Of a stretch of 51,357 bases of DNA, positions 1-51,357 are shown in pieces; the first letter of the stretch is position 1, and each line of letters begins with the position of its first letter. The stretch covers positions 345,599 to 396,955 of the forward strand of contig MU057951.1 in assembly GCA_013265495.1 (NCBI GenBank), in the 5' to 3' direction. A model generated the notes under the pieces. It made no database searches. It was not told the DNA's origin and saw nothing but the letters and a program-made list of their open reading frames with translations. The translations under genes and the position numbers were made by a program. The stretch is from Vicugna vicugna (taxonomy: Eukaryota).

Positions 1-426
1 CTGTGGGTAGGGAAGATGATAACAGTGCTTCCCTCAGAGGGGCTGGTGCGGGGGGGTGAGAAGCAGAAATGGAGGACTTACACAAGATGCTCATGAATGA
101 CTGGATTTAATGATCTCAGCCTGGTGAGGCCTCAGGAGCAGAGATGTCAGAACAGAGCAGTCCTAGCCAGAGCTCGATCCGTGTCGGCAGCTGTGATTAT
201 GATCAGTATCACCACTGTGGGTTATCAGGTAGTTTTAAGACTTCGTAATATGAATTCATGAATAATGTTAAAAGACTAGACAACTCAGATCCGGTTTACA
301 TAGTTCTCAAGATTTCCTCTGAGAAAAGGGTGTCTTTTTTCCCCAACTTAAATCTGAGTTGAGTCTGCAAAAGAATTCTGTAGTCCTCCATCTTTGTGCT
401 TTAATTCTCCATTTCTTCAAAAAATG

Positions 427-513
427 TTTTTAAATGGAGTTACTGGGGACTGAACTGAGGACCTCAAGCATACTAAACACGTGCTCTCCCAACTGAGGTA
501 TAATCTCTCCCCT
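427..513 (-). mobile_element. Short tRNA-derived SINE (camelid-type)
   Basis: T-rich tail followed by 'tactggggactgaactgaggacctc...catactaaacacgtgctctcccaactgaggtata', the reverse complement of a tRNA-like A/B-box head; similar copy near 13190. Confidence 0.7.
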
Positions 514-789
514 TTTTTTTTTAACTATTCTTTCTTAGTATTCAGTGGTTAGAGGCCTCTAATTCTTTTTCTAGAGACTTGTTCATGAACCTGGAAGTCT
601 ATAAATAATGGGCAATACGTGGCTTATTAAAAAAATCGATAGAACATTCTGCAATCCATCCAAAAGGAAAAGGTCATTGACTTAAAATGTTTCTCCTTTA
701 TGGTGATTTCTACTTTTTGGTATTACTTAATTTCTTAACAGCCATCCTCATCAACATAATGACCAAATTCGTCCTGATTGGGCACCGAC

Positions 790-955
790 CAAAGACTAAA
801 ATGCTTTCCTCATGTTTTACTTCATAGCAGGTGTTTGAGGGTAGGTATCATTGTCTCCTTTTTTGCAGCTGAGGGATTGAGAGATGGGGCAGCTTGTCCC
901 AAATCACACACAGCTGGCGGTGGCAGGCTCAGGGCTGGAACCCAGGCTGCACAGG
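790..955 (-). mobile_element. MIR SINE fragment
   Basis: 'gaggtaggtatcattgtctccttttttgcagctgaggga...cttgtcccaaatcacacagctgg...gggctggaacccagg' resembles the reverse-complement MIR core; ends approximate. Confidence 0.7.
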
Positions 956-2370
956 ATGCCTTCTCAATTGCTCCTCTAATCAGCCTCCTATTGAGTGGTT
1001 TCCCAAACCCCTGTGAGTCCATAAATGACCGATTTTAGTGATCTCAGCCTGATGAGGCCTTCAAAGGAGAGACACCAGTGAGAATGTGAGACAGAGTGGC
1101 ATAAATTAAAATTGTACATTTTCACAAATATTGTATTCTCGGCTAATGACTTTAAAAGTTAGTGTTATTTATTCTAGTGTTCTGCAAGCACTAAAAACAA
1201 AATATTAAAAATGATTAAAATGCAAAAGAAAAGTGAGCTTTGAAAGTCCAGCCACTGCTAATGACTCATTGCTTGTTTTTCTCTAGTGGTGCTTATTGAG
1301 AGAAAAATTTACAAAATATGAATTGGTTTTATGTAGTTTTAGTATGGAAGAAAAAATTGTCAGTGAATATTGAAAGTAAAATCTTGACTCTTTTCTTTCC
1401 TGATGATGAATATGTAAGTTGTTTTCCATGGCTTAAGTACATTTCCTCATTTGTGAAATTTGAGTAATGCTGTTTAACTTGTCTTGACTGTGAGAGTTAG
1501 ACGCCTTATATACAAAGCACCCAAGAGGTGCTCAATAAAAAAATGTGCTGTCACAATGACAGTTTAGAAGAATCAACTCTAAATACTAAAGAGGGTGGCT
1601 TATTTCTGATACACATTCGATATGTGTATATATAATATATATGAATATGATTTACAGTAATAAGGATTCAGTTGTTTTTTAATGCAGTATAAAGTTTTGA
1701 TGAAATCAATGTCATTCTTGTAAGATAGGGACTAGTTAAATTGCCTTAAGCAGACGACATTGAAGATTATTTACACAGAATGTTTATTTTTACAACTCAG
1801 ATTTCATATTGCCGTGTAACCATCCACTAGAACATTTAAATTTGTAGGAATATGACCAAAACCATTAATTTAGAAAAATCAACATTAAATATTTTCAGGA
1901 AATAAGCTTATCTCTGTTGTGATTGAACAAAATTTTGATTTTTTTCTGTACTCTTAATAGATTTTAAAATATCAAAACATTGATTTGACATGTCACTTTT
2001 TAAATGGAGAGAATAAAGCTCAAGATGTTTTAATACATAAATTAATCTTTTTGCATTTCAAAAGAAGTGACTGAATATAGGCATAGTACAGATCTGTTGG
2101 CATTTGACATAGTGCAAGACATGAGGACTAGGAGAGCTTTGCTGCTGATTGCCAGGAGGACAGATCCCAGGTCTCAGTCTCCTCTCCTGTAAAATGAAGA
2201 GGCTTGGCTGGATTCTTTCCTCTTTTAAGATGAGTTTCCATATGCCTATGTCTTTTGTTTATATTCAGGAGTATTATCAATTTCAGATTAAATGCTGAAT
2301 ACCGCTCTCTTCCCCGAAGCAGAATTCAGTATGTGCTAGATAAGCTTTCAGTTATCTGATTCTTCTTTCT

Positions 2371-3648
2371 TTCTTTTTTTAAATTTTATTATATATAGTC
2401 AGTTTACACTGTTGTATCAATTTCCAGTGTAGAGCACAATTTTTCAGTTATACATAAGCATGCTTATATTTGTTGTCACATTGTTCTTCACTGTGAGCTA
2501 CCACAAGATCTTGTATATGTTTTCCTGTGCTATACAGTATAATCTTGTTTATCTATTCTATATATACCTGTCAGTATCTACAAATTTAAAACTCCCCGTC
2601 GGACCCTTCTCACCCCCTTCCTCCCTGGCAATCATAAGTTTGTATTCTATGTCTATGACCCTGTTTCTGTTTTGTATTTATGTTCATTTGTCCCTTTCTT
2701 TTCTTTTTTAGATTCCACATATGAATGATCTCATATGATATTTTTCTTTCTTTTTCTGGCTTACTTCACTTAGAATGACATACTCCAGGGACATCCATGT
2801 TGCTGCAAATGGCATTATGTTGTCATTTTTATGGCTGAATAGTATTCCATTGTATAAATATACCACCTCTTCTTTATCCAGTCATCTGTCAATGGATATT
2901 TAGACTATTTCCATGTCTTAGTTATTGTAAATAGTGCTGCTATGAACGTTGGGGTGCAGGTGTCATTTTGAAGTAGGATTCCCTCTGGATATATGCCCAG
3001 GAGTGGGATTCCTGGGTCATAGGAAGTCTATTCCTAGTCTTTTCAGGAGTCTCATTACTGTTTTCCACAGTGGCTGCACCAAACTGCATTCCCACCCCAG
3101 TGTAGGAGGGTACCCTTTTCCCAACAGCCTCTCCAGCATTTGTCATTTGTGGACTTTTGAATGATGCCCATTCCGACAGGTGTGAGGTGATACCTCATTG
3201 TAGTTTTGATTTGCATTTCTCTGATAATTACTCATACTGAGCATTTTTTTCCTATGCTTATTGATCATTCATTTGTCTTCATTGGAGAATTGCTTGTTTA
3301 GGTTTTCTGCCCATTTTTGGATTGAGTTGTTTTTCTCTTACTAAGTCATATGAGCTGCTTGTATATTCTGGAGATCAAGCCTTTGTCAATTTTATCTTAT
3401 GCAAAATTTTTTTCCCATTCTGTAAGTTGTCATTTTGTTTTACTTATGGTTTCCTTTGCTGTGCAAAGCCTGTAAAATTAATTAGGTCCCATTTGTTTTT
3501 TCTTGCTTTTATTTCTATTGCTTGGGTAGACTGCCCTAGGAGAACATTTTTGAGATGTATGAGAGAAAATGTTTTGCTAATGTTTTCTTCTACGAGGTTT
3601 ATTGTATCTTCTCTTATGTTGAAGTCTTTAATCCATTTTGATTTTATT
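2371..3648 (-). mobile_element. 5'-truncated L1 (ORF2 C-terminus, 3'UTR, poly-A)
   Basis: T-tract at the left end; L1 3'UTR; ORF2 C-terminal remnant ([16 protein letters not shown]..., 2940-3146); probable TSD tgattcttctttct (2357-2370) / tgattctcgtttct (3649-3662). Confidence 0.93.
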
Positions 3649-4099
3649 TGATTCTCGTTTCTGATCCTACAGGCAATTTTTGTGTTGCATCTTTCCCGGC
3701 AACCTGGAAAGGCTATTTAGCCATAGGTGGCGGTGTTGCACCTTCTTACAGTCTTAATTTTCCTGTTTGTAAAAGAAGGCTTAAACAACGTTATTTTATT
3801 TTGATTTCCTTGCTTAATGCTTCAGGATAGCACAATGTCCATTTTGTCTGTCTACCTGGAAAAATTATTCTACTTAGATCTTACTTTTATTCTGTCATCT
3901 CACTGTGAACATTTCAGACTTGCTGTGCAAACAATGGCAAGATCGGACTTTTCTTCCAGTGTTAGAAACCAGTGAGCCAGGATTTAATTAAACAGCTAGA
4001 AGCGGCCTCTGGAGCACCTTAAAGCTGAAAAGTGTACTGAGTTCCCTAAGTATTGACCCCGCCGCTGTGTGTTAATTGGTGGGAGGTGATTTGGTACAT

Positions 4100-4305
4100 A
4101 TAGGAAGGGGTGTAGCTTTTTGACTTGGGTTTGCTTGCACGTGCTGCCACTGAGCCACGTGAACCCGAGTCAGTTCGTTCTGAGTTTTTCCCTCGTCTGT
4201 GTGATGGGGACGCTCATATCTGCTTTGTAGAATTGTGAGAATTAGAAATTATGTAAAGTGTTTACCACAGTGGGTATGTCAAGAGAGCTCATAAACTTTA
4301 GCTGC
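4100..4305 (+). mobile_element. MIR SINE fragment
   Basis: 'tctgagtttttccctcgtctgtgtgatgggga...gaattgtgagaattaga...tgtaaagtgttta' resembles the MIR core and 3' end; ends approximate. Confidence 0.6.
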
Positions 4306-5117
4306 TGTTTTGTGTGCAGCCATCATTTTATAGTCTTTGGCAATTTCTAAGAAATAGCAAAATAAGAAAGCTGGTTTTATGATGAAAGAAATTTGAAGAG
4401 GTTCCATAGTTCCTATACTCACAATTTAGCATCAGCAGAGTCAGGACCATTACACAGTCACCCTGAACCAACGTTAAGCCACAGAATTTTTTGTTAATTA
4501 GTATACGTTGGAGCTTAAGGGGACCCAAAACTTATACACATGTTTTCTCCAGCAGCCAACTGAGAGATGACACAGAAAAGCAGGTAGGCAATTAACATCT
4601 CCTTTATTACTGAGGAAGCCATGTTCTCCATGAACTTCAGGGCTCTGGGAAAATGGGTGTCATGATACTGTGTCCCAGAACTAGAGACTCACCCTGTCCC
4701 AGGTAGCTATGGGTCACAGCGAGCCTTCCCTTGAGAGGATCTGCCCCATCATGCACAGGGCTGTCCTTCCATGGAGCTGAGCATCCCTGGTGCTTCCCGA
4801 GGGTGGCCAACAAAGAAGAGAAAAGAAGATTTTCACATGCCTTGCTTGTCTCCCGGTTTCACAGCTCACTCTGTTAGTGTGAAGAGGGCTAGCTGTGGGC
4901 CAGGGGTCAGGGGTGTGAAGGGAGAAGCACTCTCCATGACCCAGAGTAGTGGGGAGGAGGTATCCCCTCCTTCAGTTTAAACAGGTGGTGGGATGGAACA
5001 GAAGGCTGCTCCCCAAGAGTTTATAAAAGGAGAAATAAGGATTTCTTTGGGAATTAGTCTAGCCGGGAAACACTGACACTGATTAGAAGGAAGACTTGTA
5101 AATCACTTTAATATTAA

Positions 5118-5176
5118 GTTAACATTTGTTGAGCACCAAAAATATGCTATATTCTTTTCTGAGCATTTTATAGAAA
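5118..5176 (-). mobile_element. MIR, left piece (split by the ERV-S provirus)
   Basis: 'aacatttgttgagcacc...ttctgagcatttta' is the reverse-complement MIR 3' end and continues after the provirus at 11597. Confidence 0.65.
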
Positions 5177-5549
5177 TGTCAGCCAAGGGAGGCTGATGTG
5201 GGGTTCTAGGAGGTGAGCGGCCCAAACGAAAAAATGCACGAGGTGTTGCCATACTGCTGGACAGACTTCAGCCAGAGACACCATGGGGTTAACAACACTT
5301 TATTGCCACAGGGAGGTGCGCCTATGATGCACCTGTCCTGCATTTTTCTGTTTTCTGTCAGCACATGTGTGGTCTGAGTTTCTTTGTTCATTAGGCTTAC
5401 AGAATATCTCTAGCACATGCGTACTTCTATTACTTTGTTCTATATATAATTGATGCATGCGTGGAGCAATTATTTACTGCATACTACAAACATGCTCTGA
5501 TCGTGGCCTTGGGTCCCACGGCCTTAACTCATCTCAACACCAGCTCACA
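5177..5549 (-). repeat. 3' LTR of the ERV-S provirus (373 bp)
   Basis: Near-identical to 11218-11596 (about 9 substitutions and 2 indels by eye); AATAAA on minus strand; adjoins the PPT. Confidence 0.97.
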
Positions 5550-5560
5550 TTCCACCCCCT
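5550..5560 (-). promoter_or_regulatory. Polypurine tract of the ERV-S provirus
   Basis: Minus strand AGGGGGTGGAA immediately before the 3' LTR, overlapping the env stop. Confidence 0.9.
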
Positions 5561-6712
5561 AGTTCGTGGGAACCCTAGCCCACTGAGTGGAGCATTGTGC
5601 CCAAAGTCCACAACAACAATACAGAGTACAGCATCCTACCAATACACAGACAGCAACAATAGCCAGGACTGTTAGGCACCATCTCCAGGAGGACGTCAAG
5701 GATGGCCACCAATTCTTAAGGGGGTCTTGAGTTACGTGATCTATGTGATCCAATTCCTGATCTATTTCATGCAGTGCCTTAGCTACTTCCTTCTGGTGAT
5801 CTGGTATACATATACAACATTCAATATGTAACATAGCACATGTGCCACCCTGGTTTGCAGTGAGAATATCTAATGCCATTCTATTCTGTAAGACTACCTT
5901 TCACATCTGGGTAGTCTCGTCTAACAATTCCTCTATAGATTTTCTAGTAACATTCAGTACAGCTGATATGTGCTGAGCTAAAGCTTCTACCTGCAATTCA
6001 ACACTGATGGTCCCAGCACTAGGCAGGAACAGGGCCATAGGATTAAACCACCAAGCTGCACGCTTCCCCCGGTGCCACCGGGTGTGCAGTGGGTCCCAAT
6101 TTGTGGGGCGTTCTGTTAAAGCGGGCCGGATATGTCTGGCAAGTAAGCTCTACACCAAGTACGGCGCCCTGTCCATTTAGCTGGGAGATAAGACCATCCG
6201 TGGGTGCCACATATCCACAGATACTCTGGTGGCAGAAAATCAGTGGATTTTGTGCCAATTAGAGGTCGTCCATTCCAGCAGGTGGAGGCATTTACATTAT
6301 AAGTAATTCTGGCACACAGCTCTTCTGGGAGCCACCCCGCTGTGCGGTTTGGAACCTCGTGTTCAAACCGCTGCTCAATACAGAGGGGGCTTAAATTCCT
6401 CACTTTCACATGAACACTATTCATACATCCCCACCCATTCCATACAGTTCTTCCAATTGTGAGGGGGCATTGCCCCGCTCACGTTGGAGTAGCTCTTCAA
6501 TAGTCTGCTGCCGCAAGCCCCAGGGCGATCTCGCTGTCCTGTTGGCATTCCATCGAATCAAGGTGCTCCAATTAGCTCTGGACGCAGGGTGGAGGTGCCA
6601 CGGCAGTCCATCTCCTGCGTCTACAGGAAGTTCAGTACAGACCCAACAGTGAGAGACGTTGTGGACTCGCGCGAATGTGTGTGCCCAGGAGAACATGGTA
6701 TCTGCTGTTACC
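5559..6712 (-). pseudogene. env: ERV-S env (gamma-type SU/TM), disrupted by about 2 frameshifts and 1 stop
   Basis: CWVC motif; furin site RGKR (6060-6071) followed by AAWWFNPMALFLPSAG; ISD LQNRMALDILTANQGGTC; CX6CC (CAMLHIECC); TM helix and Cys-rich short tail; TGA at 5901-5903. Confidence 0.93.
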
Positions 6713-9700
6713 CTGGACGGAAGGACAGAACAGAGGTGTATACTATGATTGGCAAATCTCTCCCTTCTGGGAGGATGCAAGCCACTTTCTCATCCTGTGA
6801 GAGTACGGTGGCAGGAAGTGCTGTTCGCCCTGGGCGGTAGTACCACACCAACCCGCCCGCACTAGGTTGGTTACACTCTGGGAGAGCTTCAGGAGCTATC
6901 AGTGGAATTGCCCAAAGCCTTAGGGCTTCTGCTCCTTTAAGTAGGGATGCTCCTGTTTTCCCTAGAGTAACCTGCACATCAAAAGGCCATTCCCCCACTC
7001 GTGGGGTTACCTGCAGGGCTTTCTCTAGCCCATCGCCCCATGGTTCCAAAAGGGCTAGCCAGGGGCCTTCAGTCTGGACCTGATTCTTCCATGTCCAGGT
7101 GTCCTGTTTTCCTGAGTTCAACACCCTGGGGGCGTGTAATATTAAAGCATGTCCCACTATTTAGACATCGGAGGCATCCTGCATAGACCCAACTCTGAGC
7201 CTCCGAATAGTCCCTTGCAATAACTTTTCCAGTGGGCTCATACCTGTACGGCGAAGTTGTTCATTCAAAACACGTACCGCCTGCGGCAAGACACTGTTCC
7301 AGTCTCGCCCTTGTGGTTTGAGAGCCCTCAGTTTGTCCTTTAATAGGCCATTGTACCATTCAATCATTCCTGCTGCTTGAGGACGGTAAGACACATTCAA
7401 TATCCAGTTAATATCATTTTCCTTGGCCCATTCCTGGATCTGTTGGGCAGTGAAAGGGGTCCCTCTATCACTTTGTATTTCTAAGGGAGTCCCATAGAAG
7501 GCCCGTAAAACTTCCAGTGCTCTAATAGTAGAGTCTTGTGTAGCTCGGGGCACATGCTGAGCAAAACCTAGACCAGTAGCGGTGTCTACCGCTGTCAGCA
7601 GGTACCGCAAGCCCGTACTCAGAGCAAAGGGGCCTAAGTAATCTATTTGCCATACCTGCAATGGCTGAATTCCCCGTACAATCTTCCCCATCTGTTGTGG
7701 CCATCGCCGCCAGTGCCGGTGGTGCTTAGCACACCATTGACACTGCCGCACGGCATCTTTGGCTTCACTGTGGCTCAGGTGCAGGCCCCACCGTTCAGCT
7801 ACCTGCCTCATTGTGTATGAGCCAACATGACCAAGTTTCTTATGGAGCCAGGGACCTATATCGGGTCCTGGGACCATAGCCTGTACAGGGCGGAGTTGGG
7901 CTAGCACGTCAGCAGCATCATTGCCCGGTGCCTGGGCAGGGCAGTGCCCTGGTACGTGGTAAACAGTACACTGGCCTTCTTGGCCTTTGTCCCATAACTG
8001 TTTCCACATCTGTTGTCCCCACAGGGGCCGGTGCCAAATCACCCAGTCTTGCAGGGCCCTTTGGGGTATCCACAATGTAAGGCCTTGATATATGGCCCAA
8101 CTATCAGTACAAATCTGCAAGGGGCTAGGTTCATTCATCAACACCCCCATACTGCCCGTAACTCAGCCAATTGGCTGGATTAGCCTTCTCCGGTCTCATA
8201 CCAGAAGGCTTCAGTGGCAGGGTGCAATGCTAATGCAACCCAAGTGGGCGGACTGCCCTTAAAAGATCCATCAGTATACCAAGCAGTTCCCGAGGGTGGC
8301 CCTTTCCCTTCACAAAAGGGACTGGGCACAGGGTCCACCCCTTGTTGTGGGAGCGTCTGTACATCAGGCACAACAAATTTCATAGGCCCTAACACCTGCT
8401 GCAACTCTGCAGCCAAGGGGCTAGCAGTGTACTGGGCTCTCTGTTCCAAATAAGCACCCCACTTCTTCAGAGTTGGGGTTTGGGCAGTTCCCGATCGGGG
8501 TTGCTTTGCCCATGTCTGTACCCATCCTGCAATAGGGTATGCGGTCTGTACTTGGACCTCTTGCCTCCCCGTCAGGGGTTCAGTAGCAATCAAGGATGCA
8601 TAAGTTGCTAGCAACTGTTTCTCAATCAGAGAATAACGACATTCAGCCCCTTTCCACAACTGAGACCAGAATCCTATGGGCAGTTTCCGCTGCCCATGTT
8701 TCTGCCATAAGCCCCAGCCATATCCATCATTGTCCACATGGACTGTCAACCAGAAAGGGAGGTCTGGATCTATAGTGCGCAGTGCTTGCGCTTGGGCCAC
8801 TACCCTCTTAGTTTCAACAAATGCATATTTGGTCTCATCAGACCAATTCCAGACTTCTCCCTTTTTAATCAGCTTATACAGGGGTTTGGCTATTTGGGCC
8901 AAATGAGGAATAAACACCCGCCAGTATCCCAGAAGACCTAAATAAGTCTGTAACTGTTTAACTGTTTCAGGGCGGGAATATGCCCGGATTTTGTCTATTA
9001 TTGCTTCAGGCAGCACTTTTGTCTTACCCGACCAGACAACACTCAAGAATTTGAAAGAATATTCACGTCCTTGCACTTTGTCCTCGTTCACGGCCCACCC
9101 CCAGCCCGCCAGGGCTTCTCGCAGTGCTGTGGCACTGGTTTCCAAATCTGAAAGAGAATCAGAGGTTAGCATTATGTCATCTATATAATGGAACAAGCGA
9201 ACGGTATCCGGTTTGCTCTGTGTAGCCAGGTCCTGGGCCACCAGGCCATGACACAGTGTAGGGCTGTGCAGATATCCCTGCGGCAAGACAACAAATGTCC
9301 ATTGTCTGCCTTCCCAGGTGAAGGCAAACTGTTCTTGGCTCTCAGGGGCTATGTCTATCGAGAAGAATGCATTAGCCAAGTCAACCACATAGTGACAAGT
9401 ACCCAGTTCATGGGACAGTCGGTCCATCAAATCTGTTATATTCGGCACAGCTGCATGTATGGGGGGAGTGACTTTATTCAGTTCCCGATAGTCCACTGTC
9501 ATCCTCCAGGAGCCGTCTGGCTTCCGCACCAGCCATACTGGAGAGTTATATGGGCTATGCGTAGCCCGAATTATACCGGCTTCCTCAAGCTTCAGAATAG
9601 TCTGTCCTATTTCCTCATGGCCTCCAGGCAATCAATATTGCCGGACATTCACCACTCGTGTGGCCTGTGGCAAAATCAAAGGTGCATGATGAGGATGCCC

Positions 9701-10084
9701 CCGTATAACTGTTTTCACCACACGGACTCTCAGGCGAAATTCCCCTTGAGTCGTCCGTATTTGCAATCCTTGCAAAATGTCTATCCCCAGAATGTATTCA
9801 GCTAATGGGGATATAAGCACTTCATATGCAGCAGGGAGCAGATGGCTAATGCCCAAAATCAGAGTCACTCATTTAACAAACATTTGCTTGTTTCCATATC
9901 CTTCTATATCAACCCATGGTCCCTGAAAACGCTCCGGATTTCCATGCACCAATGTAATTTCAGCTCCTGTGTCTACTAGTGCCAGCACTCGCTGTTTATT
10001 CATGGGGGACCAGTGAATAGTCAGCTCAACATGTGGCCTCCAGTCATCGGGGTGCCCCACGTCCCAAACACCTTGGCCTTCCTC
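6708..10084 (-). pseudogene. pol: ERV-S pro-pol (protease, RT, RNase H, integrase, C-terminal extension)
   Basis: LVDTGA protease; LPQG and YIDD RT; WYTDGS RNase H; HHCC and WQIDYLGP/QSDRG/MIEWYNG integrase; in-frame stops at 9869, 9632, 8180, 7161 and a frameshift near 8150. Confidence 0.96.
6712..6737 (-). promoter_or_regulatory. Predicted env splice acceptor of the ERV-S provirus
   Basis: Minus strand cctctgttctgtccttccgtccAG|G: pyrimidine tract plus CAG at the very end of pol; exon starts at 6712. Confidence 0.75.
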
Positions 10085-11150
10085 CTAGTCTGGGAGGAAA
10101 TCAGCAAAGGCCACCTCTTGGGCCTGATGGGAGGTTGGCAATGGAGTATATTGCTGCTCAGGCCGTAATTTCTTCCATAAGGCCATCAGCACATCCAATA
10201 GCTGGCCATCTAATTTTGCACGGTCCAGGCCGGCTGCCAGTAAATCACACGATATTTGCCGGCGATCTAGCTTTTGTGGCCCTCCTAAAATTGGAGCATT
10301 CCCCTTTTTCCTCCTTGGTGTGGACTTCCCTTTCTCCGTCACTGCACGGGAGGAGGGGGTCTTGGACTCACCTTGAGTCTTGGCAGCACGTACCCTCTTT
10401 CGGCGCACCTCTATGTCCCCCAGACGAGCCAGAGCCTCAGTTACTTCATGAATGGGGCGGTCTACATACGGTGCTAGTAGCGCCGCCATAGTCCCAAACG
10501 TTCACGTTGGGCCATTACCCAAAATCAAATCTTTCATTCGAGCTATAAGGAGCTTATCATCTGGACTACGGAAATACAAAGAAAATATCATGTGGCGCAT
10601 GCCCATTTCCCGGAAAACTTGCGCTAAGCCCAAATACGTGGTCCATTTACTCATATGTCACTCGCCATGGTCCCGCAGGAGTTCCCCCCTGAGCCATGGG
10701 CTCCTCCATTTCCATCTGCTGCCTCACCACTGGCCGTAGATGCAGTGGAATGGGGGGAGGGGTCGGGCTTACCGCTCCCAGGGGCGGTGGGACCGGAGCT
10801 ACACAGGCATAGATGCTCTCAGAGGTGGGGGAGCTAGGACCACACAGACATCTTTCTGCTGTGCTGGGTCTCTGCTTAAGCTCCTCTTATTTGCACTGCA
10901 ACTCCTCCACTTGCATCCGTAAATCTCTCATGTCTTGGCTAGCGTGCCGTAAAACAGATAAGATCATCCAGGCCACCCTCTCGGCTGCCTCTCAGTGGGC
11001 TAATGGGACATTATTTTCTAACAGCTCCAACGCCCTCCGGACGTCATCTGGCCGGGGCGCCACTGTGTCCCAATCCTCAGGTTGAGCCCACGTCAGCAAA
11101 GAGGCTGCCACAGGGTACCATACAGAGGTAGGGGGCCACTTTGCTTCCAT
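10085..11150 (-). pseudogene. gag: ERV-S gag, disrupted
   Basis: ATG at 11150 gives MEAKWPPTSVWYPVAASLLTW (HERV-S-like WYPVAA); C-terminal ORF 10085-10489 ends in a TAG in frame with pro. Confidence 0.85.
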
Positions 11151-11188
11151 CAGAGCATCCTCGTCAGGGGCAGGGGTTCAGAAGGGGC

Positions 11189-11197
11189 ACTCACCTC
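11189..11197 (-). promoter_or_regulatory. Predicted major splice donor of the ERV-S provirus (GAG|GTGAGT)
   Basis: Consensus donor immediately 3' of the PBS; exon ends at 11195. Confidence 0.8.
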
Positions 11198-11325
11198 ATC
11201 CTGCCGACTACGCCAAGTGTCAGCCGAGGGAGGCTGATGTGGGGTTCTAGGAAGTGAGCGGCCCAAACGAAAAAATGCACAAGGAGTTGCCATACTGCTG
11301 GACAGACTTCAGCCAGAGACACCAT
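11195..11325 (-). CDS. Putative LTR/PBS-encoded Env leader exon (43 codons plus 2 nt), MVSLAEVCPAVWQLLVHFFVWAAHFLEPHISLPRLTLGVVGRM
   Basis: Hand translation; open from ccccATGG in the LTR to the splice donor; phase matches the env acceptor; hydrophobic core. Confidence 0.6.
11198..11215 (-). promoter_or_regulatory. Primer binding site, tRNA-Ser
   Basis: TGGCGTAGTCGGCAGGAT is complementary to the tRNA-Ser 3' end (...ATCCTGCCGACTACGCCA), 2 nt from the 5' LTR. Confidence 0.95.
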
Positions 11326-11596
11326 GGGGTTAACAACACTTTATTGCCACAGGGAGGTGCGCCTATGATGCACCTGTCCTACTTTTATCTGTTTTCTGTC
11401 AGCACATGTGTGGTCTGAGTTTCTTTGTTCATTAGGCTTACAGAATATCTCTAGCACATGCATACTTCTATTTTCTTTGTTCTAAATCTTATATAATTGA
11501 TGCATGCGTGGAGCAATTATTTACTGCATACTACAAACATGCTCTGATCGTGGCCTTGGGTCCCACGGCCTTAACTCATCTCAACACCAGCTCACA
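11218..11596 (-). repeat. 5' LTR of the ERV-S provirus (379 bp)
   Basis: Direct repeat of 5177-5549; adjoins the PBS; AATAAA near 11340-11345 on minus strand. Confidence 0.97.
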
Positions 11597-11770
11597 AGAA
11601 ATGAATCCTTCAATCTTCACAACAAGCGAGTAAAGAAGGTTTGATTGTTATCCCAGTTTTACAGTGTGGAAATTGAGGCACACAGAGGGTAAGTAATTTG
11701 GCCAAGGTTAGAGAGCTAGTAAGTGGCAGAGCTGGGATTTAAACCCTGGCTGTCTGGTTTCCAGGCTCCC
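11597..11770 (-). mobile_element. MIR, right piece (split by the ERV-S provirus)
   Basis: 'atcccagttttacagtgtggaaattgaggcacacagagggtaagtaatttggccaagg...agtggcagagctgggatttaaaccc' is a clear reverse-complement MIR core. Confidence 0.88.
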
Positions 11771-13184
11771 AGGGATGGGTTGTGAGTGTTTAGAGGTATC
11801 TTCATCCCTGGGTCTCTGTAACTCTGTACATCAGTTACCCCAGAAAAGACAGGGGAAGTAGAGTTACACAGGTCTCACAGTTGTTTCTCAGCCACTGTCC
11901 AGGAGAGTGCACCGTGATTGACGTTGTTTTCCAGGCAGCATGTTTGTTTGTATAACATTGAGTTAATCTAGAAGCCCTCCCTGCATTGCTTCTGTCCATG
12001 CTTGCCATATGACCAACTGCCCGTGATTGGGCTGTTGAGGAGAAAACGTACTGATGGTTGAACTCTGATATTTCAGTCTGGTTCATAGTTTCATGTCTCC
12101 TGTTACATTAATAAATTAAACATCTAGTTTTCTTGCATCCATTTGGTTAATGTGAGACCAGTCCATTGGAGCCCAGGGATGCTGACGGCATAATTTCTGA
12201 GCACGTTGTGGCACTTCTACCCATGCAGACCTGGCTGGAGAATGTCCCCCTTCCTCACTAATTTCTCCCAACAGCAGCATCCTCTCCCAGCCCTGCACGT
12301 GAGGCCGGGAGCTCTCTGAGTAGGCTAGACAGTCAGAGGCAAACTCTACAAATCAGAAAATGATGAAGTACCTGGAAGTGGGTTTAATAGATGAAAAGGG
12401 CTTCCAGGTAGTCCCATGGACTCTTCGAGGCCATTTGTTGAAAAGCTGTCCACTGTTTGTGGTTAAGCTACTTATTTGCTGTTGAAAAGTCTGGATTAGA
12501 TGAAGGGATTTTAAAAAGCAGAAAGGAGTGATTTCAGGTGGTCCAACCACACTGGTGAGAAGTGATGGGTGACCACCTGTGTGAGGCATAGACAGAGTCT
12601 TACAAGCTTCATAAAACAGCTTTAAAAGCTCTTCCATCCGAGTGCACTTCATTTGGGGTCTAGTTTATCACTGGTCGCACTGAGAGGGCAAATAATTGAT
12701 GATGGCAAAAAGGACACGGAGGCATCAAAAAGGTCTCAGTCATGTTCCCTGTTTAAAGGATGTGGCACAGTGTAATATATTTGAGCTGGTTATTCACTGA
12801 ACAGTTTTGAGTGTTTTCTGGGACTCCCCAGTGCCCCAAGGTTCCATGCAGCTGGGTGTCCCCTCAGTGCAGCTCTGTCACCGCTTGTCCTGGGCTGATG
12901 TGGTGTCACGGGAAGCAGGACGGTCAGTGTCCCCGGCTCCTCCGAGCTCCGTCTCCTCATCCGCAGGGCCGGGTTTCTCATCCCTGTCTACTTAGTAGGG
13001 TTGCTGAGAATCACACGTGATGGTTATCAGGTGTGATTTGTGGTTGTCCCTGTGTTTGGCATATAGTCAGTATTTGATAGAAACACTTGTTTTTCTTTTC
13101 ATTATACCTGTGGCTCCTCGATTGCAGTGGTTTTTAGTCTGCATTTATTTTTTATAACTTTATTCTTATATATAAATAAGCACT

Positions 13185-13280
13185 TATTTTTATTTATTTT
13201 TATGGATGTACTGGGGATTGAAGCCAGCACATTATGCATGCTAAGCAGGTGCTCTACAACTGAGTATTACACACCCTCCT
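13185..13280 (-). mobile_element. Short tRNA-derived SINE (camelid-type)
   Basis: 'tactggggattgaagccag...atgcatgctaagcaggtgctctacaactgag' preceded by a T-rich tail. Confidence 0.75.
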
Positions 13281-16200
13281 TGTCTGCACTTTAAAATAAA
13301 CATTGCAATACACAAAATAGCTCTTAAACACCATCATGGGACCTAGTCTCTATATAGACAATTGAACACGAATGCTATTTCAATAAGAATAAATGTTGTT
13401 TGGACATAACTTTCTGAATCTGTTAATGTGCTTACAAACGATCATAGCTAGCGATAAACACGAGTCTTGGATCCAGAACTTCTTAGGGTCTGTTTTGCCA
13501 TCATGGGAAATTACATTTTAGAGAGAAGGCTAATTGGGTCTCGTTGATATTTGGATGGTTTAGCAGAAGATCAAGGCTTTCAAAAGCTGACCGTTTTGTA
13601 TTTTAAACTAACTACAAAGTTATCTTCTAGAAGTTGGAAGTCCTAAGCTTCTGAAGTGCCCAGTAATTCAGTGTGTATTTGTCTGTGTCTGTGTCTGAGT
13701 GAATGTGTGTGTGTGATTTCAGGAAGGTAGAAATAAGTTCCATATAGCCTTCTGACACATTTCTCCTACAGTTTAAGGTATAGGCATATATTTACACAAA
13801 TAAAATGATATTCTTTTGTCATTTGGCATATTGGTGGGAATACGAGGTTCTCATACTTGTTTCAGAAGGGTTGGGGAGCATGAGTTTAGAAAATGGGAGG
13901 AGAAAGGGGCAGGGAGGCACTTCACACTTTATGCAGGATATGAGAAATAGTAGCTTTTCTTTTTTGTTCAAAAGCAAACTGGCACTAAATTGTAACATAC
14001 TATTACACAGAATTGCTTTTCTGATTAGATACAAGTGTCTCAGATTTTTCAAGATAACATGAATTATGAAATGTGTTTTAGCAGTTATCTCTAAAAGTAG
14101 ATTTATTTTTCAAGTAAAAGGCTACAGCCTGTTTTTCTTCCAGCGATACAATAAGTTCTCATTGATCTAGGTACATGATCTATTACTTAGTTTCTTTGGG
14201 TTTTTTTTTAAGTGATTGTTTCATTGTGGTGTGAATGAATGAGTAAAATTTCTGGATTTTGATCTTTAGAATATGCTGATTTATCAGAACTGTTAAAAAC
14301 CTGATTGTTCTTTGGTCCTTCTTTGGTGGGGCACCTTATTGATTTCTGTTGTCTGTTAAAGAGGGAAATGTTTCCTCTATCCTGCAGATTACTAAGTGAA
14401 TGGTTTGCAGTGTGCCTTTAAAATTCTTTGAATGAATTGAGCATGTTTGTCCAGTGAATTTTTAATTGACTCATAGTAATGATTTTGCTTTGATTCTTTG
14501 GCTTTTGCTCCTCTCCACAAGAATTTGAATTCTCTGTTGCATTTTGTATACGTGTTCTTCACAGGGGAAGAAATTTTGCTTTTTTTACAGAGGTGGATTT
14601 TCCTATCCCCTCTGAATGCCTTCTGTAATTAATACAGCAAAAATATGTTATTGCAGTGCTTAATTATTTCATAAACTATTTTTTGGCTTAATCAGAATCA
14701 ATGACAAAAAGTGATAATAAAAAATATGAAATCCTTCCTTTGAAGAATAGAAATCAGGTGGTCAGGCTCACGCATGCTTTGTGACTGACACACATACTCT
14801 CATGTCATTGTGTATCATGATTCGGAGATGGAGTTGCTTCAGGTTTGTAGCTTTTTGTTTGAATATTTTTGTTGAATTCTTTCTCCAGGCTGATGCTTCC
14901 TGTTGGGTTTGTGGAAAGTGTAGAAGAAGGGAAACAAATGCTTTGTTTTGTTTTCAGGAGGCCTGAGTTGCTGATGAAAAAGAGTTGAGGGTGGGCTGAG
15001 GAAGGGAGTGACACTCCCTCTCCTCCCGGCTGAAATCGATGAACAATGCAATCAATAAGGTGTATCGATATTTGACCAATAGAATTCAGCGAGCCCAAAC
15101 TGGCTAGTTATGCCCAATGGAAAGTACTGAATACACTTGCAGAGATAGGTGCTTTACCAAGTAGAAACAGCTTAGAGCAATCAGAAAAATCAGTCCTATG
15201 ATGATATATAAAAAGAATATATTAACTTTTATTTCTGGAACTTTTCTACGTTAAGTTGTGTAGAGCTAAAATAAAGTTTCACGCACCAGGAGTTAAGAGT
15301 GTGAATGGTTCTGTGGGATCTTTATTCAGGGAGGTGTCTAGATCCTACTAAAGTGGCTGAAGCTTGCAGGAAAAGACCCAGAGCCAGGAATTGTCATCCC
15401 AGGGTGTTCTCCATAAAGTCCATGTGGAAGCCCGTGATTCGGTTAACAAATTATAACAGACCCCAGCCGCCTGTCAACTTTAAGAAGAAAAAACTGTGCT
15501 TAGTAACTGCTTTGCAATCAGGGGCCTGTGCATCTTCACTCCTGTCTTCTTGACTTAAAAAGCAGAGACAATGCTTTGCTTGCATAGTTGAGGATTTAGG
15601 TAGCACTCTGCTCATTGCAAAGCAACGACCCAGACCCTCACCTGTAAACGCTGGGCTTGTGTGCTGTTAGATAGTATATTATCCCCAAAACAAGGACCTG
15701 GCTGGTCTGGTGGTCTGCTTTGTAATTAATATATCTAAAGAATTTATCTTGTTCCCCTCACCCCATGACTTCCCTAAAGATAAACTAAGCCTCTAGTCAT
15801 TGTGGATTCTACAATCTCTATCTCATTCTGCCTTTCCCTAAGTTCCTGCTTACTATCACACAACTTCTAATGACTTTTTCCTTTGATTATACACAATAAA
15901 TATGAGAGCATTTGAGAGGCCCATCGAGTTGGCTCCCTACTCCCTTTCGCTCTGTTAACTTTTTCCACAGAATGTTTAGTAATTCATTCCATGTCGGTAA
16001 GACTTCTGCCAGCCAGAACCCACAGTTCCAGGTGAGAAGGATGCAGGCTTTATCGCTCCTATCGGAGGGAGAGACAGAAGAGAATGTGATCTGCTCCCCC
16101 GTGGTACCGTCCTGCCCCAGGGCCACTCCAGTTCACCTGTAGCCTTCTGGCCCCTGCTCAAAGGGCCTCTGTCCCAGGACTGACCGCAGCCTTTTCTTCC

Positions 16201-16799
16201 TTTGTCAACATTTCCTGTGCCTATCAGAAGGTCTCTTCTCTGCAATTCAACCCTGGCAGATGTGATGGTGGTCAGCGTGCTGGTGGGCAGTCACTTGGGG
16301 ACTGCCAGGAGACATGCTGATTCTCCTGATTCTCTCATTCGTAGTTACAGAACTGTCGAGCACCGGAGGAAGCCCATTCACGTGAGGCCAGCACAGCATT
16401 GCATCACTTTCATTTTATTTTTGAATTTTCAGTGGAGAAATGATTTGTAGCAAACTGTTACAGATTTTCGGCCGCCTGCTTTCCTCACCACAGTCTCATT
16501 GTTGGCTCTGGTGCTTGTTTTAAGAACCAGGTTTCTTCTCTGGTCATTTCTAGCAGCTGGGCTCGCCGAATCCTTTATCTGCATTTGAAGCAGAATTCTT
16601 CGTGACGTCAAACTGATTTCCCTTGTCATTGCTGAATATTTCGTGTACACTCAGCAACTGTTTCCAGTGAAATGCTCTTGTCCAATTTCAGTTAACTCAC
16701 ATTTGCTGATCTGCTGCTTTCATGCTGAGAGCAGTTTCCTCTTCCTGTAATAAAAGTTAGCAATTTGCATTAACTTTGGAAGGTACTGGCCAGAGGTGC

Positions 16800-17855
16800 T
16801 TTTGTTCTTAACAGTTTCAATACAGCTCACCGACTAAAATGTACTGCGGTTTTTACTCTACGACGAGAATTGTGCATCCCAGTCTATCTTAGAACATTTT
16901 CTTCCCCCCAACAGGAAGCCCCGTACCCATAAACAGCCATTCCCATCTTCCCCATCCTCCCACAGCCCCAGGCAGCCACTCTTTTCTCTCTGTGGATTTG
17001 CCTGTGCTGTAGATTTCATGTAAATCGAGTCATTTCATGTAAATGGGACCGTCTATTGTGACTGAATTCTTTCACACTGAGTAACGTTTTCAATGTTTGT
17101 CCAAGTTTGTCCAAGTTGTGGCCTGTCTCAGGACTCCTTGCTTTGCTATTGCTGAATAATATTCCACTGTATGACTGGGTCCCTCTGTTTACCCATTCAT
17201 CACGTGATAGATATTTGGGTTGTTTCTGCTTTTTGGTTGTGATGAAAAATCGTGCCATAAACATTCCTGTGGGAGTTTTTATGGGGACATTTGCTTTCAG
17301 TCCTCTTACGTGTGTCCCCAGGAAGCAGAATTGCTGGGTCACTCAGAAACCAAATGTTCAACTCTCTGAGGACGTGCCAGGCTGTTTTCCAAAGCGGTCA
17401 CGCTGTGTTACGTCCTCACCAGCAAGGGCTGAGAGCTCCGCTTCCTCTGTGCCCTCATTAGGGCTTGTTACTCTTTTTTTGATTATAACCTATTGTAGTG
17501 AGTGTGAAGCGGTTTCTCTTAGTGGTTTTGACTTGATTTCCCTTACAGCTAATGATATTGAACATCTTTTCATTGTGCTTATTGGCCATTTTTACATTTT
17601 CCTTTAAAAATATCTTTTCAGATCCTTTATTCATTTTTTAATTGAGTTGCCTTTTTATTCTTGAGTTGTTGGAGCTTTTTTTATCTTGGAAATACAAATT
17701 CCTAATCAGATAAATGATTTGAAAAAATTTTCTCCTGTGTGTTGTTTTTTCACTTTCTGGATGGTGTCCTTTGAAGCAAAGTTTTAAATTTTGATGAACT
17801 CCAGTTTATCTCTGATTTCTTTGTTCCTTGTGCTTTTGGGGTCATATTTAAGATA
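16800..17855 (-). mobile_element. Old L1 (L1MB-like) 3' fragment
   Basis: Typical L1M 3'UTR and ORF2-end sequence ('tgctgaataatattccactgtatg', 'gctaatgatattgaacatcttttc'); remnant ORF 17016-17342. Confidence 0.85.
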
Positions 17856-17894
17856 TGATGTATTTTATTTAAACTTTTATATATAAAATAACTG

Positions 17895-18070
17895 AAATCT
17901 TAAGACCGTTCTAGGAGATGGGTGCTGTTGTTTTCCCGAGTCTATGGATGAGGAGACTGAGATGAAGAAAATTTCCCTGAATACCAGTGTCACAGCTACC
18001 CAGTGCTGCTGTGGGATTTCAGATCCTCTTGTTTGTCCCCAGCATCTGTGCTCTTCACCACCATGCTCTA
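17895..18070 (-). mobile_element. MIR SINE fragment
   Basis: 'ggatgaggagactgag...gtcacagctacccagtgctgctgtgggatttcagatcc...tgctcttcaccaccatgcta'. Confidence 0.65.
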
Positions 18071-20614
18071 CTCCTTCTTGGAATCGTTAATGAAAGTCTT
18101 TCCTTCTTTGATTTCTTGTTAGTTTTTTTCTCATTGGGGACCTCATCTTCTCATTTTCCTTGCCGAGCTCAGTGTAGGTTTATTTTAGGTCTCATGTAGG
18201 CATAAGCATTGCTATCTGTTAACTTTTTTATTACTCATTCTGCAGTGATGGCTGTAGCTAATTGACCTAATCAAGTCATGCTTAAGTCTTTCCTGCTCAT
18301 GACACTAAAAACAGAGTCATGACTTACAGAATGCTCAAAAAAGAAAGTAATTGGTTGATTTTATTTTGCTAAACAATCAAATAAAAACCCCAGTGTTGAC
18401 ATACATTATAAGCCCTCCAGAATAGGGTCATTGTCTTCCTTGTGTTTCGTTTGTTTGTTTGGTAACAGTGTCTGGATAGTGCCTTGCTGTCCAGCAGTAT
18501 TGTTAGGATATGGTGCTCATGAATCATTGTAAGGGCAGAATTTTGACAACAGACTGTGTTGTTCATTTCACAAGGGAAAAGATAATATAAAAATACTGTT
18601 CAGATCTATTTTAAAATTAAGCTTGGAATTTTTAGAAGAGTTTGAGAAACCATACAAAGGTATTTTTCACAATTTTAGATGTATCTTTGACACATTATGG
18701 TTACATAGCCGACTAACTTATCAACTAGATTTGACAAGAGGGGTGTATTATTGATTATTTGTTTTAGTTGAAATATTCTACCTGGGATAAAGTAATCAGT
18801 GCTGATAAATGAACAAATATGTTTATATTTCTATGCAACATGGGAGGAGACTTCATATGTTTCTATATAATATATATGACTGTGTGTTTCAATCTGTCTG
18901 TCAGTGTTTTTATAGTTTTTCAGCAATGTTGTAACTTTAGAATTCTTCTAAGAAAATCACCCCCGGTTCTAATGCAGTTTGTACTGTGTATCCTGTCTTA
19001 TGCATGGAATCCCACTGTCCCCTCAGTGAGAAATTTCCTCTCCTACTGAGGTAGTAGCAGAGCTACAGAGACTGGGATTTCTAAGCCTTTGCTCTCCATG
19101 TGTTTGCAGTTGGCTGTCAATCACGATTTTCCCTTTCTTGGATTTTCATTGTTCAATTAGAATTTTTGTAAATAACTATTTATATGTTGCACCAGGCTCC
19201 CTAGAAACTTGATGTGCTTGTGCTTTGCAGTATTCAATCTATGAAAAATGTAAATGCACTCTTGTTTTTAAGTAGTCCTCTTTCACTAGATATTTGTTTA
19301 CCTCTTTATAGTTAATTTTTTTTCCCAATGAATGAATTGGTGTGCATGTTTTAAAGATACGTTACTTTTTATTTTTCTGATTGTAACAGTTATATTCACT
19401 GTAGACAATTTACAAAATAAGGATAAACACAGTAAATAAGTTAAAAATGGCCTGTAATCTCCTTACCTGGAGATACAGGTGTAAGTTTTGAAATTGAGAT
19501 TTACAAGTCCTCTCACGTTGTCCTAATTTTTCAAGATCACTTTGGTTACTGAGACCCTCGAATTCCCATATGATTTGTAGCAGCAGCTAGTGACTTTCTG
19601 CAGATGAGCCCGCTGGGATTGTGATAGAGACCACCTTGAATAAACGGATCAATCTGGGGAGCCCTGCCATCCCAAGAGCAATTTTTTCTGACCCTGGAAT
19701 ATGCGTGGTGTGTCTGTCCAGGCATTTAGGTCTTCTTTAATTTTTTCAACAATGCTTTGAGTTTACAGAGTATTATTTTACTTTTTTTTTTGCCTTTATA
19801 CTGAGGACAAGTGTGTAAGGAACTGGAATCAGGAGTGTATTTGAGCCCCTCCCCTTGCTGGCACAATAGTCTCTGCGCTCTTGCTTTACTCTCTGTACAA
19901 CCTTGCACAAAATATGACCTCAGTAACTCTCTCTTGAATGAATGATTATATGATTGTTGGATGATGCTTGAGAGTCCTTGTGATGATTTTTTTCCCAGCC
20001 TTTCCCCACTTCTTAACTATGCCCTTTTTCTTCTTAAACTCCAGCCTGGGTTTCAGCCTGCCTGTGGCATTGATTTTTCTTGTCTATAGACTCTTTCACT
20101 GGTTCACGATAATGTTACATGTGGGCTGTGCAAACTTGCTAGATGTCAAGAAAGAGCAAATCCATTGCATGCTAGTATTTTTAGAGTGTGGTAATCTTTT
20201 ATCGATTGAAATTAAATCAGGATGACCCCCTGAGCCCTTCCGTGAGCTCTTTTCGCCTTCCTACAGGTGATACTGCTCTGGTTGCTGCATGTGCCCTTCC
20301 CCCATCCTTGGTTTTGGAGTTGAGTAAGTCACCATCAGTGGAGCCCTCTCTTTAAAAGATGAAGAGAACATTTGCTCCTTCTCCCTGGTTGTGGACTTGG
20401 ATGAGATGAGGTACCAGATAAAGAATGGAGCCCCACCTCATTCTGACCCCCGCTCTTTCCGTTCATTTCTCCAGGGGAAAAAAGAACAATTCAAAAGTAT
20501 AAAGATTGATTGTGAGCTAATGAGATAGACAATACAACCGATTATTTATTAAATATACTTTCATGCCAGAAAGAAATGTATTATACACACAAAAAGTACA
20601 TAAAAAAAAGTACA

Positions 20615-20835
20615 TGTAGCACGGTAGTACTTACAATCATGGTCCGAGTTCGAATCCTGCTCTGGAGTGACCAGCCCTGTGAGATGGAGAACTGGTAGGT
20701 AGGCTTAGCCTCTCCCGGACTTGTTTTCTGTCCTGCAGAGACGGGGCTCGCTAGGCGTCCCTCCCCCATAGAGGTGCTGTGGGATGTAAATGACGCGCGT
20801 GGGCAGCCAGAGCACAGCTGCTCGTTCCTCGTAAG
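20615..20835 (+). mobile_element. MIR SINE, unusually GC/CpG-rich, with intact B box
   Basis: GTTCGAATCC (20648-20657) followed by MIR-like 'cttagcctctccc...cctgcagagacgggg...catagaggtgctgtgggatgtaaatga'. Confidence 0.65.
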
Positions 20836-22479
20836 TGCAGGATAGCATAGCTTTTGCGGTGACGGCTTTATGATCGCCCCATGTAGACTCCCAGTGCTCC
20901 AAATGGATGCATTGTGGTTTGGAGGTGGAATTCTCACTTCTGTAATTACCCAAGGAATGTGTTATTGGGCCCTGCTGATTTGAATCTATTCTTTGGAAAC
21001 TACATGTTGTAGTTATTTTTTCAAGCATGCATGATTTTTTCTTTTAATATTTATAGTTCTACCCTCTCATCTCTTGGTGTGATTTTTCATGGAATGTATG
21101 AAACAATCCTAAGCCACCTGCCTCTTCGCACTTCTCTGTGGTGGTTTTCCTTCCTGACTAGAAGAGGGCTTTGCATAGGAAATCTTCTTTGTTCCCCTTT
21201 TTGTGGAGTCTCTGTCTCTCTGCCAATCTCTAACCTGTCCATCTGTCCATTTATCTACCCACTCATTCTTCTGACTTGTTCCAACAATCACTTCAGGCAG
21301 CTTACAGAATAACAGATACTAAATAACCAGGTGAGAAAATAGAGACAAGTTCAGACAGTGAGGCTAGGAGGCGAGTCTGTGTGAGGGTTGCAGGCGTGAG
21401 ACACACGCGTCAGCCCTGTGACTTATAAGATGGACAGAAACTGTGTGCCTGAGGCTCCCAGCAGACACAGGGAAACAGGGTTTGTGGGAGATGCTCACTG
21501 GCTGTGAAATAAATAAGTGGCTTAGGAGAAGCCCAGCCTTTCCAGCTACTAAGGCTTAGGAGAATATTTTGAGTGTCTTCCAAAATCAGATTATTGCATC
21601 GTTTCTTTTGTCACAGGTCTACGTGTAGTTGGTTACATTCTATACCTGGAAATTTCTCCAAAACTGCTTCCCACATGCGTCCCATGGCTCGGGAATGGGG
21701 TGGTTCTGCTCGTTGACGGTTGTTGTCCAAAAACGGAAAAAGACACCCTCAAAGGAGACTGGGACATTTCAGTCATTATTTGTCAGTGGTGTTGACTTCA
21801 GAAAATGCTTTCAGTTTCTCTCCATCGGAGGCGGCAGTATGCTCTCTTACCAGCATCAGGAGCTCAGGGCCACGGGATGGTGGGGGCTGACTGCACTGCC
21901 GTCAAGACATCTGAACTGGTCACTGCAGGCGTGGTTCTTTCACCTAGTGCATTTCATGTTCTTAAATAGAAGGTTTCAAAAGGAAGTTAATTAACTGAGT
22001 TAATTAACATTTAATAAATATGATGCTATGTTGAAAAGACAGTTATAGGCAGAATATAAGCTGTGAAGGATTTAAAAACGGTTTCATTACTGAAATTTCA
22101 GTAGGGAAGATACACAGTTTATCTTATTTATGCCTCTCTTTTAAAGTAAAAAGGAAAGAAGACAGAAAAGGCAAAAGATGCTTTCTGTTCTTCCTGTCTC
22201 TTTGCAGGCGCCCTCACCTCCAGTGGCATCAATCCACACACCAGCAATGACACTGGCCGTGCTCAGAACTGCCTCAGCCCTGAAGACACAACTGACAAAT
22301 GGAAGGGGGCCACTCCCTGATACAGCAGGTGCTCTCACTTTGTGGGTCCTTATGTAACTGCGCAGCGTTAATCAGGATCGCCCGTTCTACATTGTGTGAC
22401 GCTGCTGCGGTGTCTCCTAGTTACTTGTTTCTGTAAGTACACGTGTATTATTCTCCAGTGTGCTGTACTACACATCTAA

Positions 22480-25330
22480 AAATGCTTTTTTCAGATGAAA
22501 AATACTGTGTATTTAATATAATAAGTCTTAAAAAAGGGGGCAAAAGAGGCTATCCTGGTCCCACTACTCAGAGATAATAATTAAAACTTTAGCATCTAGT
22601 TTCTATTCTTTTCATCGGTATGTATCACCTCTGTCATAAAAACCAGCGAGCACACTGTGCCTGTTTACTGTGTGGAGACCGCCATTTTCCATTCGGCTTA
22701 TTACATGTTTTTTCTACAATATTCTATCTCCCCTGGCATGATTTTTAATGACCAGTATAGCATTCTGTCTTGTGGAAGCATCGTCCGTTTTACTTCGGAC
22801 TTAAATAAACTAAGTTCCAAGTATACTTAACTGAAATACTGAAAAGAGAACAGCGATGGTACCGAAAGGCCCCTACCTCTCTTCCCCTTATTTCCTGAGA
22901 GTAAAAGCTGTTGAAAATGTGGTGTATATATTTCATGACCTTTTTGCCTATGACATATATATATATATAACACACACAAAAACACGCATGTATATGAGAA
23001 ATCTATGTATATGTGTGTGTATATATGCTTTATTGAAAAATAAGGCCATACTATATGTTTTCTGCTGCTTGCCTTATTCACTCAGGGGTATATCATAGGC
23101 GTCCTCCCACTCCAGACTCACACGGTCCTTTCAGAGTGGAGGGGTCTCCTGATGTGCAGGTGCAGTCTCTTGTGTAAGGACACCTTTAGTGGGAGAGTGC
23201 TGTGGACAAGGCCCGGGACCACGCTGAAACGCCGACCCCTCAGTGCCCACAGCTCGCTGTGATTTAACGCATCATTGTCTTGATGGTGGACACTTAAGTT
23301 TTCTCCATTTTCCACTGTCAGAAAGGATGTTTGACTGGCATCCTTCTTGTACAGACATTCCTGTGATCTTGTATTAGTATTCCTTTAGTTAAGGCTTCTG
23401 GAAATTTAGTCCCTGTGTGAGCTGGTGTTGAGATGAGTTAAGGCCGTGGGACCCAAGGCCATGATCAGAGCATGTTTGTAGTATGCAGTAAATAATTGCT
23501 CCACGCATGCGTCAATTATATAAGATTTAGAACAAAGAAAATAGAAGTACGCATGTGCTAGAGATATTCTGTAAGCCTAATGAACAAAGAAACTCAGACC
23601 ACNNNNNNNNNNNNNNNNNNNNNNNNNNNNNNNNNNNNNNNNNNNNNNNNNNNNNNNNNNNNNNNNNNNNNNNNNNNNNNNNNNNNNNNNAGTCTGTCCA
23701 ATGGCAACACCTCGTGCATTTTTTCGTTTGGGCCGCTCACCTCCTAGAACCCCACATCAGCCTCCCTCGGCTGACACCCTGGATGTGACATTTACATTCA
23801 TCACAGGCTCCTTTCATGTGACTCTAGAAATTCCTTCTCCACTGAGGAATGAAAAGATGTAGAATAACTTATGTAACCAATTCTCTATCGCTGGATATGA
23901 TTTCACTTCAGCTTTTCTTCCCACCATTGTAAACAGCTCTGTGTAAATGCCCTGATGAGTACATCTTTTTGAGCTGATTTCTTTTTTTCTAAACGAAACA
24001 ATTCCTTGAACTGGAGTTGAGTCAGTGTGTACGCACGGTTTTTAGAGTTTACACATTTATTGACATATCGTCCTCCAAAAAGTTCTCTCACAGTTTGTTC
24101 TCCCACAGATGGACACTAGCTAGAATACGTTTTACAAATATTTGCCCATATGATGAGCAAAAGTGCCTTTTCATTGTTTTAGTTTGCATTTGATGGCCAG
24201 TGACATACTGAGCATTTTTCACTCATTAGCCATTTGAATTTTTAAAAATGAATGATCCCTTTTGTTCTTTGCACACAGTTAAGTGAGGGAGCTTATTGTT
24301 GCTTTATGACAGCTCTTTGTATGTTATGAACATTAACCCCTTGTCTTCATCAACATGTACCACGCAGCTTTTTCTTGTCATTTCTTGCCTTTCATTTTGT
24401 TCAGTAGGTTTTTTTATTTTTGTTGTGGCCCGAAATATTCTTAAGATAGTAAATGTCTTCCTTATGGGTTTTATCTTTGGTATTATTCTTAAAAATACTT
24501 TCTTATAATGGAATAATTCTCTTCTGTATGTTTTTTAATCTCTAAGATGGAGGTGATAATAGTACTTGTTATAGTGAGGGTAAGTTGAGTTAATATGAGC
24601 AAAGTGTTATATTTACTGTTATTATTACTTTTTAATATTTACATTACTATCTGTAATTTTTCCTGTCATCATTATGACAGGAATAGAATTTATTCTTTCC
24701 AGGTGATTCCCTGATTGTCCCAGGACAATTATTGAATTCATATTTATCTCTTTGATTTGAAATCCCACCTGTACAAAATACTTATGCACACTAGAGTCTC
24801 TTTTGGAGCTCATGGTTCCTTTCTGTCAATCTTCCTTTCTTATTCCAGCACCATATCTTACATATTGTAAAAAAATATTTAATATTTGACAGTGTGATTT
24901 GTTTTTGATTCTTTTCTTCCATCACAAATTTTCTTGGCCAGTATTATCACTTTATTATACCTGAAGAATTCAAAAATATTTTGCTCAAGTTAAAGAAAAT
25001 CAGATAAGAGTTTTCATGGGATATTTTAGTAAGTTTTGAATTATTTTTAGGATAACTTATATCTTTATAAAACTGCCTTCCTCCATACAATATGTTGATG
25101 TCTCTACATTTACACCTCTTATTTTATCCTACAGTACAGTCCTGTAGTTTTTTTCATTTAAAACATGGGCATAATTTTTGAGTTTATTCCAGATTATTGT
25201 TTATGTTTTTGTTATTTTTGTAAGTGAGAATTGTTTTCTATTGTATTTTCTAACTGCTTAAAACTGACACCTAGAATGGCAGATTCAGTTTGTAAATACT
25301 CACTTTGTAACTTGCCATTTAAAATTGGAA
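22480..25330 (-). mobile_element. Highly decayed ancient L1 (L1ME-like) fragments, interrupted by a solo LTR
   Basis: Patches such as 'tcattgttttagtttgcattt', 'tgagcatttttcactcattagccattt', 'gatggtggacacttaagttttctcca'; boundaries approximate. Confidence 0.6.
23416..23776 (+). mobile_element. Solo LTR of the ERV-S family (contains an 88-N assembly gap)
   Basis: Reverse complement of the 11218-11596 LTR; TG...CA ends; 5-bp TSD CCCTG (23411-23415, 23777-23781); N run 23603-23690. Confidence 0.93.
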
Positions 25331-25744
25331 GTATTAAGTACATGTTCCAGAATCCTTTCTATTCTGTTTTTAAAAATTTGTTTCCAAGATTATCAAAATG
25401 GTCATAGCTAAGTAGCATAGGTGGGGAGACAAATGGGGAGAGATAGTGTGGCTCATGTACAAACTGTGAGAAGATTCATGGCTGCCTTTAGGCTGGAGAA
25501 GCCCCAGAAGAACCCAGGATAGACAAGGGGTGGCTTTGTATGCACTTGAAAGCCAGCTTTCCTGCCTTTATGGAGAAGCCTGGTGGGCGTGGCAGATAGA
25601 TGATCAAGGTCCGATGAAGGTCATTGGCTGCACACAGTGCTGTGTCTGTGAGAACTGGAGACCACTGCCATGGGAAATGCTTGGTGCCAGGTACACTGCA
25701 GGGGAGCTGGGAATCCTGTGTGTTAAGGATTTTCCTGTCCTGGG

Positions 25745-25950
25745 AGTGGGAAGATCAGACTCTGCATTCAGATCTGAGTTTGAATTCATCCTCTCTTTTC
25801 TACTGGTCCTCTGACTTTTGTCAAGTTATATACACTCTTTGAACTCCTGTTTTCTTGTCTCTCAAAACAGAAGAATTACAGCCTGCTGCTAGAGTGTTTG
25901 TTCAGGGTAAATAATTTGTGTCTATAAGATGCCACGTACAGTCACAAGCT
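25745..25950 (+). mobile_element. MIR SINE fragment
   Basis: 'tcagatctgagtttgaatt...tactggtcctctgacttttgtcaagttat...ctctttgaactcctgttttcttgtctctcaaaacag'. Confidence 0.6.
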
Positions 25951-26253
25951 CCGTGAGAAATAGGCTGTAACTTCTTCTGCAACTCAGTGCTCGTCAAGAC
26001 ACAGGGGGAAAGCCAGTTCCCAATTTGTGTGTGATGCAAGTAGGAACAAAATTAATGTTTTGCCTTTCCCTAGCAGTATTCTTTCTCTTTTGCTTCATTT
26101 ACCTCTTTCCTCCTTTCCTTTCCCTTCCTCCAGCAAAAGAGCCTGAGACTCTCTGAGAACACTAGATTCAAATTACTTTAAAGGTTGGCTCATCCACTTG
26201 AAATGACAGTGACATAAAAAAATCTGTTCACATCCCAGACTTTACTGTATTTG

Positions 26254-26257
<4 letters not shown>

Positions 26258-26286
<29 letters not shown>
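26258..26286 (+). repeat. (CA)n microsatellite
   Basis: About 14 uninterrupted AC units. Confidence 0.95.
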
Positions 26287-26287
<1 letters not shown>

Positions 26288-26994
26288 CAGGCTACCTCCC
26301 ACTTGCTGAGGGAGAAGGACCACTTTTGCTGAGTTTTCATTCACTGAGAGTGAGAGCAAAGTCTCTTAAGCAGACTCTCTCCTGGCTTCATGCATGTTTT
26401 TTTATTGGATTTCTCTGTGGCCATAGAATTATTCTCCTATTAGAAGAGAGGAAGTGGAGACATAGAGATTCTACTGAGACATCGTTGTCACCATATTTGA
26501 GTTGGAAAGGACTTAAGACAGCATAGAGTCATAACTTTTTATGGGTGAGAATCCATGAAAGTGTAACTTGGACAAGAACCTGGGTCTTCTGCCCTCATAT
26601 CCATGCGGATGAAGAGGCAACTGGTTGCAGTATGGCAGGGATCCTTCTTTCTTGAATTCCAGGGTCTTGCTAGTTTTCATTGCTCAGCTGCCTTTAGTTT
26701 AGGACCAGGTGGCCTCTCATGGGAAGGTCACTCTGTCCTGATAGATTGAGTTTCTTATCAGCAAAAAGCTCTGGACCCACTCACATTTCCCAGAGTTTTT
26801 CTGCTGACCTGCTGACACTTTATGTAAATGAGACCTAAGAAAACTACTGGATATAAAATCCTTATTGTTATCATTTGCCCTCGAGTTTCATAGGAATGGG
26901 GTGCTGTCTCAGGCTAAGGCTAGATCTGAACAAAGATACGGTGATAGGCTGTGCTGCTGGACCATCACAAGTGGAATGGGATTTCCACCTTAGT

Positions 26995-27220
26995 TTTTAG
27001 AATCAGGTAGACGAGTTCAAATCTTGCCTTTACCAGTTACTAGCTTTGTGACCTTGAGGAAGATAGTTTACTTTTTTGTGTCCAATTTTCTTTATCTGTA
27101 AATAAGTTCTGTATTTATCTTAAGGTTTTTGTTTTAGAATTGAATGAGCTAATTCCCTCATTTATACCTAAAATACTGATTGCGTGGTTCTGTGCTGGTG
27201 CCTTGGTAGTTGATTACTAA
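26995..27220 (+). mobile_element. MIR SINE fragment
   Basis: 'gagttcaaatcttgcctttaccagttactagctttgtgaccttgagga...ttttctttatctgtaaat'. Confidence 0.75.
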
Positions 27221-27692
27221 GGGAGTTGGCAATGAGAATGGGGGTGGGGACCACAGGATCATAGAGCTTATATTTCAGGATATGCTTGTTAAAGACTGGA
27301 TGTGCAGTGGATTTTTAGTAAATGTCCATTCTTTTCCAAATCCCCATTGATTGTATATATATATATATAAAACAAAAATATGTGAAATTAATGATTTGAT
27401 TTATATTTTCCTTTCAATAAGCAGAACAAAAGAAAATAGAAAACAAAGATAAAAAGTTTTGAAGGACTAGAAATAATTTTATTTCCATGGAATCATGTCT
27501 CTATATTAAGTTTTTTGGGTTTTTTGTTAAACGGCATGTAAAATTAATATGTTGTGACTTCAGTGTTGATAGCTAGGTGAGTTTCTTGTTATTCTTGTCT
27601 TTGATGAATTATTTGCACTAGATCATAAATGATGTGCATGCTACATATTGGAAATGAGGAAAAAGTGGAGACATACTACCTCCAATGTATTT

Positions 27693-28228
27693 TGTTACCG
27701 AGTCCAAACTCGTTCCGCTTGCCACATGACAGGCCAATAAATTGGGAGGTGAGGTGTTGGGGCAAGGAATAGTGACTTTATTTGAAAAGCTGGTAGACCC
27801 AGAAGATGGCAGACTGATGTCCTGGAGAACCCTCTTCCCCAAGTCAGAATTCAGGCTCATTATATACTGAAAAGGGGAGGGGGTGTGGTTGGTTGTTGCA
27901 AACTTCTTGCTGTACGAATTGTTTGTCCTTGGTATCCATTGTTCTTGCAGCAGTCCATGTGGGTCAAATCATGGTGCCCCTGTAAAACCTCCAACAAAAC
28001 AAAGGTTATTCTCTATTTTGCAACTTGAAATTCTCTACTTAAGTGCAGAAGAGCTAACATCCTTAAAGATCAGAGCCCGGAGAATAGGCTCTCCTGTATA
28101 TTTCAGGCTAAAGGCAACTTTCTTTCACAAAAGATGCAGAGCTAGCAAGTCTGAGCCTAGAAAACAGGGCACAGGTTTAAAGCCCAAGGAACACATCTAA
28201 CACGGAGTCAGATTTCTTTCCTATTACA
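27693..28228 (-). mobile_element. ERV1-type solo LTR (536 bp)
   Basis: TG...CA ends (tgttacc...attaca); 4-bp TSD ATTT (27689-27692, 28229-28232); AATAAA and TATATAA on minus strand; unrelated to the other LTRs here. Confidence 0.88.
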
Positions 28229-30079
28229 ATTTCTTTTTCCATCTCATAAATAATTTTAGTAAGAAATATAAGCAATTTTGTATTTTTGCTTCTTAATAAC
28301 CAATAAGTGGGCTGACTACATTTTTGTCAGCAGGGATGCTGTGCGGGCCTTGGGATCTCAGCAAATTCTTGTTGAGGGTGGTTGACCCCACAACATGTCT
28401 AATGCCCCCAGGAGTGTTGGTGAGTGTCCCTCCAGCCTGGGGCTCTATTCAGGAACCAGCATATGGGCATTTACATCTGGAGACCTCTTTTTCGGCTGCA
28501 GGAAATTTTTTCAGATACTGTGATTGAAAAATCACTCCAGCTGGGGATAATTAGGGAATAAAGGAAGAGGAAAAGGGCTTGAGTAGAGTAGATGAGAAGG
28601 ACAGAAGATCAGTGTGCCTGGGGGCTTGGCAGCGGGGCCTAGGGAGAGAGGGGAGCAGAGGTGGGGAGGGGCCCGGCTCCGGAACTAGCTCCTGCACCTG
28701 TCCCCGCGCCCAAGCCACACAGCTTTTAATTGGCCCAGGACGATCTCCTGTCTGGATGTCACCCTGGGAAGTACCTTGAGAATCGAAGGTAAGGGGTGGG
28801 CAGCACTCACCTAGGGGTTCACTGAGGACTTTGGTCAAGTCCACTGTTCCTTTTCTGGTCATGTGTCTTCACTTTCCCTTTATCTCAGGATCTGAGGAGC
28901 AGGAGCAAGGAACTCAGGGAGAGATCCAGGAAGACATCTGACTGTGTTAAGACAGGACAGATACAGTGACACGAGGAGCGAGGACTATCGCAGCAAAGTA
29001 AAATGACTTCACAACTATTGCATCAGAGCTGCAGGTGTGAGAGAGCACAAGCTTGTCTAAGAGTGCAGGGGACAAACGGAAAGAAATGGTAAAATTTCCA
29101 CTGACAATAGAAATTTTGTAAAATATCCTGCTACTGTTGGTTGTATCACTTGAATGAATGCAGGTGTATTTCTATGGGAATTTATAGGTTCACACAACCC
29201 CACCAGCCCCTCTTGCCCCCATCAGGGGTGGGTTTTCTCAAGCACAATGCCCCTCCTGCTTGGGTGGGCTACGCTGCGGGTCCTCGCCTGGGGCCGTGCT
29301 GCTGTTGGGCACTGAGTCCCCGAGGCACGGCCTGCGAGACACGACAGGAAAATCTCTGCTCTTGACTGGGGGCCTCCTTTTCCCGCTGCAGTGTAAGAAT
29401 GCCGGTGACTCAGAAGCATGCATCCAAGCCGTCCTTCCGTGTCCTCACCATCTAGAAGCAAAGCCTGAATCTTCTGAATTTCTCCAGAATGTGGTTTACA
29501 ATCACCTTCTACAAGTGAGTGTGTGTACCCTTACAAGTGGAGGAATTACTGCCGTTATCCTGGAACTTACTCGTCACTAGTCCATCTGAGTTTTCTGTGC
29601 TAGTATTCAGTATGGCATGCTAAAAATTCTGGAGTCAGATTTTGAAACCCTGATGAAGAGGATTATTTTATTTCTTTATATGATAGTCTTTTACTTTAAA
29701 ATTCAGAATTTTCAATTCTTTCAAGAATTTCGGGGGGATTTGGAGAAATAGCTTTGCTTTTACCTTCCTTGCGACCTATTGCTTTATGCCTCTAACCCTC
29801 TTCTGTCACTTGTTAGGCAGTTCCGTTTGTAATCCTGTCCAGGTTGTTCATATTATAAAACATAAAGTCTGTGAAAGTACATTTCCTTTTATTCCTAAGG
29901 CATTCCACAGATACTAGTTAAATCTGTGTGTGGTTTTAAGAAGACAGAACTATTAGAACAGGTACTTGCAGGTTGCTAGTGCAAAATCCCCAAATCAAAA
30001 GTCTGGCTAAATATCTAAAATCTTTCTAATCTACCATGGATTTCTATGGATAAGCGAAACAGTTTGCTAAGAACTCAAG

Positions 30080-30680
30080 ACCAGGTTTAGAATACAGGCT
30101 GGTGTAGCTCAGCAGGTCCTCCGGAGCTGGCGCTGTACCAGAGGGCGGGGCCGAGGGGAGAGGGCGGGTCCTGCCCTCCCTGAGCTGATAGTTTCATGGC
30201 AAAGACCTTCACCAGGTGAAGAACTTGGAGTTTCTTCTAAGAACAGTGGGTTTGAAAAGAGTCTTAAAAGCACGGGAGTGACAGAATCCCATTTGTCTCA
30301 AGTAGGGAAGAGTGGCTGGGGGGCCACTGGGAGACTCCTGAGTCCATGTGGGCAGTATTGGTGGCTTCCACCTGAGCGGTGGGACGGTCAGTGGGAAAAA
30401 GCAAACAGATTGAAGACATGATAGATGGTAAAAAGGAAAGGATAAATGCTGTCTGTGAAGGTAGGATGGAGTAAGGCCAGGGTTTCTGGGTGGATTAATA
30501 AGGTAAATGATGGTCCTGCTGTGCTCTGAGGAGAGAAAGCGGCAGAGGGATTTCCGGTGAAAAACTGATGAGTTCAGCTGTGGGTAAAGTGAAAGGCTGT
30601 TCGATGTGTGGTCTGGGAGCTCAGGTGAGAACCTGTAGTGAGTAGGGAGGTGGGGAGAGAGACCTGCAAATCATTTTGTC
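30080..30680 (-). mobile_element. Decayed L2 fragments
   Basis: 'gtcctgccctccctgagct', 'gtgaagaacttggagtttcttctaa', 'gatgagttcagctgtggg', 'tgggagctcaggtgaga' resemble L2 consensus patches. Confidence 0.55.
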
Positions 30681-31069
30681 TTGTGAATATACAAAAAAGT
30701 GTGAGTAATACACTTACGCATCTATATTCTGGATTTAAAACCCATTAACATATTGCTATATCGACTGCAGAGGTTCTTAATTCTTTTAATAGAAATAAAA
30801 TAAATAGAAGCAAAATAGTGGGGTTAATGAACATCTTAGAGTTGATGTGTGTCCTTGTATGTACCTTGATACCTCATCTGTTTATAACCATAATCTATTA
30901 AACATTAAATAGTTTAGCTTAAGAGTTAAACAGAGGGACGTGACACACATTGTTGGGAGCTGAAGCTGTTCTCCTTGGGCAAATTATGTAGCCTCTCTGT
31001 GCCTTAGTTCCATTTTCCTGTCCCCGGGACACTCATCACAGTTTATTTCCTAGATTAGAAGTTAGGAGG

Positions 31070-32350
31070 GGGAAGAAGACGCAAGATGGCGGAGTAGAAG
31101 GACGCTCCTAAGTCACCCTCTCCCACAAATACACCAAGACCCACATCTACAGACCCACTCAGCCAACCAGAGCACCTGCGGAACTCCAACAGATCATCGC
31201 CCTCTTCAAAAGATAAAGACGCCAAAAATCTGGTAGGAGAAAAGGAAAAAAGAAAGAACAAAAGGCAAAGCAGCGCGGGACGGGTCCCGCGGGGAGGGAG
31301 CGGCAAAGGAGGACTGGCGCTTGCTCGCTGGGTCTCCCCTCTCCAATTGAGAGGCCAGTGGGACGGAGGGGGAGCCTCCAAGGCTTGGATCTGTACAGAG
31401 CAGCCCTTGTCTGACAGAACTAAGTTAAACGGGCACAGAGCGTCCCCCCGACACCCAGCCTGAGACGCGGGCCGACAGCGGCGGGCAGGGCCAGGCTGCA
31501 CAAGCCGGGCGGAGGACGGGGGCGGCTACACGGAGGCAGCTCCGGGGGACTGCAAGGGGCTGGGCGCCGGGGCTGTGGGTGTACAGGACAGAACAACCTG
31601 GGCCCTCCATAAAACAGCAAGGTTGACGTGCTTTCGGGGGAAGGGTGCAAACCCCCATCTCTGAAAACCCGCGGAAACTTTTCAGGGGAAGAGAGGCGGG
31701 GCCCAGGCACAGCTGCCATATTCTCCGGCGCTTAGCACCCAGGCAGGGGCGGGGGCGAAACCTGCATCCATACCGAAGGGCTTTGCAGCGACAAAGGCCA
31801 GACTGAGACGGGCCTACAGCCCGGGGCAGGTGGGATCCTTCCATCCTTGTCTCTCTGAGAACTTGCTCCAAGGGGACAGGCAAGGAGCTGAGTCTTGGCT
31901 CGGAGCAGGGACGAGCCTGCCCCTCGGTCTTCCCCGAGCCCACCCGCGGAGCGCCGACCAGGGCGGAGCGCGACCAGGGCGGAGCGCGCAGCCGCACAGA
32001 GCAGTGGAGCTACCGGTGGCGCAGGCAGAGGGAGAGCGGCCCCCCGCCTGTCGGGCAGGAACAAAGCCCCTGACCGAGGTGCTGGGAGGGGGCACGACCC
32101 GCCCTCCTGCCTGGCCAGTCTGCAACATCTGACTGCGGCATCCGGAGGGGCAGTGACCCGCCCGCCCGCAGCACAGGAGAGCTGCATCTGACCCCGTGTT
32201 AGGAGGAGGCGCGATCTGCTTGCCGACAGGTGCTGGGAGCAGCACAGAAGAGGGCGCCAACGGAGGGCCTATGAAAACAAGCTGAGCTTCCAAAACAGGA
32301 CGAAGACAGAAGGACTTCACATTAAAAGCACACAGACTCCAGGAGAACAC
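31070..32350 (+). promoter_or_regulatory. L1 5'UTR internal promoter / CpG island
   Basis: Dense CpGs; YY1 motif at 31083-31092; 16-bp tandem repeat cgaccagggcggagcg at 31955-31986. Confidence 0.8.
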
Positions 32351-32795
32351 CGACAACCCCTTTTTTTTGTTTTTTTTTTGTTTTGTTTTTTTGGTTATTT
32401 TTTTAAATCTGTTTTCACCTGTTCTATTTTCAATTACTCTCTTAATTTTTACTTCTTAATTCATTTCTATTTCTCTTGGGTTTTGATGTCCTGTTATTGA
32501 TTAGACACAGGTTTCAAATACATCTATTCATCTCCCCACCCCTTTTTTTTAAAGGTTTTAAAAGGACGTCTCAACCCGATTAATACTCTGCTTCAACTTG
32601 CTCTTCTATTATTCAGTATACACTGTTTTCAAACCCTCTTTCTCCCTTCTTTTAAAAACTTTTCTCTCTCTCTCTTACTTTTTTCTTTTTTTTCCTTTTT
32701 TCTAAGTTCTATTCCTAAATAGGCATTAGATAGATAAAATCCTTAAGAACCAAAATAGACAACTGACACTCCATAAACCACAGTGCCAGAGAGGT

Positions 32796-33698
32796 ATGAG
32801 CAAGATGAAGAAGCAGAGAAACCTTTCCCAATTAAAAGAACAAGAGGAATTCCCTGAAAGGAAGATCAATGAAATAGACATCGATAGCCTACTATATCAA
32901 GATTTCAAAAAAGGAGTGATCAAATTGCAGAAGGAATTAAAAGAGATAGTGTTAAGAGATATAAAATATGTCAAAAATGAAATTGAAGCTATAAAGAAGA
33001 GCCAAGTAGAATGAGTAAACTCATTGACAGAGATGAGGAATGATCTAATAGCTGTGCAAAGCTGACTAGTAAATGCAGAGGAACGAATTAGTGATCTAGA
33101 AGACAGGGCAACAGAAAGCACACATTCAGAAGAACTACAAGATAAGCAAATAAAAAATAATGAAAATAGCATAAGGGACCTATGGGATAATATAAAGTAT
33201 CCCAATCTTCGCATAATAGGGGTCCTAGAAGGGGAAGAATGATCAAAGGGGATTGAAAAGGTTTTTGAAGAAATCATGACTGAAAACTTCCCAAACTTAA
33301 AGAAGGAATCAGATATCCAAGTACAGGAAGCTCAGAGGGTCCCAAACAGGAAGAATCCAAATAGACCCACACCAAGACATATCATAATCAAGATGGCCAG
33401 AGTCAAGGATAAAGAAATGATTCTAAAGGCAGCAAGAGAAAAGCAAAGAGTGAATTACAAGGGAACCCCCATAAGGCCCTCAGCTAATTTCTCTACACAA
33501 ACACTACAGGCCATAAGGGAGTGGCCAGGTATATTCAAAGCCCTGAATGAAAAAAAGATGCAGCCTAGGATACTTTATCCAGCAAGGCTATCCTTTAGCA
33601 TAGAAGGAGAAATAAAGAGTTTCACAGACAAAAAAAAGCTGCAGAAGTTTAGCAACAGTAAACCCATGCTAAAAAGGATATTGAAAGGGCTATTCTAA
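32796..33698 (+). pseudogene. ORF1: L1 ORF1p (300 codons, frame intact, three TGA stops)
   Basis: MSKMKKQRNLSQLKEQ, coiled coil, NLRIIGV, ENFPNL, RPTPRHIIIKM, YPARLSF motifs; stops at 33012, 33063, 33240. Confidence 0.93.
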
Positions 33699-36596
33699 AT
33701 AGAAAAGCAGCAGGATGCTACAGAAATGAGAAACTCACAACTGGAAAGGTGATAACTCATGAATTACAAATAAAGAAAACACGAAATTATAAAAGAAGAC
33801 ATACAAATCACTGAGAGTGGGAGAGGGAGTCAGGGAAATATAGAATTTTTTTTCTTTCTTTTTTAAATTTTTTTAACAGTAGGATGGGTTTGAGATCATG
33901 TTATTATCAGTTTAATAAAAACAGTTATAGTAATAGGTTAATAGATTTATAAAAAAGGGTAACCACAAGTCAAAAATTTACAAGGGAGTCACAGAAATAA
34001 AGTCCATGATAATACAAAGGAAAATTACCAAACCGAAAAATACCATATGAGATCGCTCACATGTGGAATCTAAAAAACAAAAACAAAAGCAAACAAAAAA
34101 CAAAAACAAAGCATAAATACAGGACAGAAATAGAATCATGGCCAGAGAATACAGACTTGTGGTTACCGGGGGGTAGATGGTGGGAAGGGATTGACTGGGA
34201 TTTCAAAATTGTAGAATAGATAAACAAGATTACACTGTATAGCACAGGGAAATATACACAAATTGTTAAGATAAATCACAGAGAAAAAAATATGACAATG
34301 AGTGTGTATATGTCCATGAATGACTGAAATATTGTGCTGAACACTGGAATTTGACACAACATTGTAAAATGATTATAAATCAATAAAAAATATTTTTAAA
34401 AAAAGTTGGGAGGAAGGCTGCTGTAGGGAGTGAGAAGTGGCAACTGCCAGGGACACTGAAAAGAGTCAAGAACTGATTAAAGCCGATAAACTGAGTACAA
34501 ATACCCTCAAAAAAGAAAGAATCCCACAGTCTTTTGAGCCACTTAGCGTAAGGGAAACAAAACCATGTGGAACCAAACTTCTTGAGCATGTGAGTATTGT
34601 GGCTGTTAATGTGTCATCAGAAAAGTGTTGAGAAAAGGCCTTTTGGTTTCCCTTGATGTTTCCAGTAAGGATGGACAGCAGAAGGGGAAAACCCCCGCTT
34701 TAAAGTGAAAGCTGCTGTTTTGTGTGAAACTGATCAAAGGTTGGAAAACAGTCATCAGCGGTGCTGGCAAGTGAAAAGCCTTCTGGTTTGGGTGAGGCAC
34801 CTACTGGGACTTCCTGGTGACCTGCTGGGTAGGGGCTGGGAGATGGGCAGTAGGTCTGCCAGGTGACCCGGGCATAACCCCGGGGTCTGAAGCTGCTGGT
34901 CTGACTAGCAGACCAGGGCACAAGCAGTTTTAATGGGGCAGCTCGGGATGTGGCCTGGGACACCTACGATGCTGAGGGCGAGAAGAGGGCTCCCCTGAGG
35001 GGGTGTCCATGCAGAGAGTGGAAAAATCCACCTGCAGGGACAGAAGTGCCTCTGAGCAAGGGGCTGGATGCACAGGCATGACTGGCCTGAGCACGGAGGG
35101 TTCGGGGAGCCGGAAGTCATACATTGGCCAGAGCAGCCATGTTCCTGAGAAACTGGAGGGAAAAGATGTTGAAAAGGCAGGCTGCAGACCGACCGTGTGG
35201 TGGGTCATGAGTGACAGTCAAGGACTGGTCAGTCAGGCACGAGAGAACCCTGTGGGCGTCCCAGCTGGGACATCACGCCGGTGGGAGGAGCAGAGTTATA
35301 GTCTATGACACTTATTAGCTGTGTGACTTTGAGCAAGATCACCCCACCTCTCTATATATATCTTCATCTGTAAAGTGACAGAGTGACAAGCTCGTGTCGT
35401 CAGAAGGCTTAGTTTAGCTCTGATCCTCTGTGTCCAGTCCTGTCAGTGCTGCCCTGCTAGGTTCTGCAGCGGCTGCTCTTACCCTGACATGGGAGGGCGT
35501 AGAGGGACATTGTAGCACACGAGGGCAGGAGGGGGGTGTTTTAAAAGCAGACATGTAGCCACCTGCAGCTGCAGACCGGCAGGCAGTTTGTTTGACGGTC
35601 GTGGAGAGGACTTTGGAGGCCTTAGCATCGTCTTAAGACTTGTTTTCCCTTGGGGACCGGATTTGCCTTCGCAGATTAATGTTGAAGATTTGGGCTTCTG
35701 GCAAAGCTGTTTTCAGAGATGGGTATATACGTAACATATCGTATGAAATAAAATGCTTTTATTTAAATTGTGGGACTTTGCAGCTGTTGGGAACAGCTCT
35801 GTTGGCCTGGTCTCCACGGAGGACACTAGGGGTCAGCAGAGCGTGCGGGAGGGCAAGCAGCCCACAGTGCTGCTGCGGGGGATTCTCCCCAGCACGGCGC
35901 TCTGTTGAGTTGACTCTTCTCTGAGTTTGGTTGCCAGACGAGCAGACAGCAAAGTAATGAGTTCTGGTGGGATTGCATAATGACAGGAAGAAAGAGGGAC
36001 CCGTAGTTTTCTGGACTAGGACACGTATTTTGTTCTTGATCCAGTGTGTTTCATTGCGGATTTGATGAGTTGTGTCTATTCTGGATCTGATTTGGGCTAA
36101 TCTGTATATTTGGAAAGGAACCGAGATGGAATTATTGCAGGCACTTTGTGCTCTAATAAGTCCCATGCAAACATAAACACGGATGAAACATACGTTTGAA
36201 TTTAGTGGTGTAGGGAAGGGTTTCTGCACATTACAGGGGAAGGCAAGGCAGAATTCCTCTTCTTTGTGGGTAGGGAATTGGGTCCACCTGTTTTTTCTGT
36301 AACGGTTTCTGAGAGCAGTTTATGGTAATTAACCAGCATTGACAAATGGTGGCACACATTGCATTTAAGAGCTGGCTGGCTGCAAACTTGTGTATTGGAC
36401 AGGTGGATTACACAGAGAAGTGATCTGGTAGATGGGAGAGAGAAGGAGCACAGGCATGGGCACCCCAGCTTCAGGTTTAAATCGCCATTTCCACACCATA
36501 GGAACTTGGACTAGAATGTAACCTCACTTAGCCTGTTGGTGAATCAGTAAACTGGGCATGATAATATTCACTTCTTCCTGGGTTTGTTGTAAGTTG

Positions 36597-37089
36597 TGTC
36601 GATTGAAATATATGTGCAGCCTAAAAGTTAAGAGTTAAGTTTATTTGGCAAGAGGACACGAACCGGGATGACAGCCTCTCAGATTGCTCTGAGGGACTGC
36701 TCCAAAGAGGTAGGGGAGGAGCTAGGATATATAGGAGCTTTACAAGGAAGACCATGTAGTTGGAACAATAAAAGATTGCTTGTTATCTAAGGAAAACCAG
36801 ATATCTCTAGTTTAAGAATTTAGTGCTTTTCTATTTATGGGAAGAAGCAAACATTTGGTCTCACTGAATTCATTCCTTTGACAAGCACCTAGCCATCTAG
36901 AGCCAGTATCCTGTCCTTTCTTATTCTGAGTCCCCTCAGAGGGCACCATTGTGAGGGGCTGCAGAGGCTGGGCTGCAGGCCTGTACTCGCAGGAGGGTGG
37001 CAGCAGCCGCTGATGACTTGGTTTCTGAAATCTTTGTTTACTGACATGGTTGCAGTATTTTAGTTCACATTGTAGTACTTTCATTCACA
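36597..37089 (-). repeat. 3' LTR of the outer ERV1
   Basis: tgtcgattg...ttcattcaca ends; AATAAA and TATATA on minus strand; follows a MIR fragment (about 36440-36596). Confidence 0.8.
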
Positions 37090-38709
37090 GTGCTCCCCCT
37101 TGGTCCTAAATTCGACCAATATTTTGAGAGACATTTCATGACCTATTTTGTCCCACGGTGCTAGGATGGCTCATTCCTAGTTCAGGTGAAGAATCTTCTG
37201 AACTGCCATTCAAGGTGTTAGGTGTTTTTAACTGTTGATACTAAAATTCTCTGGATCGCCTGTCTTACTAGTCTATTATGATCCAGGAAATGTTTACCCT
37301 TCATTGCTCATTCCCATATATAGAATCACACTATTACAAATTTTTTATGCAGGGTTATAAATTTTATCTATTTCTTCAAGATGTTTAGCCATCATCAATC
37401 TTGTTGTAGGCCTAGTTACACATTGGGAAATGTAAGAGAACAATTTTATAAAATAGACAGGATATAATTAATACAGGTAGTAAAATTAATAAAGTCACGA
37501 GTAAGAATTTAACAGTCGAGAAGTTGTATTTCTGAGTTAAAATTTTGTTTGTGTTTCTGATTGACTTTGAGTGATTTTATGAGAAAGTGCATATTTATGG
37601 TCAGGCTCAGAGCAGGTATTTATTGGCCAGGTGAGGTCTCCCACCTTGTAAGATCAACAGTGGCCTAAACAGAACTATAATTTCTTTTTAGAATAGAGTT
37701 TCTGAGGGCTATCTAGTTAGAGCCTTGGAGTAGGGAAACCCACCAAGGTAACACAGAAGTACTAGACATAGGTAATTTACCATAAACTTAACAATTGGAG
37801 TATTTCATAACCAAAGGTAGGAGAAATTATCAAAGTAATTTGTATACAGGTCTGGTCCGGTGTTTTGGGTCAGCTGTCTACCTCAGATGTCGTCTTCTCA
37901 TACTGACCTGGTAGCTTTTTTTCCATTTGGGCATTGTTTTAAGGTGAGCAGTGCTCTATAGGCCAGTGCACTGCAGGGGCTGTTTCTGATTGGAAATGGG
38001 TCCGAAAGTCCGTTTCCTTCAGCTTTCCTGTGTATGGTCTAGTTAATAGTACCTTATAAAGGGTCCTTCCACTCAGGTTGGAGAGAGTTCTTTAAGTCAT
38101 TCCTGTTCCAGTATGTATAATCCCCTGGCTGCAGGTCATGTGGCATTGGAACTTTACCCAAGGATAGATTACTGAGCTTCAGAAACAAACCTAGAGTATA
38201 CTTTTCATAATACCATTAAGCTCTACAGCAATGTGACATAACAACAAGGAATGATCTGGGAAGTGTCTTAGTAAATATAGACCTCAATTAACAAAACTAG
38301 AATTTAGTATCCACTAAAATATAATCTTTTTTCTCTCTAAAGTTACCCTCATTTTTCTCAAATATAGCCAAATCAAGATTAATTTGTTTACAAGTTAAGT
38401 CATTATTTGATCATTTAGACTTTTTTTTTTAAATTGGCTGTTTTGGAACTTTTAATAAGGAGTCTCAGGGTAGAATGTTAATAAGGTTTTCTAAGGCCAG
38501 GAAAGCCACGTCAAGGGCTTGTCATAGATTTCTGCCTTACAGATTTAGGTAAATTCTTTTCTCTTTAAAATCCTTAAAATACATTGAGATTCCTTTATCT
38601 GTTAGGAGATGATCTTCCTAATTTATCTGATAGAGCCACTGGGGACCTAAGAGTTTTTAGTCTCTTGAGGGATCAGATAGAGAGAAAAGGTAACTCTTCC
38701 AAGTCTGCT

Positions 38710-39119
38710 TGTTACGGAAACAACAGACCAGCCAAGAAACAAGCACCACTCAGAGGGTTGGAGTGCTCAGATTTATTACGCCGGCGGGCTCAGAGGGACT
38801 TCTGCTCCTAAGTTCTGAGCACCTCCAAGACGTGCACATGAGGTTTTATAGGGTTAATTACAAGTATGGGGCTATTAGCCAATAAGGCTCAAACAACAAA
38901 AAGCAAGGAATCAGTACACTGAAGCTTATCAATTCGGAACAGATCACGTTACTGATACTTGTTGAGCTTGGATTTACGAGTTAGCTTGTTAGCCCAATAA
39001 ACTGACACTAAACTTCAGATTTACGAGTTAGCTCGGCAGAACTTAGATCAGTAAACCGACACTTATCACACTTAGATTTGTGACTTAGCTTATTACCCCA
39101 GCTGGGCTTTTCCTTCACA
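38710..39119 (-). repeat. 3' LTR of the gamma-like provirus
   Basis: 18 substitutions by eye versus 47344-47753; TATAAAA and AATAAA on minus strand; PPT aagagggtggaa at 39120-39131. Confidence 0.97.
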
Positions 39120-40647
39120 TTCCACCCTCTTGATGCTTTCACAACCCTTGTTGGAGTAAGCATCATCATTTACCTGTTGCAGGGGCTCATAATTGGAGAC
39201 TAACATCTGAAGTTTTGTAGCCTCTATTTGCTCACTGACAAAGCGGGTCAGGAAGTTTGGGACACAGCGCGCAAACAGCAGAACTGCAAAAATCAGGAGT
39301 AAGGGACCTATGAATGGTGCCAGCCAGGAGGTCCAGCCCCAGGGGCCTGTCCATGGGCTCTTATCTAAAATATGTTTTCTCTTTTCTACTCGGTCTTGTA
39401 ACTCTTGAATCACTTCTCTGACAATTCCTGATTGATTGGCATAAAAACAACACTCTTCATTTAGGAAGAGGCCATAGTCCCCACTCATTGGCCGTGAGTA
39501 AGTCCAGACCCCTACTGATTTGTAAGACCACCTCGGCCAGAGAGTCAATCTGATTTTGCAGAGTTCCCAGGGTTCCTGCTATTCGTTGGAGATCGTGGCT
39601 GAATTCACCTGTAAGCTGATAATAGTAATAAGAGGAAGAGGCGATGCCACCGATGCCTGTGCCTACCCCTGCTGCCACTCCGAGCCCCACTAACAAGGGG
39701 ATCAATTGCATAGCTCGTTTTACTCTCCGTGGATGCTGGTGAGTTATGACAGGGATGGGCAGATTTTGATTATTAGGCATAATGTCCATTCGGGGAATGA
39801 GATAAGCCAAAGCACACAACCCTGCCCATCCAGCAGGGAGGAAACAGTAGGCAAATTTGCCACACACAAAATAAGTCCCGTTATTAGAACACCATCATTG
39901 TGTGGGTTGGCACCCTAGACCCATACAGTGAGAGGTTTTAATACATTGATTTATAGTTAGATTGCCCTCTAAAGGATTAGTTTCATTGTTGAAATAACAT
40001 TCTGGTGCCTTGTAGGCGACCTGTGCTCAGTTCAGCCTGGAACTCCTAGTGGAAGAAACGGCATCGCTATGAGTCGTGGTGAAAGTCTTAGTGAGGTTTG
40101 TCAGAGGTAAAGCCAGGTGCTGGATAGGGCCAGGATGCAAGCATAGCCAGCAATCTTTAGCCAGGTCTGGATTGGAATGATTGAGAATCCCATGGACTGC
40201 GGCTAACAGCCCATTTATTTGTGGATCCAGATCCCGTGGCTCGGCTAAAGATGGAAGTTTTATTGGCTTTCGGGTAGGTAATAACTTCTGGTGTTGCTTC
40301 TGGACTGCTTGTTGGACTGCTTGCTGGCGTGCCTGGTCCTGTAACCTTCCTCCATCATTCATCCCATAATGTGTTTGCTTGGTCCAGCACACCACCTTGC
40401 CGAGTGAGCCATAGCATTTGATGCTAGATACATAATAAGCCTTAATTGTGCCAATCCAGAAGGATTTTCCCTGATATGTGCACTCTGAAGCGGAGTCATA
40501 GCATTGACTCGGCTGATAAGTATAAGCTGGAAATACAGGCCGGTAAATGGGCCACCTGTCACCCGGTTCCGTGCAGGTGCATTGTGCAGCCAAGGGGAGT
40601 GAGGGCATTAGCGTCAGTAGCATCAGCCTTATGATTATCTTAGACAT
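39093..40647 (-). pseudogene. env: env, RD114/D-type (RDR)-like, frameshifted
   Basis: Signal peptide MSKIIIRLMLLTLMPSLPLAA; NDGGRLQDQAR; NPDLAKDCWLCL; furin RVKR then AMQLIPLLVGLG; ISD-like LAEVVLQISRGLDLLTA; FLNEECCFY; TM helix. Confidence 0.94.
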
Positions 40648-40833
40648 GATGCTGCGGTGATGCACAAATTATAACAAGGTATAAAATAGCTATCAGGATT
40701 CTATGGTCTATGTTCCAATCAGGTGGGGCAGCGCTGGCTAGCCCCACTGCTAGTACGCAGACTGGTATAGCAAACAAGGAAAGAGGCAAGGGAGCACAAA
40801 AGAAATACATTTAACAGCTGTGTTGAGCTTTCC

Positions 40834-43800
40834 TCAAGCTTCGGCCGTGCGTTGACTAGCCAGCTTCCGGGTATGGCTAGAGCAGGGCTCGTCGATCCTT
40901 TTCTGGTCCCTCTTGATCTTGATCTTGATCTTGAGAGGGTCTCCCGGGACACTCTCAATTTTCCAGGGACCCTCCGTCTGTGGTGCAGTCGCTCTCTTGA
41001 CCCTGGAGTGGTGGAACCAAGGGATGATTCCTGCAACTTTAACAGCTGTAGGAGTAGTTAATACCACTAAATATGGTCCCTTCCATGTTGGTTTGAGAGG
41101 TTACTTTTTCCAATCCTTCACCCATACCTGGTCACCTAGTTTATGGGGATGCACTTGGACCCCTAATGAAATGGGTGTTTTCTCTATCACCCAACCCCAA
41201 ACTTCCCGTAGTACTTTTCCTAGTCCCAACAGTTGTTGGTGGAGCCCTAAATTTCCTATTTCTGGGGTGGGATTTCTCATCCTGACTAAAGGTGGCGGTC
41301 ACCCATAGAGGATTTCAAAGGGTGAGTGCCCAATATTAAATCTTGGGGTGCATCTAATTCGCAACAGAGCCAGGGGTAGAATGTCCACCCAGGGGAGCTG
41401 GGTTTCTTGGCTGATTTTAGCTATCATTTGTTTTAGAGTTCTGTTCATTCATTCTACCTTCCGTGAGCTTTGAGGCCGATATGCTGTGTTCAGGTTCCAG
41501 CAGATGCTCAGTGCCTTTGCCACTTTCTGTACAATTTCTGTCACAAAGGCAGGTCCATTGTCAGACCCGATGGAAGTAGGCATTCCAAATCGAGGGATAA
41601 CATCCCTGAGGAGAGCCTTTGTCACTTCCTTTGCTTTCTCTGTCCTGGTGGGGTAGGCCTCTACCCACCCTGTGAAGGTGCAGACGAAAACCAGCAGCTA
41701 CTTATATCCCTTACTGGGCCCAAGTTCAGTAAAGTCCACTTCTAAATCTTCAAAGGGAGCCAATCCGCATCGTTGTATTCCCATTGCCCCAGTTAGCCCT
41801 TGTTTTGAATTGTTTTGTGCACAGAGCAAGCAGCGTTGGGAAACTGATGCACGCAGAGTAGGGAGACGAGAAATTAGGAAATATCGCTTTAAGAGGGCCT
41901 CCAAAGCCGTTTTTTCCATATGTGTGGCTTCGTGATGTTGTTGGACTAGACGATAAGTTAGTCGTTCTGGGATGAAAACCCTTCTATCCGTCATGATCCA
42001 CCATCTGTCCTTTCCTTTCTCTCCTCGTTCAGCCTGTGCCCACTTGTTTTCATCGTGGCTATATTCTGGGGAAGTGGGTAGCTCTAGCGCTGCCATAACT
42101 TTAATTACTGAGTGTTCCCAGGCGGCTGCTTCTCTTGCCTTTTGATCAGCTAGCCTGTTCCAATGGCTCACAGGGTCATTTCCTCTTCGGTGTCCCTTAC
42201 AGTGAATAACGGCCACTTCCTTTGGATCCCATATTGCCTCCAGTAACTGTAAAATTTCTTCTTTGTTTTTGATTTCTTTTCCCCCAGCAGTCAAAAGTCC
42301 TCTCTCCTTATAGATGGCTCCATGTGCATGCAAGGTTGCAAATCCAAATCAGTATATATATTGACTTGATTTCCTTTCCCTACCCTTAGTGCCTGGACCA
42401 GTGCCCAGATCTCTGCTCTCTGAGCAGACCATCCTGGGGGAAGGGATTCTGCCTTTATTACCTCTCGGGTTGTTGTTACAGCGTAACCTGCTCGCCGTTG
42501 TCCATCTTGCATGTAACTGCTGCCTTCTGTGAAAAGTTCCAGGTCTGGGTTTTGCAGGGGCTTGTCGGTTAGATCAGGCCTGCTTGCATACAACACTTTG
42601 ATGATTTCTTCACAGTCGTGCTCAGGCTGCCCTTTCCCCTCAGGCAAATATATGGCTGGGTTTAAGGTTCGCACAGTCTCTAGACGGACTCTTGGATTTT
42701 CACATAGAAGCCCCTGGTAGTGGGTCATCCTTGTGTTAGTTATCCATTTGTAACCTGGGCCATTCATCAGGGCCACCACAGAATGGGGCACTTTTAAATT
42801 TAAAGTCTGTCCCAGTGTGAGTTTGCCTGCCTCATTGACCAGGAGGGCTGTGGCAGCGAGGGCCCATAAACAGGGTGGCCATTCTGATGCTACAGGGTCC
42901 AGTCTTTTAGATAAATAGGCCACAGGTCGCTGCCATGGCCCCACGTTCTGAGTTAGGACTCCAAGGGCAGTTTGGTCTCTTTCATGTACAAACAAATTAA
43001 ACTCTCGTGTTACATCTGGTAAGCCTAGTGCTGGGGCTTGGGTTAGTAGTTCCTTTAATTGCCTAAAGGCATTTTCTTGTTTAGTTTCCCATTTGAGGGT
43101 TTCTTTTCCTGATCCAGCAGTTGCTTCGTAGAGGGGCTTGGCTATTCTTGAAAATCCGGGGATCCAGATCCGGCAAAACCCAGCTGCGCCCAGGAACTCT
43201 CTCAGTTTCCTTTTTGTTTCCGGTCTGGGTATGGCACAAATAACTTGTTTTCGTTCTGGTCCTAGGGCTCGGTGTCCCTCTGAGATAATAAATCCCAAGT
43301 ATTTGACTGTCTTTTTGCAGATCTGGGCCTTTTTCCATGAGACCTTGTACCCAGTTGTTTGGAGTAACCCTAGGAGGGCTCGAGTTCCTTTCCAACAGTC
43401 CTCTTCACTGGGGCTGGCTAACAGCAAGTCATCCACATACTGGAGCAGAGTACAGTTCAATGTTTCCCCAGGGAATTTTACAAGGTCTGCGGCTAGTGCC
43501 TCTCCGAACAAGGTGGGCGAGTTTTTAAAGCCTTGGGGGAGACGTGTCCATGTCAGTTGAGTTTTTTCTCCTGTATGAGGATCCTCCCATTCAAATGCGA
43601 ATATGGGCTGGCTCACAGGTGAGAGTCGAAGACAGAAGAAAGCATCTTTAAGGTCTAGGCATGTAAACCATTTGGCATCTGCCGGAATGAGTCCTAGAAG
43701 AGTGTATGGATTTGGCACTGCTGGATGTATTGCAGTGACTACTTCATTTACTTTTTGTAAGTCCTTCACTGGCTTATAATCTGTTTCTTCTGATTTCTTC

Positions 43801-44467
43801 ACCGGGAGCAATTGTGTGTTCCAAGGAGATCTGCACTCAGTTAGGATTCCCTCTTGTCTGAGGCGCTGTATATGCTTCTGGATTCCTAGGTGGGCCTCTC
43901 GAGGCATGGGATATTGCTTCTGTCTGACTGGGCTGGCTCCAGGTTTGAGGTCAATCACCAGTGGTGCCTGATTATGTGCCAAGCCTGGTGGTCCATTTTC
44001 AGCCCAGACTAATGGAAACTCTTCCAGGAGTTTGCAAGGATTTTCCTGGAGTTCTCTGCTCTCATACAGACGCCACTCTTCTTCTCGGGGAACTGAGATG
44101 GCTAGAATCATAGACTCTCCCTGTAGGGTCAGATGTGCCTGTTTCCCGGGGACAAAGGTAATTTGTGCCCCCAATTTAGACAGAAGGTCTCTTCTGAGCA
44201 ATGGTATTCGGCATTCAGGCAAATATAAAAATTCATGTGTCACTAGATGGCCCCCTACTTAACAGGATCTTGGTTGGCAGAAATGGCGGGCAGTTGAGTC
44301 CCCAGTAGCCCCTATAATAGTCGCCTTTTTCTTGGTCGGGGGGCTACAGGTTGGGTCGCCACAGAATACTCTGCTCCTGTGTCTACCATAAAAGCCATTG
44401 GTTGGCCCCCTATAAACATCTTGACCTTGGGCTCCCGGGGGCCCAGGGGCAGGGAGCCCGGTCTCTC
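40834..44467 (-). pseudogene. pol: Gamma-like pro-pol, disrupted
   Basis: VDTGAEYSV protease; 650-aa RT/RNase H ORF with LPQGFKNSP and YVDD; integrase HEATH/CLLC and EVDFTEL; C-terminus VLTTPTAVKVAGIIPW...RTAEA. Confidence 0.96.
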
Positions 44468-46064
44468 CTATTCTGAGTTAACCCCAGCCAGTCCGATGTG
44501 ATTACTGGCTGGTGGCTCCAGCTGATAAGTAGGCCTTTTGGGGGGTGCTCTCTTTCCATCCTTTCTGTTTGGGCACTCGTTCTTCCAGCGTCCTGTCTCC
44601 CGGCAGTATGTGCACCGGTCTCGGCCCAGGGGCATCCATGGTTGGGGTCCCCTCTTCCGAGATGGTGCAGGATTCTGGCTGAAGCTTGTTTTCCCAGGGC
44701 TGCTGCAAGGAGTGCGGCTTTCTGCTTCATTCGCTTGTCTGCTTCTCATTGGGCTTCCCGCTGTCGGTTTACAAAAACTTTGTTTGCTACTTCCAGCAGC
44801 TGTGTAGCGTTCATCCCTACGATTCCATCCAGTTTTTGGAGTTTCCGGCATATATCTGGGTATGATTGAGCTACGAAGGCAGCGTTGACCATCCGTTGGT
44901 TTTCTTGGGCCTCAGGATCAAAAGGAGTTTAGACTCGGAATGCTTCACATAGTCTCTCATAGAAGTCAGTGGGGGTTTCGTCTGGCCTCTGGCTCACCGT
45001 GGTCGTTTTACTCACCGTGGTTAGACATGTTAGTTGGCTTCTTGGCTCCTGCTTTTAGCCCTTGTAGGATGGCCTCCCGGTACTCACGCAGCGCTTCTCT
45101 TCCTTTTTGGGTTCTAAATTCCCAATCTGGTCTGGTGTCAGGGGCACGTGTCATGGCCCACACCTCAACATCCATTGTGTCCCCAGGGGCTCGGCCCTGC
45201 AGCCATTTTCGTGTTTCAGTGAGACTGCTTCTCCCCTCCGTATTGAAAAGAGTCAGAAGCAGCTGGCGGACATCTTCCCAGGTGGGCCGGTGAGAATGGA
45301 AGATAGACTCTATGAGGTCACTCATAGCCTGCAGCTTTTCAGAGTAGGAAGGAGTATCATGGGGCCAATTGAGAAGGTCTGTGGTGCTAAAAGGTTGGTA
45401 GTAGAGTACGGGGTGCCCGGGCTGAAGAGTCCCGTTTTCTCCAAATTGTTGTGGCCCTTGTATCTCCTGCAGCGGCATTTGGAGTGCCGGTGGTACAGGC
45501 TTCACGGCTTGTGCTGAGCGGAGTCTCCTTCCTACCCGCTCAGGCTGGGGGCTGGGCTCTGCCTCTGGGTCCTCAGGTTGGGGAGGTGGTGACACAGAGG
45601 ATGGTGGTGTCTGCAATGTGACTGGAGGTGTCTGTGCCTTGGGGGCATATGGAGGGGGCAGGCATATCTCGTCTTCTGGGTCTCCCTGGAAAATAGGCTT
45701 TTTTTCTGTCTGTCTTTTTGGCCTGGACCGGCTGAGCTGCTAATATCTTGCATTGTCCAGGTCCATTTGAGCAGAACCGAATCCATGGGGGTAGAGTCTG
45801 GGCGTTATTCAGCCAGGAGTCAATGTAAGGGATTTGATCTGGGTGGCCTGGGGTTCCAGTGATTATTTGATAGACTGCTCACACTGTTGCTAGGTCCAGA
45901 GTTTCTCCTGAGGGCCATCCGACTCCAAAGGCAGGCCATTTAAGCTCACACAAAGTGCGGAGCCTGCCGGAGGTCATTCGAATTCCATAGTCTCCTGAGA
46001 ACCCCTGTTTGAAATTCGTAATCATGCAGTCTAGAGTGGTGGGTTTTGACTTAGAGCCTCCCAT
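44468..46064 (-). pseudogene. gag: Gamma-like gag (HERV-E/ERV3-like), disrupted
   Basis: MGGSKSKPTTLDCMITNFKQGFSGDYG matrix; YQPFSTTDLLNW and HRPTWED capsid; degenerate knuckle CTYCRETGRWKNEC; TAG before pro. Confidence 0.94.
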
Positions 46065-46951
46065 TCTTTTTAGATGTTCAAGGATAATAGTTCTGTTGCT
46101 TTAGATGTTTGGGAAGGTAGCCTTTATATCTTTTTATTCTTCACTCTTCAAAACACCGGAGTTCCCAGAGAGACTGCTCTCTTGCTTGGTCTATGAATTG
46201 TTTGAAGGCTAATTTGGTCAGGGATTCTGGGTTCCAGTTACAGCAGATGTCTCTGGATCTCAAAGCCTCAAGCAGTTCCAGGGACTTTCTTCATTAAATC
46301 CTCTCTATATCCTGAACTAACGTATCAGGGGCGTGGGACTAACGGCAGATGGTAAAGCAAATGGACTAGAAAAGGGACCTCCGAGGCCGGGTGAGCCCGG
46401 TCCTGAAGGAATTCGTCTTCTAAACTTACGTCCTGGGGGTGTGAGGCTAGGCAAAAGGGGCACTACTTGGGTCAGTTCAGTAGGGGAACAATAACTCTCG
46501 GGTGTTCTGTGACAGAATCAGGTAGGAGACTTTCTCAAAGAAGTAGCATCTTAGCCTCCGAGGGCACAGGGTCGTTGATTCATTGGCTGTCTATGTTCTT
46601 TTCCCTCCCAGTGTAGCCACCCTGTGCCGGTGTCGCAGACAAGACAAGGGAGGGTTTCCGTTGCGTCCGCCTGGCCGCTCCCCTCACGGGGACGAAGGTG
46701 CCTCTTAGCTTTGGCGGGTCAATATAAGCCGCTGACTCCGATCGGGACCATGAGGGACCGACACCGCCCTGAGCCGTATGAGGTCACCACGGAACCGCAG
46801 GTTGGGACTCACTCGAACTCCGTAGCAGAATGCTGTGGAGCTACAAACTCGAGCCTGATCGCATGCTTCACAGGCGGCTCATTCACTCACATACACACAC
46901 ACACACACAGAGGTTAACAACAGTCCTCCCACCAATACCAATATTCTGTTT

Positions 46952-47100
46952 CCTGTAGGAGGGGATCAGCCTCCTCTTCTGTCCACTGGGACAGGACCTG
47001 ATTCCTGACCTTATTTCCCCGTCTGAAATACCATCAGATGGAGAGCCTGTAGGAGGGGATCAGCCTCCTCTTCTGTCCACTGGGACAGGACCTGATTCCT
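46952..47100. repeat. Perfect 55-bp direct repeat in the proviral leader (46952-47006, 47046-47100)
   Basis: cctgtaggaggggatcagcctcctcttctgtccactgggacaggacctgattcct occurs twice. Confidence 0.95.
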
Positions 47101-47321
47101 CCCGGGGGATACTACCTTGTCCGGAGGGCCACCTGGTGAGTCTGTCCGTCCCTCCACGGAGTCTGGCTCTGGTTGTAGCCCAGCCACCCGGGGGCCGAGT
47201 TGCCGTCACGAAAGAGAACCCGGAATACCGTCGGGCGGCGCCACCTCATTCGCTGCCGGAGTTCCGTCCCCCGGTCGGCCGGAGCCACCAGTCCAGCGGC
47301 TCAAGGGGCCGGCGTGGTTGT

Positions 47322-47339
47322 ATCTCGCTGGGGCCTCCA
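47322..47339 (-). promoter_or_regulatory. Primer binding site, tRNA-Thr
   Basis: TGGAGGCCCCAGCGAGAT is complementary to the tRNA-Thr(UGU) 3' end (...ATCTCGCTGGGGCCTCCA). Confidence 0.88.
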
Positions 47340-47343
47340 GAAA

Positions 47344-47753
47344 TGTTACGGAAACAACAGGCCAGCCAAGAAACAAGCACCACTCGGAGGGTTGGAGTAC
47401 TCAGATTTATTACGCCGGCGGGCCCAGAGGGACTTCTGCTCCGAAGCACTGAGCACCTCCAAGACTTGCACATGAGGTTTTATAGGGTTAATTACAAGTA
47501 TGGGGCTATTAGCCAATAAGGCTCAAACAACAAAAAGCAAGGAATCAGTACACTGGAGCTTACCAATTTGGAACAGATCACGTTACTGATACTTGTTGAG
47601 CTTGGAATTACGAGTTAGCTTGTTAGCCCAATAAACTGACACTAAACTTCAGATTTACGAGTTAGCCCAGCAGAACTTAGATCAGTAAACCAACACTTAT
47701 CACACTTAAATTTGTGACTTAGCTTGTTAGCCCAGCTGGGCTTTTCCTTCACA
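47344..47753 (-). repeat. 5' LTR of the gamma-like provirus
   Basis: Direct repeat of 38710-39119, adjoining the PBS. Confidence 0.97.
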
Positions 47754-48190
47754 TGCTTATATAGGTATAATTAATCAAATTGCCATGAATCATAACTAGC
47801 TTAAGGAGAAGAGTTTCTTTATGTCTGGGAAACAGGTTAAAAGCCAGTAGTATTTCAAACAAAATCAAAAATTATAACCATATTCATCAGTTTACTCAGT
47901 CCCATGTAACTAATTCTTTTAATCAGAGTTTTCATTAGACCTTTAAAATTTCTTACCCAGTTTATTTCAGTGCTATAGTTTGAAATTTATTAGAAACCAG
48001 TATATCTCCTTGAAGAGAAAGCATTTTGCAAAATCATCAGAAGAAAACAATTACCTGTCTATTAATGACAAAAGATTTAACAGCACGGTTAAACACTGTT
48101 ACACTATAATCGATAAAGAAACCTGGTCACAATAACCAGAATTATGACTGGTAACATTTCAGATATACCAGAATTTTAGGGAGTCCATAT

Positions 48191-48654
48191 TGTGAAGGAA
48201 AAGCTGGGCTGGTCTAACAAGATAACTCACAAGTCTAGGAATGTGAAGGAGAGGCTGGGCTGGTCTAACAAGATAACTCACAAATCTAAGTATTGGAATA
48301 CTGATCTGAGTTCTGCTAGACTAAATTGTAAATCTAGGTTAGTTAGTGTTGGTTTGCTGTTCATGTTTTTTGCTAGCCAGCTGGGTTTTCAAAGATACAT
48401 ATCTGGCTTTGGAATGTTGGTTTGCTGCCTCCCTGCCTCCACCTTTGTGATGATAATGCTGCTAATGCTGTTCCATGCCTATTGGCCAAATATCCCAAGC
48501 TTGTACTTTACCCTATAAAACCTCATGCGCAAGTCTTGGAGGTGCTCAGAGCTTCAGAGCAGAAGCCCCTCTGAGCCCGCCGGCATGATACATCTGAGTA
48601 CTCCAACCCTCCGATTGGTGCTTGTTTCTTGACTGGCCTGTCGTTTCCAAAACA
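48191..48654 (+). mobile_element. Solo LTR related to the gamma-like provirus LTR (different U3 variant)
   Basis: tgtgaaggaaaagc...aaca; R/U5 closely match the reverse complement of 47344-47490; TSD ATAT (48187-48190, 48655-48658). Confidence 0.93.
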
Positions 48655-50526
48655 ATATAATTTCTAGACTGTCTATATTAATAATACTTTCTCATACAAT
48701 ATAAACTAGGAAGAATTACTATTCATTTGACAATACTTCCCATGTTATTTAACATGCCAAATGAAACTTACTAGTTTAAAATCTCTCTTTGGGATATTTC
48801 AGGGACCCTCAGTAGCATCCCAAAATTAACTGGAGATTAAAAGAACTTTAATTAGAAATTGATGTTTGGGGAGTTTGTTAAAAGATTTCAAAACACTTCG
48901 TCAGATAAAATTATAGATCACTGTAAAGAAGTACTTATTCATTAACAAGAAAATATAATATTTCAAAAGGCAGAACAGATCAGTTAAGTGGTATAAGAAG
49001 TTTTACAATCTGTTACTGAAGGTGGATTAACATTTTAAGAAAATTTTGTCCTCTTAATAGAGAGAAAACCAAATCTAGTCTTGTACCAGCTTACTTCTAA
49101 GATTCAGTTTCTTTGCCCAAATTGATTCTAAACTTAGCCAATTCCGACCACGTTCAAAAGTCTTTTCTCAGGGTTCCACTTCCACAAGCCTTCCACAGCT
49201 TTCTATTCTCATATTAGTGTGTCCCTTATTTTCTCTTCCATTCAGAAGTAACCTGCTTAATGATACAGTCACTATTTTTCATTAACAAAATATAATTCCA
49301 TTCCTTATATCTTCCTTTACACATTTATCTTACTTTCCTAGGATACTGAGATCTTTCCCTTAATAATAGAGACTATTTCAGGGTGGCACCAACTATTTAT
49401 TAATATTTCTAAACACCTTTAGTTTCTCTGTAAGAGGAAGTTAAATGTTAAGTAATTCATATTTCAATCTTATTTTATCTCAAAATGGCATAGCTATTTA
49501 ATCAACTTCTCTCATTTAACTTACTTTAGCCCAACTCTAGAATTTAAAGATACCTAATATTTAGAGATTATCTTAATCATACATTTTAAAAATATATTTT
49601 AAAGAATTTACCCAAAGCTCTCTTCTCATTTGCATTTAATTTACTAAAAATTTTATCATACCACATTACTTTTTTTTTGACAAATCTGCAACACATATAA
49701 CAGGATCTTATTTGACTTTCATTAAACCTAGGTACAGAAAGGGTATTATACTTAATATTGATGACTTTAAAGGTGTCTATATTAATTAGAACATACTTAA
49801 ACTAAATTTAATACCAAGTATTATCTTAATATTGAATATTTTCAAGTTTATGTGAACCTGAAGGTCAATTTTGTCAGTTTTTATTTTAAAAATACTTAGC
49901 TTGTAAGCTCTTATTTTTTTTACGTCAATTAAGCAGAGCTCTTTGACTTTGATTTTTTTTAGCCGTAGAAATATCTCATATCTATAATGTGTACGCAGGC
50001 TTATAAATAGACAAAAGCTAAAGCTCTAATAGCTTCACTTTCAAACTTACCTATGAGATAGGTATAATAATAGTTGGAGTAAGCTGAATTTGCTTGCTCA
50101 AATCACTAAGGCTTACTATTTTTGAAAAAGGCATTTAAGATTTCTTGAGAAAGTCTGAAGGACCCGTCAGAGTTCCGAGTTCTAAAATGCCAAAAATTTC
50201 TTTGGCCTTAAGTTTTATCTCCTTGAGCTAATTAGGCTCAGTCCTAGGTGACTGTTTGCTGTATTTACATTTCTGATCTGAAAGACAAAGACACATGCTT
50301 CCAGTTCCCCAGAGAACTGCTCTGTCACTTAGGCCCAATTGTATCTCCTTAATTTGCTTTTTTGTATCAGTGACAAGAACTGTATACAAAGAATTCCATG
50401 TTTTAAAACTTTAAGGTTTACTTTATCATGTCTTCCAAAGATTGCATAATGCATTTAGTAAGGTCTCTTTTCCTTGAGTTATAAGTTAAACCCAGGTTAA
50501 ACTTCTTACTATATTTTTTATTAGCC

Positions 50527-50854
50527 ACTGAATATTAGTTTTTAGTTTTACGTTATATTGGAAGACTCATGTAACTCTATTGGTTTCCATTAGTTTATTC
50601 ACTTACTATTTTCTGAGGGACAGATATGTGCCCAGTCTTATAATACCAAGAAGGGAAACGTTTTTCCATTGAATCATATATATCCCACAAACTGAAGATT
50701 AGTTTTTAGTTTTACGTTATATTGGAAGACTCATGTAACTCTATTGGTTTCCATTAGTTTATTCACTTACTATTTTCTGAGGGACAGATATGTGCCCAGT
50801 CTTATAATACCAAGAAGGGAAACGTTTTTCCATTGAATCATATATATCCCACAA
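50527..50854. repeat. 164-bp tandem duplication (50527-50690, 50691-50854)
   Basis: The two copies differ at one position by eye. Confidence 0.95.
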
Positions 50855-51357
50855 TATAATAAAGCAAAATATTTATATAAAGCCCATTTAAATATACCAA
50901 ATTTACAAACTTTTATCTCAATTTTATTAATTTTTATACCTTTAATTTTAATATTTTTTAGGTTTAATCAATAATTTTTATTTCTAGAAGGAGTGCCAGA
51001 AGCCTTTTCCTTTTTTCTTTTTCTTTTATTTTCTTTTTTTTCTTTCTTTTCTTTTTTTTGTGCACTGTATCCAATTTTATAGAAAAGTCTCTGGGATTGC
51101 CAAGTTTAAATAAAACGGACTTGTTTGAACTTTAATGTTGGGGGGTCAGTAGTTGATTTCTTTGGGCTTTTATTTCTTTAACTTTATGTAGTGTAGTATC
51201 AAAACCTTGTATTTAAATCCAAAAATGTCCATTTTATTTATCTCATTCAAAATAACCATTTAAAAATATTTGCCCAATTGGGATAAGCTCATTATCTTTT
51301 TTTTTGCATTAAGAAAAAATCTTTCGACATTTTTACATTCCTTTTTCCAGTTACTCA

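Follow-up and report, generated by a model that had tools for sequence, protein, structure and literature searches.

The window, which is the 51,357-nt stretch of Vicugna vicugna DNA that we analysed, carries a decayed provirus of the ERV-S/HERVS-type family on its minus strand. Its primer-binding site (PBS) is of the tRNA-Ser type, its pol (RT-RNaseH-IN) lacks dUTPase, and its env is gamma-type and PABL-like (Table 1). Its LTRs are 97% identical between 11215-11472 and 5174-5431 (258 nt) and 100% identical between 11490-11596 and 5443-5549 (107 nt). The R/U5 border is probably the CA of ccCAtgg. At two host loci with the complementary 3' end, ARAGORN called tRNA-Ser(aga). A sequence-only reading of this locus had proposed that Env takes its start codon and signal peptide from an ORF in the LTR and PBS, joined to env by a single splice. 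All of the sequence features it described, including the tRNA-Ser PBS, were found on the minus strand where it had placed them.

Table 1. Features of the provirus and of the proposed Env exons, in positions of the window
Feature	Position	Strand	Remarks
5' LTR	11216..11596	-	about 2% divergence from the 3' copy
Poly(A) signal AATAAA	11345-11340	-	15 nt upstream of ATG1
ATG1	11323..11325	-	env frame, phase 2 at donor; context ccccATGg
ATG2	11291..11293	-	gag frame, phase 0 at donor; context agtATGg
PBS	11198..11215	-	18/18 complement of the 3' end plus CCA of host tRNA-Ser(AGA)
ATG3	11197..11199	-	last two PBS bases plus G; env frame; 5 nt before donor
Major splice donor GAG|GTGAGT	11189..11197	-	exon 1 end = 11195
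Conventional gag ATG (MEAKWPP...)	11148..11150	-	downstream of major splice donor
Mini-exon acceptor	9148..9170	-	CTAAC branch-like motif 9169-9165, pyrimidine tract, AG 9149-9148
Mini-exon (120 nt)	9028..9147	-	within RT, just 3' of YIDD, one base off the pol frame
Mini-exon donor CGG|GTAAGAC	9021..9027	-	GT at 9027-9026
Env-body acceptor cctctgttctgtccttccgtccAG|G	6713..6736	-	pyrimidine tract, AG 6714-6713; exon from 6712
Env body exon	5559..6712	-	gamma-type, without receptor-binding domain; TLV_coat match, E 2.9e-05
CWVC	6648-6637	-	
RGKR	6071-6060	-	
LQNRMALD	5891-5868	-	
CX6CC	5840-5814	-	
Membrane anchor	5687-5628	-	
env stop	5561-5559	-	
3' LTR	5174-5549	-	paired copy of 5' LTR

The env exon, whose start sits 3 nt ahead of the pol stop TAA (6710-6708, minus strand), provides neither a start codon nor a signal peptide. 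The sequence-only reading had said so of the window, and 30 of 30 family copies agree. Past the acceptor, the env frame reads VTADTMFSW...CWVC. Upstream of it, the frame meets a stop within 27 codons in 27 of the 30 copies, and neither a conserved ATG nor any hydrophobic stretch was found between that stop and the acceptor in these copies; the window's env-frame ORF opens after a stop with TTG at 6780. The only in-exon Met before CWVC is present in 17 copies and replaced in the others (V 6, I 5, K 1, T 1), and each of the four oldest copies has V or I there.

Was an Env ever made from this frame? The window's env carries stops and two disrupting frameshifts, one near 6430 and the other near 6100, and none of the 30 copies is intact today. 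Between old and young copies, dN/dS was 0.31-0.45 in SU and 0.18-0.28 in TM; young-young pairs gave 0.66-0.76. For the old copy that is best preserved, three-point subtraction of distances gave a dN of 0.030 and a dS of 0.111 on the terminal branch. Given the low old-young dN/dS, we conclude that the Env of this family was functional in the past. Being under purifying selection, it must have had some N-terminal signal.

At the other end of the provirus, ATG1, the start favored by the sequence-only reading, opens a frame that reads MVSLAEVCPAVWQLLVHFFVWAAHFLEPHISLPRLTLGVVGRMR* and reaches the donor after 131 nt in phase 2. Unspliced, the frame stops right past the donor (ATG AGG TGA). ATG1 is retained in 28 of 30 LTR copies and, in the older LTR subfamily, in 85 among the 100 matches listed (of 176). 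Among the 14 copies extending to the donor, 12 have an unbroken 44-codon frame, which in one of the 12 begins with GTG. The donor itself is kept in 14/14 young and 3/3 old copies (as CAG|GTGAGT in one old copy), and the AG of the env-body acceptor in 28/30. Since start, frame, donor and acceptor are all kept across copies, the U5 frame is a family feature and not a private defect. Its LTR part is also open in the 3' LTR (5284-5177) and partly open in the solo LTR (23702-23776, plus strand), as had been reported.

Openness alone is nonetheless weak evidence: with 22 A among its 131 nt, the U5/PBS segment is poor in A, two of the three frames stay open, and the four stop triplets that occur downstream of 11293 are all in the third. 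The sequence-only reading had suggested testing for codon-position bias in U5. No codon-level constraint appeared between old and young LTRs: over 75 nt and non-independent pairs, pN/pS came to 0.71 for the env frame, 0.65 for the gag frame and 0.99 for the closed one. The gag-frame ATG2 opens a frame that, in most other copies, runs via the PBS and donor into gag.

Exon 1 holds a second in-frame ATG, ATG3, which the earlier reading had missed. It has an A at -3, and unspliced it also reads ATG AGG TGA. Its codon is Met in 12/12 uninterrupted frames and also in copies L061 and L064; L062 has ATC. ATG3 occurs in all three LTR types, including old LTRs without ATG1 in the env frame.

Within RT, the 120-nt mini-exon encodes an n-region, a hydrophobic core and a cleavage site, flanked by the residues (R) and (G); directly ahead of SU, the family signal peptide reads ...RTWIFCQILGCCLVG|VTANT.... 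Among 20 other copies, the acceptor AG is kept in 19, the donor GT in 20 and the 120-nt length in 16. No Met stands in the env frame of the mini-exon in 16 of these 20 copies; two have a private Met and two are frameshifted. The window copy has a stop at a Trp codon, which together with the env frameshifts and stops means that the window's own Env copy is dead. Pol-frame synonymous difference was 0.128 in the mini-exon compared with 0.274 and 0.343 in its flanks, and env-frame pN/pS was 0.56 compared with 1.15 and 0.76 (55 old-young pairs in both cases). This more than twofold drop in pol-synonymous change is a dual-coding signature. Part of the peptide's conservation across mammalian orders is imposed by the conserved RT motif with which it overlaps (..KFLG..).

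Public gene models, which we found by phmmer, combine these segments. The camelid models XP_032353004.1 and XP_032353003.1 (Camelus ferus) and P0087 (Vicugna pacos, 5 member sequences) join the U5 ORF, the mini-exon and env, and NCBI camelid models P0002, P0003 and P0087 begin exactly at ATG1, from which the frame into env is open; ab initio prediction may in part have chosen this start as the first ATG in frame. By tblastn, the three pieces of P0002 fall at 11325-11194, 9149-9027 and 6711-6463, with its exon 1 junction at the major donor position. Hence both predicted sites, donor 11195 and acceptor 6712, are used in gene models, with matching phases, but the direct join between them occurs in 0 of the three ATG1-starting camelid models: all three place the mini-exon in between. 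Outside camelids, a 426-aa sloth Env model (N-terminus MGDKLKQITRAWTVCQIFGCYLIG|TVGNTF) and an orangutan HERV-S-type model (...PRAWIICEILGSYLVR|LTCSN) align with the mini-exon peptide directly ahead of SU, and the exon 2-to-3 link recurs in models of three mammalian orders. Homologous Env models are listed at NCBI as 'ERV group PABLB member 1 Env'.

We propose that Env was encoded by at least three exons: an R-U5-PBS leader, a signal mini-exon embedded in RT, and the env body. We put the probability of this whole explanation at about 0.65. Exon 1 would end at GAG|GTGAGT (11195); exon 2 would be the mini-exon (9147-9028), overprinted on RT in another frame; and exon 3 would begin at 6712. In the mini-exon, a stretch with positive charge would be followed by a hydrophobic core and a cleavage site of small residues; this would be the Env signal peptide, and mature SU would begin where exons 2 and 3 meet, 21 residues ahead of CWVC. 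Because no ATG precedes SU in either the mini-exon or the env exon, the start of translation would have to be in exon 1, before the major splice donor. Both env-frame ATGs are candidates. A start at ATG1 (11325, at the R/U5 border) would add a 43-residue presequence, for a total of 84, and from ATG3 (11199, at the PBS end) the signal peptide would be 42 residues long. If the RNA stays unspliced, the two ATGs would open uORFs of 44 codons (ATG1) and 2 codons (ATG3), both ending at the TGA just past the donor. The sequence with its frames, the conserved splice motifs, the selection on env and mini-exon and the junctions of public models are observed; that the three-exon mRNA is made in vivo, and which ATG it uses, we infer. 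What is supported of the sequence-only reading is a start in exon 1 that is spliced toward env; the direct join and the U5 signal peptide are not supported.

Within the three-exon explanation, Env may start at ATG3 only, the ATG1 frame being incidental: a tolerated upstream ATG or a uORF of genomic RNA. We consider this variant a serious contender, at somewhat under even odds. Of 30 exact-anchor matches in the older LTR subfamily, 18 have a U5 of a single unit whose sole ATG is in the gag frame, among them the two LTRs of the provirus whose SU is best preserved. ATG1 therefore cannot be a general requirement, whereas ATG3 is present in these LTRs too and has A at -3. From ATG3, the product would be a textbook long signal, with 27 residues (5 K+R, 1 D+E) before a 13-14 residue core and G at -1. 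The U5 frame also lacks codon-level constraint, and a start at ATG1 would put a second hydrophobic stretch before the true signal peptide, which is unusual. Against a start at ATG3 alone, the predicted mRNA has ATG1 as its first AUG. Moreover, young-family copies have ATG2 (strong context, A at -3 and G at +4, out of the env frame) after ATG1 and before ATG3; the frame of ATG2 extends over ATG3 and ends within the mini-exon, so use of ATG3 would be hampered. Finally, the U5 duplications of older LTRs (+20 nt in 8/30; +32 nt in 1/30 and in L064) both place an extra ATG in the env frame, for which the chance is about 1 in 9 for independent events and about 1 in 3 for related ones.

Perhaps the exon structure comes from dead ERV transcripts that are spliced cryptically, or is an artefact of annotation, and the ancestral Env began otherwise, for example at a non-AUG codon in the mini-exon or in an unseen exon? 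Some gene models of these loci are clearly odd: the dromedary models P0001 and P0084 read the mini-exon region in the pol frame and have a piece that is antisense in the window. Camelid copies also mostly have GTG where the sloth model has its ATG. We nevertheless regard this as improbable: the exon 2-to-3 link is shared across the three orders, all four splice sites are consensus-like and conserved, pol-synonymous suppression is limited to the mini-exon, and an Env under purifying selection needed an N-terminal signal.

More doubtful still is the original proposal, in which exon 1 is joined straight to 6712 and the U5/PBS peptide, with its hydrophobic stretch AVWQLLVHFFVWAAHLL, is the Env signal peptide. 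Such a join would be in frame (131 nt, phase 2, plus 1), the frame would survive skipping of a mini-exon whose length is a multiple of 3, ATG1 is widely retained, and the hydrophobic stretch of the U5 peptide reaches a Kyte-Doolittle 11-residue peak of 1.82. Yet this peak is 2.47 in the mini-exon segment, and the n-region of the U5 peptide (2 K+R, 2 D+E) has zero net positive charge. The core and cleavage site sit in the mini-exon, whose peptide is homologous to the N-termini of related Env models and which shows the dual-coding constraint that the U5 frame lacks. The mini-exon in all three ATG1-starting models and the single-unit LTRs without env-frame ATG1 argue against the direct join as well.

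That env is an N-terminally truncated, non-functional relic of a family that spread without Env, with meaningless upstream ORFs, would fit the lack of intact copies and of a contiguous start or signal, but is very hard to reconcile with dN/dS of 0.2-0.45 between subfamilies (about 0.7 within the young group), the excess of dS on the best-kept old branch, and breaks that differ in place among copies.

The proposed Env expression has partial parallels. In avian leukosis virus and Rous sarcoma virus, the Env AUG is the gag AUG; six gag codons, downstream of the PBS, are joined to env by a single splice. The provirus would share initiation upstream of the major 5' donor and an in-frame splice onto env, but its AUGs lie outside the gag frame, at the R/U5 border and the PBS end, and it would have an extra coding mini-exon. 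In complex retroviruses, small internal exons such as HIV-1 exons 2/3, or the tax-rex exon 2 of HTLV/BLV that carries the env AUG, are non-coding or serve accessory proteins. The multiply spliced mRNA with a short exon inside or at the end of pol would be similar, whereas the mini-exon here would code for the Env signal peptide itself, overprinted on the RT domain. Long presequences of 40-130 residues, contiguous with env and in some cases with functions of their own, occur in MMTV (Rem/Env), JSRV, HERV-K and foamy virus. The predicted presequence of 42 (ATG3) or 84 (ATG1) residues would be comparable; among these viruses we know of no Env leader assembled from a leader exon and a pol-embedded exon.

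Within class III elements, passages of Vargiu et al. (2016, PMC4724089) describe HERVS (HERV18/LTR18) as a class III group without dUTPase whose class I envelope is related to PABL/PRIMA41/HERV1_Artiodact; those passages hold no description of an Env start or a spliced signal exon. The provirus has the same gene content, and the orangutan model has the same mini-exon-to-env link. In the black rhinoceros ERV-S.1-Dbi, as excerpts of Hotzel (bioRxiv 10.1101/2024.03.17.585361) present it, gag, pol and env lie in one frame split by stop codons and Env is of an alpha-like type with a SIRP-like domain, an env of another type than the gamma-type env here. XtERV-S of Xenopus, according to portions of PMC8278194, resembles our provirus in being a class III element whose env is of class I type (CWIC, furin site, ISD) and is expressed from a spliced RNA. 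It differs in its single splice (576 to 5928, with the spliced env transcript reported without the PBS) and in that its Env has a start of its own, where it overlaps the pol stop, and a separate signal peptide of 19 residues. Lastly, the same bioRxiv excerpts place CXXC 21-35 residues from the mature N-terminus in groups 1-2 (syncytin-2 type) of the EnvR supergroup, which are gamma-type Envs lacking a receptor-binding domain and whose sequences were chosen for contiguous N-terminal signal sequences. The CWVC of the provirus, 21 residues past the exon 2/3 junction, fits that spacing, while its signal would be carried on a separate exon.

The provirus in the window lies on the minus strand, and its features are collected in the table below. 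Its gag is degraded and its env carries two frameshifts as well as stops. This copy is dead, and our statements on Env concern the family. Positions 11215-11198 form the primer-binding site (PBS), which complements exactly the 3' end of host tRNA-Ser(AGA) plus CCA; of 11 exact genomic matches to the PBS pattern, the two scanned with ARAGORN were both tRNA-Ser(aga). The 149-aa tail of pol behind the integrase (6708-7157) matched no Pfam family at E<=0.01, hence no dUTPase is present there. Env has the features of the class I (PABL-like) gamma type, namely a TLV_coat match, CWVC, RGKR, LQNRMALD...CX6CC and an anchor, and its homologues carry the NCBI name 'ERV group PABLB member 1 Env'. Passages of Vargiu et al. 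2016 (PMC4724089) describe HERVS as class III with a PABL-like class I env and without a dUTPase, and the gene content of the window provirus agrees with that description; the absence of dUTPase from this kind of ERV, unlike ERV-L, is stated in passages of both PMC4724089 and PMC8278194. PBS, gene content and an orangutan relative point to an ERV-S/HERVS-type class III assignment, with pol known by Pfam RVT_1, RNase H and rve only. Another LTR of this family, solo or partial, lies in the opposite orientation at 23702-23776 (+), with its U5 frame readable from WQHLVHFF to LPRLT. At L063, the expected place of the 5' LTR of one old provirus, no LTR match was found.

Features of the provirus, in window positions
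Feature	Position	Strand	Details
LTRs	11596-11216 and 5549-5174	minus	97% identical over 258 nt, 100% over 107 nt
ATG1	11325	minus	env frame; C at -3, G at +4
ATG2	11293	minus	gag frame; A at -3, G at +4
ATG3	11199-11197	minus	env frame; A at -3; formed by the two final bases of the PBS and a G; lies 5 nt ahead of the donor
gag (internal part)		minus	degraded
pol	TAA at 6710-6708	minus	RT-RNaseH-IN; Pfam RVT_1, RT_RNaseH, RNase_H, rve
Predicted mini-exon	9147-9028	minus	120 nt; 5' CTAAC motif, pyrimidine tract, AG 9149-9148; 3' CGG|GTAAGA
env	6712-5559	minus	short gamma-type; TLV_coat E 2.9e-05
CWVC	6648-6637	minus
RGKR	6071-6060	minus
LQNRMALD..CX6CC	5891-5814	minus
Membrane anchor		minus

The sequence-only reading had held that env lacks a start of its own, and the family bears this out. 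Of 30 copies, 27 have the env frame closed no more than 27 codons upstream of the acceptor, and the remaining three are frameshifted there. Across the 30 copies, the stretch between the upstream stop and the acceptor (ESGLHPPRRERFANHGVHLCSVLPSR) is not hydrophobic and contains no ATG that is conserved. The first residue of MFSW is itself variable (17 copies have M, 6 have V, 5 have I, and K and T occur once each), and all four of the oldest copies have V or I. Not one of the 30 copies has an intact env, and the breaks fall at different positions from copy to copy. Nei-Gojobori dN/dS was nonetheless low for SU between the best-kept old copy and one young copy (0.31, natural open stretches), between old and young copies with a natural-copy ruler (0.35-0.45) and between old copies (0.34-0.53), as it was for TM between old and young copies (0.18-0.28); between young copies it was 0.66-0.76. 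We conclude that Env was under purifying selection during the divergence of the lineages. Hence, Env must have possessed a start codon and an ER signal.

SU has an indel hot spot at a run of C/P codons (..GNAPP.., window 6440-6480, minus strand, and its equivalents in the family copies L031-L060). Copies go on from it in all three frames (..ELYGMGGD*, ..NWKDCMEWV.. and ..GRTVWNGWGWMNSV..), and only the ..GRTVWNGWGWMNSV.. frame leads into the remaining SU.

Where might the missing start lie? As had been claimed, ATG1 is located 15 nt past AATAAA, and its 131-nt frame is open across U5 and the PBS to GAG|GTGAGT, with the exon ending at 11195 in phase 2. At the other end, the env acceptor is pyrimidine-rich, has its AG at 6714-6713, 3 nt before the pol stop, and is followed by the frame VTADTMFSW..CWVC. 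Without splicing, the ATG3 frame stops at once (ATG AGG TGA). At first look, the host genome gave at least 279 matches to the U5/PBS segment, of which 40 were scored and 30 fetched. ATG1 is kept in 28 of these 30 LTRs. Among the 14 copies that reach the donor, the 44-codon frame is uninterrupted in 12 (one of them starting with GTG), the other two having a frameshift and a stop; the donor is identical in all 14. The LTR-only copies carry the frame without a stop up to the LTR end (16/16), and the AG of the env acceptor is kept in 28 of 30 copies (identity range 82-100%). The openness of the U5 frame is by itself weak evidence: the segment is poor in A (22 of 131 nt), only one of its three frames is closed, and that third frame takes all four stop triplets downstream of 11293. 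On RNA unspliced for gag, the frame is a uORF of 44 codons from ATG1 or of 2 codons from ATG3, both ending at the TGA just past the donor; formally, then, the U5/PBS region would qualify as the uORF ahead of gag that had been proposed.

We searched 1.84 billion representatives with phmmer, using a natural 220-aa SU stretch (L040:1648-2307, from a family copy) as the query, and obtained 83 matches at E<=0.001. The three best are NCBI gene models: XP_032353004.1 (176 aa) and XP_032353003.1 (243 aa), both of Camelus ferus, and a model of Camelus dromedarius. P0087, a Vicugna pacos model of 304 aa with 5 member sequences, came from a word-index search. In the models of C. ferus and alpaca, the U5 ORF (MVSPAEVCPAVWQLLVHFFVWAAHLLEPHISLPRLTLGVAGRM) comes first, a 41-residue piece follows, and VTANTMFSW..CWVC is reached only after that. 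By tblastn, the pieces of P0002, a C. ferus model, fall at 11325-11194, 9149-9027 and 6711-6463. The piece that env lacks is thus, as modelled, a mini-exon within RT. It sits inside the RVT_1 domain, directly after HYIDDIML and one base off the pol frame. The direct splice from 11195 to 6712 that had been proposed is not supported, since these models place the mini-exon between the two sites; the mini-exon length is a multiple of three, so the direct join is in frame as well.

The predicted mini-exon is well kept in the family. Among 20 further copies, the acceptor AG is present in 19 and the donor GT in all; the length is 120 nt in 16, with one more showing an in-frame 6-nt deletion, and the env frame is free of stops in 11. 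In 55 old-young pairs, the synonymous difference in the pol frame was 0.128 in the mini-exon, 0.274 in the 5' flank and 0.343 in the 3' flank, while raw distances were similar (0.123, 0.127 and 0.136, respectively); env-frame pN/pS was 0.56, 1.15 and 0.76 in the same order. Lowered synonymous change in the older (pol) frame is confined to the overlap, the pattern expected for a dual-coding stretch. This signal is supportive, not proof, because the pairs are non-independent and the stretch has 40 codons only.

A search for shorter proteins with P0002 gave no candidate, and no junction-spanning ORF from transcript assemblies was found in it; a search with P0087 found no longer model at E<=0.001 among 862 candidates. 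RNA runs hold 0.13-0.23 of the sampled words, the best four coming from one study labelled 'reproductive system metagenome', and these shares are not indicative of expression or tissue.

Two dromedary models, P0001 and P0084, read the mini-exon region (window 9148-9020) in the pol frame. They continue with 36 residues that map antisense to the leader and gag start (11021-11128, plus strand) and enter env at the same acceptor; a rearranged copy, or an artefact of the models, may account for the antisense piece. In the window copy and in L065, L070, L078 and L081, a Trp codon of the mini-exon peptide (..ART W IF.., window 9066-9064) reads TGA. The change is thus present in 4 of the 20 other copies, one of them old; it turns Gly to Glu in the pol frame, and it is either recurrent or the mark of a lineage with a disabled Env signal.

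The peptide encoded by the mini-exon is the predicted signal peptide of Env. The assignment of this role to the U5/PBS peptide in the sequence-only reading is not supported; it is the mini-exon peptide that adjoins SU and is the more hydrophobic of the two, with a Kyte-Doolittle 11-residue peak of 2.47 (IFCQILGCCLV) versus 1.82. No part of the precursor is more hydrophobic than the 14 residues that end this peptide; ahead of this core stand 5 K+R versus 1 D+E, and the junction reads CLVG|V. CWVC begins 21 residues past the junction, a spacing that fits the 21-35 residues given for gamma-type Env without a receptor-binding domain in a passage of bioRxiv 10.1101/2024.03.17.585361. The peptide also aligns with the N-terminus of a sloth model of 426 aa that bears the name 'ERV group PABLB member 1 Env' (MGDKLKQITRAWTVCQIFGCYLIG|TVGNTF..CWVC) and with that of an orangutan model (..PRAWIICEILGSYLVR|LTCSN..CWIC). 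The RT motif that overlaps here (..KFLG.VW in the pol frame) forces some of this likeness; the likeness nevertheless shows that the sloth and orangutan Env N-termini are likewise read from RT-overlapping sequence.

Two Logan proteins, P0005 (431 aa) and P0086 (544 aa), come from contigs of 9438 nt and 2687 nt. By eye, their N-termini look like the C-terminus of pol read through into env, and we rejected the first impression that they represent an Env carrying a signal of 32 residues. The contig of ~9.4 kb carries an uninterrupted Env homologue with 35% identity over SU, and on this contig the C-terminus of pol apparently continues into env without a change of frame. This homologue may belong to a much better preserved relative.

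The mini-exon does not provide a start codon. Its env frame has no Met in 16 of 20 copies (two have a private Met and two are frameshifted), and the position of the ATG in the sloth model is mostly GTG in camelid copies. Hence, the Env start must lie in exon 1, the R-U5-PBS leader. The need for an upstream start codon, together with the donor, the acceptor and their phase, is the part of the Env-leader idea that stands. A gag AUG does not serve: ATG2 is in phase 0 at the donor and out of frame into the mini-exon, and the conventional start of gag (ATG at 11150) lies past the donor. ATG1 and ATG3 both reach the donor in phase 2, and past the 120-nt mini-exon exon 3 gives the third base.

Initiation at ATG3 would draw on a codon that is present in all LTR types. 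Among 30 older LTR matches, 18 have a single-unit U5 whose sole ATG is in the gag frame; the provirus whose SU is best kept has this form in both of its LTRs. By its sequence, the presequence from ATG3 would be a regular long signal peptide. The U5 frame also gives no clear sign of codon-level constraint, with pN/pS between old and young LTRs at 0.71 (env frame), 0.65 (gag frame) and 0.99 (closed frame). ATG1, for its part, is the first AUG and is kept in both subfamilies, not only in the young LTRs but also in the older pattern, where 85 of the 100 matches listed (of 176) have the ATG. Two U5 length variants (+20 nt, +32 nt) carry the ATG-bearing unit twice, and in both of them the extra ATG falls in the env frame. 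The ATG1 frame is continuous through to env in the natural gene models P0002 and P0087, and the public models begin at this codon. In principle, exon 1 of the NCBI models could be an ab initio extension up to the first in-frame ATG; however, it ends at a consensus-like donor that is conserved in every copy examined. We estimate that ATG3 would be the ancestral start and that ATG1, where present, would be used too; the proposed ATG at 11325 may well be an Env start codon.

In the older LTR subfamily (e.g., loci L061, L062 and L064 of the host genome), the length of U5 from the ATG to a conserved TTGGGCAGCTCAC anchor varies. Over 30 matches, the distance from ATG to TTGGGCAGCTCAC is 42 nt in 18 and 62 nt in 8, with 43, 63, 72 and 74 nt found once each. 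The ATG unit is duplicated, with the first ATG in the env frame, in the forms of 62 nt and 74 nt as well as in the form, longer by 32 nt, of L064 and the window; single-unit U5 has the gag-frame ATG only.

The frame of ATG2 (window 11293-11148, minus strand) runs open through the PBS, the donor and the leader into the gag start ME[AT][KM]WPP in 13 of 15 copies. The loci concerned are L003-L014, L061, L062 and L064; the window copy and L002 have a private frameshift. This ORF could be an N-terminally extended Gag with the PBS within it, and a PBS inside an ORF is found in yeast Ty1. From the donor to the gag ATG, pN/pS in the gag frame is 1.09, so the extended Gag is supported by openness alone. 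The orangutan N-terminus resembles the gag-frame U5 peptide of the window (11/31 identities, E 0.065, one comparison), a likeness that is suggestive only.

We put forward, at a probability of roughly one in four, the reading that placental ERV-S-type viruses (camelid, orangutan and sloth sequences) would make Env from an mRNA of at least three exons, with the signal peptide overprinted on RT. In camelids, a U5 duplication of 20-32 nt would have created a dedicated Env AUG at the R/U5 border, so that U5 and the PBS would be translated in two frames, as the Env presequence from ATG1 and as the Gag-frame ORF from ATG2 through the PBS and donor into gag. In openly licensed PMC and bioRxiv full text, with the original HERV-S reports outside this scope, we found neither an account of an env signal exon that is spliced, embedded in pol or overprinted on RT nor one of an LTR/PBS start codon in ERV-S env. 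If the three-exon reading is true, a signal peptide overprinted on RT and a leader AUG would amount to a new way to build env. It would explain why HERVS-type env seems to lack its N-terminus in genome scans and consensus reconstructions, would impose dual-coding constraints on RT and on U5/PBS, and would supply a concrete annotation rule for complete Env ORFs of this lineage.

Retroviral Env is normally encoded by one exon with its own signal peptide. The textbook exception is avian leukosis virus, which borrows the gag AUG and initiates upstream of the donor; the camelid Env AUG would likewise lie upstream of the major donor, but it is not that of gag. Short exons embedded in pol occur in complex retroviruses, and long Env signal peptides are found in MMTV, JSRV, HERV-K and foamy viruses. 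Among closer relatives, XtERV-S is described in a passage of PMC8278194 as having a single splice and its own 19-residue signal, and on that description it differs from the three-exon env proposed for camelids. A primate-wide Env reconstruction (bioRxiv 10.1101/2024.10.28.620668), in the passages bearing on HERVS, goes no further than to confirm the clustering of HERVS Env with class I. The env of ERV-S.1-Dbi is of another type, and a passage of bioRxiv 10.1101/2024.03.17.585361 puts its gag, pol and env in a single frame; it, too, differs from the camelid family.
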